The notes under the pieces are model-generated. The model had not been told where the DNA came from, ran no database searches, and worked only from the letters and a program-made list of their open reading frames with translations. Shown here in pieces: positions 1-64,000 of a DNA stretch of 64,000 nucleotides (positions within the stretch are counted from its first letter, which is position 1; every line of letters begins with the position of its first letter). A program made the position numbers and the translations under genes. The DNA is taken from contig JAVVEA010000012.1 of NCBI GenBank assembly GCA_032250835.1, positions 52,517 through 116,516 on the forward strand, in the 5' to 3' direction. The stretch is from a bacterium (GTDB lineage: Bacteria > SAR324 > XYD2-FULL-50-16).

Positions 1-817
1 CTTTGAGGTGCTTTTTAAACGCCCGGGCGCGGCCTTTCCTTGGGACGCCAAAAGCCCCTTGGCCAAGGGGAAGCGAAACCACATCGCACAAGAGCAAGGT
101 TATTTTGTGCAAAAGGCGCTTTGGGAGGAATACCGCCGCTTTGGGGACGGACATGGCCATGACCTAGCCCCTTACGATACTTACTTTGAGGTGCCCGGTC
201 TGCGCTGGCCGGTGGTGGACGGCAAAGAAACCCCCTGGCGTTACCATCAGGACTACGACCCCTATGTCAAAAAAGGTGAGGGCTTTAACTTCTATGGTCC
301 CGCCTTTAAAGAACTACCCCAAGGCGACCTCCAGGGAGTGGACGCCAGCGCCCCGAAGGTCAAGCTGTTCGCCTCTAAAGACGCCCAAGGCCATATCCGA
401 GGCGGCAAAGCCAAGATCTTCTTTCGGCCCTACGCCGACCCGCCGGAGATGCCCGATCAGGAATACGACCTCTGGCTCTGTACGGGCCGGGTCTTAGAAC
501 ATTGGCATTCTGGCACCATGACCCGGCGCGTACCCGAGTTGTACCAAGCCGTACCCAACGCCACGGTGGCCCTACACCCCGAAGACGCCAAATCTAGGGG
601 ACTAAAAAACGGCGATTTGGCCAAAATCGTCTCGCGCCGAGGTGAAGTACAGGCTCGGGTGGAGATCGGCGGACGCAACCAGATGCCCCTAGGCAGCGTT
701 TACGTTCCCTGGTTTGACGAACATATATTGATCAACAAACTGACGCTCGACCAGACCTGTCCCATATCAAAACAAACGGACTATAAGAAGTGCGCCGTTA
801 AACTGACCAAGGTATAG
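1..817 (+). CDS. napA: Periplasmic nitrate reductase catalytic subunit, C-terminal part (starts before window)
   Basis: Molybdopterin-binding C-terminal motifs [14 protein letters not shown] and [16 protein letters not shown]; followed by napB. Confidence 0.95.
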
Positions 818-822
818 GAGGT

Positions 823-1308
823 ATGATGAAAGTTACCGCAACGATCTTCTTAGCCCTTGGATTTCTCTTGGCTGCCTGTTCGAGCGCCAATCAGGCGGGC
901 TGTCAGTCCTTTTCCTTGCGCCAAGACTGCCTCAGCAAGACCGCCAAGCCCCTGCCTGCGCCGGTCTATAGCTCCCAAGGGGCTGGAGAAAGCCAGCTGC
1001 TTGTGCGCTCCTTTGCCACCGCTCCGCCCCAAATCCCCCATGACATGGAGGGATTACCGGTCACTAGAGAGGCCAATATGTGTCTGACTTGCCACTATCC
1101 GGGCGGCTCAGGGGTGCCGGGCCTGCCCGCTAGCCACCGGAGCCAGCCCAAGATTGCCTTAGGCCATACCCAAGGCTCACCCCAGTACACCCGCGTAACA
1201 GGGCGCGAACCGGCCCCCGAGGGCTTCGACCAAGCCCGGTATTTCTGCAACCAATGCCACGTCCCCCAAGCAGGCAACTTAAAGCCCTTGGTGGAAAACC
1301 AATTTTAA
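823..1308 (+). CDS. napB: Diheme cytochrome c subunit of periplasmic nitrate reductase
   Basis: PPQIPH motif, two CxxCH sites (CLTCH, CNQCH), RYFCxQCHVPQ and C-terminal PLVENxF; RBS GGAGG. Confidence 0.93.
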   Translation: MMKVTATIFLALGFLLAACSSANQAGCQSFSLRQDCLSKTAKPLPAPVYSSQGAGESQLLVRSFATAPPQIPHDMEGLPVTREANMCLTCHYPGGSGVPGLPASHRSQPKIALGHTQGSPQYTRVTGREPAPEGFDQARYFCNQCHVPQAGNLKPLVENQF

Positions 1309-1378
1309 CCCACCGGGCCCAGGCGTTAGCGGTTTCCTGGGCCTTGGGCTACCCTGGCGGTCGGGGGGCTTTATGGAG

Positions 1379-3127
1379 TTAGGCGGCGGGCTTGGGCCAA
1401 AGGGGGCGTAGGGCGGCCAGCAGCTTGTCTTTACCCAGCGGCTTGTTGAGGTAGCCGGAAAAAAGCTGTTCATCGGCTATAGAGGCCAGCTCTTGGGGGG
1501 AATAGGAACTGAGCGTTAAAATCCAGGGGGCAGGGGTCGGTAGACTTTTGATGCGGCGCGCCGCCTCGATGCCGTTCATTTCGGGCATGTCAATATCCAT
1601 CAAGACCACCTCAAAGCGGTGGGCCTGCATTTTTTCTAGGGCCTCTAACCCGTTGCGAGCGGTAACGAACTCAAGGCCCAGGTCCTTTAGCTGAGAGCTG
1701 CTACTTTCCAAGTGCAGTGGGTTGTCGTCTACAATCAAAATCGGTCGTTGGGCGAGGCGCGCTAAAATCGCCTGGTCCGTTTGGGTGAGCGCCAGGGTAT
1801 CGGCGTTGCCTTTAGGTAGGGTAAACCAAAACTGACTGCCCTGGCCCAGTTGGCTATCCACGCCGATTTGTCCGCCCTGACGCGCCACAAATTCAGCGCA
1901 TAAGATCAGCCCCAAACCAGACCCGGCCTCACTCTGGGTGCCGAGACTCGAATGGGTTTTGCGGTCAATGGAAAAGAGGTCGGCCTGAGCCGTTGGCGCA
2001 ATCCCTACGCCCGAATCAGCCACCGTCACCTTAAGAAAGTCCCCGCAGGCTTCCGCACTGAGCCGGATTTCCCCCTTTTGGTCGGTGAACTTTAGGGCAT
2101 TGCCCAGCAGGTTACGTAAGATAGTGGTCACCATTTCCTGGTCCGCATAGGCCACCTGTGACGGGTCAATTTGGCCCATCAAGCGGACCTGCTTTTGCTG
2201 GGCGGCCTGTTGGTATAGGTCCAAACAGGCCTTTTGCGGCTGCGCTAAAGAGAAGTGGGTGGGCGCAAATTCAAGGTTCCCCTTTTGGCTGCGGGACCAA
2301 AGCAGTAAGTTTTCCAGTAATTGGTGGGTGCTTTTGGTGGTGCTGCGGATGGTTTGTAAGAGGTCCTCTTCTAGATCCTGGGCGTGATGGATCACGTCAC
2401 TAAAAATCACTGCCAAGCTGCCGATAGGGCCGCGGAGGTCGTGGGCGATGATCGTAAAAAACTTATTTTTGGTGTCCACCGCCTCTTGCAGTTGGGCGGC
2501 GGTCAACGAAAGCCGCGCCTTAGATTCGATCTCCGACAAGGCCACGGTAGACACATTCCAGCCCTTCAGCACCACAATCCCAAAGCCCGCCCAAGTGGCC
2601 GCTAAAATCCCCAAGTAGATTGGGCTGTGGTGCAAGATCAGATAAAGGCTCCAAGGCACCATTACCGATATATCCAGCGCCAGAAAATAACCGGGCATGA
2701 TGGCATAAGTCATGACGCCAACGGTGACCATCACCATCATGACGATCATCAGAAAAAAGATCCCTACCGATTGATTGTTGGGCAAAAAGAAGGGGCTGAT
2801 GCCATATTGCAATCCAATCCCACAGCCGACCCAAACCCGGCGGCGGGCAAGGCGTAGCAGTTCAGCTTCATGTAGCTTTTGGGTGCTTTGGCGGCGAGAA
2901 AGCCAGAGCACAAAAACCACAAAGGCCAGCATCAAACCCAACAGCCCAGCCGCCTGATACCAAGGGGTACCCGAAAGATAGAGGATCAGCGTCAAGGTAA
3001 AAGACCCAATGACCGCCTTAGACATATTGTCTGTAGAATGCCTAAAAAACTGGTCTACCCGCGCGTGGAAGATTTCTTTTTCCAGCGGGCTTTCAGGTAA
3101 CCGAAGCAGGCCTTCTTTTAGCTTCAT
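1379..3127 (-). CDS. Membrane-bound hybrid sensor histidine kinase/response regulator
   Basis: Several N-terminal TM helices, H-box IAHDLRGP, N-box NALKFT, G-boxes DSGVG and GSGLGL, C-terminal receiver (LIVDD, MDIDMP, KP). Confidence 0.9.
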   Translation of the reverse strand: MKLKEGLLRLPESPLEKEIFHARVDQFFRHSTDNMSKAVIGSFTLTLILYLSGTPWYQAAGLLGLMLAFVVFVLWLSRRQSTQKLHEAELLRLARRRVWVGCGIGLQYGISPFFLPNNQSVGIFFLMIVMMVMVTVGVMTYAIMPGYFLALDISVMVPWSLYLILHHSPIYLGILAATWAGFGIVVLKGWNVSTVALSEIESKARLSLTAAQLQEAVDTKNKFFTIIAHDLRGPIGSLAVIFSDVIHHAQDLEEDLLQTIRSTTKSTHQLLENLLLWSRSQKGNLEFAPTHFSLAQPQKACLDLYQQAAQQKQVRLMGQIDPSQVAYADQEMVTTILRNLLGNALKFTDQKGEIRLSAEACGDFLKVTVADSGVGIAPTAQADLFSIDRKTHSSLGTQSEAGSGLGLILCAEFVARQGGQIGVDSQLGQGSQFWFTLPKGNADTLALTQTDQAILARLAQRPILIVDDNPLHLESSSSQLKDLGLEFVTARNGLEALEKMQAHRFEVVLMDIDMPEMNGIEAARRIKSLPTPAPWILTLSSYSPQELASIADEQLFSGYLNKPLGKDKLLAALRPLWPKPAA

Positions 3128-3793
3128 TGCTTGTTAGTTTTTAGGGCGAACAAAAAAAGATTTGAGCCCAAACCTCATTAGCCGGGTCTTCCGGGTCCCT
3201 TCAGGATAAACCTACCTATAACCTAGTCATTTGGAGATTCCTATTGGTAGATGTTCTTAAGCTCAAAGTTGATTTTACGAGCCTAAAGCCCCCTACTGCG
3301 TTCCAACCATTATTGCGGACCAGGACTCTTTTTGTCTTACTTTTCTAGAGCAAAGCGGCAAAAGCCCTTTTAAAACCAACAAATAACCATATAATCATTG
3401 ACTTATAAAGTCTGCCGAAACGTCATTTGCCGGGCCCTTGATTGAATATAAATCTAGCTGAAGGCCCCGCTTTGCGGGTCAATTCAAATCCGGCTAGGGG
3501 GCTCGGAGGACTCCACTCCTTTTTGGTTTTACCGAAAGGCCCAGGATTGGACCACCAAAGACCAGATGCCCGGGGCAGGCAACCCCCAAATCACTGGGGT
3601 AAAAGACCTATTTATTATAGCTTGGGGGCATACCTAAGGGGGTCGAGTTTACGGACCCAGGGTCTTTAAAAATAGCCCCCCTAACCTTTACCATAGGGCA
3701 GCCTGCTTGAGACCCGCCAAGGGCCTTTTCTTTTGAACTCAGCTAGGGCAAAGCACCGGTAGTCTCCCGCTGTCCATTGCTTGAGGGAATATT

Positions 3794-3831
3794 TTGATTG
3801 TAGCTAGGGGGGAGTTGATCTACAATCAACT
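3794..3831. promoter_or_regulatory. Overlapping inverted repeats upstream of the stressosome operon, candidate operator
   Basis: TTGATTGTAG (3794-3803) and CTACAATCAA (3820-3829) form a perfect 10-bp IR; overlapping palindrome AGTTGAT-N5-ATCAACT (3813-3831). Confidence 0.4.
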
Positions 3832-3955
3832 ACATGGGTCACCGGCCCAATTACCTGATACCGCCTCAGCGCGCCCAACATACCCCTTTGGGGTATTCGG
3901 TACGAGACCGTCCGCTTGGTTTATCCGCAAGTTCAACACAATTGGAGTTTACCGC

Positions 3956-4858
3956 ATGATCACAATTTCCGTAAAAGAGTGGGAACGACGCAAACACTTT
4001 GTTCAATTTGAAGAAGAAGACATCACTCGGCTCAAAGAGTTGCTTCCGGTGGTGGAGAAGCAGGTAGATAAAGTGGTCGAACAGCTTTACGAAAACTTTG
4101 AAGCTATCCCCGAGCTCTCTCGGATTTTGCATGCCGAAGAAGGCCGCCTTGAAAAACTCAAGCGGATGCAGCGCGCCTATTTTCTCCAACTCTTTGAGGG
4201 CGACTACGGCTCTGACTACCTGAACAACCGCCTAAAAGTGGGGATGGCCCACCACCGCATCAATTTAGGGGTCGATTGGTATCTAGGGGCTTACTCAATG
4301 TACATCCGCTTGGTGATGCCGATCATCTTAGATCACTACAAGAAAGACCCGGCCAAAGGCCAAGCGGCCTTTGCTTCGGCCATCAAAATCATCCACCTAG
4401 ACCAAGACGTGGCCATTTCCACTTACCTCTCGGCCCGTGAAGAGGTGATTGCCGAACAGTCCGAAGAGATCTTAGAGCTCTCGACCCCCGTAGTGCAGCT
4501 CTGGGACGGTATCGTCGCCGCCCCGATTATCGGCACCTTAGATAGCCAGCGGACCCAACTCTTTATGGAGCGTTTGCTGCAAACCATCGTGGACACCAAG
4601 TCGCCGGTGGCGCTGGTGGACATCACCGGCGTGCCCGCCATCGACACCGCCACGGCCCAACATCTGATCGACACCATCAACGCCGTCAAATTACTGGGCT
4701 CTACGGTGGTGATCACCGGAGTCAGCCCCTCCATCGCCCAGACCTTGGTGCATTTGGGCATCGACCTTTCGGACATCTTGACCCGCTCGAGTCTGGCCGA
4801 AGGCCTCAAGGTGGCGCTCAAGCAACTTAATCTGGTGATGACCACCAAGGGGGCTTGA
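3956..4858 (+). CDS. rsbR: Globin-coupled (protoglobin) STAS stressosome sensor, RsbR-like
   Basis: N-terminal sensor globin (GMAHHRINL, candidate proximal His); C-terminal STAS (ELSTPVVQLWDGI, GTLDSQR, DITGV); ATG 3956 after GGAG. Confidence 0.9.
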   Translation: MITISVKEWERRKHFVQFEEEDITRLKELLPVVEKQVDKVVEQLYENFEAIPELSRILHAEEGRLEKLKRMQRAYFLQLFEGDYGSDYLNNRLKVGMAHHRINLGVDWYLGAYSMYIRLVMPIILDHYKKDPAKGQAAFASAIKIIHLDQDVAISTYLSAREEVIAEQSEEILELSTPVVQLWDGIVAAPIIGTLDSQRTQLFMERLLQTIVDTKSPVALVDITGVPAIDTATAQHLIDTINAVKLLGSTVVITGVSPSIAQTLVHLGIDLSDILTRSSLAEGLKVALKQLNLVMTTKGA

Positions 4859-4859
4859 G

Positions 4860-5222
4860 ATGTACGAAGGTTCCATTTCGGTCATTAAAATCCGCAATGT
4901 TTTGTTGGTCACCGTGCCCCCGGACCCGGACGACGAGCTGATCAACCAACTGCAAGAGCGGGTGTTGCAGATCCTAGATCAGTCCAAGGCCAAGGGCGTG
5001 ATCATGGACATTTCGACGGTAGATATTTTGGATTCATTTTTCGCCCACACCTTGGTTGAGACGGCCAAGATGATTGCCCTGATGGGCGGTCGGACCATCA
5101 TCAGCGGGATGAACCCCAGCGTGGCGGTCACGGCGACCCAACTGGGCCTAACCTTTGGTGATATCGATACGGAATTGGATGTGGATTCTGCCTTAGACCG
5201 GATGGAAGCAAGCGAGGATTGA
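4860..5222 (+). CDS. rsbS: Stressosome STAS protein RsbS
   Basis: Single STAS domain with ILDSF phospho-Ser motif and GMNPSVA; position after rsbR. Confidence 0.9.
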   Translation: MYEGSISVIKIRNVLLVTVPPDPDDELINQLQERVLQILDQSKAKGVIMDISTVDILDSFFAHTLVETAKMIALMGGRTIISGMNPSVAVTATQLGLTFGDIDTELDVDSALDRMEASED

Positions 5223-5226
5223 CCCT

Positions 5227-5643
5227 ATGGCTTTTACTCCTCTCGAAGAGGGCTTTGAATTTGTGCCCATTAAGACCGAGTCGGATATTGTGCGCAGCCG
5301 CAAGGTGATCCGCACTTTAGCCAGCAAGATGGGCTTCCGGTTGACCGATGTGACGCGCATCGTCACCGCCGCTAGTGAATTGGCCCGAAATATTTACAAA
5401 TACGCCGATCAAGGGCAGATGTGTTACCGGGAATTGCAGATCAACGGTAAGCTTTGGCTTGAGCTGGTTTTCGAAGACCAGGGGCCGGGGATTGAAGACG
5501 TTGAAATGGCCATGGGCGAGGGCTATAGTAGCTCGGGTAGCTTGGGCCTGGGATTGCCCGGAACCAAGCGCTTGGTCGACGAAATGGAGATTGAAAGCGA
5601 AGCCGGTGTGGGTACCCGGATCACTTTACGCAAGAAGGTCTAA
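5227..5643 (+). CDS. rsbT: Stressosome Ser/Thr kinase RsbT
   Basis: SELARNIYKYA, DQGPGI, GYSS..SLGLGLPG..RLVDE motifs. Confidence 0.92.
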   Translation: MAFTPLEEGFEFVPIKTESDIVRSRKVIRTLASKMGFRLTDVTRIVTAASELARNIYKYADQGQMCYRELQINGKLWLELVFEDQGPGIEDVEMAMGEGYSSSGSLGLGLPGTKRLVDEMEIESEAGVGTRITLRKKV

Positions 5644-6666
5644 TTGTCCGTTGAAAAAAGTGATCAAGTTATCTTTTTAATCAGCAATAAAGGGGAGGCC
5701 ACCCTGGCGAAGCGCCGGGTGCGGTCTTTTGCCTTAGACTTAGGCTTTGCTGACGACCTAGCCGAAAAGCTGGCCATAGTGGTCGCCGAGTTGGCTTCGA
5801 ACCTACTCAAACACGTCGGCGAAGGCCACCTGTTGGTTAGCCGCCTGCGTGAAGGCGAACAGTTTGGGATCGAGATCGAGTCGGTTGACCAAGGTCCGGG
5901 GCTCTCGGCGCTCGGTGACTCCTTTGCCGACGGTTTTTCTACGGCCGGTACCCTGGGCAATGGCCTAGGTAGCATCAACCGGATCATGGACGATTTGGAA
6001 ATGCTGCCGGGGCACCATAAGGGCTTAAGGATCATCGCGCGCAAATGGATCCACCGGCCAGGCAAAACGGCGGGGTTGGTTTGCCCCTTTGACATCGGCG
6101 TAGCCAGCCGCCCGCACCCCAAGATGAGTGTCAACGGAGACAACTTTTTGGTGCGTAGTGGCCCGGACTTTAGCTTTGCTTGTGTGATCGATGGGGTGGG
6201 CCATGGGCAATTCGCCTTCAAGGCGGCTATCTCGGCGCGCAACTATTTAGAAGGCCATTTCCACAAGCCTATGACCCAGCTATTCCAAGGTGCCGCTCGG
6301 GCCTGCGCCTCTACTAGGGGGGCGGTAATGGCCGCCTTGACGCTGGACTGGCGGACCCACCGGATTAGCTTTGCCAGCGTGGGCAATATCGAAATCCGCG
6401 TCAAGGGGCCCAAAAGTTATAGTTTTATCCACCGTCGGGGCGTGGTGGGCAGCCGGATGCCCCCCTTTAAGCCCCAAGAAGAAGTTTGGGAGCCCGGGAC
6501 CTTGATGGTGCTGTTTTCCGACGGTATCCGAACCTCTTGGACCTGGGATGAGTTTGCCGACCTATATAACGAACCCTCCAGCAAGATCGCCTCAGCCATG
6601 CTCAACAAACTGGCCCGAGACAATGACGACGCGACCGTAATGGTGATTAAGGACAAAAAGTCATGA
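5644..6666 (+). CDS. RsbT-like ATPase fused to SpoIIE/PP2C phosphatase (RsbX-like)
   Basis: N-terminal ELASNLLKH and DQGPG; C-terminal GD, IDGVGHG, SDGI and DDAT phosphatase motifs; TTG start. Confidence 0.85.
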   Translation: MSVEKSDQVIFLISNKGEATLAKRRVRSFALDLGFADDLAEKLAIVVAELASNLLKHVGEGHLLVSRLREGEQFGIEIESVDQGPGLSALGDSFADGFSTAGTLGNGLGSINRIMDDLEMLPGHHKGLRIIARKWIHRPGKTAGLVCPFDIGVASRPHPKMSVNGDNFLVRSGPDFSFACVIDGVGHGQFAFKAAISARNYLEGHFHKPMTQLFQGAARACASTRGAVMAALTLDWRTHRISFASVGNIEIRVKGPKSYSFIHRRGVVGSRMPPFKPQEEVWEPGTLMVLFSDGIRTSWTWDEFADLYNEPSSKIASAMLNKLARDNDDATVMVIKDKKS

Positions 6667-8798
6667 GAGACAACGTCAATCTTGAGGAATTACAAGAATA
6701 CATTGCCTCCTTAGAACTAGAGCTCGAAGAGACCCAGGCGGGGTTGGTGGCCTTGACCATGGAGCTGACCAGCGCCGAAGAAAAGTACCGGGGCATCATC
6801 GAAAACAGCCTAGAGGGCGTGTGTCGGGTGGACCGCGAAGGGACCTTCGAATTGGTCAACCCCGCCTTGATCGAAATGTTGGGCTACCAAGACGAAGACG
6901 ACTTGCTGACCCATTGCTCAAAGATCAGTCAGGTCTTAGAAGAGCCCGATTCGCACCAATTGCTGCTAACCTATTTGGCGCGCAAGAAGGTCCAAGCCAA
7001 CTGGGAAACGAGGTTGCGCAGCAAAAGCGGCCAATTGATCTGGGTCAGTCAGAACATCCACCAAATCACCGACAAGAACGGCCAGTGCATTGGCTACGAG
7101 GCCTTGATCAGCGACATCAGCCGCCAAAAGTTTTATGAAGAAAAGCTCAAGCTGCTGGCGATGGTCTTTGAGCACAGCATCGAAGGGGTGGTGATCACCG
7201 ACGACCACGAGACGATCTTAGAGGTCAACGCTGCCTTTAGCCAAATCACCGGATATACGGCCCACGAAGCGATTGGCAAGACGCCTCACCTACTCTTTTC
7301 AGGCTGGCAGGATAAGAACTTTTACCAAGACTTTTGGGACAAGATCAACGGCGAAGGGATCTGGCAGGGCGAGATGAACAACCGCCGCAAAGGGGGCGAG
7401 CTTTATAAAGAATGGCTGACGGTCTGCGCCATCAAGAGCGGGGGACGGGTCCAAAACCTCATTGGAATCTTCACGGACATCACCGAAAAGAAACGCGCCG
7501 AAGCCCGCATCCATGAGTTGGCCTTTTATGACATCCTGACCAAGCTACCGAACCGATATCTATTCCAAGATCGCCTGCGCCACCGCTTAGATACGGCCAA
7601 ACGCAACGACCAACGCTTTGCGGTGATGTTCATCGATCTAGACAACTTCAAGCTGATCAACGACACCTTCGGGCACTTTGTGGGCGACCTTTTCTTGCAA
7701 GAAGTAGCCGAACGCATCAGTTCGGTGGTGCGCCAAGAAGACACGGTGGCCCGCCTGGGCGGTGACGAGTTCACCATCATTTTAGAACAACTGACCGCCC
7801 CCGAGCAGGCGGCGGTGATCGCCGAAAAGGTTTTAGAGCAGCTTTGTCTGCCCTATACCTTAGAAGGACAAGAGGTCTTCTCGGGCGCTAGTATCGGCAT
7901 CGCGGTCTTCCCTGATGACGGAGTCTCGGCCCAGGAACTGACCCAAAAGGCCGATGCGGCCATGTACGACATCAAAAACAAGGGCAAAAAGGGCTTTCAG
8001 TTTTACACCGAAGAGATCAACACCAAGGCGACGCTGCAAATCCAACTAGAGTCAGACCTCCGCCGGGCTTTGATCAACGGGGATTTTATCTTAAACTATC
8101 AGCCCCAGTTTGCCGTAGACTCAGACCAGATCATCTCCACCGAAGCACTGATCCGGTGGAACCATGCCGAACGCGGGGTGGTGCCGCCTTCGGAGTTCAT
8201 TCCCTACTCCGAACAATCTTCGCTGATTGAGAATATCGGCAAGTGGGTCTTGTTTAAGGCCTGTGAACAGAACCAACGGTGGGTTCGATTGATCAACCGC
8301 CCGATCCGCATTGCGGTGAACCTATCGGCGCGTCAGTTGCGCCAAAAGGACTTGGTGGAAACTGTTGAGGAGGTCTTGAACGTCACCGGGATGGAGGCCA
8401 AGCTGTTGGAATTGGAGCTGACCGAATCGACGGTAATGGACGACCCCGAAGAATCCATCAAGGTCTTAAAACGGCTTAAGGCGATGGGCATCCGGCTGTC
8501 GGTAGACGACTTCGGTACCGGATACTCTTCGCTCAACTACCTCAAGCGGCTGCCTATCGACCGGGTAAAGATCGATTATTCCTTTGTCCGCGACTTAGTG
8601 GACGACAACGAGAACCAAGCGATTGTGCGGGCTATCTTGGCGCTGTCTAAGAGTTTGAACCTAGACGTGATCGCTGAGGGGGTGGAGACCGCCGAGCAAC
8701 TGGAATTCCTGGCCCAAGCCGGTTGCGACGAGGTCCAGGGCTTCTTTTTAGGCCGCCCGGTTAGCGCCGAAGAAGTGACCCAACGGCTGCTTTCTTAG
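6663..8798 (+). CDS. PAS-PAS-GGDEF-EAL diguanylate cyclase/phosphodiesterase
   Basis: Two PAS domains, intact GGDEF, EAL and DDFGTGYSS; 4-nt overlap with upstream gene. Confidence 0.93.
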
Positions 8799-10315
8799 GC
8801 GAGGCGGTCCGTGGAGATATGATAACGGGGGTCTTCCACTAGGTTGAAGTCCACCATGCTGCCCGCGTTTTCTAAGAGTTGGGCGCATTCGGGGCTCAGG
8901 TGCTTGAGCCGCAAAAACTTGCCCAACCCCAAATAACGCTCGGTCAGTGCGTTGATCGCTTCTAAACCCGAGTGGTCGTAAACCCTAGAATCTTGGAAGT
9001 CGATCACCACCTCAATGGGGTCCTCGTTAGGCGTAAAGAGGTCGTGGAAGCTGCGGACCGAGCCAAAAAATAACGGGCCCGACAGCTTATATATCTTCAC
9101 CCCTTTAACATCGATCTCGGTACGCACCCAAATCTTTTGAGCCTGCTTCCAAGCAAAGACCAAGGCCGAAACGATCACCCCTACGCCCACCGCCACAGCC
9201 AAGTCCGTGACCACCGTCACGCCCGAAACCAGGATCAACACAAAAGCGTCGGACTTAGGGATCTTGGGGATCAGCAAAATGCTGGGCCAAGCAAAGGTCC
9301 CGATCACCACCATAAACATGACGCCCACCAAGGCGGTCAAGGGGATCATTTCGATCAAGCTGGAAGCAAAAAGAATAAAGACCAACAGGAACAAAGCCGC
9401 CAAGATGCCTGAGGCCCGGCCCCGTCCCCCTGAATTGATGTTGATCATGCTCTGGCCGATCATGGCGCAACCGCCCATACCGCCGAAGAAGCCGGTCACC
9501 ACGTTGGCCACGCCCTGACCGATACATTCTTTATTGCCGCGCCCGCGGGTCTCCGTGATCTCGTCGATCAGGCTCAGGGTCATCAAAGACTCAATCAAAC
9601 CTACTGCCGCCAAAATCACCGCATAGGGCAGGATAATCTTTAGGGTCTCCAGGTTCCAGGGGACATCAGGGATGTTAAAATCCGGCAGGCCACCGGCGAC
9701 CTGGGCCAAGTCCCCGACGGTGCGGGTGTCTAAGTTGAGGCCGTGGACTAAGCCAGTGACCACCAGGATTGCCGCTAAAGACGCAGGCACCGCTTTGGTC
9801 AGCTTGGGCAAGAAGTGGATGATCGCCATGGTCAGCGCCACTAAGCCCAGCATCAAGTAAAGCCGCTCTCCGGTCACCCAGCCGCCGGTCTGACGGTCTT
9901 TGAAGTTCGATAGCTGGGCTAAGAAGATGATGATCGCCAAACCGTTCACAAAGCCCAACATGACCGGATGGGGGATCAGCCGGACAAATTTCCCCATTTT
10001 GGCGACGCCCGCGCCGATCTGGATAATCCCCATCAAGACCACCGTAGCGAAAAGGTATTGGATGCCATGTTCGGCTACCAACTGGATTACCACCACCGCC
10101 AAAGCGCCGGTGGCCCCAGAAATCATGCCCGGCCGCCCGCCGATGGCCGCCGTGATCAGGCCGACCATAAAGGTGGCGTAAAGGCCCACTAGGGGCTCGA
10201 CCCCGGCAACAAACGAAAAGGCTACGGCCTCGGGCACCAATACCAGAGTGACCGTCAGGCCCGGAAGGAGGGCATCTTTTAAATGGGTACTACGGCGTAA
10301 GATATAGTCGAACAT
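8795..10315 (-). CDS. SulP family inorganic anion transporter with STAS domain
   Basis: [35 protein letters not shown] motifs; ATG 10315 chosen as start. Confidence 0.92.
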
Positions 10316-10557
10316 CAAAGGTCTTTTGAGGAGGTTAAGGGCCGGGGGAAAAAGGTCCACATTAAAAGGCCCGAGAGAGGTTGTCAACCCAAAATTTTGT
10401 GAAACCCATTACACAAGCCTATGGATAGGGCCGCTTGCCTGCCCCTAACCCCCTCGAACAGGCTGGCCATGTAATCACTTATTTCAATTAGTTAACCAAT
10501 ATACCGGAGGGGTGCTGGAAAAGAGGGGAAAAAAAGTTACAAAAAAAATGGCGGTCA

Positions 10558-10588
10558 TTGACAAAGGGTGGCGGTCTGAAATAGATTC
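10558..10588 (+). promoter_or_regulatory. Sigma70-like promoter for the RRM gene leader
   Basis: TTGACA at 10558 followed by a TAGATT -10-like hexamer. Confidence 0.45.
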
Positions 10589-10599
10589 TACCTTAGCTA

Positions 10600-10815
10600 A
10601 GCCAAGAGGCACTAGAACAGATACCGTGAACGATTGGTTTCGACCAATCCTCACCACCATAAAAATGGGGATCCAGCTAGTTCTTGGTCCCCTTTTTTTA
10701 TGACCTGATTATAGGTTACGACCTAAAAAAGGGACAAAGCCCAATAGTTGGACTCAACGTCCTGGGCTTTGGTTTTGGTGCATATGGGCGGAAGAGCTGC
10801 CCGGCGGGCTTGGCT
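10600..10815 (+). ncRNA. Candidate structured 5' leader RNA of the RRM gene
   Basis: Closing stem AGCCAAG/CTTGGCT; inner stems GATTGG-tttcga-CCAATC, GTCCC..TTTTTTA/TAAAAAAGGGAC, CAAAGCCCA/TGGGCTTTG, GGGCGG/CTGCCC. Confidence 0.45.
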
Positions 10816-10846
10816 GTGAAACATCCTTTGAGAAAGAGAAGAAAGC

Positions 10847-11134
10847 ATGAATATTTACGTTGGAAACCTCCCCTATTCCGTGACCGAAGCTGATCTGCGC
10901 GAGCTGTTTTCAGAATTCGGTGATGTCTCTAAAGCTACTGTGATCATGGATCGGGAGACCGGCCGCGCTAAAGGCTTTGGCTTTGTTGAAATGTCTGACG
11001 ACTCGGCAGCTAGCGAAGCGATTTCGCAGTTGAACGAGACCAGCCTACAGGGTCGCAACCTGAAGGTCAACGAAGCTCGTCCCCGCGAAGAACGCCCCCG
11101 TGGTGGTGGCGGTGGCGGTCGCGGTCGCTATTAA
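10847..11134 (+). CDS. RRM (RNP-1) RNA-binding protein with Gly-rich tail
   Basis: RNP2 IYVGNL, RNP1 KGFGFVEM, GGGGGGRGRY tail. Confidence 0.95.
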   Translation: MNIYVGNLPYSVTEADLRELFSEFGDVSKATVIMDRETGRAKGFGFVEMSDDSAASEAISQLNETSLQGRNLKVNEARPREERPRGGGGGGRGRY

Positions 11135-11191
11135 TAGCAACGGACCCAAAGTAGCTGCCTAGTCGCTTCGGTGGTTAGGTAAGTAGCCTGA

Positions 11192-11228
11192 GAGCCCGAG
11201 AAGATTCGTCTTCTCGGGCTTTTTTTTT
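11192..11228 (+). terminator. Rho-independent terminator
   Basis: AGCCCGAGAAGA-ttcg-TCTTCTCGGGCT followed by a T run. Confidence 0.9.
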
Positions 11229-11289
11229 GCCTTGCCTCCAAGGATTGGGTGAAGGCATTAGAATTTTCTAATTTTGACTGGTAGCCAAC

Positions 11290-11799
11290 ATGATCCAACC
11301 CATCAAACTCACCCCAGCCCCCGAGCCGCCGCACCCCTCAAGGCCCCGACCAGCAGACTATGCCGACGGCTTCGCTCTAAACTTGATTGTTTCAAGTGAT
11401 ATCAGTGCATTGACTCTGGAGTTTTTAAAGTCGCTGCCCCTATGGGCCGCCAGACTGGTCGCGCTGCGTAATTATCTGGTTGCTTGGACTGGACTCAAGG
11501 CCCAGCCCATTAAGCGCGAACTGGACGAGGCCGATTTGGTCCCGGGGGCGGACTTGGGGCTGTTTACCTGTTATGGTTGCGGCCCTGATGAAGTCCTGCT
11601 GGGACAAAAGGAACGCCACTTGGACTTTTATACCAGCCTAAAATTGGTCCCCTTGACCGGTAGTAGCCAACTACAGGTGAGCACTTGGGTCTATTTCCAC
11701 AACCCCTGGGGTCGGGCCTACTTTTTCTTCGTCGCCCCCTGGCACCGCTGGATCGTCCGCAGCATGTTGGAGCGTCTGGCTCATCGGCTGATTCGGTAA
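11290..11799 (+). CDS. DUF2867-like protein
   Basis: DYAD, LRNxLVxxxGLK, HLDF, HNxWGRxYFFxVxPxH pattern. Confidence 0.75.
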   Translation: MIQPIKLTPAPEPPHPSRPRPADYADGFALNLIVSSDISALTLEFLKSLPLWAARLVALRNYLVAWTGLKAQPIKRELDEADLVPGADLGLFTCYGCGPDEVLLGQKERHLDFYTSLKLVPLTGSSQLQVSTWVYFHNPWGRAYFFFVAPWHRWIVRSMLERLAHRLIR

Positions 11800-11865
11800 T
11801 TCACCTGTTGCCAGTCGGGCCTATAGGCGGCAACCTATAGGAAACCCGCTTGTTAGAGGACAACT

Positions 11866-12672
11866 ATGTTGAAGGGCTTGTCGATTGTCTTGAGCTTTGT
11901 GGTCTTGCTGGTGCTATTCTGGGCTCATTTTAGCCGCCAAGGCTTCGAGCGCAAGGCAGAATCCGAACGGGGGCGGCTGCTCCAATTGGGCCAAAGCCCC
12001 GCTTCAAACCCGCTGCCCGAAGCGTTGCAACGGGCGGTAGAGTTGTCCGGTGACTTGCCGAGTGCGAGCCAGTGGGTTGAGTTGCAGCAAGAGGGGCATA
12101 TGCGCCTCAAGCCCGATGGCCCCTGGATTCCTTTTAAGGCGAACCATCTTGCGTTGGTGGATCGTCCGGGTTTTGTTTGGTGCGCGGAGATGGAGATGTT
12201 GCCGCTCGTTCCGGTGTTGGTCTGTGACAGCTATGTAGAAGGGAGAGGGCGTCTGGAAGCGCGGATCGGTGGGTTCATTACCATTGCCCACGAAGAGGGG
12301 AACGACTTAGCCTTAGGCGAGTTATTCCGCTACTATGCCGAGTTGCCTTGGCTGCCCCAGGGGTTTGCCGCTCAACAAAACGCTCAATGGAGCCAAGGGC
12401 CTGATGGGGTCCAACTGCTCTTTGAGGCCGACGGCAACCGGGGCGAGGTCCGCTACCGTTTCAATGCACTGGGGCAGATAGACGAAGTCCATGCCCAGCG
12501 GCCCAACGCTAACGTAGGGGGGCGCAAGTTCCCTTGGACCGGGCGGTTCTCGGATTATCAAGACTTCGGTGGTCTGAGCCTGCCCGCCCAAGGCGAGGTT
12601 TCTTGGGGCCTTCCGGGCGGCGAGTGGACCTATTGGAAAGGGCGCATCATCTCCGTGAAGTTTGGACCTTGA
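11866..12672 (+). CDS. Conserved hypothetical membrane-anchored protein (DUF6544-like)
   Basis: N-terminal TM helix; QxGxM, RYYAELPWLP, PWTG..DY, GEVSW motifs; RBS GAGGA. Confidence 0.65.
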   Translation: MLKGLSIVLSFVVLLVLFWAHFSRQGFERKAESERGRLLQLGQSPASNPLPEALQRAVELSGDLPSASQWVELQQEGHMRLKPDGPWIPFKANHLALVDRPGFVWCAEMEMLPLVPVLVCDSYVEGRGRLEARIGGFITIAHEEGNDLALGELFRYYAELPWLPQGFAAQQNAQWSQGPDGVQLLFEADGNRGEVRYRFNALGQIDEVHAQRPNANVGGRKFPWTGRFSDYQDFGGLSLPAQGEVSWGLPGGEWTYWKGRIISVKFGP

Positions 12673-12833
12673 GGCGGGGCGGGCTTAAGGTCGAAGGTCT
12701 GGGTTTAGTAAGACAGCCTAATCCCAGGCAATAGCCCCCTAAAAAAATGTAGGCGGCAAAAAATAAAGGCCGCCTGAGCGGCCCGGTTAGCCTTCTGGTG
12801 GGTCGTTATTTTGCCGAGCCGAAGGGGGTCTAG

Positions 12834-13187
12834 CTAAAGGCTCTTCCCGTCATATTCAATGATCTGGACCTGACTTAGATCAAATTCATCCAATGTGCGC
12901 AGGTTGACGGCGGTCATCATTTGCCCGGTGCCTGGCAGCGCACCCTTTGAAAAGGGCGTGACGCCACAGTTTGAACAAAAGTAGTGTTCGATGGCTTTTT
13001 TGTTGAACTGGTAGCTGGTCAGCGTTGAATCCCCGCTCAACAGCTTGAATTGTTCTGCGGGAACGAAAACGCGCAAAGCCGCTGTTTTGGAACAGATGGA
13101 ACAATTGCAGGAAACCGCCTGGTCGGGAGTGAATTCCACTTCAAATCGAAGGGCGCCGCAATGACACCCGCCTGGATAAGTTTTCAT
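12834..13187 (-). CDS. GFA (CENP-V) family zinc protein
   Basis: GGCHCG, CNCSIC, FCSNCG motifs. Confidence 0.9.
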   Translation of the reverse strand: MKTYPGGCHCGALRFEVEFTPDQAVSCNCSICSKTAALRVFVPAEQFKLLSGDSTLTSYQFNKKAIEHYFCSNCGVTPFSKGALPGTGQMMTAVNLRTLDEFDLSQVQIIEYDGKSL

Positions 13188-13248
13188 ATCGTTTTTTTTG
13201 CGCTTGGGGGTTGAGAGGCTTAGATATGAACCGCTAGGGAGGGGTTGT

Positions 13249-14022
13249 CTAATCGGGGGGGGCTTTTTCTACTGGGGGGAAGCCCCCATAGATGGGCTCT
13301 GAGAAAGCCACTTCCCCGGCGATCAGCTCGATGGCTTCGCCTTGACTAACAATCCGCAAGGCCCCTTGGGGACTTAAGCCCAATACCTGCCCGCTGCGGG
13401 TTTGGCCCTGCCATTCAAAGGAAACCTCGGCCCCTAGGCTTAAAGAAGCAGCCTCCCAAGCGGCGATCAGGGGCGCTAAGTCTCGGGCGCAAGCGGCGCA
13501 GAGTGCCTCGGCTTGGTCCAATATCTCTTCAAATAGGGCTTTGGGTTCCGGCGGGGGACAACGGAGCAACTCAAAATTAGTCAACTTACCGGCCAATTCA
13601 CGGGGGTAATCTTCCAAGGTTCCGCGCAGGTTCACGCCAATCCCGCACACCACCCCTTCGCCGCTGGCCTCGCACAATATCCCCGCCAGCTTCCGTCGGC
13701 CACTCAGCAGGTCATTGGGCCATTTCAACCGGAGGTCTGGGGCCCCAAAATGCTCTGCGGCGCGCAAGACCGCCAAGCCAACCAACAGGGTCAAGGCAGG
13801 ACGGAAGTGGGGCCATTCTCGGTTGGCCACATAGAAGCTGGCAAACAGTTGTCCCTCGGCCCCTGCCTCCCACTGGCGGCCCAACCGGCCCCGTCCTTGG
13901 GTCTGACGCCGGGCCAACAGGGCTAATCCGGGCCTGGCTTGCGCCAGCAGCCAAAGGTTGGTGCTGTCTAGCTCCTCAAAATCCAACAGTTCCCGCCCCC
14001 AAAGGTTACGCCGCTGTTTCAT
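13249..14022 (-). CDS. birA: Biotin--[acetyl-CoA carboxylase] ligase, no HTH
   Basis: DSTN, QTQGRGRLGRQW, KWPND, KLAGIL, GIGVN. Confidence 0.92.
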   Translation of the reverse strand: MKQRRNLWGRELLDFEELDSTNLWLLAQARPGLALLARRQTQGRGRLGRQWEAGAEGQLFASFYVANREWPHFRPALTLLVGLAVLRAAEHFGAPDLRLKWPNDLLSGRRKLAGILCEASGEGVVCGIGVNLRGTLEDYPRELAGKLTNFELLRCPPPEPKALFEEILDQAEALCAACARDLAPLIAAWEAASLSLGAEVSFEWQGQTRSGQVLGLSPQGALRIVSQGEAIELIAGEVAFSEPIYGGFPPVEKAPPD

Positions 14023-14081
14023 TGACCAAATCCCGCCAAATGCCTAAGTTAAACAAACCTCCAATACAAGCTGATCAAACG

Positions 14082-14891
14082 ATGAAGATTGCCTCTTTTA
14101 ATGTCAACAGCATCCGCGCCCGTCTGGAACTGTTGCTGCAATATTTAAAAACCGAATCGCCGGACATCCTGGGATTACAAGAGACCAAGGTCCAAGACCA
14201 CGAGTTTCCCGTTGAAGCCCTTGCCGATGCGGGCTATGAAGTCGATTTTTTTGGCCAAAAATCCTATAACGGGGTGGCCCTGCTCTCTAAGGTCAAGCCT
14301 TTAAGCGTCCAACGGGGCTTTAAAACAGATGGCCCCGAAGACCAAAAACGCTTCCAGGCAGCTCGTTTCAGGACCACTGAAGGCAAGGAATTGGTGGTGG
14401 TCAATGGCTATTTTCCTCAGGGCGAAAATCGCGAGCACCCCACTAAGTTCCCGGCGAAGAAGAAGTTTTATGAAGACCTACAGCGTTTTTTAGCGAACGA
14501 AGACCCTTCGGGCTATCTCATGGTGATGGGTGATTTTAATATTTCGCCCACCGATCTAGATATTGGGATCGGGGAAACCAACGCCAAACGGTGGCTGAAA
14601 ACCGGCAAGTGTTCCTTCTTGCCCGAAGAACGGGAGTGGTTAGGCCGGATGGCCGGATGGGGGCTTTTTGACAGCTTTCGAGAGCTACACCCGGAGGTAA
14701 AGGATCAATTCAGTTGGTTCGATTACCGCAGTGGGGGTTACCCAGACCGGGGGCTGCGTATCGACCAGATTTGGGTGACCAAACCTTTATTAGAACATTG
14801 CCTTGAAGCAGGCATCGACTACCACTTGAGGGCACAAGAACGGCCCTCGGACCATTGTGTGATCTGGAGCCGCTTCAACCTAGGCCTTTAG
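14082..14891 (+). CDS. xth: Exodeoxyribonuclease III
   Basis: SFNVNSIRAR, LQETK, GDFN, GLRID, PSDH; ATG 14082. Confidence 0.95.
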   Translation: MKIASFNVNSIRARLELLLQYLKTESPDILGLQETKVQDHEFPVEALADAGYEVDFFGQKSYNGVALLSKVKPLSVQRGFKTDGPEDQKRFQAARFRTTEGKELVVVNGYFPQGENREHPTKFPAKKKFYEDLQRFLANEDPSGYLMVMGDFNISPTDLDIGIGETNAKRWLKTGKCSFLPEEREWLGRMAGWGLFDSFRELHPEVKDQFSWFDYRSGGYPDRGLRIDQIWVTKPLLEHCLEAGIDYHLRAQERPSDHCVIWSRFNLGL

Positions 14892-14961
14892 TGGAAAGGT
14901 CTTTACGAAGCAAGGCAAAAACCGCTAGTTTGGTGGAATGTTCCTTTAGCCCCACGGAGCC

Positions 14962-15768
14962 ATGAGCGAAGAACCACAGATTTTAGAAAATACCGCCGCC
15001 AATGCAGTCATGCCCGGCGAAGACTTCTCCGCTATCGGCCGCAGTTTGCTGGCCAAGCGTGAAGAACTCTCTTATACGCTAGAACACGTTGCCGAGATCA
15101 CCCGGATCACCCTATCCAACCTGCGCGCCATTGAAGACGGCGAGATGGATAAACTGCCGGGTTTGGTCTTTGTGCGCGGTTTTGTGCGCAACTACGCCAA
15201 CCTACTAGGCCTCGATTCAGACTGGATGGTCGACGTGCTCAACCGGGTCTACGGTCACCATGAAGACGCACTCCACGCGGCCAAAATGCCGGTGCGCAGC
15301 GGCTTAGACCTAGGTCAACTCAACCTGTCCCATTTGGGCCTGTTGGCCGGGGCTTTTGTGGTGATCTTGCTGATCGGTTACTTCATGAGCAGCAACCAGT
15401 CCGGCGAGGGCCCAGTCCAACAAGCGGTCCAAGCGGTGGAATCCACCCAGGAAGCAGGCGTTAAGGACCTAAAAAAACAAGAACAGGCGATCCAAACGGC
15501 CATCAGCCCCTTAAACTTGGTTTTGGTCGCCAAAGCCGACGAATGGGTTTCGGTCGCCAAAGACGGCGAGCGCAGCCGCGAATTGCTGCTGGAAAAGGGC
15601 AAAAAATATGAATTCCCTGCCGATGATTATTACCAGGTGGTGATGACCAGCGGATCTAGCGCTTCGATTTACCTGAATGGAGAGGAATTAGAGATCCCTA
15701 AAGATCAACACGAAAAGCTTTACCAATCCAAGCTGAATAAGTTTTCTTTGACCCGGATGAATAACTAA
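14962..15768 (+). CDS. rodZ: RodZ-like HTH membrane protein
   Basis: XRE HTH with FVRGFVRNYA, a single TM helix and a C-terminal DUF4115-like beta domain. Confidence 0.8.
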   Translation: MSEEPQILENTAANAVMPGEDFSAIGRSLLAKREELSYTLEHVAEITRITLSNLRAIEDGEMDKLPGLVFVRGFVRNYANLLGLDSDWMVDVLNRVYGHHEDALHAAKMPVRSGLDLGQLNLSHLGLLAGAFVVILLIGYFMSSNQSGEGPVQQAVQAVESTQEAGVKDLKKQEQAIQTAISPLNLVLVAKADEWVSVAKDGERSRELLLEKGKKYEFPADDYYQVVMTSGSSASIYLNGEELEIPKDQHEKLYQSKLNKFSLTRMNN

Positions 15769-15769
15769 G

Positions 15770-16981
15770 ATGAAAGCCCTGGTCCTAGCCGCCGCCAAAT
15801 CTGCTAAATTAAGCCCCTTTTCGGACAGCCGTCCGAAAACCATGATCAACCTGAGCGGTCAGATGATCTTAGAGCGGCAGTTGCGCATGCTCAAAGAGGC
15901 GGGGGTCAACGAGGTCTTTTTGGTGGTTGGGCATAAGCGGGAGATGATCCAGCAAGCCTTCCACTACGGCCGCGAACTGGGTCTGAAAATCGACTATTTG
16001 GTCCAGGAAGAACAAAAGGGGATCGGCAATGCCGTAGCACTTGGAGCCAAGGCCTTGGCCCAGGAAGAACGTTTCTTGCTGGTTTACGGCGATGGCCTGA
16101 TGGGCGGGAATAACTTCAAACAGTTGATTGACCGCGTTCCCTTGGCCTCCAAACCCAACTTGGCCACCGTCACCCACCCGTCCTCCGATGGAGCCTACGG
16201 TAACGTCTACCTCTCTGGTGAGATGTTGATCAGCAAGTTAGTAGAAAAGCCCGAGGCCGGTCGATTTTCCAACTACATCTTTGGCGGGGCCTTTATTTTA
16301 AGCCCCAAGATCTTTGACCTGTTGGCCCAAAAGGGCGAAGACATGTTGGCGGTCTACCAGGAATTGATCGCCAATGCGGAGATGGAAGCGAGCCTCTGGG
16401 AAGATAGCTGGATCGACATCACCCGTCCTTGGCATATCCTGCTGGCCAATCAAATGGTCATGCGCCGCTGGAATGAAACGATCATCCCCGAGTCTGCGGT
16501 GATCGAACCCAATGTGACCCTACGCGGTGCGGTGCATCTGGGCGAAGGGGTCCATATCGCTTCGGGCACCACCATTGTCGGCCCCTGTTACGTCGGCGCT
16601 GGGAGTTATATTGGTAACTCCTGCCTGATCCGTACCTTCTCCAGCATCGGGCCCCAATGCACTATTGGTTATGGTACGGAAGTCAAAAATGCGGTGCTCT
16701 TCGGCAACAGCGTGGTCGGGCGGCTCTCCTTTATTGGGGATTCAGTCTTAGGCGAACACGTACACCTCGGCTCGGGCACCATGACCATCAACCACCGCAT
16801 CGAAGGGGGCAACATTACCTTCAAGCCCGCCGACGAAGCCCCATTAGATACGGGCTTAAGTAAGCTAGGTGCCTTCATCGGCGACCACGCCGTGATCGGC
16901 ACTGGCCATAATTTGGCTCCCGGCACCTGGATTGGCTCTGGCCAGATCTTGGGTGATCAATTTACCTTCCGAAACGAATAA
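15770..16981 (+). CDS. Bifunctional sugar-1-phosphate nucleotidyltransferase/acetyltransferase (archaeal GlmU-like)
   Basis: NTP-transferase domain plus hexapeptide repeats (EVKNAV, LSFIGDSVLG, KLGAFIGD); adjacent to glmS. Confidence 0.8.
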   Translation: MKALVLAAAKSAKLSPFSDSRPKTMINLSGQMILERQLRMLKEAGVNEVFLVVGHKREMIQQAFHYGRELGLKIDYLVQEEQKGIGNAVALGAKALAQEERFLLVYGDGLMGGNNFKQLIDRVPLASKPNLATVTHPSSDGAYGNVYLSGEMLISKLVEKPEAGRFSNYIFGGAFILSPKIFDLLAQKGEDMLAVYQELIANAEMEASLWEDSWIDITRPWHILLANQMVMRRWNETIIPESAVIEPNVTLRGAVHLGEGVHIASGTTIVGPCYVGAGSYIGNSCLIRTFSSIGPQCTIGYGTEVKNAVLFGNSVVGRLSFIGDSVLGEHVHLGSGTMTINHRIEGGNITFKPADEAPLDTGLSKLGAFIGDHAVIGTGHNLAPGTWIGSGQILGDQFTFRNE

Positions 16982-16987
16982 AACGCC

Positions 16988-18808
16988 ATGTGCGGAATCA
17001 GCGCAATCGCTAGCCACCGACCGGTGGCAGCCGGACTGCTCCAATGCCTAAAGAATTTGGAGTACCGCGGGTACGACTCCTGCGGCATGGCACTGCAAAG
17101 CGACCAAGGGATCGAACTACGCAAAAACGTAGGCAACGTGGCCGCAGTGGACGAAGCCGAACACTTTGTTGAAATGCCCGGCCACCTCGGCATCGCCCAC
17201 ACTAGGTGGGCGACCCACGGCGGAGTCACCAAAGAAAACTCCCATCCCCATGCCTCTAATGACGGCCAGTTTGTGGTGGTCCACAACGGGATCTTCTCAA
17301 ACTACCAGACGCTGCGCGAAGAACTGCGTGCCAAAGGCTATACCTTCTTTTCCGATACGGACACCGAAGTCCTGGCCAACCTGTTAGAAGAAGCTTATAA
17401 GACCCACCCGGAGGTGGAAGCGGCCTTTATTGCCGCAGTGCACCAGCTCGAAGGCTCTTACGCGGTGGCCATCCTCTCAGAGCACCAACGCGGAACCCTT
17501 TTCGGCGCCAAAAAGGATTCTCCTTTAGTGCTGGGTTTAGGGGACGGTGAAATCTTTCTAACTTCGGACATCAACGCCTACATCAGCGAGACCCGCGACA
17601 CGGTGCTGCTCAACGATATGGAGTATGTAGTCGTCACCAAGGACACCTGGCAGGTCAAATCACTGCTCGACGGCAAAAAGCTGACCAAAGAGGTGATCCA
17701 AGTCCAGTGGGACCGCGAAACGGCCCAGATGGGCGGTTATTCCCATTACATGCTCAAGGAAATCTTCGACCAACCCCAAACCATTAAAAATGCGTTGGCC
17801 GTTGACCAAAGCCAGATCGAGCAAATTGCCCGTCAGTTTGTGGCGAAGGGGCAGAACTTCCTTTGTGGAGTGGGTACCACCTATTACGTGGCCATGGTGG
17901 GGGCCTATCTTTTTAAGCGGTACGCCCAACTTTACGTCCCGGCGATCAGCTCCGACGAATTCCCCACCCTGCTGCCTTTGAGCGCCGACCAACACAGCCT
18001 GTTTTTGAGTCAGTCTGGGGAAACCTACGATACCCGGATGGCCATCCGCGCTGCCCAAGAAGCTGGTGGAGCGACTAGCGCCATCGTCAACGTAGTGGGC
18101 AGTTCCATCAGCCAAATGGTGGACCAATGTATTTTTCAGGGTTCTGGCCCGGAAATCTGCGTCGTCAGTACCAAAGCGGCTTTAAGCCAAATGATCCTAC
18201 TTTGGCGGATCGCGCTGCGCACCGGTGTGCACCGTGGAACGCTATCTTTGGCCGAAGAAAAGCGCATCTTGGGGCATTTGCAAGAATTTGGCGAAATGCT
18301 GACCGATACACTCAACGAGGAATCTGGCTTCATCCGCCAATTGGCCAAGCAGACCAGCCATATCCACAACTGGCTGTTTATGGGTAAGGATATTTATTAC
18401 CCTATGGCGCTGGAATCGGCCTTAAAAATGAAAGAAGTCACCTACCTTCATGCCGAAGGGCTCCCGGCTGGGTTTTTGAAGCACGGCACGCTGGCCATGG
18501 TGGACCCCAGCCTCTTCAGCCTATTCTTCCTGCCCACCCAGGGTGAAGGGGACCTTTACCGCTCGACCTTAGCCGCCATCGAAGAAGTCCGCGCCCGTGA
18601 CGGCGTGGTGATCAGCTTCGCTACCGAAGGCAACCACCAAGCCCGCGAGCTGATGAACCACTGCATCCAGGTGCCCGACCTCCCGGCCGAAACCATGCCG
18701 CTGATGCAATTGGTGTTGGCCCAGCTCTTTTCTTATTATTCAGCGCTGCACTTGGGACTGAATATCGATAAACCCCGCAATTTGGCCAAATCGGTCACCG
18801 TGGGCTAG
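16988..18808 (+). CDS. glmS: Glutamine--fructose-6-phosphate aminotransferase
   Basis: MCGI, LEYRGYDS, GIAHTRWATHG, SQSGET, PRNLAKSVTV. Confidence 0.97.
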   Translation: MCGISAIASHRPVAAGLLQCLKNLEYRGYDSCGMALQSDQGIELRKNVGNVAAVDEAEHFVEMPGHLGIAHTRWATHGGVTKENSHPHASNDGQFVVVHNGIFSNYQTLREELRAKGYTFFSDTDTEVLANLLEEAYKTHPEVEAAFIAAVHQLEGSYAVAILSEHQRGTLFGAKKDSPLVLGLGDGEIFLTSDINAYISETRDTVLLNDMEYVVVTKDTWQVKSLLDGKKLTKEVIQVQWDRETAQMGGYSHYMLKEIFDQPQTIKNALAVDQSQIEQIARQFVAKGQNFLCGVGTTYYVAMVGAYLFKRYAQLYVPAISSDEFPTLLPLSADQHSLFLSQSGETYDTRMAIRAAQEAGGATSAIVNVVGSSISQMVDQCIFQGSGPEICVVSTKAALSQMILLWRIALRTGVHRGTLSLAEEKRILGHLQEFGEMLTDTLNEESGFIRQLAKQTSHIHNWLFMGKDIYYPMALESALKMKEVTYLHAEGLPAGFLKHGTLAMVDPSLFSLFFLPTQGEGDLYRSTLAAIEEVRARDGVVISFATEGNHQARELMNHCIQVPDLPAETMPLMQLVLAQLFSYYSALHLGLNIDKPRNLAKSVTVG

Positions 18809-19500
18809 TGGACGTCGAGCGCTTCCCGCTGCAGCTGTTTGATCTCGACGACACCCTCCTGCATACCCGCGCTAGCTATTATGCAGCCCAAGAGTATGCC
18901 GTAGACGAACTGTGGGACCGTTTGCTGCTTCCCCAGCGCGAGCGCGCTTACCAAGAGATCCATTGGTTTTCCAAGCGGATTGGTTCGGTGGACCCACCAG
19001 CCTACATGAGCGCCTTCTTGCAAAGCTGGGGTATCCTCAACGACGCCAACTTACGCCTGCTGCTTGAATGTTACCGTGAATCTTATTGGAGCGACATCAA
19101 GCTTTATGAAGGCGCTCTAGAATTTTTAGAGAAGCTCCAGACCCAGGGACGCCAGTTGGGGTTGGTCAGCAATGGCACCAGCAGCACCCAACACAAAAAG
19201 GTGATGCATACCGGGCTAGGCCGGTTTTTCCCCGCTGCGGCAAGGTTCATCTCCGGCGATTTCGAGCCGAGACACAAAAAACCCTCACCCTACATGATTT
19301 TGCGGGCTTTGGAGTACTTCGGCAGAGAGCCGAGTGAAACAATATATTATGGGAATACCCAGGATGACGTCCTGGCGGCAAACTTGGCCGGAGTGACCAG
19401 TTTGTTATTTGGTCCTGAAGAAACAGAAGAAACCGCACCGCAAGCGGCCAAACCGGTCTTGCGGCGCGGATCTTGGTTGGGGATCGTAAAACCAGCCTGA
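18808..19500 (+). CDS. HAD-family hydrolase
   Basis: FDLDDTL, SNG and KKP motifs; GTG start overlapping the glmS stop. Confidence 0.85.
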   Translation: MDVERFPLQLFDLDDTLLHTRASYYAAQEYAVDELWDRLLLPQRERAYQEIHWFSKRIGSVDPPAYMSAFLQSWGILNDANLRLLLECYRESYWSDIKLYEGALEFLEKLQTQGRQLGLVSNGTSSTQHKKVMHTGLGRFFPAAARFISGDFEPRHKKPSPYMILRALEYFGREPSETIYYGNTQDDVLAANLAGVTSLLFGPEETEETAPQAAKPVLRRGSWLGIVKPA

Positions 19501-19535
19501 AGCACAGGGGGCGAACCCCTGCACCTCAATCGGCC

Positions 19536-20993
19536 TTACCTATCCATCAACAAAGAGAACACCTTCGAGGGTGAGCTATTCGCCTGCGACATCATTGCCG
19601 CAGCCGACTGCTTCATCAACTCGTTACGGGTATAATTGGCCATCTCCAAAGCGATGTCCGTATCCCGAATGGTTGATTCCGCAGCCACCATGTTCTCCTG
19701 GGTGGTCCGCAACGTCGCGATGTTGGTCGCCAGAGTATTCTTCTGGAACGAACCCAACCTTGAGCGCGTCTGGGACACGTCGTTAATGGCGGTGTCAATG
19801 ATCTTCAGAGCGTCCTGTGCCCCTTGAGCCGTCCGGACATCGATGTCCGCAAGACTTTCAAAGGCACTTGAGTTCGCAATACCCCGGCCAACTTGGTTGG
19901 CCGACATGTTCTGAAGCGCAATCTCGACCGTTTGGCCCGCGTCCGGTCCGACCTGGAAGGTTAAGGCGTTTTGAGCCACCGTAACCTTACCCACGTTCGT
20001 TCCTTCGGCCAGCGGCTGCACCCCTTCGGGCCGCCGGTACCGCACCGTCAAGTTGTCGGTCGAGGGGTTACCGACCAAACCGGTCATGGTATCCCCTTTT
20101 CCGAGCGTTGCCTCACCATTAATGGTTCCCATTAGGTCCGTACCCGAATTGGCGCTGCTTAGGCTACCGGCTTCTTGTGACAAGACACCAGCGGTCGAAG
20201 AAGACACCTGGAAGGTGTACTGAGACCCATGTTGCTTATGAGCGATCCGGATCACACCCGAGTCATCACTCGTCACGTCTACCGCGAGACCCGACTTACG
20301 GGACACCTCGGCGAAGTTCTTGATCGCACTAGCCACCGTGTCCGTAGACTTGGTGGTGTAGGTGGCGGATTTACCGCCCTCTACCAGCGTCAAGGTTTCC
20401 CCCGCTTCGACCATCTCTTTAGTCAGGGCCGTACTGCCCGACCAAGAGGCCGCGGAAGACTCTTGGGTAATGACTACGTCATACCCGTCTTTCCCAGAAG
20501 ACATGGCTTTGGTACCGGCTTCGACGAAGGACAAGCCCGCGCCGATTGAGGTACCCGAAACACCGTTTGAACCGTCCAGCAGCTTCTTAGAGCCGAATGA
20601 CGTGGTTTGAGCGATCCGGTCAATGGCCGAAATCCCTCCGCTGATTTCCGTTTGGTCGGCCTCCAGCATAACCATATCGTTCGCGCCCTCGTTGGCCGCG
20701 TGGATGGACAATTGGCGCATGCCCACCAAAAGGTTGTTCACCTCTGTTAAAGCACCTTCAGCAGTTTGAACCATAGAAACCGAGGCTTCGGAGTTCTTCA
20801 CAGCTTGCTCGATACTCGCGATTTGCGAGCGCATCTGTTCAGAAGCTACCAAAGACGCGGGAGCATCCCCTGCTCGGTTGATACTCAAGCCCGACGAAAG
20901 TTTTTCAAGGGACTTTGAGACCCTATCCGAAGCTTGTGTCAGGTTCCTATGCGCGTTCAGACTGCTGGTATTATGGTTAATTCGCAAACTCAT
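19536..20993 (-). CDS. fliC: Flagellin (paralog 1)
   Basis: MSLRINHN, KLSSGLSINRAGD, QTAEGAL, AAESTIRDTD; RBS AGGAGG. Confidence 0.96.
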   Translation of the reverse strand: MSLRINHNTSSLNAHRNLTQASDRVSKSLEKLSSGLSINRAGDAPASLVASEQMRSQIASIEQAVKNSEASVSMVQTAEGALTEVNNLLVGMRQLSIHAANEGANDMVMLEADQTEISGGISAIDRIAQTTSFGSKKLLDGSNGVSGTSIGAGLSFVEAGTKAMSSGKDGYDVVITQESSAASWSGSTALTKEMVEAGETLTLVEGGKSATYTTKSTDTVASAIKNFAEVSRKSGLAVDVTSDDSGVIRIAHKQHGSQYTFQVSSSTAGVLSQEAGSLSSANSGTDLMGTINGEATLGKGDTMTGLVGNPSTDNLTVRYRRPEGVQPLAEGTNVGKVTVAQNALTFQVGPDAGQTVEIALQNMSANQVGRGIANSSAFESLADIDVRTAQGAQDALKIIDTAINDVSQTRSRLGSFQKNTLATNIATLRTTQENMVAAESTIRDTDIALEMANYTRNELMKQSAAAMMSQANSSPSKVFSLLMDR

Positions 20994-21308
20994 ATTACCT
21001 CCTAATAGAGCGTATGCGGCTTGAGAGTATCATCGACCTCCGATGTCAATAAAACTCGAACCTTACCCTTTCGGGCAGGAAACGCTTGGGACCTGTAGGT
21101 CGCACAACCTGCGGGTACCAAAGCGGCTCCCCTGAACCACATTCCCCTTCCTAGTTTGGGGCTCAAGGCAACCGCTTTGCCGCGGTCACCCATACCTCGC
21201 CTGGAAAGGTGCTCTTAGACGATAAGTCTGCGATCCTGCCAATGATCGCAACCGATCCCCAATGGCCGGGGGGAGCAGCCCCCGGCTACGTTCATGCCGC
21301 TGTTAAGA

Positions 21309-22766
21309 TCAACCCAACAACTTCATGATCGAATTGGGCATATTGTTGGCGTGGCTGAGCATCGCCGTAGCCGACTCGACCATGATCTGGTTTCTGGTGA
21401 AAGAAGCCATTTCCATAGCCATGTCGGTGTCGCGAATGGTCGACTCAGCCGCTACGAGATTCTCCGAAGCAATCCGCAGGTTCGATAGATTGCTTTCCAG
21501 GGTGTTTTTCTGGAAGGCACCCAACTCACCACGGATGGACGTGATGTCGTTGATCGCTTGATCGATCAACCGCAACGAGTCCTGAGCCCCGTCGAAATTC
21601 CGTACGTCGATGTCCCGCAAGCTAGCAAAACCTGAATCGTTCTCAACCCCTTTGCCCAATGACTTAGAAGAGGTGTCAAACAACGATACACTAGCGGTTT
21701 GGCCCTGGTTGCCCCCGATTTGGAAGGTCAACGAGTTGTTCGAAACCGCTACGGAGCCAATTTTAACGCCCCCTTCGGGGATGTCGCCATCGGTGCCGGC
21801 CCTACCCCAAAAGCCTACTTTTAGGCCTTCGACGTTTGCCGTACCACTGGAACCGGTAAGGACTTGTCCCTTACCCGAAGTGGTTTCTCCGTTGATCGAT
21901 CCTTCAATGTCCTGACCATTGTCGATGGTCTGGACCGCCCCGCCTTCGTCCGAAAGCAGGCCAGAGGAAGTCGATGAGACTTGAAACTGTTGGCCGGAGC
22001 CATATTGTTTGTGGGTCACCACCAACTGGTTTTGTTCGTTTAGCGAAACTTCAACATCCAACCCTGAGTCTTTGACGGCGCTAGAAAGCCGTTGTACGGC
22101 CGTCTTCACGTTGTCGCTGCTCTCAGCTTTGAACCTTGCGATCTTCCCGCCCTCAATGATGGTAAACTCCTCGCCTGCGGCGATGGCTTCTTCCGTTAGG
22201 GCTTGCTTGCCGACCACTTGGCTGCGGGTGGCGTTTTTGGTGACCACTACGTCGTAACCGTCGGCGTCTGAAGCTTGAGTCTTGACGCTAGCGCCAAGAA
22301 ATTCAACTCCATTACCGATGGCCACGCCGGTGGCACCATTACTTCCATCAAGCAACTTCCGTTTGCCGAACTGCGTCTGGGCAGCGATCCGATCTAAAGA
22401 TTGAAGCGCGTTGGAAATCTCGAGTTGGTCCGCTTGCAGCATGACCTCGTCGTTCATCCCCTCGTTGGAAGCGTGAATAGACAACTGCCGCATGGATACC
22501 AAGAGGCGGTTGACTTCGTTCAGCGCACCTTCGGTGGTCTGAATGACGCTGATAGCGTTCTCGTTGTTCGTTACGGCCTGGTTGACCGAAGCGACCTGAG
22601 CACGCATCTGCTCGGAAATCACCAATTGCGCCGGGCCGTCACTGGCCCGGTTGATCTTCAATCCGCTGGAAAGCTTTTCCAGGGAGCCCCGAAGAGCCGT
22701 CTCGTTAGCGAGCAGGTTCCGGTGGGCGTTTAAGGCACTCTTGTTATGATTGATACGAACACTCAT
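21309..22766 (-). CDS. fliC: Flagellin (paralog 2)
   Basis: MSVRINHN, KLSSGLKINRASD, AAESTIRDTDMA; same length (485 aa) as paralog 1. Confidence 0.96.
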   Translation of the reverse strand: MSVRINHNKSALNAHRNLLANETALRGSLEKLSSGLKINRASDGPAQLVISEQMRAQVASVNQAVTNNENAISVIQTTEGALNEVNRLLVSMRQLSIHASNEGMNDEVMLQADQLEISNALQSLDRIAAQTQFGKRKLLDGSNGATGVAIGNGVEFLGASVKTQASDADGYDVVVTKNATRSQVVGKQALTEEAIAAGEEFTIIEGGKIARFKAESSDNVKTAVQRLSSAVKDSGLDVEVSLNEQNQLVVTHKQYGSGQQFQVSSTSSGLLSDEGGAVQTIDNGQDIEGSINGETTSGKGQVLTGSSGTANVEGLKVGFWGRAGTDGDIPEGGVKIGSVAVSNNSLTFQIGGNQGQTASVSLFDTSSKSLGKGVENDSGFASLRDIDVRNFDGAQDSLRLIDQAINDITSIRGELGAFQKNTLESNLSNLRIASENLVAAESTIRDTDMAMEMASFTRNQIMVESATAMLSHANNMPNSIMKLLG

Positions 22767-22910
22767 AACATTCTCCTTGTGAGATGGTTTAGCCCGAAAT
22801 CCTTATCGGGCCGGTAAGCCAAGTCATGGCTACTTCGCAAAGCTCGGATCGGCAAAAAAGTTCGGTCGCCAACTCCTTTTGGCGGACAACCAAATCCTTT
22901 TGGTTTCTCC
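22767..22910 (-). promoter_or_regulatory. Candidate CsrA/RsmA binding hairpins in the flagellin 2 leader
   Basis: Minus-strand hairpins AACCAA-aaggat-TTGGTT, CGCCAA-aaggag-TTGGCG and GCCCGA-taaggatt-TCGGGC, plus SD AAGGAG. Confidence 0.7.
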
Positions 22911-23038
22911 AAGCGAAGCACCCTACGAAGTCCCCCTAGAGGGGCCTCCCAGGGCAGCTCCCATATCCAACCCAAGCCTAACTTCTCGGGATATGGCAAC
23001 TGCCGGGCGTGGTTCACCTTGCGCACCTCACGCATTAT

Positions 23039-23065
23039 CCATAGGCAATCTCCAATTCAGGTTTA
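23039..23065 (-). promoter_or_regulatory. Sigma28 (FliA)-like promoter for the flagellins
   Basis: TAAA-N15-GCCTATGG versus consensus TAAA-N15-GCCGATAA. Confidence 0.55.
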
Positions 23066-23258
23066 AAATAACCCTCCGTTGGCCACAGAGGGAGTTAGTT
23101 CCTTAACGGCTAAAGGCCGCTAAAACTTAAATACTCTTCGCCGCAAACAGGCCTTGGGCTTAGATTTAACCCCGTCCAGCCTAGTTGTAGCCCGATCAAA
23201 AAAACACAAAAAGGAGCTTCGAGCCAGGTCTTAGACCCGGACCCTTGGCCCCTGTGTT

Positions 23259-23450
23259 TCATGAGGCCGCATCCAAGGGCCCGCTTTCGTATTCGTCGAT
23301 TTCGATAAACAACGGCGGATCTTCAGGCGCGTAAACCAGTTTCAATCCTGGCTGGATGCGCGTTAAGCTACGTTCGTCGAAGCAGATGTTGATCACCCGT
23401 TTCGCATAATTGGAGCTGTAGCGCTCCTTAGCAACTCGTTTGGCTTTCAT
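23259..23450 (-). CDS. Small hypothetical protein (63 aa)
   Basis: ATG preceded by AAGGAGAAAAGGA; lies between fliS and the flagellins; no recognised motif. Confidence 0.55.
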   Translation of the reverse strand: MKAKRVAKERYSSNYAKRVINICFDERSLTRIQPGLKLVYAPEDPPLFIEIDEYESGPLDAAS

Positions 23451-23468
23451 GGTCCTTTTCTCCTTTGA

Positions 23469-23522
23469 TCATGGCACAGCTTTCGCATCTCCATAATCGT
23501 CATGGTTAATTCGCAAACTCAT
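23469..23522 (-). other. 17-codon mini-ORF MSLRINHDDYGDAKAVP with a flagellin-identical start
   Basis: 23502-23524 is identical over 23 nt to 20973-20995 (start of flagellin 1); GGGGA upstream. Confidence 0.6.
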
Positions 23523-23739
23523 ATGCCGGATCCCCAAGGACCCCAAAAATTCGCGGTGCCGCACACGCCGCAGGGGAATCCAGAAGGATCCCGGATATGG
23601 GCAGAGTGATCCGACCAGACTCCTAATCAAAATCCCCTTGCCTTAAAATTTTGCCAAAAGTCCCCCGGGCCGCTTATCGTTTTTCGATGCCGCCTAGTTC
23701 TTTACCTATGGGGGCCAGTGCCTGGGCACCGGATGGGTC

Positions 23740-24177
23740 TTAACCTTCTACATTAACCGGCTTGACGGTACCGCGCATCTGCACATAATTGCTTTTGGTT
23801 TTGCGCTGTTCGATCACCGCACGCCAACCTTCGCGCAACTCGGTTAACAGAACCAAACACTCGTCGGTCAAGACCGGACTTTTTTGGATGTTCGCATCGA
23901 TCAGCCGGTTGTAGATGTAGGTGTACAGCTTCTGAAGGTTAACACCGATCTCTCCGGTGCCTTCGGTATTCAAAGACCCCAACAACTCGGCCACAATGTC
24001 CTTGGTCTTCACCAACGAGGTGTGGGCTCCTTCCAAGTCGTTTTCTTCGAGTTTGATCAAAGCTTTCTTTAAAAAGCGCACCGCGCCGTCGTACAACATC
24101 AAGATCAGGGTCGCCTGATCCTGGGTGTTTACGGCGGCCTTTTTGTAGGCCTGGCTGCCTTTGGCATAGGGGTTCAT
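23740..24177 (-). CDS. fliS: Flagellar export chaperone FliS
   Basis: LILMLYDGA, NLxxLYxY and ELREGW motifs; downstream of fliD. Confidence 0.95.
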   Translation of the reverse strand: MNPYAKGSQAYKKAAVNTQDQATLILMLYDGAVRFLKKALIKLEENDLEGAHTSLVKTKDIVAELLGSLNTEGTGEIGVNLQKLYTYIYNRLIDANIQKSPVLTDECLVLLTELREGWRAVIEQRKTKSNYVQMRGTVKPVNVEG

Positions 24178-24194
24178 GTTTCCTCCGAATTAAT

Positions 24195-27100
24195 CTACAG
24201 TTTTGCCAGTTCCTTACTCATGTAGCTTTGTTCAGCTTTTAGCTGGCCCATCTTCGAGTCAAGGCGGGCAAACTTTTCCACCAACTTTTCGCGTTTGGCG
24301 GTCACGCGCTCTTCGAGGGTTTTCACCTCCGCTTCGTAGCCCTTGAGCTGTTCTTCAACGTTCTTGGTGTAAATCCCCAGGGCCCCGGTTTCGGCGTCCA
24401 TTAGTCCGGTGATATACTCCATCACGCGGGTGCCCACCCCTTTAGTGAACACCATATTCGCTTCGGGCCCTTCGGCTAGTTGGGTGTCGGCCAGCGAGAC
24501 AAATAGCTTCAACCCTTCAAAATCAGTCCCTTCGGGCCCGGATAAGATCTGACCCGAGCCGTCCATCTCGATGCCGTTGATGCTGCCCTGAACATTTTTA
24601 CCCGCCGCCCCTTCGCCGCCCATCAAGAAATGCGGTTTGAGGTTGTCCACTTCCTTGGGCCGGACCTCGATGGCGCTTCTCGAACCGGTCAGGTTCGAGC
24701 GGATCGTGATTTTGCCTTGGTCCTGAGTCACGGCTATGTTCATGCGCTTAAGCGCTTTATCTTCCAAAATCTTTTTCTGTAATTCCTTAGCCAGCATCTC
24801 GACGCTGTCATAGGTCTTCTTTTCTAACTCGATCGGTTCGGACTCGCGTCCGTTGACCTTTAAAAAGATCACGTTATTGGTGTCGTCGACCACCACGGGC
24901 TGCGTAAAGGTTTGGGTGCTATAATACCCTTTGCTCGCCGCTTGGGTGATGTCGATGGCAAAGCCGTCTGCACCGCTCAACTTGGTTTTCTCGGTAGACG
25001 AGAGATAACTGATCGCGCTGTTCTCGCTGGTGCCATTGCTGCGGAACAGGTTGGCTACCTTAGAGAGGTCGTCATTGACCGCTTGGTTCAGTTTGTCTTC
25101 GTCTACAATAATGGTCCCTTCACCACCAATTTTGAGGCCAATGGCCATCAGCAAGTTGGCGTCTTCGGGCAACCCGCTCACCGGGTTGATGAAGATCCGC
25201 GACATCTCTTGTTGGATCCGCGGAAGGTTCCGGTCGCCCTGCAACGGGGCCGCCTCATCCTTATCCTTGTCGTACTTGATCACCTCTCTAAAGAAGGTGA
25301 GCATTTCGTTGTACGAATCCACAAATTCTTTGACGCCGGCGATGGCCTTTTCGGTATCGCCTTTGATGCTGATGGTCACCGGCTTTTCGGAGGTGGCCAA
25401 AAGGTTCAACTTGACCCCATCAATCACGTCGTCCAGTTCGTTGGTGGCGCTGGTGATCAGCAAACCGCCGCCCAATTCGGTCGCCCCTAGCCGAACCTCA
25501 GCATCTTGGGGCGGTTGGATGACCGGGCTGAAGGTGCGGAAGGTGAAGCTATCGGTTTCAAAGATACTCCCTTCGCCCAACTGCAAGCTCAAGCCCGAGT
25601 CGAAGGCTAGGGCCGCTCCGGCTTGGTAGTGGTCGCCACCTACCTTCAAAACGCCCGAATTGCCTTCATTGTCTTCCCATTTCATCTCCAAGCCCTTGGT
25701 GGTCCCGATGGTACCGGAGCCCAGGGCGGTGAAGGTATAGACCTTGGATTCATAGCCCTCAAAGTTACCTACGATCTGCTTTTCTACGTTGCTGACCCTA
25801 GGTCCTTTCGGAGCCGTCGAAGCCTTTGCGCCACCACCAAAACCGGTCGAGGCGGCATCGTCTTCTACCTCAGGGCCGATCCAACTGCTCAAATTTTTAA
25901 TCTGCCCACCTTCTACCTGATCCGACTCGGGCAACCACCAATAGTTGGCCGTCGATTCAGACTGGCATTCGAAGGTAGCATAACTGCCTTCGTTTAGCAG
26001 ACCGGGCTTCAACTCGATCTCTAGGCCTCGGCCCAAGCTCATTTTGGTGCCCGGTTGGTAACCGTCCCCGACGAAGATAGTGCCGGAGAAACCATTTTCA
26101 CTGGTCACCTCAATCTTTAAATCACCTTGGCCGATCTGACCGGAGCCCACCACCTTCATGGTGAAGCGGTCGTCTTCTGCTCCGTCATATTGGCCGGTGA
26201 CGATCGGTCCACCTTCGGTGGCCTGCTTGCCCCAACTGGCCGGTTGTTGGATCGCCGGGGCCCGCTCTTCATCAGACTTCCACCAATAGATTTCCGGTTC
26301 CTGTGGCTTAGCCTTGGCTTCGAAGCTGTCGTTAACGATCACTTCCCCATCGGTCATCACCAACTGGATCCCGTCGACTACCTCCACCGGCTCTCCGGGG
26401 GTGTAGTTAAAACTGCCCAAGTCCAGGTAGCCATGGCGTCCCTGGTTGTCTTCCCAGCGCACCCTTAAGGTTTCGCTAACCCCGACCGCGCCGGTGTTGA
26501 CCACCGTAAACTTCAGGTCTAAGGGTTCGGTGCCCGTATAGGTCCCGATCAATTCCGGGATCGCCGTCGAAGCGCCGGTTCCGGTCGCCTTGGAATCTGC
26601 TTTGTCTCCTGCCGCAGCAATCCCTTTCCACTTGCTGGGCTGGTTGTAATAGGGGTCGAAGGTCGGCGAGGGGATTCCCTCTTCGCCTTGCAGTTCGACC
26701 TGGGTAAAGATTTCCCCATCTTTGCCCGTCATCTTGCTGGTCAACACGATCTGATAGGGCGCTTCTTTGTTGCCCGTCTTGATGATGTTGGCCTCTACCT
26801 CAGCGTCCAGCGCGTTGATCGCGTCGGCAAAGCCTTGCACTGTATTGTTGGTGTCATCGACCACAAAACTTTCGGAGGCATTTTCGCCCACCGTTAACGT
26901 AACCTTTCCTTTACCAATCTGGGCGTCCTTTTCGGCAAAGCCCTGGCTGGCAATCTGGTGGTTTAAGGCCAGCTTATCGACCACCAAGGTATGTTTGCCC
27001 GGCTTCGCTCCACTGGTGGCGCTGGCGGCGACGATCTCGGGGTCCGAGCTATCGACCAGCTTGCCTTCCCACATGGACTTCTTCGAGAGCACCTCGGACT

Positions 27101-27290
27101 TATCCTTTACCTGCTCAATCAAAGCCTTGACCTGCTTCCAGGCCTCCAACTCGACGGTCTTCTCAGTGGCCCGGCCCTGGATCGGCTCGATCTTCTTTTT
27201 TTCGACCTCAACCAATTTTTCGATGATGTTCTTGACGTCCAAACCGGAGCCAAGCCCTTGCATCATATTGGGTGAAATTTCACCAGCCAT
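24195..27290 (-). CDS. fliD: Flagellar filament cap protein FliD, unusually large (about 1031 aa)
   Basis: N-terminal GLGSGLDVKNII; QDA..ATNELDDVIDGVKLNL; FVDSYN; C-terminal KFARLDSKMGQL; ATG 27290. Confidence 0.92.
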   Translation of the reverse strand: MAGEISPNMMQGLGSGLDVKNIIEKLVEVEKKKIEPIQGRATEKTVELEAWKQVKALIEQVKDKSEVLSKKSMWEGKLVDSSDPEIVAASATSGAKPGKHTLVVDKLALNHQIASQGFAEKDAQIGKGKVTLTVGENASESFVVDDTNNTVQGFADAINALDAEVEANIIKTGNKEAPYQIVLTSKMTGKDGEIFTQVELQGEEGIPSPTFDPYYNQPSKWKGIAAAGDKADSKATGTGASTAIPELIGTYTGTEPLDLKFTVVNTGAVGVSETLRVRWEDNQGRHGYLDLGSFNYTPGEPVEVVDGIQLVMTDGEVIVNDSFEAKAKPQEPEIYWWKSDEERAPAIQQPASWGKQATEGGPIVTGQYDGAEDDRFTMKVVGSGQIGQGDLKIEVTSENGFSGTIFVGDGYQPGTKMSLGRGLEIELKPGLLNEGSYATFECQSESTANYWWLPESDQVEGGQIKNLSSWIGPEVEDDAASTGFGGGAKASTAPKGPRVSNVEKQIVGNFEGYESKVYTFTALGSGTIGTTKGLEMKWEDNEGNSGVLKVGGDHYQAGAALAFDSGLSLQLGEGSIFETDSFTFRTFSPVIQPPQDAEVRLGATELGGGLLITSATNELDDVIDGVKLNLLATSEKPVTISIKGDTEKAIAGVKEFVDSYNEMLTFFREVIKYDKDKDEAAPLQGDRNLPRIQQEMSRIFINPVSGLPEDANLLMAIGLKIGGEGTIIVDEDKLNQAVNDDLSKVANLFRSNGTSENSAISYLSSTEKTKLSGADGFAIDITQAASKGYYSTQTFTQPVVVDDTNNVIFLKVNGRESEPIELEKKTYDSVEMLAKELQKKILEDKALKRMNIAVTQDQGKITIRSNLTGSRSAIEVRPKEVDNLKPHFLMGGEGAAGKNVQGSINGIEMDGSGQILSGPEGTDFEGLKLFVSLADTQLAEGPEANMVFTKGVGTRVMEYITGLMDAETGALGIYTKNVEEQLKGYEAEVKTLEERVTAKREKLVEKFARLDSKMGQLKAEQSYMSKELAKL

Positions 27291-27865
27291 ATTGAAACCT
27301 ATCCTTGAGAAGGTCGGAACCGGCAAATAGTTCCGCAGTCTTTAACTAGAGACTCCGCTCGACCCAACGGATTAAACTCCGTCGTAGGGACCTCCTTTTA
27401 TTGCTACCCGCCGTAATCAAAGGCGGACAGGTTCAGGAGCGGACCTGCCTTGCCATCGGGCAAGAGGTCCCTGAGGTTGATTGGGCCATCAAAGGCCCTA
27501 GAATCCCAAGGATAGGTTTACAATTCTTGTTCCAACTTGCCTTTACACTCCTTCTTTCTTTTTCGCCCGCCTGCTTAAGCTCCGGCGTTGGGGCCTAAGA
27601 GGATCAAGGCGATTACCGTTTAGGGGTGGCCGCGAGGGCCACTGGCTCCTCTGGTGAGCCCGATCATACGGGCCAGACCACTCGCCTCAGGCGAAATGCT
27701 GGCCACCCCATTAAGTTCCCCCTTTTAAAGGGGCTAAAGATTTGGCCTCCTACAGGCTGATAGGCGCACACCCCAGCCTGCAGGAGCCGACCCGAGGGGG
27801 TCGGTGTCATGGTGCTTTCGCACCCAATCTAACGGGCGGAACCTAGCCCTTTGGCTTAAGTCCTT
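27291..27865 (-). ncRNA. Candidate long structured leader or ncRNA upstream of fliD
   Basis: No minus-strand ORF of 60 aa or more in the track; multibranch stems AGGGACCTC/GAGGTCCCT and GGGGTGGCC/GGCCACCCC, plus many small hairpins. Confidence 0.45.
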
Positions 27866-27871
27866 GCCTCC

Positions 27872-27898
27872 TTATCGGCGGCTCCTTTTAGAACTTGA
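27872..27898 (-). promoter_or_regulatory. Sigma28 (FliA) promoter for fliD-fliS
   Basis: TCAA-N15-GCCGATAA with a perfect -10 element. Confidence 0.8.
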
Positions 27899-28181
27899 GC
27901 CTTTTTTCTTAATTTTCACTCGAACCCGCTGGGGCCTGCGTCCTAAGATGATCCCTAAGATCCATAACATCTCATCCTCCGTTGGGAGTTCTTTTTCGAT
28001 TTGGCGCCAAGGATTGCGCTTGCTTCCCTATCGGTTGCTCTGAGCTTTAACTTAACTATATTTTTTATTTTTTAGTTACAGTTAGTTGGATTTGATTATT
28101 GAGCTTGGGCTTGCCAGAATGAAGCGGTTTTGATTTATATATGACTAACTTGATCAGTTTACTCATCTATAAAAGGGCGGT

Positions 28182-29432
28182 ATGGAACTTTGGTTGACTC
28201 TGCTGGCGGTGGCTCTGGTGATCGGTCTGTTTTTGGTGACCTCCTGGCGGCCAGACCTGATTTTGGGTTGCGCCATTGGCCTGTTGGTGCTGACCGGCAC
28301 CTTGACGCCCGCTGAGGCCCTGAAGGGGTTTTCTAATCAGGCCGTGCTGACCATTGCCCTTTTGTATCTGGTGGTCGGTGGGTTGCAGCATAGCGGTGGC
28401 ATGCTCTGGCTCTCGCGCCACCTGTTAGGCAGTCCGGCGAGTGAATGGCGGGGCCGGTTGCGGATGATCACCCCGGTGATCGGCCTGAGCGCCTTCATGA
28501 ACAACACCCCGGTGGTGGCCTTGATGATCCCGGCGGTACAAAACTGGTGTAAGCGGTTGCAGTGGGACCCAGCTAGGTTTTTATTGCCCCTCAGTTATGC
28601 CTCTATCTTAGGGGGAATCTGCAGCCTGATCGGAACCAGCACCAACCTGGTGGTTGCTGGGCTGGCGTTAGAGGAAGGTTTGACCGAAATCGGCCTGTTT
28701 GACGTCACCCCGGTGGGCCTGCCCTGCGCGGCGGTCGGACTGGTCTTCTTGATTTTTTTGGGGCCCCGGTTGCTGCCGAAGCGGAACCTAACGCCGGAGC
28801 TACGCCCCATTTCTTGGCCCCAGGACCCCAAAGAACCGAATTTAAATTACCGGGGTGCCCTCGCCCTAGGTTTGTTGGCGGCGATGGTATTGCTGGCCGC
28901 TACAGGGCTTTTGGGGATGTTTTATGCCGCTTTGGGCACCGCGTTGGCGATGCTGGTCCTGCGGTTTTTGAACTTCAAGGCAGCGGCCCGGTCGGTAGAT
29001 TGGTCTGTTTTAATCGCTATCGCCCTCTCCTTTGGCCTAAGCGAAGCGATCAAAAAACATGGCTTAGACCGGATGGTGGCCCAAGGGCTGATGGACAGTG
29101 TGGGGCAGGACCCCTTCTGGGTGTTGGTGGTCTTTTTCTTGGCCACCTCCTTGTTGACTGAGTTGGTCACCAACAATGCCACCGCCGTGCTGATGTTCCC
29201 CATCGCCCTTTCGGCAGCGGCGCAATTGGGCGTTAGCCCCCTGCCCTTTATCTTTGCCGTGATGATCGCCGCCTCATCCAGCTTTTCTTCCCCCATGGGC
29301 TACCAAACCAACCTAATGGTCTACGGCCCCGGCGGCTACCGATTCTCCGACTATTTGCGGCTGGGGGTTCCGATGAATTTACTGATCGGGGCCACGGCGT
29401 TGTGCCTCTTGCCCTGGCTCTATCCCTTCTAA
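28182..29432 (+). CDS. SLC13/CitMHS-type permease without TrkA-C domains
   Basis: SAFMNNTPVV, LIGTSTN, TELVTNNA, PMGYQTNLMVYGPGGYRFSDY. Confidence 0.9.
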   Translation: MELWLTLLAVALVIGLFLVTSWRPDLILGCAIGLLVLTGTLTPAEALKGFSNQAVLTIALLYLVVGGLQHSGGMLWLSRHLLGSPASEWRGRLRMITPVIGLSAFMNNTPVVALMIPAVQNWCKRLQWDPARFLLPLSYASILGGICSLIGTSTNLVVAGLALEEGLTEIGLFDVTPVGLPCAAVGLVFLIFLGPRLLPKRNLTPELRPISWPQDPKEPNLNYRGALALGLLAAMVLLAATGLLGMFYAALGTALAMLVLRFLNFKAAARSVDWSVLIAIALSFGLSEAIKKHGLDRMVAQGLMDSVGQDPFWVLVVFFLATSLLTELVTNNATAVLMFPIALSAAAQLGVSPLPFIFAVMIAASSSFSSPMGYQTNLMVYGPGGYRFSDYLRLGVPMNLLIGATALCLLPWLYPF

Positions 29433-29686
29433 GACGGCCTCAAGCTATGCTGGGGGCCTTCTCCTGGCGGCTTCGATCCCCTTGGGGGCCGTTGGGGTAA
29501 GCCCAGCCATAGATTGGGTCTTTTCTGTAAACACCACCGCGTCCAGTTGGCTTCACCCCAGGGCTAATAAGCCACCTAAAGACTTTATGAGTCCTAAGGA
29601 CCGGTTCGCTAACTCTATTTAATGGGGGTTGCGAGGGCGGCGTTGCCGCGCTGGCTTAAGAAGGGAGCAGGGGGCTGCCTGTTAGG

Positions 29687-30070
29687 CTATTCAGCAGGTT
29701 CTTCGGGGTCCGTCGCGACATCGGGCTTGGGCCCTTGGGCGGCCTTGAGCATTTCTTCAATCCGGTCTTCGTGGTCAAAGCCCCGGTGGTAGACGAAGTG
29801 TAGGCGGGGGGTGTTGCGGGTTTTGATCGTCTGTCCCAGTTTGGACTGGAAGAACCCGGCCGATTTGTTCAGCGCCCGCTCGATTTCTTCGGGGCTTCCT
29901 TTGGCGAAAAAAGCCGAAAAGAAGACCGTCGCTTGAGAGCCGTCGGGGCTGAGCTTGAGGTCTGCCAAGGTCACCCCTTCAAAGCGGGGGTCTTGGGATT
30001 CTTTAGCGAGAATCAAGGCGAGTTTTTCTCGGATCAATTCTCGCTTGCGGTCTTTGGAAATCTTGGCCAT
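29687..30070 (-). CDS. rbfA: Ribosome-binding factor A
   Basis: DPR, LSPD and RNTPRLHF motifs; downstream of infB. Confidence 0.92.
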   Translation of the reverse strand: MAKISKDRKRELIREKLALILAKESQDPRFEGVTLADLKLSPDGSQATVFFSAFFAKGSPEEIERALNKSAGFFQSKLGQTIKTRNTPRLHFVYHRGFDHEDRIEEMLKAAQGPKPDVATDPEEPAE

Positions 30071-32739
30071 TAGAGGGTGGCGCTGGTTTCAAGCCGCTGG
30101 TAAGATTCCAAAATATCTCCAACCCGCAGGTCCTTGAAGTTCTGGATGCCAATACCGCACTCAAAGCCCTGAGCCACTTCCTTGGCGTTTTCCTTAAACC
30201 GCTTGAGGCTCGACAGCTTCCCATCGTGGATCAAGACGTGGTCGCGGAAGACCCGAACAGGACTGTCGCGGACGAACTTGCCTTCGGTCACCTTGGTACC
30301 GGCGATTAAGCCGACTTTGGGGATGTTGAAGACTTCTAAGACCTCGGCTTTGCCTTGGATCTCCTCGCGGATGATCGGCTTGAGCATGCCTTCAAGTGCC
30401 TTGGTTACGTCTTCGATGGCATCGTAGATAACCGAGTAAAGCCGGATTTCCACGCCCTCTTCGCTGGCCGCCTGTTTGGCCCCTTGGTCTGGGCGGATGT
30501 TGAAGCCAATCACGATGGCCTTACTGGCCACCGCTAACATCACGTCGCTGCGGGCAATGGCCCCCACCGCCGAGTGGATCACCCGAACGGCCACTTCTTC
30601 GTTGCCCAACTTAGCCAAAGAATCCGAAAGCGCTTCCATCGAGCCGACGACGTCGGTTTTGATGATCAAGTTCAGTTCTTTGGTCTCCGAAGCGGCATCT
30701 TCGAACAGGTTCTCTAAGCGGACCTGATTCTGTTTGGCCTGCTGGGATTCTTTTTCCTTCTGGGCCCGAGATTCGGCAATAGAGCGGACCTGTTTTTCGT
30801 CGCTGCCGACAATGAACTGGTCACCGGCCTTGGGCAAGCCGTTGAGGCCGACGATCTCCACGGGGATCGCGGGACCGGCCACCGTAATGGGCTGGCCCAA
30901 ATCATTCCACATGGCCCGGACGCGGCCATACTCGGAACCGACTACATAGTTGTCGCCGATCTTGAGGGTACCGTTCTGGATCAATACCGTGGCGATGTTG
31001 CCCCGTCCTTTTTCCAGTTTCGACTCAATCACCACCCCGGCCGCTTCGCGGTTAGGGTTGGCTTGAAGCTCCATGACTTCAGCTTGCAGCTCAATGGCCT
31101 CAAGAAGCTCTGGAATCCCTTCGCCGCTGTGCGCACTGACTTTGATCATGACAATGTCACCACCAAAGGACTCAGAGACCAGCTCATGGGACATCAGCTC
31201 TTGGATCACCTTGTCTGGATTAGCACCCGGTTTGTCGCATTTGTTGATGGCCACGATGATGGGCACTTCGGCCGCTTTGGCGTGGTGGATTGCTTCAACC
31301 GTCTGGGGCCTCGGGCCATCGTCAGCGGCCACTACCAAGATCACGATGTCGGTGGCGTTAGCACCACGGGCACGCATGGCCGTAAAGGCTTCGTGGCCCG
31401 GCGTATCCAAGAAGGTGATCTCACCGCCCTGGAAGTTTACGTGGTAAGCGCCAATATGCTGGGTAATACCGCCCGCTTCGCCTTGCGTTACGTTGGTCTT
31501 GCGGATCTTATCGAGCAAAGAGGTCTTGCCATGGTCGACGTGTCCCATGATGGTCACTACCGGAGACCGAAGCACCATGTCTTCAGGAGCGTCTTGGGCC
31601 GTCTCCAGACTATCTTCAATGGTGGTGGCGTCAAACTTGATGCTCACACCATGCTCTTCGGCCACCAACTGGGCAGTTTCGCCGTCGATAGCCTGGGTGA
31701 TGGTGGCCATGATGCCTAGATTGATCAAGGTCTTGATGATGTCCGGAGCGCGGACGCCAATCATGCCGGCCAAATCGCCGATGGTGATGCTCTCACCGAC
31801 CACAAGATCCTTTTTGCGGGGCTGGAAAGTGTGTTTGACCTTAGGCTCGCGGCGGGCTTTCGGGGTCATGAACTTGGTTACCCGCTTCTTGTTGCCGCCA
31901 ATAGGGCGGTCGTCGCGGTCCAAGTCAACCTTGGCCAAGTTCTTGTGGGCTCCGCCCTTGGCGTCAAAGCGGTCGCGTTTGAGCGCGGCTTTCTTGGGCT
32001 TAAGGGCCTGTTCTTCGTCAAAGATGCGGCGGGCTTCCTTGCGGCGGGCCGTTTCGGCTTCGTCTTCTATGGTCGGCTCAATGGCGTTGACTTCACCTTT
32101 GACTACCGTGGTGTTCTTGCCTTTGGCTTCGACCACTTGGATTTGCACCTTGCCGTCTGCGCCGGTGACCGAGGTAACCTTGCGGATACCTCCGGCCTTG
32201 CGGGGCTTGTGCAGGCCGCGGTGGTCGAGTTCGTCAACGACCTGGACCGGTGCCGCACTTTTGTCTCGGGGCGGTTCGGCCTTTTGAGCGGGCTCAGCTT
32301 CGGCTTCACGGGCCTCTTCTTCGGACGCCTCGGCCTGGATTTCGGTTGCTTCGTTGGTTTCTTCGACCGCTTCGGTCTCGGCTACCTCTTCGGCGTCCTC
32401 GGATTCGGCGGAACCTTCGGGCGAAGCCTTAGTTTCCTCTTCTTCCTCTTCCCCTTCTTTGGCGTTTTTGCGGCGAACCCGCTTGACGCCATCTTCGTCT
32501 TTTTTGATTGAAATGATCCGGCGCATCCGACGCGGGCCATCGCTCAGCTCCAGCTTGGAACCTTCCTCTGCACTGCCGCCGCCGGGGCTTTTGTGGGAAC
32601 TACGGATCTTGGCAACTTCTTCATCGGTGAAGGTGGAGAAACTGCTTTTTGCCGAGATTCCCATCTTACTGGCCAAGGCGATCAAGTCCTTGCTCTGGAT
32701 ATCCAGCTCTTTTGCTAATTCGTAAACTCTGAGGGCCAT
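30070..32739 (-). CDS. infB: Translation initiation factor IF-2
   Basis: [35 protein letters not shown]. Confidence 0.98.
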
Positions 32740-32790
32740 AAATCGGTTTTCCTGGTTGTCGGGAGGCCGGGGCAGCGGATCGCTGCCGGA

Positions 32791-34092
32791 TCAGCCCTTG
32801 TCTGCTTCGTCTTCTGCGCTTCCTTCTTCTTTCTTCTGCGGTTCGGGCTCGCTGGCCTCGGGAGTTTCTTCGGCAGGGGCTTGGGGGGCCTCGGCTTCGG
32901 GAACTTCGGGGGGCGTTTCCATCTCCGGTTCGTTCACTTCGACCTGATTCATACTAAAGGTCTGTTCCACTGCCGGTTCGCCGACCTGGATCGGTTCGGG
33001 CTCGCCTTCTGCAGCAGCAGCGGCGCGGGCTTCATGTTCCTCGAAGGGATCATAAGTTTCCCAAGCACCAATGTTAATCGAAACGTTGGTCAGCTTGCTG
33101 GCCAGACGCACGTTTTGGCCTTGCTTGCCGATGGCCAGCGAGAGTTGGTCGGGCATAACCTTAATGTCGGCGACCCTTTCCTCTTCGTCCAGCGTCATTT
33201 CGATGATTTCTGCCGGAGCCAATGCATTGGCAATGTATTGGGTCAATTCTTCGGCGTATTCGATCACGTCGATCCGCTCACCGCTTAACTCGCTAACCAC
33301 TGCTTGGATGCGTGAACCGCGTACGCCCACACAGGCACCTACGGGGTCTACGTCTACATCATTGCTGCGGACCGCAACTTTAGCGCGGCGGCCGGGCTCA
33401 CGGGCCGCCCCCATGACATCGATGATCCCGTCAAAGACCTCGGGGACCTCTACTTCCATCAGCTTCATCAAGAAGTTAGGATGGGTACGAGTCAAGACCA
33501 ACTGGGGCCCGCGACCTTCCGTGCGGATTTCCAGCAGCAAGGCGCGGATGTTGTCGCCGGGCTGAAGCTTCTCGACCGGAATTTGTTCGCGGCGCTCTAA
33601 GGCGGCCTCAACGGTATGGCCGATCATCACGATCACGCGGTTGCGCTCAACGCGGGCAACCTGTCCATGGATGATTTCGCCGACCTTTTCGCGGTATTTC
33701 TCCAAGATCGATTCGCGCTCGGCCTCGTTGATCTTCTGGAAAATCAGCTGGCGGGCGGTTTGGGCGATCACATTTTGGAACTCGGCCACATCAATCCCAA
33801 ATTCCACCTCGTCGCCTGCTTCGGCTTCGGGGTCCAGTTGCCGGACTTCGGCCAGGGCGATTTGGTTGTGCGGGTCCTCCACCTTTTCGGCGACGGTCTT
33901 AAAGTACATCAGCTCGACTTCGCCGGTCTTTTTGTCTAAGACCGCCTCAATGTTTCGGTAGTGCTTGTACTTCTTGTACGCCGCACCGACGATAGCGTCT
34001 TCGATGGCTTCGATGATGATATCCTGATCCAAGCCGCGCTCGTGGCTCAGTTCAACGATGGCTTCAATCAATCCAGCGTTGTTGGATTTCAT
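32791..34092 (-). CDS. nusA: Transcription factor NusA with acidic tail
   Basis: AREPGRRAKVAV, DPVGACVG, LAIGKQGQNVRLA. Confidence 0.97.
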   Translation of the reverse strand: MKSNNAGLIEAIVELSHERGLDQDIIIEAIEDAIVGAAYKKYKHYRNIEAVLDKKTGEVELMYFKTVAEKVEDPHNQIALAEVRQLDPEAEAGDEVEFGIDVAEFQNVIAQTARQLIFQKINEAERESILEKYREKVGEIIHGQVARVERNRVIVMIGHTVEAALERREQIPVEKLQPGDNIRALLLEIRTEGRGPQLVLTRTHPNFLMKLMEVEVPEVFDGIIDVMGAAREPGRRAKVAVRSNDVDVDPVGACVGVRGSRIQAVVSELSGERIDVIEYAEELTQYIANALAPAEIIEMTLDEEERVADIKVMPDQLSLAIGKQGQNVRLASKLTNVSINIGAWETYDPFEEHEARAAAAAEGEPEPIQVGEPAVEQTFSMNQVEVNEPEMETPPEVPEAEAPQAPAEETPEASEPEPQKKEEGSAEDEADKG

Positions 34093-34116
34093 GGGGCTCC
34101 TTCAGAGAGTTCCGTT

Positions 34117-34590
34117 TTAAAACAGCTTGGGCTCAAGGGACAACTTTTTGATGTTCTCTCTTTCCAGGTTCAGAGTCCTCTGATCCGATTCAAGAGTGAT
34201 GCTGACTTGCCGGTCGTCGAAGCCTTCCAGGCGGCCAATCAATTGGTTGTTCCCCTCAATGGGCGTTATGAGTTTCACCTTCACTCGTTCCTGCTGGTGG
34301 CGTAGCAGGTCCTTATCTTTCTTAAGAACCCGAAACAAGCCCGGTGACCCCACTTCGAGTTGGTACTCAAAGGGGAAGGGATCCTCGACGTCTAACAGAG
34401 GCGAGATCATGCGTGAGATCTCGGCACAGTCGTCGATCAGAATCCCGCCGGGTTTATCCACCAGCAACGAGAAAATTTGGGTCTTGCCCTGGCTGCCCAG
34501 TTCCATGTCCACCAGGTCAAATCCTTTGGCCTCCAATAACGGGAGGATCAAGGTTTCTAGCTGTTCGTATTGTAGTTCGGTCAAGGACAT
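34117..34590 (-). CDS. rimP: Ribosome maturation factor RimP
   Basis: IDDC..SR, LDVEDP, YQLEVGSPG; upstream of nusA. Confidence 0.95.
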   Translation of the reverse strand: MSLTELQYEQLETLILPLLEAKGFDLVDMELGSQGKTQIFSLLVDKPGGILIDDCAEISRMISPLLDVEDPFPFEYQLEVGSPGLFRVLKKDKDLLRHQQERVKVKLITPIEGNNQLIGRLEGFDDRQVSITLESDQRTLNLERENIKKLSLEPKLF

Positions 34591-34752
34591 GCTTCAGATA
34601 CCGTTGGGCCGGGCCTATAAGCTCGACTGAATTTCCAAAAGTAGCATGCACCTAACTCTTAGGCAACCGCCTTTTTCCTAGCCCGAATTACTTAAGAAAA
34701 AGGGGTTGTAAAGAAGGGCGGCGGGCCAGTTGGAGCGGTTATGTTTGGCGGG

Positions 34753-35409
34753 TTAAAAAGCCCAGCCTAAGGTAAAGATGGCCGCGCCGCCCAGGCCGGA
34801 GATTTGGTTCATCGTCTGGCCCATCAGGTCAAACTCTTCTTGGGCGGTGGCGGTGTCGATGCCGGTGTTGCTGGTGATCGTATAGCTGTGCTTTCCCGAA
34901 AGAACCGATTCAGCGACGAACCAATCGGCACCAATGTAAAAGCCCGCGTCGAATAACCAAATATTACCGATCCCAAAAGAGGCCACCTGAGCTTCGGCCT
35001 TGATGTTAGCCTTGGCGGTGTAGGTTGCGGTGCTGTAAGTACTGGTCCAAACTTCGGTATAGGTGCCCGTTGCGTCCCAGGTCCTTTGGTGATAGCCCGC
35101 CTTGAGGTAAAAGCTATTGCCGACAAACCAACGAGCCCAGGCACCTTGGTTAGAATAGGTCAGACTAACGTCCGAGCCCTCTACGGTATCCGTATAGGTT
35201 TGCTCGCCAGAGTCTACCCCGAAGACAAAATTGTCGGTCAAGGAAATACCCATATGCAACGGAGGGGCGGCAACGGTGGGCACATGGACCCCAACGGGTT
35301 GGTACCCAATCCACAAAAGGGTGTCTTTACGGTTAGAGGCCGAGTCGGCTGCCCAAGCAGAGGTGGAAGCAACCATTAAAATAAAAAAAGCCAAGGTCCA
35401 TTTGCGCAT
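34753..35409 (-). CDS. Hypothetical outer-membrane beta-barrel protein (paralog A)
   Basis: Signal peptide AWA-A, amphipathic strands, C-terminal LGWAF. Confidence 0.7.
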   Translation of the reverse strand: MRKWTLAFFILMVASTSAWAADSASNRKDTLLWIGYQPVGVHVPTVAAPPLHMGISLTDNFVFGVDSGEQTYTDTVEGSDVSLTYSNQGAWARWFVGNSFYLKAGYHQRTWDATGTYTEVWTSTYSTATYTAKANIKAEAQVASFGIGNIWLFDAGFYIGADWFVAESVLSGKHSYTITSNTGIDTATAQEEFDLMGQTMNQISGLGGAAIFTLGWAF

Positions 35410-35536
35410 GGTCAATCTCTCGATTACGTTGATCTTGAGGCCCTATGATAAGGCCTTTTTTTTTGCAATACAAGGGTGTTTGGGGTTTAATTCCTAGGTA
35501 AAATGTCTGGGTTTCGCCTAGCCTTGCTTGGGCGCT

Positions 35537-36199
35537 TTAAAAATAAAAACCCAAAGTCAATACCGCTAGGCCGGGGCCGGTCATCACGTCATGGTGCAGT
35601 TTTGCGCGCTCCTCTATGGCTCTTTGGGCCTCTGCGTCCGAGCCGTATCCGAAGTAACTGACGACATCTCCGCTATAGCTTGAGGAAAGGGGCTTGGTGA
35701 AGACCGCCCAGTCAACGCCCAAGTAAAAGTGGCTATCAAAGTGCCAGAGGTTGCCAAAGCCAAAAGAGGCCAGTTTGGCCTCGCCTCGGGTGACGCCGTC
35801 TACGTCTTCCCAGAGACTATTGATGTTTCCAAAGAGCCACAAACCCTGGTTTGAGGTCCGAAATTGCCACTTGCGTTGATGATAGCCCAGCTTGAAATAG
35901 AAGCTGTTGCCGGTAAAAAGGCGCAACCAATAGCCCTGGGTCTCGTAGTAGAAAGAGCTGTCGGCTGCTTCATCGAGCGCCCCAGGCTGGTTTTTTTCCA
36001 CACCAAATATTAAGTTTTCACCCAACCCAATCCCCAGATGACCGGTCGGACCGATCAAGTCCGGGATATCCATCCCGATAGGCTGTATGCCAAGGTATAA
36101 AGTGGCGTCTTTGCGGTTGCTGGCTGAATCGGCAGCAAAGCTGCTGGTAGAAAAAGAGCTCAGGCACAATAACAGGGCCCCTAGCTTAAAATAGTTCAT
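35537..36199 (-). CDS. Hypothetical outer-membrane beta-barrel protein (paralog B)
   Basis: Shares ADSASNRKD, GNSFYxKxGYHQR, GNxWxF and GxDW with paralog A; C-terminal LGFYF. Confidence 0.7.
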   Translation of the reverse strand: MNYFKLGALLLCLSSFSTSSFAADSASNRKDATLYLGIQPIGMDIPDLIGPTGHLGIGLGENLIFGVEKNQPGALDEAADSSFYYETQGYWLRLFTGNSFYFKLGYHQRKWQFRTSNQGLWLFGNINSLWEDVDGVTRGEAKLASFGFGNLWHFDSHFYLGVDWAVFTKPLSSSYSGDVVSYFGYGSDAEAQRAIEERAKLHHDVMTGPGLAVLTLGFYF

Positions 36200-36301
36200 A
36201 ACCTTACCTTCCCGATTGTTGCCGCCTACCTAACTTGACGCCCAATCCCTGGATCGGTCACTTGGGGGCAAATCTTTAATCAAATATCGTAAGGTAATGA
36301 A

Positions 36302-36898
36302 TTAAAAGGAGTATCCGAAGGATAGCTCGGCCAGGCCGGGATAGCCCCAAAGATTGCGCAGTTCGTCAGCCTGGGAAGCTACTTGGTTATTGATGGCGGC
36401 GTTTTGGGAGGCCGCCTGGTAGCTTTGGGTGAAGTTGAGGCGGTGGTTGTAAACCGCCCAGTCCAGCGAGATCACCCAACGGGCCCCGAAGTGCCACTGA
36501 TTGCCCGCACCGAGGCTGACCCGCCACGCCTCGGCTTGGGCTTGGTAGGCCGCGGAGCCCAGGCTCTCGTTCCATTGGCCTTGCATACGGCTCAGCCCGG
36601 CCTTAAGGTTGGTGGTCTCGCCCCAAAACCAGCGCCCCCAAACCCCGGCCTCGTCGAGGTCATAGCGGACGCCGGAACGCCGGTAGTCCGGTTCTTGGGC
36701 GTATTTGATCCCCGCCAACCAGTCAGGCCCCCAAAAGGCCCCTAAATAGAGCGGGCGGCTGTCGCGCTCCATACTGACCCAGGCATCAACGCCCAGGGCG
36801 GCAAAATATTGGCGCTCGGACCGGTTCTGGGCCCATCCGCCGGCCGAAGCGCTCAGGCTCCAACCAACGAAGATCAGGACCAAAGCCAGCGGCCTCAT
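36302..36898 (-). CDS. Hypothetical outer-membrane beta-barrel protein (paralog C, divergent)
   Basis: Signal peptide; WGRWF, GNQWHF, DW, PGLA; C-terminal FGYSF; overlaps the tex stop. Confidence 0.65.
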   Translation of the reverse strand: MRPLALVLIFVGWSLSASAGGWAQNRSERQYFAALGVDAWVSMERDSRPLYLGAFWGPDWLAGIKYAQEPDYRRSGVRYDLDEAGVWGRWFWGETTNLKAGLSRMQGQWNESLGSAAYQAQAEAWRVSLGAGNQWHFGARWVISLDWAVYNHRLNFTQSYQAASQNAAINNQVASQADELRNLWGYPGLAELSFGYSF

Positions 36899-39156
36899 TT
36901 ATTGAACTTAGCGGCTAAGGCGGCCAAGTCGGCCTTAAAGTCGCCGGTCGCTTGGGGCGCTTGGGCTTTAGGCTGGGCCTTGGGGCGTCCTGCGCCGCGA
37001 GCCGAACCGGACTGACCGCCTCCGCTGCCCGTTTGGCGTGCACTGAGGGCGATCCGCTGGCGCTCTAGGTCCACACTCAAAACCCGCACCTTGATCACCT
37101 GACCCACCGAACAGACCTCAGCGGGGTCCTTGATGAACCGGTCGGCCAGTTCCGAGAGATGCACCAAGCCGTCTTGGTGGACCCCTAGGTCCACAAAGAC
37201 GCCGAAGTGGGTCAGGTTGGTGACGGTGCCTTCTAGCTCCATGCCCGGTTCAAGGTCCTTGATATCTTGGATGCTGTCGTCTAATTGGGCGGCCACAAAT
37301 TCCTGGCGCGGGTCCCGGCCCGGCTTTTTGAGTTCTTCGATGATGTCCACCAGCGTGGGCAAGCCCACCTCGCCGCCCACATACTTTTGTTTGTCTAGCT
37401 TGGCTAGCGCCGCTTCGTTGCCGATCAACTCGCCAACGGCCAGCCCTAAATCCTTGGCCATCTGGCGCACCAGCCCATAATTCTCGGGATGTACCGCCGA
37501 GCGGTCTAAGGGCTCGCTACCTTCAATGATCCGTAAAAAACCCGCCGCCTGCTCAAAGGTCTTGGGGCCAAAACGAGGGACCTTCTTGAGGGCCGCGCGG
37601 CTTTCAAACCCGCCTGCTTGGTCGCGGTGGGTCACAATGGATTTGGCTAAATTGGCGTTGAGACCGGCCACGTAAGAGAGCAACGGGGCCGAAGCGGTGT
37701 TTAGGTTCACCCCCACATGGTTCACGCAGCTTTCTACGGTGTCGTCGAGCCGCTTCTTTAACAGCCGCTGGTTCACGTCATGTTGGTACTGCCCGACGCC
37801 GATGGACTTGGGGTCGATTTTGACCAACTCGGCTAAGGGGTCTTGGAACCGGCGGGCGATAGAGATGGCCCCGCGCAAGGTCAGGTCCAGGTCCGGGAAC
37901 TCTTCACGGGCAATGTCTGAGGCCGAATAGATCGACGCGCCGGACTCGTTGACAAAGATAGGCCGGAGTTTGTCGGTGAGGCCCTCGTCGGCGATGAAGG
38001 CCTTCAAAAAGGCCATCACCTCGCGGCTGGCGGTGCCGTTGCCCAAGCAGACCACCTCGGCCCCATATTGCTTGACCAGCGACTTGAGCACCGCCCGGCT
38101 TTGGGGGACCTGTTTCTGGGGCTCTACGGGGTAAATAGCCCCATGGTCCAGCAACTTCCCGTTGCCGTCGACCACCACCCACTTGGTGCCGGTACGAAAG
38201 CCCGGGTCCAGGCCAATGGTCACCTTGGCCCCACCCAAGGGAGCCAGTAGCAGGTCGCGCATGTTTTTGCCGAAGATCCCAATGGAGTCTTCGTCGGCCC
38301 GTTCCTTCAGCTCTAAGCGCAGTTCCACTTCGATAGTCGAAGAAAGCAACCGGTCCCAGGTGTCGGCCAGCACCAACTCCAACTGGTCCTTATGTTGGGC
38401 CCCACTGGGGAGGAAATGACTGCGCAGGATGTCCAAGACCGCTTCAGCAGGCAGGTCGAGACGCAGGCGCAAGATTTTTTCCTCTTCGCCCCGCCGGATC
38501 GCTAAAAACCGGTGGGCCGGGATCTTGCGGATCGGTTCCTGGTATTCGTAATAGTCGTTGAACTTGGTTTTTTGCTCCGCAAACTCGGGGCGCACCTCGG
38601 TGCGGATTTCGCCTAAGCGGCGGCAGAGGTCGCGGATCGCTTCTTTGGGGGCCGCGTCGTCGGCAAAACGCTCGGCCAATATGTCCCGCGCCCCTTTGAG
38701 CAAAGCCCGGTCCTCGGGCCGTTCTTGGCCTTCGGGGGGTTGGAAGGCGGCCATCCAGGCCTCTAGGTCGCCGCCCTGCAATAACATTTCAGCCAGCGGC
38801 TCTAAGCCCAGCTCCTTGGCGATGGTCGCGCGGGTGCGCCTTTTGGGGCGGTAGGGCAGGTAAAGGTCTTCTAAGGCTTGCTTGGTGGTGGCCCCATGGA
38901 TTTGGGCCTTGAGTTGGTCGGTCAGTTTGCCCTGTTCGACCAGACTGGCTTCGATGGCCTCTTTACGCTGGGCCAATTCGCCTAGGTATTCTAAGCGCTC
39001 TTGGATCTGCCGGATTTGGACTTCGTCTAGGTTACCGGTGCGCTCTTTGCGGTAACGGGCAATAAAAGGTACCGTAGCGCCTTCGCCGAACAGCTCGGCT
39101 ACGCGCTGGACCTGGCCGGGCGTAATGCCCAGCTCAGTTGCGACCAGTTCGATCAT
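36895..39156 (-). CDS. tex: Tex/YhgF RNA-binding transcriptional accessory protein
   Basis: GATVPFIARYRKE, LDPGFRTG, IGVGQYQHD, C-terminal S1 domain; ATG 39156. Confidence 0.95.
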   Translation of the reverse strand: MIELVATELGITPGQVQRVAELFGEGATVPFIARYRKERTGNLDEVQIRQIQERLEYLGELAQRKEAIEASLVEQGKLTDQLKAQIHGATTKQALEDLYLPYRPKRRTRATIAKELGLEPLAEMLLQGGDLEAWMAAFQPPEGQERPEDRALLKGARDILAERFADDAAPKEAIRDLCRRLGEIRTEVRPEFAEQKTKFNDYYEYQEPIRKIPAHRFLAIRRGEEEKILRLRLDLPAEAVLDILRSHFLPSGAQHKDQLELVLADTWDRLLSSTIEVELRLELKERADEDSIGIFGKNMRDLLLAPLGGAKVTIGLDPGFRTGTKWVVVDGNGKLLDHGAIYPVEPQKQVPQSRAVLKSLVKQYGAEVVCLGNGTASREVMAFLKAFIADEGLTDKLRPIFVNESGASIYSASDIAREEFPDLDLTLRGAISIARRFQDPLAELVKIDPKSIGVGQYQHDVNQRLLKKRLDDTVESCVNHVGVNLNTASAPLLSYVAGLNANLAKSIVTHRDQAGGFESRAALKKVPRFGPKTFEQAAGFLRIIEGSEPLDRSAVHPENYGLVRQMAKDLGLAVGELIGNEAALAKLDKQKYVGGEVGLPTLVDIIEELKKPGRDPRQEFVAAQLDDSIQDIKDLEPGMELEGTVTNLTHFGVFVDLGVHQDGLVHLSELADRFIKDPAEVCSVGQVIKVRVLSVDLERQRIALSARQTGSGGGQSGSARGAGRPKAQPKAQAPQATGDFKADLAALAAKFNK

Positions 39157-39169
39157 ATTAACTTGGGGA

Positions 39170-40804
39170 TTAGAGGGTCTTCGCCGCGAGCGGCATCCGC
39201 CAACCGGTGCCAAAGGCCAATTCATGGATCTTAAGGCCCGGAGGTGATTGTTTGCGTTTGAACTCGGCACCGCGCACCTTGCGGATGATGTCCCAGACCA
39301 TCTCGGCATCAAAGCCTTCGTCGATGATCTCCTGCCCGCTTAAGCGCTGTTCGATAAAGCGCAGCAAGATGGCGTCTAAGGTGTCGTAGTCCGGCAGGCT
39401 GTCTTGGTCCTTTTGGTCGGGACGCAACTCCGCCGAAGGGGCCTTGGTGAGGATTTCTTCGGGGATCGGGTTGCCGTGGTGGGCGTTGATCCAGCGCGCC
39501 ATGCGGTAAACCCGGCTCTTGGGCAGGTCGCTGATCACCGCCAGGGCCCCGGCCATATCGCCGTATATGGTGCAGTAACCCACCGAAAGCTCGCTCTTGT
39601 TGCCCGTCGAGAGCAACAACGAATTTTCTTCATTTGAAAGGGCCATCAAGAGGTTGCCACGGATGCGGGCTTGTAGGTTTTCGGCCGTTAGCCCCTGGGG
39701 CTCTGCGCCGAATAGGCCCTTTAGGCTCGCATCAAAGCTGGACATCAACGGGCCGATGGGAACCTCTTTGGCAACCACGCCCAGGCGCTGGGCCAATTCC
39801 TTAGAATCATCCAAGCTGCCTTGGCTCGAGTGGCGCGAAGGCATCATCAAGGCGGTGACGTTCTCGGGGCCTAAGGCGTGCGCGGCGATCACCGCCACCA
39901 GGGCCGAGTCGATCCCGCCCGAAAGACCCAAACAGGCCTTCTTGAAGCCACACTTGTGGATATAGTCGCGCGTACCGGTGACCAGCGCCCCGAAGATTTC
40001 GGCGTCTTCGTCGTATTCAGGTTCCACCACCCCCTGGGGGTCATAGAGGTCTACGATGATCACGTCTTCTTCAAAGAGGCGGCCTTGGGCTAGCTTGTTT
40101 CCTTGACCATCATAGGCCATGCTGCGGCCGTCGAAGATCAGGTCATCGTTGCCACCCACTTGGTTGACGTAGACCAAGGGCACCTTCGACTTCTTGGCAA
40201 TGCTCTGGAGCATCGCTTCCTTTTGTTTGTTTTTGCCCAAAGAAAAGGGCGAACTGGAAAGATTGACCACCACCTCGACCCCCTGAGCCCGTAGATCACT
40301 GAGCGGGTTGGTGGCGTACAGCGGGCTGGCTTTAAAGAGGTGGTCGTTCCAAATATCTTCGCAGATGGTGATGCCCACCATCTTCCCGGCCAGTTCCATG
40401 ATCTGGCTTTCTTTACTCGATTCAAAATAACGGGCTTCGTCGAAGACGTCGTAGTTGGGCAGCAGTTTCTTTTGGAAACTGGCCTTGATCAAGCCTTCAT
40501 GCAGCAAGAAGGTGCTGTTAAACAGCGGTTTGCCCATGCCGCTGAGGTTGAGCTCTGGCGCGCCGACCAGCATAGCCGGGCCGCCGTTTAGGTCTTGAGC
40601 CAAGCGTTCTAGTTGCAGACGGCAGCGGTCGATCAGGGCGTAGTTAAACAGCAGGTCTTTGGCCGGGTAACCGACCAGCGCTAACTCAGAGGTGATGATC
40701 AGGTCCACCGGTTCGGTGATGGTCCGTACTGCCTTGAGGATGCGTTCGGCATTTCCTTCAATGTCCCCAACCAATAGATTGAGCTGCAACAGGGCGATTC
40801 GCAT
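39170..40804 (-). CDS. nadE: Glutamine-dependent NAD+ synthetase
   Basis: Nitrilase domain (ICEDIW) plus GLSGGIDS, ENLQARIRG, TGNKSE, PSAEL. Confidence 0.96.
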   Translation of the reverse strand: MRIALLQLNLLVGDIEGNAERILKAVRTITEPVDLIITSELALVGYPAKDLLFNYALIDRCRLQLERLAQDLNGGPAMLVGAPELNLSGMGKPLFNSTFLLHEGLIKASFQKKLLPNYDVFDEARYFESSKESQIMELAGKMVGITICEDIWNDHLFKASPLYATNPLSDLRAQGVEVVVNLSSSPFSLGKNKQKEAMLQSIAKKSKVPLVYVNQVGGNDDLIFDGRSMAYDGQGNKLAQGRLFEEDVIIVDLYDPQGVVEPEYDEDAEIFGALVTGTRDYIHKCGFKKACLGLSGGIDSALVAVIAAHALGPENVTALMMPSRHSSQGSLDDSKELAQRLGVVAKEVPIGPLMSSFDASLKGLFGAEPQGLTAENLQARIRGNLLMALSNEENSLLLSTGNKSELSVGYCTIYGDMAGALAVISDLPKSRVYRMARWINAHHGNPIPEEILTKAPSAELRPDQKDQDSLPDYDTLDAILLRFIEQRLSGQEIIDEGFDAEMVWDIIRKVRGAEFKRKQSPPGLKIHELAFGTGWRMPLAAKTL

Positions 40805-41427
40805 TAGTTGACGGGCTCCACCAAGAGGGAGTTGATCACTTTACGCAGGTTGGCCACATCGGCACCGACCACTTTAATGCTGTCTTGGATCACCAAGGTC
40901 GGGGTGGACTCGACCCCTTTGGCTTGAGCGTAAGCAACGCCGTCATTCATTTGCGCCACAATCTTCGGGTCGTCCATTTGGGTTTCAAACTCAGCGCTCA
41001 GGCCGGTCAACTTGGCCACAAACTGAAGCTTGTCGCGGGTGAACATGCTCTTGCCCAGTCCTTTGTCGTGCACAAAGTTAAAGATCATTTCCTTGACCTC
41101 ATGTTCCTTTTCGGGGCCCTTGCGGCGCGCGATCAGGAGCAAACGACCGGGATCGTGCCCGCCCCAGCCGATAGGCACCGAGACCAACTTAAGCCGATTA
41201 CCAAACTCCGCCTGGAGCGCCGGAAGTTGTTTGTGCAGCTCATAACAATGAGGGCAACCAAAGAAAAAAACCTCATGGACCGTGACCTGCTTAAGGCTGT
41301 GCGCTTTAGGTGCCACCGCCGGAGGAATGGGCTCGTAATGACCGTCAAGGGCCTGGGCGAAAAGCGCCGGGGCCAAGAGAGGGAAGAAGCAGAGCAGGGC
41401 CAAAGCCCCTTTAATGGGTCCCATCAT
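40804..41427 (-). CDS. DsbA-like thiol:disulfide oxidoreductase
   Basis: Signal peptide, CPHC active site, cis-Pro loop GVESTPT. Confidence 0.85.
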   Translation of the reverse strand: MMGPIKGALALLCFFPLLAPALFAQALDGHYEPIPPAVAPKAHSLKQVTVHEVFFFGCPHCYELHKQLPALQAEFGNRLKLVSVPIGWGGHDPGRLLLIARRKGPEKEHEVKEMIFNFVHDKGLGKSMFTRDKLQFVAKLTGLSAEFETQMDDPKIVAQMNDGVAYAQAKGVESTPTLVIQDSIKVVGADVANLRKVINSLLVEPVN

Positions 41428-41436
41428 CAGACTACC

Positions 41437-42675
41437 TTAGTGTTGGATCTTGGGGTAATAGGTTTCAAAGCGAAACTTGGGGGAGTGTGATCCTTGGTGG
41501 CAGGTCGTGCATACCCGCTCCGTAACGGGTTTGCGGTTCTTTTTGAACTCAGCGTCTTGGGCATGGGCTTCGGCTACAACTCCGTGGCAGTTTTCACAAC
41601 CCACGTTCTGTAACTCCGGCGTAAGCTCCTTGGAAAGGAACCCCCCTTTGCGCATCCCCTGAACGTGGCAGACGATGCAATCCGGATCGTATTGACGACC
41701 GGCCGCTTCCAAGACACTAAAGGCCTTAGAGTGATCCGAGTCAGCCCAGGCTTTGCCTGCTTTAGGGTGACAATTTACACAGTAGGCACTGCCCTTGTAA
41801 ACCCTTTTGTCCGGCTTGGCGGACTGGCTTTCGAGAAAGGCCATAAAGAGCCCCTCTACCTTTTTGTCGTAGTCTTTAAAGTCCTTGGCCCAGGAGGAGT
41901 CATTGGCCACGGTATTATCCAGCCAGTCTATGGTGGGTTTTTGCTGGACAGCACCCAGGTCGAGCCGCAAGACCCCTTGCCCCTTGATGGGCGGCTTGGG
42001 CCATTTTTTACCCCCAGCGGTTTCTTCGAAGGTCTGTTTTTCTTCAAGGATCGCTTGGTTTGCCACTAGAATTTGGTCAAAAAGCCCGGAGTCGGTTAGC
42101 TGCTGTAGCTCGGCGGCATTGCCCCGAAAGAGCAGGAGGTTCTTCCATTCCGCAGATTTAAGCCCACGGACCCGCTTAATCAGCGCCTGGGGCCCATCTA
42201 ACAGTTGGGTCTTGTGGGTTCCTTGGCTCAGCAGCTCCGGCGAGAGGTAGCCAAAAAATTTCCAACCGCCGCGGTGTTTGATCCGCTCGGTAAAGGCCAG
42301 TTCGCCTTTGTGGTTAGTCAGCAGGTAAGGCAGGCGATTCTTGGCGATCCCCCGTTTGCCCATAGAAAATTCCGCCGGACCGGGAAGCATGGCAAAAAGC
42401 CTTTGTTGGCGGAAGAGCTTTAAGAAGAGGGCGTTTTTCAGTTGCCCCTGGGGGTTCGGCTCCACCGCGTAGTTGCCTAGATCGACCCAAAGCCGGTCTT
42501 TGCCCAAGTGTTCCTTCAGGTAGGTCGCCAACCGCTCGATCCCGCCCTTTTCCTGGCCCGGCTCGCAGCCGCAGGGGCGGATTTCACCCAGGATTTGACC
42601 GGTCACACGCAGTTCTAGTGCGTCGGCCCCGAGGCTCCAAAAACAAAGACTAATTAGCAGCAGCCAGCGTTTCAT
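41437..42675 (-). CDS. Exported tetraheme cytochrome c (c554-like) with N-terminal metallophosphoesterase-like domain
   Basis: Four CxxCH (CVNCH, CIVCH, CENCH, CTTCH); N-terminal PCGC, GGIERL, VDLGN. Confidence 0.8.
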   Translation of the reverse strand: MKRWLLLISLCFWSLGADALELRVTGQILGEIRPCGCEPGQEKGGIERLATYLKEHLGKDRLWVDLGNYAVEPNPQGQLKNALFLKLFRQQRLFAMLPGPAEFSMGKRGIAKNRLPYLLTNHKGELAFTERIKHRGGWKFFGYLSPELLSQGTHKTQLLDGPQALIKRVRGLKSAEWKNLLLFRGNAAELQQLTDSGLFDQILVANQAILEEKQTFEETAGGKKWPKPPIKGQGVLRLDLGAVQQKPTIDWLDNTVANDSSWAKDFKDYDKKVEGLFMAFLESQSAKPDKRVYKGSAYCVNCHPKAGKAWADSDHSKAFSVLEAAGRQYDPDCIVCHVQGMRKGGFLSKELTPELQNVGCENCHGVVAEAHAQDAEFKKNRKPVTERVCTTCHQGSHSPKFRFETYYPKIQH

Positions 42676-43399
42676 AGCTTAAGTCCGCGTGAATTTTTAA
42701 GTAACGGCAGCCCTCAAGCCAACCGGGAACCACCACCGCATGGCCGGACTCGATGCTTTGGTCGATCGGTTCGCTCGGGTGGAAGTGGCCGACCAACACT
42801 AATTTAGGGCGTTCCTGGGCGGCCAGTTGGCGGGTCCAGTTTTCCCACTGTTCGGTAGGAAAGGACATCTTATAGTTCAGGTTGCTTTCGCGCAATTTGG
42901 CTTCTAAGCCAAACATAAGCTTCTTGGCCCAGGCCTTGGGCATCAACTCAAAGGCCCAGCGAAAGACCCGGCTACGGATCACCTTGCGCCAACGCAGGTA
43001 CGCCCGGTCTTCTTGGTTGACCAGGTCGCCATGGGTGCAGAGGAGCAGCCCTTGGGGCGTTTCGATACGGTCAAAGTCTTGGGCGATGCGCGCAAAGGGG
43101 AGGCCTTGATAGGGCGGCTCGCCGACTTGGACTTCTTTAAAAAAGGCATCCCGGTTCCCGACCACTAGGCGCGAACTCCCCCCGCGCTCCCTAAAAGCCC
43201 AGAGGGTGGCCATTAGGGCTTTGACTTCGTCGGTATGGAACCTTTCGGGCCCGGCCCAGATATGGAAAAGGTCGCCTAAGAAGATCAACTCCTGGCGGGC
43301 GGGGTCGAGGCTTAAGATCAGTTGAGTGACCGCTGCCAAATCGCCGGGACGGGCTCCTAGGTGCGGGTCGGCGATAGCGATCCATTCGGTTGCGCCCAT
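42650..43399 (-). CDS. lpxH: UDP-2,3-diacylglucosamine hydrolase
   Basis: DxH, LGDLF, GNRD, HGD, GHFH motifs and DRAYLRWR. Confidence 0.8.
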   Translation of the reverse strand: MGATEWIAIADPHLGARPGDLAAVTQLILSLDPARQELIFLGDLFHIWAGPERFHTDEVKALMATLWAFRERGGSSRLVVGNRDAFFKEVQVGEPPYQGLPFARIAQDFDRIETPQGLLLCTHGDLVNQEDRAYLRWRKVIRSRVFRWAFELMPKAWAKKLMFGLEAKLRESNLNYKMSFPTEQWENWTRQLAAQERPKLVLVGHFHPSEPIDQSIESGHAVVVPGWLEGCRYLKIHADLSYETLAAAN

Positions 43400-43504
43400 G
43401 ATCCTTATAGAAACGGGGGTTGGGTTTTGCCCCTAATAGATAGTTGGTTTGCGCCCAAACTGGCAAGTTGTAGCAAGAAACCTTCTTTTTTGCGCTCAGA
43501 CTGC

Positions 43505-43533
43505 TTGACAACAAGCGCCCGACCCCTTATAAA
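43505..43533 (+). promoter_or_regulatory. Sigma70 promoter of tRNA-Met
   Basis: TTGACA-N17-TATAAA. Confidence 0.65.
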
Positions 43534-43549
43534 TTGGGGTTCTTGTGGC

Positions 43550-43626
43550 GGCGAAGTAGCTCAGCTGGTTAGAGCGTACGACTCATAATCGTAAGGTCGG
43601 CGGTTCGACCCCGCCCTTCGCTACCA
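43550..43626 (+). tRNA. tRNA-Met(CAT), probably elongator
   Basis: Cloverleaf GGCGAAG...CTTCGCT-A-CCA, anticodon arm TACGA-CTCATAA-TCGTA, TTCGA T-loop; paired 1-72 argues against initiator; Ile2 not excluded. Confidence 0.93.
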
Positions 43627-44102
43627 CAAGCCCCCCCCTCCAAAAGAATAAGCCCGCAAAGTCAAAGGTGTTCAAGCCAGATAGAGTTCTGAGCCCTTAC
43701 CTTTTGGCTCGCCTGCCTGAACCGGACAAATTTGACGAGCCCTTAAAAATTCGCGCTAACGATGCGCCTGCTTAGCTTTGCTCCGCCGCATGGTGGAGGC
43801 AGGCCGCCCCAATCCCCGCCATTTTACGCTTTGCCCTGAGCGTCTTTAGTTTCTCCGGGGCCCGATTCCAGTGGTTCTACAAGCTAGCAGGCCGGTTACG
43901 CTGCCGAGTAGCGGCGATGAAGCCGGGAAACCATCAGGTTGGTGTATGGAAGGGCCTTGAAAAACCGCAATTTTGGGGTCAGAATAGTCAGACCAGCAGG
44001 AGCGGGCTTTCCAAGAGGCCCGGGCCCTGGAAGCAAAATAAAGCGGGGGGGCCGCACCTTAAACCGATGATGGGCTTTAAGATGAGGGGGATCATCATTA
44101 TC

Positions 44103-46080
44103 ATGAACAAGCCTTTTTTCCATCTATTTGGTCTCCTGCTGTTGGGCCTGAGCTTTTTGGGCCACAGTAGCCGCCTATATGCAAGCCCTGCGCTGATCCT
44201 CACCAATCAAGAGCAAGTCTCCCTGACGCCCTTCGTCAGTTATGCTTGGTCCGAAGTGCAGGCCATTGAGCAAGGGTTATTGCTCGACTATCAGCCCCCG
44301 CAAGAAAAAAGCCTGCTGAATTTTGGTTTTAGGACAACGCCGCTTTGGCTCCGCTTCACGCTAGAAAACCCCTCTACAAAGACCATCACTCGCTACGTCA
44401 ACATTGAATATGCCCCCCCTTGACTCGGCGACGCTCTTTGAACAGCCGGGCGGAGTATGGCAAAGCCATACCCAGGGTGATCAAGAGCCCGTTCCGCCAA
44501 ACTTTCAGGGTTGGCCCGCCTTCAGCCTCAAAATCCCGCCAGGGTCGCACCAGTACTTTATCCGGGTCCGCACCGACACGGCCTATACCTTGCCGCTCAT
44601 GCTGAGGAGCCCCGAAGGACTCCAAAAAAACGAAGCGCAAAACAACCTGATCTTTGGCCTTTTTGTTGGTGGTGCGTTTGTGTTGGCCTTTTACCATGGG
44701 TTTCTGTTCGCCACCATTGGACGCAAGGAATACGCCTACTTCGCGCTCTTCTTGATTTTTATGCCCCTGTACTTTTTCGCGAAAGAGGGCAGTTTGGTGC
44801 GGTTGCTTTATCCCGGTTCATTGTTCTGGAAAGCCAATGGATTGGCCTTTGCGCTCGCTTTTACCGGCATCTTTTTTAGTCTATTCGCAATTAAGCTACT
44901 AGAATTAAAAAAAGTCTCTCGGGGCTGGTACGGGTATTATAACGCGGGCATTTTGCTTTCCCTCCCTACCTTTGTGCTGGGCATCCTTTTTGAGGACAAT
45001 TCTGCGGCTAAATGGATCACCTGGGTCGGTTTAGCGATTGTCTGCATGAGCCCTGTGGCCAGCGGTTGGGTTTATTTTAAAACAAAAAATTCGTCGGCCA
45101 TTTGGCTCACCCTGGCGATCACGGGCTTTGCGTTGCAAGCCTTGGTTGATGGCTTAGTGGTCTATGAGGTCTCCGGCGTTGGGTTTAGCCTCAAATATGG
45201 ATACACCCTTGGGCTCGCTTGGATCGGACTTACCCTGGCGGTGGCCTTAGGTCTTTCCTTTCGGAATTCGCAAAAACGGCAAGCCCAGATGCAGCTTGAG
45301 ATGATTTCTCTGCTCGAAGACCAATCGCACAAGCTGAAACAGATGGTTGCCGAACGCACCTATGAACTACAAAAAGCCAATGAACACAAAGACCAATTCT
45401 TAGCGATTATCGGCCACGACCTAAGAGGGCCGATCAACAACGTCACTTGGCTCTTTAATAACCTGGATCAAACGCAAGAGGCACTGGACGCGGAAATGAT
45501 CGACGAGATCCGCAGTTCCATGAACAATACCCAACATCTCTTAGAAGACCTGTTAAGCTGGGCAACCAACCAGTTGGGCAACATCCAATATTCACCGGAA
45601 CCCATCCTTATTGAGCCTTGGGTCAATGAGGTGGTGTCGGTGTTTGCTGGTCAAGCCAAAGAAAAAGAGATTGAGTTCCTCGTTTCTCTGGAGGCTGGCG
45701 CGGAAGAAGTATATGCCGACAAAGCCATGGTTTCGACGGTTTTAAGGAATTTGATTTCTAATGCCCTAAAATATAGCCATCCCCAGTCCAGTGTTGAAAT
45801 CACTGCCCAAAGCGGCCCAAAAGAGGTCCGGTTCTCCGTTACCGATACAGGCATTGGGATGAGTCTATCGACCCAAGAAAAGCTCTTTAAAATTGACCAA
45901 AAGATGTCTTCGCACCAAGGCACTAATGGTGAAAAGGGGACCGGTATGGGCTTGATTTTTTGCTCCGACATGGTCAAAAAAAATGGGGGCATGATTGGTG
46001 TCCAAAGCCAAGAGGGAGCCGGTAGCACCTTTTGGTTTACGCTGCCTCGCCTGGACCCCTCCGCTACCAAAGAGCGCTGA
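44103..46080 (+). pseudogene. 7TM-DISM sensor histidine kinase split by a frameshift in a C7 tract
   Basis: 5' part has a signal peptide and DISMED2-like NFGF..WLRFTLEN; one fewer C at 44413-44419 gives EYAPLDS and joins 7TM plus HisKA (GHDLRGP) and HATPase. Confidence 0.8.
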
Positions 46081-46169
46081 GCCACCGCCAGGCACAACGG
46101 CAGGGCAAAAAGGGACCACGTGACAGGGCGGCTCCGGCACGAGGTACGGGGCCCGGTGGTTGGGGCAGG

Positions 46170-46796
46170 CTAGTTAAACGCTTCGTCAAGACGGGGCTTT
46201 AAGATCCGCACCAAAGAGGCGTGTTGCGCATCCACCAAGGCGCGGAAGATCGCTTCGGTCCGGGGGTTATACTCTAGGTCATCGGCATAGTTGATGATGG
46301 AGCCAAACCAATGCTCGCCTGAAACCAAATGACTACGGCTGCCGATGCTGTACCCGTCTAACATCATATTAAATTCGTCTAAAAAGGCGCGCCAAGCTAG
46401 GTGCTTTTTAAACAATAGGGGGTCTGCCTCTTCTTTGCGACCCTCAAAATCCTTGAAGGTTTCCTCCCAACGCTGCAAAGCGCCAAAACCTTGTTCTTTA
46501 AAATGATATAGAACTATCACGTCAAAAAATTCGGCCGCATTGGCGCGGTAGGCTTCCATGAAAACAGGCGCGAAATTGTTGATGCTGATGTAGTTGCTCG
46601 TCGCTTCATATTCGTTGGCCAGCCTAGCCAACGAGCAACCCCAATGGGTGAACGGAACCTTGCGGCGCAACCGTTCCATAACCCCACGGAAGTCTTCTTC
46701 GGTTTTCGAAACCACAAACGCCGAAGACAACTCGGTGATCATCTCCCGGTCTGCTTCGCTTAAACCTTTGAACTCAGGGTTTTTAAGGACCGTCAT
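46170..46796 (-). CDS. LuxR-type autoinducer-binding-like domain protein lacking an HTH
   Basis: NF...F...Y......DVIV..H..W pattern and DGYSIG resemble the Autoind_bind fold; ends without an HTH. Confidence 0.55.
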   Translation of the reverse strand: MTVLKNPEFKGLSEADREMITELSSAFVVSKTEEDFRGVMERLRRKVPFTHWGCSLARLANEYEATSNYISINNFAPVFMEAYRANAAEFFDVIVLYHFKEQGFGALQRWEETFKDFEGRKEEADPLLFKKHLAWRAFLDEFNMMLDGYSIGSRSHLVSGEHWFGSIINYADDLEYNPRTEAIFRALVDAQHASLVRILKPRLDEAFN

Positions 46797-47024
46797 AACA
46801 AATACCTACTCAAAAATGGCGCGGTTGAGTCAGGGGCCAGCATAGGCCTAATTTACTTTAAAGTTCAAGGAGAAAACCTTTTTAGGGGAGAATTCCTAGA
46901 GGCTTAAGCCTTTTGCGCAGGACCCCACCAACCGCCCCCCCCTGGGGAAAGGCATTAGTCTGGCACAACAGCTTTAAGAGAACCCATTTATCGGTTCAGG
47001 CTATCTTGACAAGGCCATCGGTGC

Positions 47025-49907
47025 TTAAGCCACCATCCCCCGCACAAAGACCTCAACAAATTCCTTCATCTTCGCCAAAATCCGCTCCCCAACGGCGCGG
47101 GCCTGCAAGACGCTGGGCCGGTCGCCGAGGCATTTAAAGACTTCTTCACGCAGCGGTTCTTGGGAGTTGTAGATATAAGACTCAATCAACCGGCTAAACT
47201 GCTCCCGGTCCAACCCCTCTTCCTCACAAATCCGGCCCAGGGCCAGCGTTTTTTGGTCCTGCCAATACTTTATGAATTCATCGCCGATGGCTTCGGAGTC
47301 TTCAATCTTGGGCAGGTGCTGGTCAATGAACTTTTCGATCAACTCCCGCTTGCTGCGCAGGCCTACGTTACCGCTCAACAGGTCGATGATTTGTTTCTTT
47401 TGCTGGGCTTGGTCTTTGGTTTCCGCCTCCTTGAGCTTCGCCAACAGGCGCAGGATATAGGCCACGTTGATTTCGTCTTTGTGGATCAGCTCCAGCTCAA
47501 AGTCCACTTCCGTTAAGATCGATTCTTTCTCTTTTACATGGTCGCTTTTGGAATGCTCATAGAGGTCTAAATACTTTGATTTATAGTCCTCAAAGGCCTG
47601 CTGCGTCATGGGCAAATCAGCCCAAGTAAATTCCGTGAAGCTGATCAACACGTTGCGCAGGCGCATTAGCTCACGGAAGGCCTTGATGAATTCAAGCTGG
47701 TCTTCTTCGCTCTTGAGGTCATCCACCGCCTCCACGCTGGGCGCAATGGATAGTAGTTTGCCGAAGGCACCGCCAAATTGGCGGACCAGTTCTTTATAGG
47801 GCGGCAAAAAGATGTGTTCTTTGGCGTCTTTATCGGAAAAAAGAGCAATGGCCTCGTCGGTCGCGGCCTTGAGGTTGCGGAAACAAAGAATGTTCCCCTG
47901 GGACTTTTGCTCGTTTAAGACCCGGTTGGTACGCGAAAAGGCCTGAATCAACCCATGGTGCTTGAGGTTTTTATCCACATAAAGGGTATTCAGCTTCTTG
48001 GCATCAAAGCCAGTCAGGAACATGTTCACCACCAAGAGGATGTCCAGCCGGTCTTTGGCAGGCTGCCCCTCTTTTTCTCGGTCCTTGAGGCGCTTGGCGA
48101 TGGATTTAAAATAGGCCTCAAAGCTCTTGCTGTCTTTGGTGGAAAAGCCAGTGCCAAATTGGGCGTTGTAATGGGCAATGAACTGGTCTAGCGCTTCGCG
48201 ACTATGCTGGGCTTTGGGGGTGTCTTCGGCGTCTTCCTCGGCCCACTCGGCTTCGCCTTCGAGCATCCCGTTGGCCTCTTCGTCTTCTTCGTTGGCCCCG
48301 TACGTGAAAATGGTGGCAATCCGGAGGTCGCCTTTTTTCACCTCTGGGCGCTCCATAAAGAGGCGGTAATAGTCGATCAGGTTCGGGATGCTGCTGATCG
48401 CAAAAATCGCGGAGTAGGCCTTGTTGTGGGTTTTTTGGCCGTGGTGCTCGGCGATGTAGTCCACAATCTTTTGTTTGCGCTCGGGCGCGTCGATCACCTC
48501 TTTGGTGTCCACCGCCTCGACTTCAATATCCACCTCCTCCCCGCTGTGGTCTTCGCCCCGCCTTTTATAGCGGCCAATATACTCCACCGAAAAACGCAGC
48601 ACATTTTCGTCGCCGATGGCGTCGGTGATGAGGTATTTATGCAGGCGGTCCCCAAATAAGTCCGCCGTGGTGCGTTTGCCCCGGTCGTTTTGGATGGCGT
48701 TGTCGGCGAAGATCGGCGTGCCCGTAAAGCCGAAGAGTTGGGCCTTTTTAAAAAAACCGGTGATCCGTTGGTGGGTCGCCCCAAATTGGCTGCGGTGGCA
48801 TTCATCGAAGATGAAAACCAGGTTTTTGTCCGCCAAGGGAGCCATGTCCTGCTCGAAGCGCCCGGGCCCAATCGCCCGGTTTAGCTTTTGGATGGTGGTG
48901 AGGATCAACCTGGTATCGTTGCAAAACTGCGCCACTAACTGTTTGGTGGCGTTGGTCGTGTCTACGCTATCCTTTTGGAAGGCGTTAAACTCCTGCATTG
49001 TTTGGTCGTCCAGGTCCTTGCGGTCCACCACAAAAATAACCTTATGCACCTGGGGCAGCCCCATAAGGATCTGGGCGGCCTTGAAGCTGGTCAGCGTCTT
49101 GCCCGAACCGGTGGTGTGCCAGATATAACCGTTGCCTTTTTGCTCCCGCACTTGATTGATGATCGCCTCGGTGGCGTAATACTGGTAGGGCCGCAGGACC
49201 ATCAAAATCTTCAAGGTCTCGTTGACCACCACATAATGGGCAATCATCTTGCCCACATGGTCCGGGTTTAAGAAGGCTTCAGCAAAGGGGGCCAACTCGG
49301 TGATGGTGCGGTTGCTTTCCTCGGCCCAAAAGAAGGTCTGCTTAAAGGACTGCTTGCGGTTGTTGGCGTAATACTTGGTGTTTACGCCATTGGAGATCAC
49401 AAAGATTTGGATGTACTGGAACAGGCCGACTGAAGCCCCGTAGCTGTGGCGCTGGTAGCGGTTGATCTGGTTGAAGGCTTCTTTAAGCTCCAATCCCCGT
49501 TTTTTCAGTTCGATCTGCACCAACGGCAGGCCGTTGACCAGCAGGGTCACGTCGTAGCGGTTTCTGTAGATGCCTTCTACGGTGACTTGGCTGGTCACCT
49601 GAAAGCGGTTGTTGCCCCATTTTTCTGCGTCAAAAAACCGAATATAGACGGACTCCCCGTCTTCCTTGGTCAGCTGGAACCGGTCCCGCAGCGCCTTGGC
49701 CTTAACCAGCACGTTGCCCTTCGAAAGATAGTTCACCACCTGGGTGAATTCCCTCGGGGTCAGTTGCAGGCCGTTGAAGGCCTCCAACTGTGCCTTGAGG
49801 TTAGCCAGCAAGCTCGCCTCGTCCTGAACCGACGCATGCGCGTAGCCCAGGCCTTTAAGCTGCTGGACAAGATTGGCTTCTAAGATGGCTTCGGGTTGGG
49901 TGGTCAT
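47025..49907 (-). CDS. hsdR: Type I restriction endonuclease subunit R
   Basis: QIELK, LRPYQ, TTGSGKT, DECH, FTGTP, MFLTGFD, QAFSRTNR. Confidence 0.96.
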   Translation of the reverse strand: MTTQPEAILEANLVQQLKGLGYAHASVQDEASLLANLKAQLEAFNGLQLTPREFTQVVNYLSKGNVLVKAKALRDRFQLTKEDGESVYIRFFDAEKWGNNRFQVTSQVTVEGIYRNRYDVTLLVNGLPLVQIELKKRGLELKEAFNQINRYQRHSYGASVGLFQYIQIFVISNGVNTKYYANNRKQSFKQTFFWAEESNRTITELAPFAEAFLNPDHVGKMIAHYVVVNETLKILMVLRPYQYYATEAIINQVREQKGNGYIWHTTGSGKTLTSFKAAQILMGLPQVHKVIFVVDRKDLDDQTMQEFNAFQKDSVDTTNATKQLVAQFCNDTRLILTTIQKLNRAIGPGRFEQDMAPLADKNLVFIFDECHRSQFGATHQRITGFFKKAQLFGFTGTPIFADNAIQNDRGKRTTADLFGDRLHKYLITDAIGDENVLRFSVEYIGRYKRRGEDHSGEEVDIEVEAVDTKEVIDAPERKQKIVDYIAEHHGQKTHNKAYSAIFAISSIPNLIDYYRLFMERPEVKKGDLRIATIFTYGANEEDEEANGMLEGEAEWAEEDAEDTPKAQHSREALDQFIAHYNAQFGTGFSTKDSKSFEAYFKSIAKRLKDREKEGQPAKDRLDILLVVNMFLTGFDAKKLNTLYVDKNLKHHGLIQAFSRTNRVLNEQKSQGNILCFRNLKAATDEAIALFSDKDAKEHIFLPPYKELVRQFGGAFGKLLSIAPSVEAVDDLKSEEDQLEFIKAFRELMRLRNVLISFTEFTWADLPMTQQAFEDYKSKYLDLYEHSKSDHVKEKESILTEVDFELELIHKDEINVAYILRLLAKLKEAETKDQAQQKKQIIDLLSGNVGLRSKRELIEKFIDQHLPKIEDSEAIGDEFIKYWQDQKTLALGRICEEEGLDREQFSRLIESYIYNSQEPLREEVFKCLGDRPSVLQARAVGERILAKMKEFVEVFVRGMVA

Positions 49908-50608
49908 TCTTTCCCTAATTTTGACTCGACTTCGTCTCCTACGGAGTCGCCGCTTGCATCCTCGGCCTCAATTTCTATTAATGCGTTTATCGCGTAAATC
50001 GCGTAAATTCTCGCTTTATTTTGCCCGGTTTCGGCGGCTTCTTTAATATCGCTACTAAATATACCAAGAAAAAACAGTACTAAAGCTAAAATTACCTGGA
50101 CTCTACTTCCCGTTTTTAGCTCGCTTGAAAGTGTGGCTAAGCTTTGCGCCGCATTACCAGATATATCCATATTTATCATATTTTGAGCGGAGTTTAGCTT
50201 CTGCGCTATTACTTGCTTGACAGTACCTCGATTGAAATCGTCACCAAGCCTGTCTACTTCTTCAATTAGCGATTGATGAATATCTTCGTAGGGAATGGTA
50301 TCGATGATTTCTCGTTCGGCCTTGGAAAAACAAGAAAAAACTTTTTCCAGGTCTGCCTCAGAAACCTGTTCGCTCATCTTCAGGTTTAGAGCTATGCGAG
50401 TTCGAAATTCAGGATCATTTAAGATTTTTTGAGCATCATTAACCCACAACAATAGAAGCTGAATCTGTTCTTGAGAAAAGGTTTTTTGAACCACAAAAGC
50501 AGCCTTCCTTGCAATTTCATTAGCTTGAGCAATTAGTAACGAGCTATTGGAAACGGCATTTTGGACAATTTCAGCAAATGAACGTTGGTTATTTTGATTC
50601 GTGTCCAT
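49904..50608 (-). CDS. Hypothetical AT-rich protein with a C-terminal hydrophobic helix
   Basis: 234-aa ORF overlapping the hsdR start by 4 nt; VQVILALVLFFLGIF segment. Confidence 0.7.
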   Translation of the reverse strand: MDTNQNNQRSFAEIVQNAVSNSSLLIAQANEIARKAAFVVQKTFSQEQIQLLLLWVNDAQKILNDPEFRTRIALNLKMSEQVSEADLEKVFSCFSKAEREIIDTIPYEDIHQSLIEEVDRLGDDFNRGTVKQVIAQKLNSAQNMINMDISGNAAQSLATLSSELKTGSRVQVILALVLFFLGIFSSDIKEAAETGQNKARIYAIYAINALIEIEAEDASGDSVGDEVESKLGKE

Positions 50609-50668
50609 ATATCCCTATTGAAACAAAAAATACGAAACAACCCCTTCTTAAAAGCTTCGGGTGGGGGG

Positions 50669-50983
50669 TCATTTTGGGTTGGGTTTAGCGTAAAAAACTT
50701 GGCCTACTCGGTTGATGTGGGCGATCAAGTCGGGGTTGTCTAGGGTGGCAAAGATCGATAGGTCAAACAGGTAGGGGATGGGGAGTTGGTCTAGTTCCTC
50801 GGCAATCCTCGCTAGGGTCGCAAAGTCTAGGGCTTCTCCTTTGAAGCACAAGTCTATGTCCGATCCGGTCTTGTAATTGCCCTTCGCTCGGGAGCCGTAG
50901 ACGATGGCTTCTTCCAGGTTGGGGTGTTGGGCCAGGACCCCTCGGATTTGGTCGATCACCTGTTGGCTTAATCCAAAGGGCAT
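50669..50983 (-). CDS. Minimal nucleotidyltransferase (MntA-like antitoxin)
   Basis: YGSRAKG..SDIDL (GSx10DxD). Confidence 0.9.
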   Translation of the reverse strand: MPFGLSQQVIDQIRGVLAQHPNLEEAIVYGSRAKGNYKTGSDIDLCFKGEALDFATLARIAEELDQLPIPYLFDLSIFATLDNPDLIAHINRVGQVFYAKPNPK

Positions 50984-50989
50984 GGGCGT

Positions 50990-51421
50990 TCAGCTCCCTA
51001 GTTCTTGGTCGGCCAAGGACTGCAACCGTTTTTCTAAGGCCACGAAGGCCCCAAAATAGTCCTGCTTGATGGCCGCCACAATCGCCTGGGCCGTTTCTTG
51101 GTTGTAGGTATGGGAAGTTAGGTTTCGTTTTTCGATCATATCCATCCAGATAGTCCCCGCTTGCTCCGTGTCCCCCAGTAATCCTTGGCTAAAAGCCCTC
51201 CGGCTCACGTCTTTGGAGCCAAAAAGATCGGTCGCCCCTTTGTCTACCAAGAAGTCTTTGAGGGTCTTCCAGGCCAGTTCATGGTTGTACTCAAAGGCCT
51301 GAATCAAGCCCTGTTTTTCCAGGTCGTTGAGCTGCCCCTGGGCGATGAATTGGTTCAACTGCGCCAGGGCCTTCTTAAAATTGGAAAACCGCTGAATCCA
51401 GCGGATGTCTTTTGTACTCAT
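50990..51421 (-). CDS. HEPN protein, HI0074-like (HepT-like toxin)
   Basis: GLIQAFEY..ELAWK and RNLTSHTY (Rx4HxY). Confidence 0.88.
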   Translation of the reverse strand: MSTKDIRWIQRFSNFKKALAQLNQFIAQGQLNDLEKQGLIQAFEYNHELAWKTLKDFLVDKGATDLFGSKDVSRRAFSQGLLGDTEQAGTIWMDMIEKRNLTSHTYNQETAQAIVAAIKQDYFGAFVALEKRLQSLADQELGS

Positions 51422-51505
51422 CACCAATCTATCGGTTACTAGGTTTAGGTAACAGGTTCAGATAAAAGATGCTCATAAATAGGCTTAACGTTTTGCACCC
51501 AAAAG

Positions 51506-52657
51506 CTAAACAAACATCTGCTGGAGCAGGCCTTTTTTGAAGGTCTCGGTTTGGGTCAGTTGGGTTTGGGTGGCTTCGATTTTTTGGTCGAGGCTGGTCA
51601 GGAAGTCGGCGATTTTTTGTTGTTCTAATTTGCACGGGATTTTAAACTTTATTGGTGCCAGCATTGGGTACTTGAGATTCCATGTATCAGAAGTTAGCCC
51701 TTGAGAGTGCCGCTGAAAAATAAAAACTACCTCTCTCATTTTAAAAAAGTATCCAAAATACTTTGAATGAGTCTCACTTTTTGGAATTATAACTGTGTAG
51801 GCTGGACTAACTATACCTTCATATTGACTGACTCCACTTGCCCCCTGCCACATTCTCATCGAATTGTACGCAATATCATCTGGTAAAACCCTTTTATACT
51901 TGCTTTTATCACTATTAGAGTTGTCGATTTTGTCGACATCTACTTGCCGAATGACCCCTTTTTTAAGGGTTACCGAGAGCAAGTCCAAATCTGTATAGCT
52001 ATTTTCTGTTCTTTGATCAAAAATTTCCCCCAAACGCTTCTCTTCCCAATCCGGGAAGGGGTGGCCTTGGTCGTCTTGGAAGCGGAGTTCTTGGGAGAAG
52101 AGTTTTTGCATCACCCCTTTTTTGTAGGCTTCCAACAGCTCCTTTTTGCGGCGAAGCTGCCCAATCCGCTTATCCACCGCCGACAAAAAACTAGCGATTT
52201 TTTGTTGTTCGTCGGCAGATGGAACAACCAGCTTCACCTTGAGCAGTTTATTTACGGCTAATCCTGGCTGTGCAGAGGATTCTGAAAGGCGATTGAGTTG
52301 AAAGTAATCCAGCTTTTGAGCGAGCCATTCAGTACAAGCCTCAGCGTTGGCCTGCACTGCAATGGCATGTTCAGAAATGTAGGCCTTTCCAAAAGTTCGG
52401 TTGATACACCCACAAAGAGCACCCTGTCGCCCAATTAACACATAAAAACCTTCATGGTTATATTCATCTGTATACCCCCTCAAACCATTACCTCCAAAAA
52501 CGGGATACGTTCCTTCCTCAGTAATCTGCTCTGAAGTAATCCCGATTCCGCTTTTAAAAGTTGAACAAATCTCACCTAGTTGCTTTTCTTTCCACTCCCC
52601 ACTGAACCCCGGAAACCGCAGCTCAGGCGTCAACTTTTCTGAGTGTTTCCGGCTCAT
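51506..52657 (-). CDS. hsdS: Type I R-M specificity subunit S
   Basis: PELRFP; two AT-rich TRDs each followed by EQQKIA..L..D; KKGLLQQMF. Confidence 0.95.
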   Translation of the reverse strand: MSRKHSEKLTPELRFPGFSGEWKEKQLGEICSTFKSGIGITSEQITEEGTYPVFGGNGLRGYTDEYNHEGFYVLIGRQGALCGCINRTFGKAYISEHAIAVQANAEACTEWLAQKLDYFQLNRLSESSAQPGLAVNKLLKVKLVVPSADEQQKIASFLSAVDKRIGQLRRKKELLEAYKKGVMQKLFSQELRFQDDQGHPFPDWEEKRLGEIFDQRTENSYTDLDLLSVTLKKGVIRQVDVDKIDNSNSDKSKYKRVLPDDIAYNSMRMWQGASGVSQYEGIVSPAYTVIIPKSETHSKYFGYFFKMREVVFIFQRHSQGLTSDTWNLKYPMLAPIKFKIPCKLEQQKIADFLTSLDQKIEATQTQLTQTETFKKGLLQQMFV

Positions 52658-54261
52658 TTGCTTCCCACCCTAAAAGGCGGAGCAATCCCCAATTCAGCAC
52701 AAAAGCCCGCAATCACTTGGTCAGTCTGGGCCATATCTTCTTCCAAGCCTGCCAACTCTTGGCTCACCGCTTCCAAATCCACCGATTCCTCTTCTTCAAA
52801 GGTATCCACGTACCGGGGGATATTCAGGTTGTGATCGTTTTCCCGAACCTCGTCCAAGCTGGCCACATAGCTGAACTTCTCGACCTCTTGGCGCTCCCGG
52901 TAGGCGTCCACGATCCTTTTTATGTCTTCGTCGCGCAAAACGTTTTGGGTCGCCACCTTATCAAAGTGCTGGCTCGCATCAACAAACAAAACATCCCCTT
53001 GATGCTCCCGCCCCTTTTGGCAAACCAAGATACAGGTGGGGATGCTGGTCCCGTAAAAGATATTGGCCGGGAGGCCGATCACCGCATCGAGGCAGTTGAG
53101 TTCTTCGATCATATACTTGCGGATATGTCCCTCGGCGGCACCCCGAAACAAGACCCCATGGGGCAGCACCACCGCCAACCGGCCCCCTTCTTCTAACTGG
53201 TAAACCATATGCTGCACAAAGGCGAAGTCGGCCTTACCGGCAGGGGCTAACTTGCCGTAGCCTGCAAAGCGCTCGTCTGTCTCTAATAGCCTACTAGCGC
53301 TCCAATGGGCCGAGAAGGGGGGATTGGCGACGATGGCCTCAAAGCGTTGGTCTCGGTGCTGGGGGTGCTCTAGGGTGTCTTCGTTCTTGATGTCGAAGCG
53401 CCGGTAATGCACATCGTGCATGATCAGGTTCATGCGGCAGAGGTTATAGGTGGTGGGGTTGGATTCCTGGCCGAAATACTGAAGCCCCTTATTATCCTTT
53501 AACTGCTTTGCCACCCGCAACAGCAACGAACCAGACCCGCAGGTCGGGTCGTAGACCGTCTTGAGTTTGTCTTTGCCGGTGGTCACCAAGCCCGCCAAGA
53601 CCCGCGACACCTCTTGGGGCGTGTAAAACTCCCCGGCCTTTTTCCCGGCTCCGCTGGCGAACTTGCCGATCAGGTATTCATAGGCATCGCCCAAAACATC
53701 TGAATCCGCATCACCGATGCGAAAATCAATCTCTTCTAGGTGGGTCATGATCTTGACCACCAGTTCGTTTTTGGCGGCTACCGTCTTGCCCAGTTTGCTG
53801 CTGGTAAGGTCCATGTCTTCAAAAAGGTGGTCGAACTCCTCTTCGGACTCATGGCCCATGGTGGATAGGGCAATGTTGTTGAGCACCTTTTCTAGGTCTT
53901 CTAAAATGAAGTGGTCCTGTTTGCCGTCCTTTTCCTCTCCCTCGCCTTCCTGTTTCTTTTTGCCCTTTAAAGTAATGGCCCCGAACAGCTCCGAAGGGGC
54001 CAGAAAGTAGCCCAGGTTTTCCAGCGCTGCGTCGCGGATGGCTTCTAGGTATGCTTTGGCCTGAGGTAAGTTTTCTACGGAGTGATAGTTCAAACCGTCG
54101 GGCTGCAAAATCTCGTTGGCGTAAGCATGCATCTTCTCAGAGAGGTACTTATAAAAAATGAAGCCCAAGATATAGTCCCGGAAATCATCGGCCCCCATTC
54201 TTCCGCGCAGGGTGTTGGCAATGTCCCAAAGGCGTTGTTCTAGTTTTTGCTTGTCATTCAT
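52654..54261 (-). CDS. hsdM: Type I R-M methyltransferase subunit M
   Basis: LWDIANTLRG, GEFYTP, DPTCGSG, NPPF, NLNIPRYV; ATG 54261. Confidence 0.96.
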   Translation of the reverse strand: MNDKQKLEQRLWDIANTLRGRMGADDFRDYILGFIFYKYLSEKMHAYANEILQPDGLNYHSVENLPQAKAYLEAIRDAALENLGYFLAPSELFGAITLKGKKKQEGEGEEKDGKQDHFILEDLEKVLNNIALSTMGHESEEEFDHLFEDMDLTSSKLGKTVAAKNELVVKIMTHLEEIDFRIGDADSDVLGDAYEYLIGKFASGAGKKAGEFYTPQEVSRVLAGLVTTGKDKLKTVYDPTCGSGSLLLRVAKQLKDNKGLQYFGQESNPTTYNLCRMNLIMHDVHYRRFDIKNEDTLEHPQHRDQRFEAIVANPPFSAHWSASRLLETDERFAGYGKLAPAGKADFAFVQHMVYQLEEGGRLAVVLPHGVLFRGAAEGHIRKYMIEELNCLDAVIGLPANIFYGTSIPTCILVCQKGREHQGDVLFVDASQHFDKVATQNVLRDEDIKRIVDAYRERQEVEKFSYVASLDEVRENDHNLNIPRYVDTFEEEESVDLEAVSQELAGLEEDMAQTDQVIAGFCAELGIAPPFRVGSK

Positions 54262-54470
54262 CGCTGGTCCTTCAGCATTTTTTTTCAAATACACCGGCAA
54301 GACGCAGCCCTGCCTTAGGTTTGATAGCCTGTTTGGGCCGAAGCTGACAAGGATAAGGGGACACAAATCCCCCAGCCAGGCTGCAAATATTAGCCACCTC
54401 CGGCTTGTCGAATCGGCTGGGTCTGGGGTAAGAAATATTCTTTTACAAAACAATCTACTGAACGCACCTT

Positions 54471-55574
54471 ATGCGCTGTCCTCACTGCAAAACCCCTCTG
54501 GAAGGGGATTTGACGACTCATCAAGCTTGTTTTAAAGAAATGGAGGCCGCACTGGCCGCCCAGAAGTCGCTACCTGATCTTTGGGATGGATTTGACTTAG
54601 AAATGGGCGAGACGCCGCTGCTTCAATGTGGGGCCGTCCTGGTAGACCTGGACCTAGCCAGCGAATTTTTAAAGCCCAAGGAATTAGACCTGCCCGAAGT
54701 CGACATGCAGGACCTAGTCTACCGGCGGCAACTCGAAAACGGCATGCTGGGGCCCGAGTTAGAAGAAATCTTTCTGGACGGCGACCTACACCTAAGTGAC
54801 CGAAGGATTCAGTTTGATTCGGGCGACCTGCTGGAAACGACCCTATTTTCTCTAAAAGAAATCTCCGCCCGGCCCGAAGGGGTGAGGTTTGTGGAGCAGG
54901 CGGGCATCTACCAGCACCGCTGGGCCCTGTTGCCCATTTTGCCTGAACACCAAGATCAGATCCTTGGGCTGCTCCAGCGCTACGCCCACCAAGAATCCTC
55001 GGCCAAGTTAACCCAAACCGAGGTGTCAGCGCCCAACCCAGAACCGCAGGGGCCCAAGTCGGCACTGGCGCTGTTAAATATCTTTGGGGAAATCAAAGGG
55101 CCCAATATTTTGGCTAAGTTGGCGGCCTATGAGGAAAGCCTCAAGCCCAAGGGGGCGGCAGAGCCCCAACCAGCGCAACCCAAGCAAGCATCCCAGGGCC
55201 AACCCAAGTCGGCCTTTAAACTCTTTGATTTTTGGTCTACCCAAGAAAAGCCCGAGTTGGCCCAGAAGTTGGACGTCCACCGGAGGCGCGTAGGGGAATT
55301 GAGGCAAGGACTTTGGGGGAATCGAAAAAGCTCCTGGTTGGGCGCTAAATTACAGGCCTCGCTGGACCAGTCCAAAGCAGAGCTAAAGGAAACCTTCGCT
55401 GGCGACAAAACCAGCCTCTTCTTCCAGGTAGGTATCTTTTCGGGCCTGCTCAGCTTGAGTATCCCTTGGCTTTTGGTCCTTCTCTTTGCCCTTGCCGCGC
55501 TGGTCGTCCTGGCCATTGATCAGGTCTTTCCGGGCTTTTATGACGCCACCATGGCCTGGATCGATTCGCTATAG
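54471..55574 (+). CDS. Hypothetical protein with N-terminal Cys/His cluster and C-terminal TM segments
   Basis: CPHC..HQAC, GDLHLSDRRIQF, two PKSA-initiated repeats, hydrophobic C-terminus. Confidence 0.7.
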   Translation: MRCPHCKTPLEGDLTTHQACFKEMEAALAAQKSLPDLWDGFDLEMGETPLLQCGAVLVDLDLASEFLKPKELDLPEVDMQDLVYRRQLENGMLGPELEEIFLDGDLHLSDRRIQFDSGDLLETTLFSLKEISARPEGVRFVEQAGIYQHRWALLPILPEHQDQILGLLQRYAHQESSAKLTQTEVSAPNPEPQGPKSALALLNIFGEIKGPNILAKLAAYEESLKPKGAAEPQPAQPKQASQGQPKSAFKLFDFWSTQEKPELAQKLDVHRRRVGELRQGLWGNRKSSWLGAKLQASLDQSKAELKETFAGDKTSLFFQVGIFSGLLSLSIPWLLVLLFALAALVVLAIDQVFPGFYDATMAWIDSL

Positions 55575-55583
55575 GCCCGTTCA

Positions 55584-55784
55584 CTAATTCAAGCCCAACC
55601 ACCCCAACCAGACGCCAGCGGCTTCCTCTAGGGGTAACAACGCGCCGGGAAACAGCCATTCAATCAACATAACAGGGATCAACAGCAGCGCCACTAAAAC
55701 AAAAAGCAAGAACGGAGAGGCCCACCAAAGCACCGCAAAGGCCGCCAAGTCTCCCAGGAAGCCCCAGGGGGATTTTTCGCTCAA
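55584..55784 (-). CDS. Small hypothetical membrane protein
   Basis: 66-aa hydrophobic ORF with GGAGG RBS and TTG start. Confidence 0.5.
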   Translation of the reverse strand: MSEKSPWGFLGDLAAFAVLWWASPFLLFVLVALLLIPVMLIEWLFPGALLPLEEAAGVWLGWLGLN

Positions 55785-55820
55785 CAGCTCACCTCCACCT
55801 CAAGATTGCGGCCATTGCCC

Positions 55821-56168
55821 CTACCCCTTCACCTTAAAGCCCAACTCCACCAACATCCCCCGCAGGTCCTCAAGGCGGTTCCCTTGAAATTCCAGGTGCG
55901 CTGTTGGGCCCTCCTCTTTATAGGCCCCGCCGGTGCCGAGGCGGGTTTTTAGCTCCTTCATCAGGCGTTTAAAATAGGGCGGGTTGTGGGGCAATTCCAA
56001 GACCAAGCTCACGCCCTTGCCGCCGCGCCCTTTCTTTTCATATTGCAGCTTGAGGGTACATTGGCCGGGCTCGACCTCCGCCAACGCGGCTTGGCCCCCT
56101 TTGGACTTCTTTTTAGAAAGGTCCTGACCCTTCTGGGCAGTACTGTAAACCAGGTCTTCGTCGTTCAT
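55821..56168 (-). CDS. yciH: SUI1/YciH translation initiation factor homolog
   Basis: LVYST, KGRGGKGV, LKTRLGTGG, EFQG. Confidence 0.88.
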   Translation of the reverse strand: MNDEDLVYSTAQKGQDLSKKKSKGGQAALAEVEPGQCTLKLQYEKKGRGGKGVSLVLELPHNPPYFKRLMKELKTRLGTGGAYKEEGPTAHLEFQGNRLEDLRGMLVELGFKVKG

Positions 56169-56332
56169 GGTAGGTGGTTGTTTGGTTTTGGTTTAGCCCA
56201 AAGGCTTGCCCCCTAGCTTGCCTGGGCTCCCGAGGCTTCGCAAGCCTTTTGAAAGCGCCTCTTTCCCTCCAAAACAGACATGCATCTAGCTGAACAAATT
56301 AGCATATTCAAAAAACATATTTACATTTTTTA

Positions 56333-56358
56333 AGTATTCAAGTAAACAATTGAATACT
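56333..56358. promoter_or_regulatory. Palindromic operator, probably for the ArsR-rhodanese regulator
   Basis: AGTATTCAA-N8-TTGAATACT, perfect IR about 45 nt upstream of the operon. Confidence 0.7.
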
Positions 56359-56403
56359 AGAGTTTGGGGCCCCTGGCCCTTTTGAGTCTACCTAAGGAGT
56401 GTG

Positions 56404-57249
56404 ATGAGCGAATGGTTACTGTCCCAAGAATTGGCGGTCCGGCTGGGCTTCTTTTTTGGTGTCTTTATCTTGGTCGCCCTGGCCGAGGCGGCCTTCCCCC
56501 GCCGAAAACGGCAATATAGCCGAAAACTCCGTTGGTATGCCAACATCGGCATCGTTTTCTTAAACAGCGCCATCGCCCGGTTGGTCTTGCCCATCCTACC
56601 CATGGTTTTGGCGGCCACCGCCGTCGAACGGGGCTGGGGACTGTTTAATATTCTGTCGGTGCCCTACTGGTTTGCCCTGATTGCTTCGGTGGTGTTGCTG
56701 GATTTTTTTATCTACCTGCAACACGTGATGGTTCATGCCGTACCGCTCCTTTGGCGGCTGCACCGCATGCACCACACCGATCTGGATTATGACGTGACCA
56801 CCGGGGCAAGGTTCCACCCCATCGAAATCTTGCTGTCTCTGGTCATCAAGTTGGCCTTGGTGTTGGTCCTGGGTCCGCCGGTGGTGGCCGTGCTGGCCTT
56901 TGAGGTGATTTTAAACGCCATGGCCATGTTCAACCACGGCAACCTAAAGCTGCCTCTGGGCCTCGACCGCTGGCTTCGGTGGGTGGTGATCACCCCCGAC
57001 TTCCACCGGGTCCACCACTCGACGGACCCCAAGGAAACGAACCGGAACTTTGGGTTTAATCTCTCTTGGTGGGACCGGCTCTTGGGTACCTACAAAGCCC
57101 AACCGGCCTTGGGGCATGAAGGGATGGAAATCGGGATCGATAAATTCCGCGAAGCCAAGTATTTGCATTTACACCAACTCCTTATGCAGCCCTTTTATCC
57201 TGAAGGCCAGTTTTACGCCTTCAACGACCTGCCCCAAAAGGACCAATGA
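56404..57249 (+). CDS. Sterol desaturase/fatty-acid hydroxylase family protein
   Basis: His boxes HVMVH, HRMHH, FNH, HRVHH; NFG..WDRL. Confidence 0.92.
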   Translation: MSEWLLSQELAVRLGFFFGVFILVALAEAAFPRRKRQYSRKLRWYANIGIVFLNSAIARLVLPILPMVLAATAVERGWGLFNILSVPYWFALIASVVLLDFFIYLQHVMVHAVPLLWRLHRMHHTDLDYDVTTGARFHPIEILLSLVIKLALVLVLGPPVVAVLAFEVILNAMAMFNHGNLKLPLGLDRWLRWVVITPDFHRVHHSTDPKETNRNFGFNLSWWDRLLGTYKAQPALGHEGMEIGIDKFREAKYLHLHQLLMQPFYPEGQFYAFNDLPQKDQ

Positions 57250-57911
57250 AGGCTTGGGCTCGCTGGATTCTATTGGGAATGCTGGCCCTGGGCATTGCCG
57301 GGGCCGCCTGGAACCGGGAGGTGTTGCTCGCACAGCCTTGGGCCCAATGGATCGCTAGTTTGGGCTGGGCTGGTCCGCTGGTGTTTATCGGGATTTACGC
57401 CTTAGCGACGCTGCTTTTTTTGCCCGGCCTGTTGCTGACCATGGCCGGTGGGGCGCTCTTTGGGTTCGGTTGGGGCAGTTTTTACAACCTTGCCGGGGCG
57501 ACCTTGGGGGCCGGGCTGTCTTTTTTGCTCGCCCGTTGGTTGCTGGCCGATTGGGTGGAAGCGAAACTGCAAGGTAAGTTAGCGCAACTCAAAAGCGGCG
57601 TAGACCGACAGGGTTGGTGGTTTGTAGCCATGGTCCGCTTGGTGCCGATCTTTCCCTTTAACCTACTGAACTACGCCTTAGGTCTGACGGGCATAGGCTT
57701 CTGGCGCTACCTGTTGACCAGCTACGTGACCATGCTGCCCGGTGCGATGGTCTATACCTACCTGGGCGTCTTGGGCAAAGATGCCCTTTCGAGCCAGGCC
57801 GGTTTGGCCCAGTGGGGCCCTGAATTGTTGATGGCGCTGGGGTCTCTGGCCCTACTCATCTACGTCCCCAAATTCTTTTTTTTCAACCAAAAGAGCCTCA
57901 CCAGCTCCTGA
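57246..57911 (+). CDS. TVP38/TMEM64 (DedA/VTT) membrane protein
   Basis: LPG..LT.AGGALFG, RLVPIFPFNLLNYALG. Confidence 0.92.
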   Translation: MKAWARWILLGMLALGIAGAAWNREVLLAQPWAQWIASLGWAGPLVFIGIYALATLLFLPGLLLTMAGGALFGFGWGSFYNLAGATLGAGLSFLLARWLLADWVEAKLQGKLAQLKSGVDRQGWWFVAMVRLVPIFPFNLLNYALGLTGIGFWRYLLTSYVTMLPGAMVYTYLGVLGKDALSSQAGLAQWGPELLMALGSLALLIYVPKFFFFNQKSLTSS

Positions 57912-57930
57912 ATTGTCAGTAGGTCCGCCC

Positions 57931-58584
57931 ATGTCTGAGTTCAAACACCAACTAAACGCCCAATTCGCCAAGGTGGCCAAGGCGCTGGGCCATGCCAACC
58001 GGTTGGAGATTTTAGATTATCTATCCCAGCGCGAGCATAGCGTCGAATCTTTGACCCAAGTTTCGGGGATCTCATACGCCAATTGCTCGCAGCACCTACA
58101 ACAGCTCAAGGCGGTCGGGCTGGTGAGCAACCGCAAAGAGGGGCAACATGTTTATTATCAAGTTGCCAACCAGTTGGTGTATGACTGCATCGATGCCCTG
58201 CAACGCTTGGCGCACCACAACCTAGCCGAGGTGGACCGGCTGGTGGACCAACACCTAAACCACAAAGACCACCTAGAACCGATCTCTAGCGAAGAACTGA
58301 TGGCGCGCCTCAAGGATGACTTGGTCACGCTGATCGACGTACGTCCCGCCGAGGAATACCAAGCCGGGCATATCGCCGGAGCACTCAACGTGACGCTGGC
58401 CGAGCTAGAAGGCTTTGTGGAGCAACACCAGGCCCACAAAGAAGTGATCGCCTACTGCCGGGGGCCTTACTGCGTCTTGTCTTTTGAAGCCGTAGAACGA
58501 CTGCGCGCCTTGGGCATACCCAGCCACCGCCTCGAAGCAGGTTTCCCGCAGTGGCAGCTTGAGGGGCTTCCGGTAGAAAGCTAA
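57931..58584 (+). CDS. ArsR/SmtB regulator fused to a rhodanese domain
   Basis: KALGH..RLEIL, SQHLQQL; DVRP..EY..GHI, YCRGPYC. Confidence 0.92.
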   Translation: MSEFKHQLNAQFAKVAKALGHANRLEILDYLSQREHSVESLTQVSGISYANCSQHLQQLKAVGLVSNRKEGQHVYYQVANQLVYDCIDALQRLAHHNLAEVDRLVDQHLNHKDHLEPISSEELMARLKDDLVTLIDVRPAEEYQAGHIAGALNVTLAELEGFVEQHQAHKEVIAYCRGPYCVLSFEAVERLRALGIPSHRLEAGFPQWQLEGLPVES

Positions 58585-59045
58585 AGCCGAGAGGTTTTTA
58601 GGTATGGGCTGTGAACAGGGAATAAGATACCTACCAGGGGCATACCCCCAGCAATTGACTAGCTCATCCCGCCAGTTCTGAGGGGAGTAAAAAATTTATA
58701 AACTAGTTCACTATTTGCCTTGGCAGGTTATTGGCCTGGAAACCCGTTATTGTTAGAACTCCGTTTTTGTGCCCCCTTTCTGCCCGACTCAAAGGCCACA
58801 AAAACTCTGAAATTCCAGTTAAATAATTGCGGCAAAAGGCTTTTTTCTGAGCCCGCAATAAGTTATTTTTAGCGGGGGTATAGATAGGTAAATTATTGGT
58901 ATAGTTTATTTATCGTGACATTATCAAAAACCGGTTAATGGCCAAGAGTAAAGCCTTTACGGCCGCGTTGTTATTTTTTCCAAAAAAGAAATTGATCTTT
59001 AAATTCGAAATAAAATAGGCTGCTCGAAACCTTATGTAGCGGCAT

Positions 59046-60266
59046 ATGAATATTCAAAAAATTACCCTGTTCGGCTTTTTGATGGCCAGCTTGGTCACCC
59101 AGACGGCTCTGGCCCAGGATACGGCGGCACCGGCGCAAGCCGCTGCGGCGAGCCTAGGCAGCGAGAAGCGCTATAGCGACGTGATGATCTATTCCCCGAG
59201 CCACGGCGGCACCGGGGGCGTGGTCGAAACAACCCAAACCCAAGGGCGGATCGAAATCGCCATCAGCGCCTTCGCCAACATCCGCAGCGTCAGCATCAAC
59301 CAACAAAAACAAACGACCCAACAGCCCAGTTTTGCCACCTATTCGGTGCCCTATTCGATTGGAAAGGGAGCGCAGACCATCGAAGTGGAGGTGATCACCG
59401 ATCAGGGGACCTACCGCCAGCGATTTGAGCTAAAAACGCCGACCCCGGTGGAGCCGGAGACCGAAAAAACCGTTAAAAAGCCTTGGGAACTGGTGGCCCT
59501 GGCGGGGCTGGGTAGCGAATCAACTAGCCTAGACATCGACGGCACCAACTTCGATTCAACCTCAGGCACCTATACCTTTTACAGCGTTGCCCCGGTTTAC
59601 AACCTCTTCGCCAAAGACCTCCGCTTCAGTGGCCTTTTGTATTCGCGCAGCCCTGCCGAAGGCAAGAGCACCGGCCTGACCAGCGCCGATGTTACCTGGA
59701 ACCAGCCCTGGGGCTTTGCGGGCTTTACGATCAACCAGATTAAGGTAGACGGTGCCAGCGCCGAGAACCAAAACCTGATCCGAGGCGGCACCGAACGAAC
59801 CTTTTGGAAGGGCGTAGACACCGCCCTAGAGGCGCGCTACGTCACCAAGGGATTTGAAGGCGGCGAGACCAGCAGCGGCTATTACCTCAAAGCCGAAAAC
59901 ACCCACCTGCTCGACAAAAAACGCTACGGCTACCACCTAGGCCTAGAAAACGAAAGCTACAGCAAAGCTTCGGTTTCCAAAAGCGCGCTCTTTTTCGGCG
60001 GCTTCTTTGGCTACCAATACACCGAGCGCGGCAGCTTTTCGGCAAGCTACAAAAACAAAAATTGGAGCAATAGCGGCAGCGGCCTGAGTGCCAATTATAG
60101 CCTCAGCACCACTGATTTGGGCTGGTTGCAGCACCTTACCTGGGGCCCAGAGCATTACGGGGCCTTTAACTGGATCAGCCGGACCTACACCGCCAGCGGC
60201 AGCAACCAATCGACCGTAACCGCCACCATTACCAGCTTACAGGCCAGCTACCTGTATCTATTTTGA
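59046..60266 (+). CDS. Hypothetical exported protein, small N-terminal beta domain plus probable outer-membrane barrel
   Basis: Signal peptide ALA-Q, amphipathic strands, C-terminal SYLYLF. Confidence 0.65.
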   Translation: MNIQKITLFGFLMASLVTQTALAQDTAAPAQAAAASLGSEKRYSDVMIYSPSHGGTGGVVETTQTQGRIEIAISAFANIRSVSINQQKQTTQQPSFATYSVPYSIGKGAQTIEVEVITDQGTYRQRFELKTPTPVEPETEKTVKKPWELVALAGLGSESTSLDIDGTNFDSTSGTYTFYSVAPVYNLFAKDLRFSGLLYSRSPAEGKSTGLTSADVTWNQPWGFAGFTINQIKVDGASAENQNLIRGGTERTFWKGVDTALEARYVTKGFEGGETSSGYYLKAENTHLLDKKRYGYHLGLENESYSKASVSKSALFFGGFFGYQYTERGSFSASYKNKNWSNSGSGLSANYSLSTTDLGWLQHLTWGPEHYGAFNWISRTYTASGSNQSTVTATITSLQASYLYLF

Positions 60267-60274
60267 GCGCCCCC

Positions 60275-61069
60275 ATGAACCGAATTCTACCGATCCTTCT
60301 TATCGCCCTCTTGTTGCCGCTTAGTGCCTGGGCGCAGTCCGTTGGGTTTGTGCAACTCACCTCCGGGCGGCTCAAGGTCTTTTCTGATCAGGGGTTTAAA
60401 ATCTTAGACCAGCCGAACCAGACCCTTCAGGTCTCTGCGGACGACCAAATCCAAACGGCCCAAGACAGCCGCGCGACCCTCTACCTGACCCAATACGGCA
60501 ACGCGGTTCAGCTCTACAGCCTGTCGATCATGCGGGTGCAGAAGGCCGATCCGGGGCAAACGCTATTGCAGGTGCCCGCAGGCAAGGCCTATTTTAAAGT
60601 GGACCCCCTTAAAAACCGGGCCCCCTTCCGGGTGCGCACCACCAACGCTATGGTCGGGGTCAAAGGCACCGAATTTGTGGTGGAAACAGACAGCCGCCGG
60701 ACCAACCTGTTGACCCTTAAGGGAAAAGTCACCTTTGAGGCGCTCAACCGAGCCGCCCAGGCCATTTCGGTTTCCGCGGACTTCGCCTCGCAGGTAATGG
60801 AAACCGCCCTGCCCCTGACCCCCGTGGCGGTGCCGCCGGATCAGATCGACTCGATCTTAAAGGCCGACACCAACGCGGGATGGGACGTCCCCGGCCTCTC
60901 TAGCGGCGAACCCGCGCCAGGAGCCAAGAAAAACGGCTTCCAAGCCGAAAAGGCCCGTGCCCAGGTAGATGACCCCTTAGCCGAGGTGTCTTCCGAATCC
61001 ACTGGCAGCAGTTATTCCAGCGGGCCCCAGGCCTCGCCGGTCATCACCTGGACCATCACCGTTGAGTAA
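60275..61069 (+). CDS. Periplasmic FecR-domain protein
   Basis: Signal peptide AWA-Q; DQIQT..SRA, FRVRTTNAMVGVKGTEF. Confidence 0.8.
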   Translation: MNRILPILLIALLLPLSAWAQSVGFVQLTSGRLKVFSDQGFKILDQPNQTLQVSADDQIQTAQDSRATLYLTQYGNAVQLYSLSIMRVQKADPGQTLLQVPAGKAYFKVDPLKNRAPFRVRTTNAMVGVKGTEFVVETDSRRTNLLTLKGKVTFEALNRAAQAISVSADFASQVMETALPLTPVAVPPDQIDSILKADTNAGWDVPGLSSGEPAPGAKKNGFQAEKARAQVDDPLAEVSSESTGSSYSSGPQASPVITWTITVE

Positions 61070-61080
61070 AGAGGACCCAA

Positions 61081-62217
61081 ATGTATCTAGCAAAACTGAT
61101 CCATAGGCCTACCCTGGCCCTGCTGGTACTTAGCTTGCTCCTCTTGGGCTGTAAGGCCGAGCCGGTGAGCGAAGAAACACAGCAAACAGAGGGCTATTAC
61201 CAAAGCGCCCAACTAGAAATCAATCTGGACGCCCTGGGCACCCAGATCGGCGGAGCGACCCAGTCGGTCTTGTTCGGCGTGGTCAGTGACGCGACCTATT
61301 CGGCCAAGGGAACCACCTTTTCTAACTACAGCGCCGCCGATTTTATTGGCTACAACTGGGCTAGCTATAGCAGCAGCACAGGGAACACCCTGACCTACAC
61401 CGGCGCGGTGTTGACCCAGACCAACTTGCGCGGCCTGTTGTTCACCTTCGACTCAAGCAGCTTCACCTTCGGCAGCGAGTCCCTCCAGCACGGGGTTTCA
61501 AACAGCTTCACCGTCTCAGACAGCACCACCAGCATGGCGCTGACCATCAGCCTGTCGGAGCCCCCTGGGGTAACCGTTTCGGGCACCGTCCGCAGCGCCA
61601 CCAGCGGGTCGGGGATCAGCGGGATCACCGTCACGCTCAGCAGCAGCGCCAGCAGCAGCACCTACAGCACCACCAGCGGTACTTCCGGCGCTTGGTCGAT
61701 CAGTAGCGTTCCAGAGGGGAGTTATACGATCACCTACACCGGAACGGGCTACACCAGCACCACCGCCGATTTGACGGTCGGGACCACAGCCGTCACCGCG
61801 GCCTCCGTAGACCTTAGCCCCACCTTATCCACCGGGCAATACCGCTTCGTCTTAACCTGGGGCTCGACGCCTTCGGATCTAGACCTTTACACCCGCACGC
61901 CTAGCGGCACCAACATCTATTACGGCAACAAAACGCCAACGGGACTGGGGATCAGCCTAGATACAGACCAAACGAGCGGCTACGGCCCCGAGACGATCAC
62001 CATCACCTCGATGAGTTCGGGGACCTATACGGTCTACGTACACAACTTCAGCGGCACCAGTAGCTTCTCTGGAGCGACCTTGAAGGTATACAGCGCCTCT
62101 GGCTTGGCTCGAACGCTGACAGCAAGTACCTCTACCCTGTCTTACTGGAATGTAGGAACCCTCAGCAGCACCGGCACCTGGACCACCTCGAACAGCTACT
62201 CCAGCACCGCCCCTTAA
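61081..62217 (+). CDS. Ser/Thr-rich lipoprotein with carboxypeptidase-regulatory-like and YfaP-like domains
   Basis: Lipobox LLGC; VSGTV..GSYTIT; LTW..DLDL..P, D..GYGPETI, GTYTVYVHNF. Confidence 0.75.
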   Translation: MYLAKLIHRPTLALLVLSLLLLGCKAEPVSEETQQTEGYYQSAQLEINLDALGTQIGGATQSVLFGVVSDATYSAKGTTFSNYSAADFIGYNWASYSSSTGNTLTYTGAVLTQTNLRGLLFTFDSSSFTFGSESLQHGVSNSFTVSDSTTSMALTISLSEPPGVTVSGTVRSATSGSGISGITVTLSSSASSSTYSTTSGTSGAWSISSVPEGSYTITYTGTGYTSTTADLTVGTTAVTAASVDLSPTLSTGQYRFVLTWGSTPSDLDLYTRTPSGTNIYYGNKTPTGLGISLDTDQTSGYGPETITITSMSSGTYTVYVHNFSGTSSFSGATLKVYSASGLARTLTASTSTLSYWNVGTLSSTGTWTTSNSYSSTAP

Positions 62218-62304
62218 AAGCCAACCCGCCGCATGCCCCTTGGGGCTTGCGGCGGGGCTATGCTAAGCCGATGGATTAGCGGCTTATGAGTGCTTCTAGA
62301 AAAC

Positions 62305-62347
62305 AAAAAAAGGCCCGGTAAATGCGATGATTTACCGGGCCTTTTTT
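62305..62347. terminator. Bidirectional Rho-independent terminator
   Basis: A run-GGCCCGGTAAAT-loop-ATTTACCGGGCC-T run between convergent transcription units. Confidence 0.85.
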
Positions 62348-62349
62348 AT

Positions 62350-62435
62350 TGGTGCGAGCGGAGAGAATCGAACTCTCACGGCCTACGGCCACAGCCCCCT
62401 CAAGACTGCGTGTCTACCAATTCCACCACGCTCGC
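62350..62435 (-). tRNA. tRNA-Leu(GAG)
   Basis: GCGAGCG...CGCTCGC-A-CCA, anticodon loop TTGAGGG, long variable arm. Confidence 0.93.
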
Positions 62436-62608
62436 AAAACCTTGGGGTTATCCGCCAAACTTACCTTGAACGTCTCATTCATTCAACCTAAAAATGTGGG
62501 TTATTAAAGCCAAATCGAGTCAAATGCTTAGCCCATTGGGTTCAGGTAATTTAATAGAGGGGTTGACAAGAGCGGGCGCAAACTTTAGTCTCAATATTCC
62601 CATTAGGG

Positions 62609-62684
<76 letters not shown>

Positions 62685-62779
62685 AACAAATCCCCTCCCG
62701 GGGTGTTCCTCCCAGCCCTTTGCGAATCAGACGTCCCCCACCAGGGCCGCAGGCAATGGACCAGAGGAATGTAAAGTGG

Positions 62780-62853
62780 GGCGTGGTAGCCAAGCGGTTA
62801 GGCAGAGGTCTGCAAAACCTTTCAGATCGGTTCGACTCCGATCCACGCCTCCA
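62780..62853 (+). tRNA. tRNA-Cys(GCA)
   Basis: GGCGTGG...CCACGCC-T-CCA, anticodon loop CTGCAAA. Confidence 0.95.
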
Positions 62854-62874
62854 AAAATCCCTCGCATTTCGGAT

Positions 62875-62945
62875 GGTTTGGTAGCCAGCACTTAGGTGCG
62901 TCTGTAAATCGTTTCAGGTCGGTTCAACTCCGATCCCCGCCTCCA
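62875..62945 (+). pseudogene. Degenerate tandem copy of tRNA-Cys
   Basis: Aligns along its length to 62780-62853 (GGTAGCCA, TTAGG, TCGGTTC.ACTCCGATCC.CGCCTCCA) with broken stems; loop reads CTGTAAA. Confidence 0.75.
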
Positions 62946-63372
62946 TATATTCCTGCCTTTTGAAATCTCTCAGGCCTTGCTCCATAGCGATCAAGGGTTT
63001 TAGGCTCGTAGTCGGTGGGGGCACGTGTTGGGGTCTACTACACCCTCTATATATCCCAGTCTTTTTTGAAAGTTCTCGGGCCTTTATCTAAATTGATGAT
63101 AATCCGAACAACAAGTTACTTAAAAATAGTAGACTGACGGGGTCCTATTTTAGGCTTCTTCGAGGAGGAAAAATGTCGTCTTGTCACTTTCAACCTCAAA
63201 ACAAAAAGATTAGCACATATTAGGCTCAGCTACGGATTGATTTCTTCCACAGGTATGCAAAGTAGCTAAATTGGCTGGATTCGATAGGGTTTGCATATTT
63301 GGCAGATTTCTTTTAAGATGCCTTCCTTCTACTCCAGCATATAGCACAAATACGCAACCTCTAGGAGAATTT

Positions 63373-63930
63373 ATGAGTGATATTGAAAAAGCAATGAAAC
63401 AAGCTAATCAGTTCGATCTTGACTTTGTGGCTCGGAAACATAGCCTTGAATATGGGGTACCTTTAGAGACCGTTCGAACCTGGATCCCAGAGTTGAAACA
63501 CTGGCTTGTACTGTGTGCAGTTAACCCGGACTCAAGCTATACACTTTTTGGGCGGATCGACTGGTTGTGGCACTCATTTATTGAATTTACCATTGAGTAC
63601 CGGGATTTTTGCATGGCTATCGCGGGCAGGCCCATTGAGCACGTTCCGGATGTTCCTACCGAAGAAGAGTTGCAGAAAATCATACAAGCAAAGAAAATCA
63701 AGCAAGAGAGCGTACACGAAGAAAAGCTTGCATTTATTGGGGGGCAAGGCAACAAAAGCCGTCCGAACACCATTATTCCGTACAAGAAGGAGCAGGTTGA
63801 TGGTTATGCAAAATTACTGAAAGATTATAAAAATTTTTTCCCCGACAAGACTCCACACCCTGATGTTTGGCCTCGAATTCTAAAAGACGGTTACATCGAT
63901 TGCCCCGGCGGGTGTTGCGGAGGAGTATAG
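63373..63930 (+). CDS. Glycine-rich-domain-containing-protein-like (DUF1399-type) hypothetical protein
   Basis: ELKxxLxL, IDxxWH..I..T..YxxFC....G..IxHxP pattern; RBS AGGAG; AT-rich. Confidence 0.65.
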   Translation: MSDIEKAMKQANQFDLDFVARKHSLEYGVPLETVRTWIPELKHWLVLCAVNPDSSYTLFGRIDWLWHSFIEFTIEYRDFCMAIAGRPIEHVPDVPTEEELQKIIQAKKIKQESVHEEKLAFIGGQGNKSRPNTIIPYKKEQVDGYAKLLKDYKNFFPDKTPHPDVWPRILKDGYIDCPGGCCGGV

Positions 63931-64000
63931 TGGACCCACTTGTCCAGACAACTTTTTGATTAGACGATCTTCCTGATCTTTTTTTCTAAGCAATCTTCAG

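Follow-up and report, generated by a model that had tools for sequence, protein, structure and literature searches.

A conserved copy of the flagellin translation start upstream of a small gene in flagellar loci of SAR324 bacteria

In the flagellar locus of a SAR324 bacterium, we found a copy of the flagellin translation start that stands in front of a different, small gene (63 aa, here called p63) and that is kept at the same place in related genomes. The window, i.e., the whole stretch of 64,000 nt analysed here (assembly GCA_032250835.1, contig JAVVEA010000012.1, positions 52,517 to 116,516), carries the 23-nt sequence ATATGAGTTTGCGAATTAACCAT exactly at the start of flagellin 1 (20973-20995, minus strand) and again between fliS and p63 (23502-23524, minus strand), and nowhere else. 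The copy belongs to an island of about 55 nt in two parts, box 1 (the start codon and flagellin codons 2-7) and box 2 (AUGC-N7-RUGCC), which, judged by its conservation, is a functional control element kept across this family of uncultured bacteria. We read it as a leader ORF, predicted to be translated, whose resemblance to the flagellin start would make p63 share the initiation control of flagellin; we give this reading even chances.

Flagellin is made only once the export machine is ready, and the known enforcement acts on the untranslated leader of its mRNA. That a flagellin-start copy has been retained for so long suggests that the flagellin mRNA is recognized at its first codons, and it makes p63 a putative new small player in filament assembly. 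With two boxes and about 55 nt in total, the element is a short cis-element suited to reporter and binding assays, and it would illustrate how a duplicated gene start can give rise to a regulatory leader.

The fliS-p63 locus

All genes of the window at this locus lie on the minus strand. Its features, in the direction of transcription, are as follows.

24195-27326, minus strand: fliD (filament cap), 1043 aa; Pfam FliD_N 1.4e-18 and FliD_C 2.8e-42
23740-24177, minus strand: fliS (flagellin chaperone), 145 aa; Pfam FliS 9.2e-36
23625-23650, minus strand: upstream conserved block TTTTAAGGCAAGGGGATT (in relatives TTTAAAA..AGGGGAT), one of the two blocks of the gap conserved among three genera
23545-23571, minus strand: hairpin followed by a U run, terminator-like, just upstream of box 1 (computed fold)
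23502-23524, minus strand: box 1, AT + ATG + codons 2-7 (MSLRINH), a 23-nt exact copy of the flagellin 1 start
23469-23522, minus strand: leader ORF MSLRINHDDYGDAKAVP, 17 codons (23522 to 23472) plus TGA (23471-23469), in frame with p63
23473-23488, minus strand: box 2 ATGCGAAAGCTGTGCC, consensus ATGC-N7-RTGCC
23451-23468, minus strand: p63 ribosome-binding region UCAAAGGAGAAAAGGACC with two GGA, read from the sequence
23259-23450, minus strand: p63, 63-aa ORF with the motif CFD..S..PGLK..A..DPPLF, start at 23450
23072-23092, minus strand: hairpin and T run 3' of p63, terminator-like
21309-22766, minus strand: flagellin 2, starting MSVRINHN; Pfam Flagellin_N and Flagellin_C
19536-20993, minus strand: flagellin 1 (Pfam), starting MSLRINHN; its start, 20973-20995, is the source sequence of box 1

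The 23-nt identity had been noticed in a preliminary description of this DNA, and our searches reproduced it. Even with 3 mismatches allowed, ATATGAGTTTGCGAATTAACCAT occurs in the window at only these two sites, and none of 100 dinucleotide shuffles contained two matches. When the 21-nt coding part was searched through the whole genome with up to 3 mismatches, the same two sites and one further flagellin start were recovered. The other positional details of that description also held: the identity to flagellin 1 ends after codon 7, and the copy opens a 17-codon ORF that ends 18 nt before the ATG of the 63-aa gene. A stem that it had proposed between the putative Shine-Dalgarno (SD) sequence and the ATG of this ORF fared less well: both arms exist (about 23520-23533 and 23586-23599), but their pairing is missing from the minimum-energy fold, and the arms are not kept in the two nearest genera. 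With respect to misassembly, the junction is backed by a second assembly: a DNA contig of public run X1, a run that may be connected with the source sample, covers 23456-23716 and differs at 5 letters.

The gene order fliD-fliS-gap-p63-flagellin is kept in the relatives' loci that were read, and fliS is the upstream neighbor of the leader in all 15 of 15 such loci. The fliS-p63 gap measures 289 nt in the window. A block similar to TTTTAAGGCAAGGGGATT was seen by eye in further loci, and this block is possibly a promoter. The start of p63 is preceded by a purine-rich SD in every leader of the alignment. Separately, the FliD of the window (24195-27326, minus strand) is unusually long at 1043 aa, with a big insert separating FliD_N from FliD_C.

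Of the 24 genomes of the order, 17 yielded a relative of p63; the other 64 genomes of the phylum yielded none. These proteins are 25-72% identical to p63 of the window, and C23, F24, D25, S28, G35, L36, and K37 are invariant among them. We regard p63 as a real, lineage-specific gene. A search of 5.8 billion proteins gave 67 clusters of p63 relatives, in which every given name is "hypothetical protein" and none carries a Pfam domain. The protein itself gave no Pfam match below an E value of 0.31 and no NCBIfam match, a distant relation being possible. Its AlphaFold model (pLDDT 80.5) has a strand-helix-helix-strand-strand order, and comparison of the model with solved folds gave no usable match (best Foldseek (PDB) E value 0.75, best VIA Z score 3.2); scores against the ESM Atlas were all below 0.8. 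The N-terminal part of p63 is basic.

The source genome (3.66 Mb, 43 contigs, 97% complete) encodes seven flagellin genes plus one flgL-like gene. The flagellin start ATGAGCTTGAAAATCAACCATAAC was also seen at three contig ends of this genome (C7:51-74, C15:41901-41924, and C42:4-27), where near-identical flagellin copies probably break the assembly, and the true number of flagellins may exceed seven.

Conservation, distribution and origin of the island

In our expanded comparison, leaders were collected from family genomes and metagenome loci, giving 22 distinct leaders after identical ones were removed; they are related by descent, and counts among them overstate their independence. Of the 14 family genomes with a readable region upstream of p63, 13 carry the flagellin-start copy; the exception is G001 (locus L015), which has p63 and lacks the island. 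All 14 metagenome loci found via the p63 search carry the copy as well. None of the relatives carries a flagellin between fliS and the small gene. In the 22-leader alignment, box 1 has the consensus (G)TT/TC-RTG-AGT-TTG-CGA-ATN-AAY-CAT, its TGCGAAT core occurs in 20 of the 22 leaders, and 16 columns are invariant. The ATGC and TGCC of box 2 are invariant throughout (22/22). In 18 of the 22 leaders, the ATG of box 1 lies 72-80 nt upstream of that of p63. Across the three nearest genera, by comparison, the fliS-p63 gaps are unalignable except for the island and one short upstream motif.

A sequence-only model of the island matched in full exactly once in each of 14 of the 19 family genomes, and in none of the 5 genomes from other families of the order. 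Flagellin starts match only about the first 30 positions of this model; in the source genome, the leader alone matches in full and the flagellin starts do so partly. The five family genomes without a full island copy are G001 and four in which no p63 was found; in two of these four (G006 and G014), the flagellin starts that were checked sit near contig ends. A strict pattern searched through 596 Gb (one genome per species) returned 9 contigs, all of them SAR324/Lambdaproteobacteria loci of the same family, against a chance expectation that we estimate at about one match. In two metagenome loci, L045 and L047, an insertion of about 100 nt lies between box 2 and the p63 SD, within a short hairpin that follows box 2. 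The insertion is flanked by duplicated CCTAAGG, leaves box 1, box 2, and p63 intact, and looks like a small mobile element.

A leaderless arrangement was seen in another family of the order, where genome G022 (locus L027) has p63 6-10 nt after fliS, indicating that the leader was a later addition to an older fliS-p63 pair. The gene that follows p63 in L027 encodes an atypical flagellin-like protein (MAFRLSS...).

The likeness of the leaders to flagellin starts is not confined to box 1. It reaches the bases just 5' of the ATG (GTT/GTC) and includes a GGAG-type SD in about half of the leaders. The leader ORF also aligns with flagellin codons 1-14 once one or two codons are removed (AGT..AAT GCN), which suggests an origin by duplication of a flagellin 5' end; the element probably arose in this way. 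The start of the fliS-linked flagellin is usually ATGAGTTTGCGAAT...

If the copy reports on flagellin, its codons might be expected to follow those of the cognate flagellin, a check that the preliminary description had suggested. We found such co-variation in part. Codons 2-7 are exact in three genomes (G000, G002, and G007), and in G002 a rare TTA variant is common to the box and one flagellin on the same contig, but the match is not strict. Box and own-genome flagellin differ at 1-3 positions of codons 2-7 in eight genomes. G010 and G013, which have an MSV-type box, show 5 and 8 differences, respectively; for G015, the flagellin compared is the linked one. The box of G008 keeps AGTTTGCGAAT, which exactly matches none of the flagellins found in that genome (79% complete). 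In a family that lacks p63, 3 of 19 genomes have the same 18-mer at the start of presumed flagellin genes, indicating that the flagellin spelling predates the leader. Across the order, flagellin starts differ at synonymous sites among paralogues (101 rows compared). The co-variation visible in these alignments is thus partial, and it is confounded by shared base composition and kinship.

Translated leader or RNA signal

In 18 of the 22 leaders, the flagellin frame has no stop between the start of box 1 and the end of box 2; for the other two frames, this holds in 1 and 4 of 22. From box 1 to the end of box 2, all leaders together contain 5 stops in frame 0 and 46 and 38 in the others. The fixed box 1 itself accounts for part of this asymmetry, and in the variable spacer alone the stops number 3, 8, and 10 by frame, a modest bias. 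A spacer of 10 or 13 nt separates the boxes in 19 of the 22 leaders. Reading the two boxes as a promoter of the sigma-28 type, whose consensus we take to be TAAA..GCCNAWAA, was rejected, as the spacer has two lengths that lie 3 nt apart.

In most lineages, the predicted leader ORF has 17-28 codons and ends at or beside the p63 start. Its stop overlaps this start as ATGA in 9 of the 22 leaders and lies 2-19 nt before it in 4 more (18 nt in the window); in the others, the ORF runs past the p63 start (4) or ends more than 30 nt before it (5). The start codon is ATG in 16, GTG in 3, and ATA in 3 leaders (L014, L021, and L053), and in the last group an in-frame TTG (codon 3) or an upstream GTG could provide an alternative start. 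The SD of the leader ORF is of the GGAG type in about half of the leaders and weak or absent in the rest, and box 1 is far better conserved.

Other features speak for a signal in the nucleic acid. In L024, L025, L046, and L054, the ORF ends before or within box 2, and box 2 is still conserved, which argues that at least box 2 is selected as nucleic acid and not as peptide. RNAalifold found 0 pairs in the consensus structure of 18 leaders, a result that favors a linear read-out. An Rfam 15 scan of 19000-28000 on both strands gave 0 matches at E ≤ 1. Our reading is that both levels act: most lineages would translate a leader ORF, and the two boxes would in addition be under selection as nucleotide sequence.

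Local pairings occur in some of the leaders. Pairing between the RUGCC at the end of box 2 and a GGCAY further downstream is possible in 13 of 22 leaders (4.0 expected from shuffles), and this pairing covers the p63 start in 4 of those 13; as a general feature it was ruled out, since it is missing in the window and in the two nearest genera. A transcription attenuator would be expected to have a hairpin and a U run between the leader ORF and the gene. In part of the family (L018, L019, L021, L048, L050, L051, and L053), box 2 ends in a hairpin of 4-6 bp with a U run behind it; this hairpin is likewise missing in the window and its two nearest genera. Most leaders have a strong stem-loop 10-45 nt upstream of box 1, varying in sequence, conserved in position, and often followed by a U run. 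This stem-loop may serve to terminate fliDS transcription, or it may be an attenuator; should it act as a terminator, transcription of p63 would need read-through or a promoter (none was placed).

Contigs from public RNA runs were located only on flagellin 2 and at 20998-21185. The latter, from an RNA library (run X4) and with 1 differing letter, covers 20998-21185 on the minus strand, 5-192 nt upstream of the flagellin 1 start. It hints at a long transcribed 5' leader of flagellin 1, although DNA carry-over is possible.

The evidence for selection on nucleotides raises the question of whether the leader needs to be translated at all. The island might instead be an untranslated RNA operator or decoy, in which boxes 1 and 2 are bound by something that binds the start of the flagellin mRNA as well, either a protein (p63 itself may be one, autoregulating by target mimicry) or a small RNA, any translation of the mini-ORF being incidental. 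Such a role would suit a box 1 that outdoes its own start codon (ATA in 3/22) and SD in conservation, a box 2 that persists in the four leaders with a stop before or within it, and a consensus without a fold, as expected of a sequence read single-stranded. The two boxes are also alike (UGCGAAU.. and UGCSAAA..), as two sites for a dimer would be, and the basic N-terminal part of p63 points the same way. A pure operator, however, would need neither the open frame (18/22 against 1/22 and 4/22), nor spacers differing by whole codons (19/22), nor the ATGA overlap (9/22), and p63 has no RNA-binding fold or family by Pfam, NCBIfam, Foldseek, or VIA. As for a small RNA, complements of box 1 elsewhere in the source genome reach at most 11 nt in numbers that look like chance, a result that bears on long complements more than on short seeds. 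We regard an untranslated operator as a possible but unlikely explanation of the island. The conservation at the nucleotide level and the absence of a conserved fold on the sense strand would also fit an antisense small-RNA gene, i.e., a plus-strand transcript of the island that is complementary to the flagellin start and represses flagellin translation in trans. In the window, its complementarity to flagellin 1 mRNA would be perfect over 23 nt, and in L018 and L021 the upstream hairpin is flanked on both sides by A and U runs. Against this, the features that tell the strands apart (a frame kept open, a stop that overlaps the p63 start as ATGA, and a constant distance to that start) all lie on the minus strand, the U runs after the hairpin lie mostly on the sense strand, and no promoter-like site on the plus strand points into the island, making an antisense gene very improbable.

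If translation is accepted, its product might matter more than its act. The ORF of the window shares the frame of p63 with a single TGA in between (72 nt), and in G007 (L014) the frame enters p63 without a stop, so the leader could encode an alternative N-terminus of p63, reached by stop read-through in the window and by direct fusion in G007; alternatively, it could encode a separate micropeptide, for which the recurring pattern MSLRINH-x4/5-NAK-VP may be cited. But the ORF is out of frame with p63 in 20 of the 22 leaders (distances of 74, 76, 77, 78, 80, and others), the peptide tails vary, and changes in box 1 often replace the residue (N, G, R, M, I, and Q at codons 2-6), so that a coding role of either kind seems to us most improbable. 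Least credible is that the island has no function, being what is left of a flagellin gene that was lost or duplicated in part, or that it is an artefact of assembly. The identity is indeed to a paralogous gene only 2.5 kb away, and the alignment of the ORF to flagellin codons 1-14 would fit an origin by duplication. Yet the island is conserved in at least 10 genera while the intergenic sequence around it is unalignable, it occurs in one copy per genome at a fixed position, and a separate DNA assembly bridges it. The scar of a deleted third flagellin, which the preliminary description had offered as the mundane alternative, is likewise rejected as an account of the present state, the island being conserved and fixed in position in 14 of 19 family genomes.

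Proposed mechanism and known systems

From the conserved sequence, position, frame, and uniqueness of the element, we infer that the leader is translated, that p63 is coupled to it, and that a factor recognizes the shared start. Under this model of a translated leader, whatever conditions let ribosomes start on the flagellin mRNA would also let them start on the leader ORF. Because the leader ORF ends beside or over the p63 start, its translation would then permit that of p63, either by termination-reinitiation or by opening of local pairing. A factor that recognizes the flagellin start would switch p63 and flagellin together, and p63 would be made when, and only when, the flagellin mRNA is translatable. 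Titration, a decoy role, and recognition of an export signal, all raised in the preliminary description, stay speculative. The seven residues of the box are too few to exit the ribosome tunnel.

Candidates for such a factor are CsrA-FliW, another RNA-binding factor, or p63 itself in a feedback loop. In the source genome, csrA (PF02599, 7.7e-27) adjoins fliW (PF02623, 1.3e-37) on contig C11. However, the GGA motif of CsrA is found among none of the conserved columns of box 1 or box 2, nor is there a conserved hairpin; GGA occurs in the leaders only in the two SD regions, as in any SD. A more specific and, in our view, doubtful proposal is that p63 or a partner recognizes the first ~21 nt of the flagellin coding sequence. 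In that case, p63 would be the founder of a new class of small flagellin-mRNA regulators whose own mRNA carries a copy of the target as a leader ORF, with p63 synthesis both reporting on and feeding back on flagellin initiation. If true, this would constitute a flagellar assembly checkpoint that works by target mimicry at a translation start, beside or instead of CsrA-FliW.

The closest known parallel is in Campylobacter jejuni, where the leader of the flaA mRNA is both a target and a titrator of CsrA in a CsrA-FliW-flagellin circuit (PMC4894983). There, too, the start region of a flagellin mRNA has a regulatory role as RNA and ties other flagellar genes to the translation of flagellin (PMC4894983), and csrA and fliW are also encoded in the present genome. 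The two systems differ in their sites. Those of CsrA in flaA are GGA in two hairpin loops of the 5' UTR (PMC4894983), whereas the boxes described here lie in the first codons and beyond, without GGA and without a conserved hairpin. Moreover, the copy of the start here stands before another gene.

Bacterial upstream ORFs that act by translational coupling or by unmasking of a ribosome-binding site (e.g., PMC13285730, PMC8092293) share with part of the predicted leaders a short ORF that ends at or over a downstream start (ATGA in 9 of 22). Known leader ORFs, as far as we could find, sense amino acids, antibiotics, or ions via their codons. In the literature searched, we found no leader ORF that borrows the start region of another, functionally linked gene, and no account of one flagellar gene being led by a conserved copy of the translation start of flagellin. 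Regulation by leader ORFs and by operator mimicry is known in principle, and, as far as we could find, the use of a flagellin-start copy as a leader appears undescribed.

Autoregulation by target mimicry is familiar from ribosomal-protein and threonyl-tRNA-synthetase operators, which imitate an rRNA or tRNA site. If p63 binds the flagellin start, the likeness would be close, the main RNA target of a regulator being copied in its own mRNA leader. The known operators of this kind, however, mimic a folded structure; the copy described here is one of linear sequence. Flagellin-specific translational repressors that act at flagellin 5' regions include FlbT/FlaF in Caulobacter and FljA in Salmonella. 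They resemble the proposed system in controlling flagellin post-transcriptionally through the start region of its mRNA and in being encoded beside flagellin genes, but p63 differs in having no Pfam or NCBIfam family match.

Two further observations concern CsrA. In the source genome, the flgL-like gene, csrA, and fliW are adjacent at C11:278348-280832 (minus strand), a layout typical of flagellum-dedicated CsrA-FliW systems. In addition, the ribosome-binding regions of MSV-type flagellins (flagellin 2-type) share CUCACAAGGAGA, as seen in the window at 22767-22790 and in L013, L014, L020, L022, and L025; this sequence resembles the high-affinity CsrA motif CANGGANG given in the C. jejuni report (PMC4894983).
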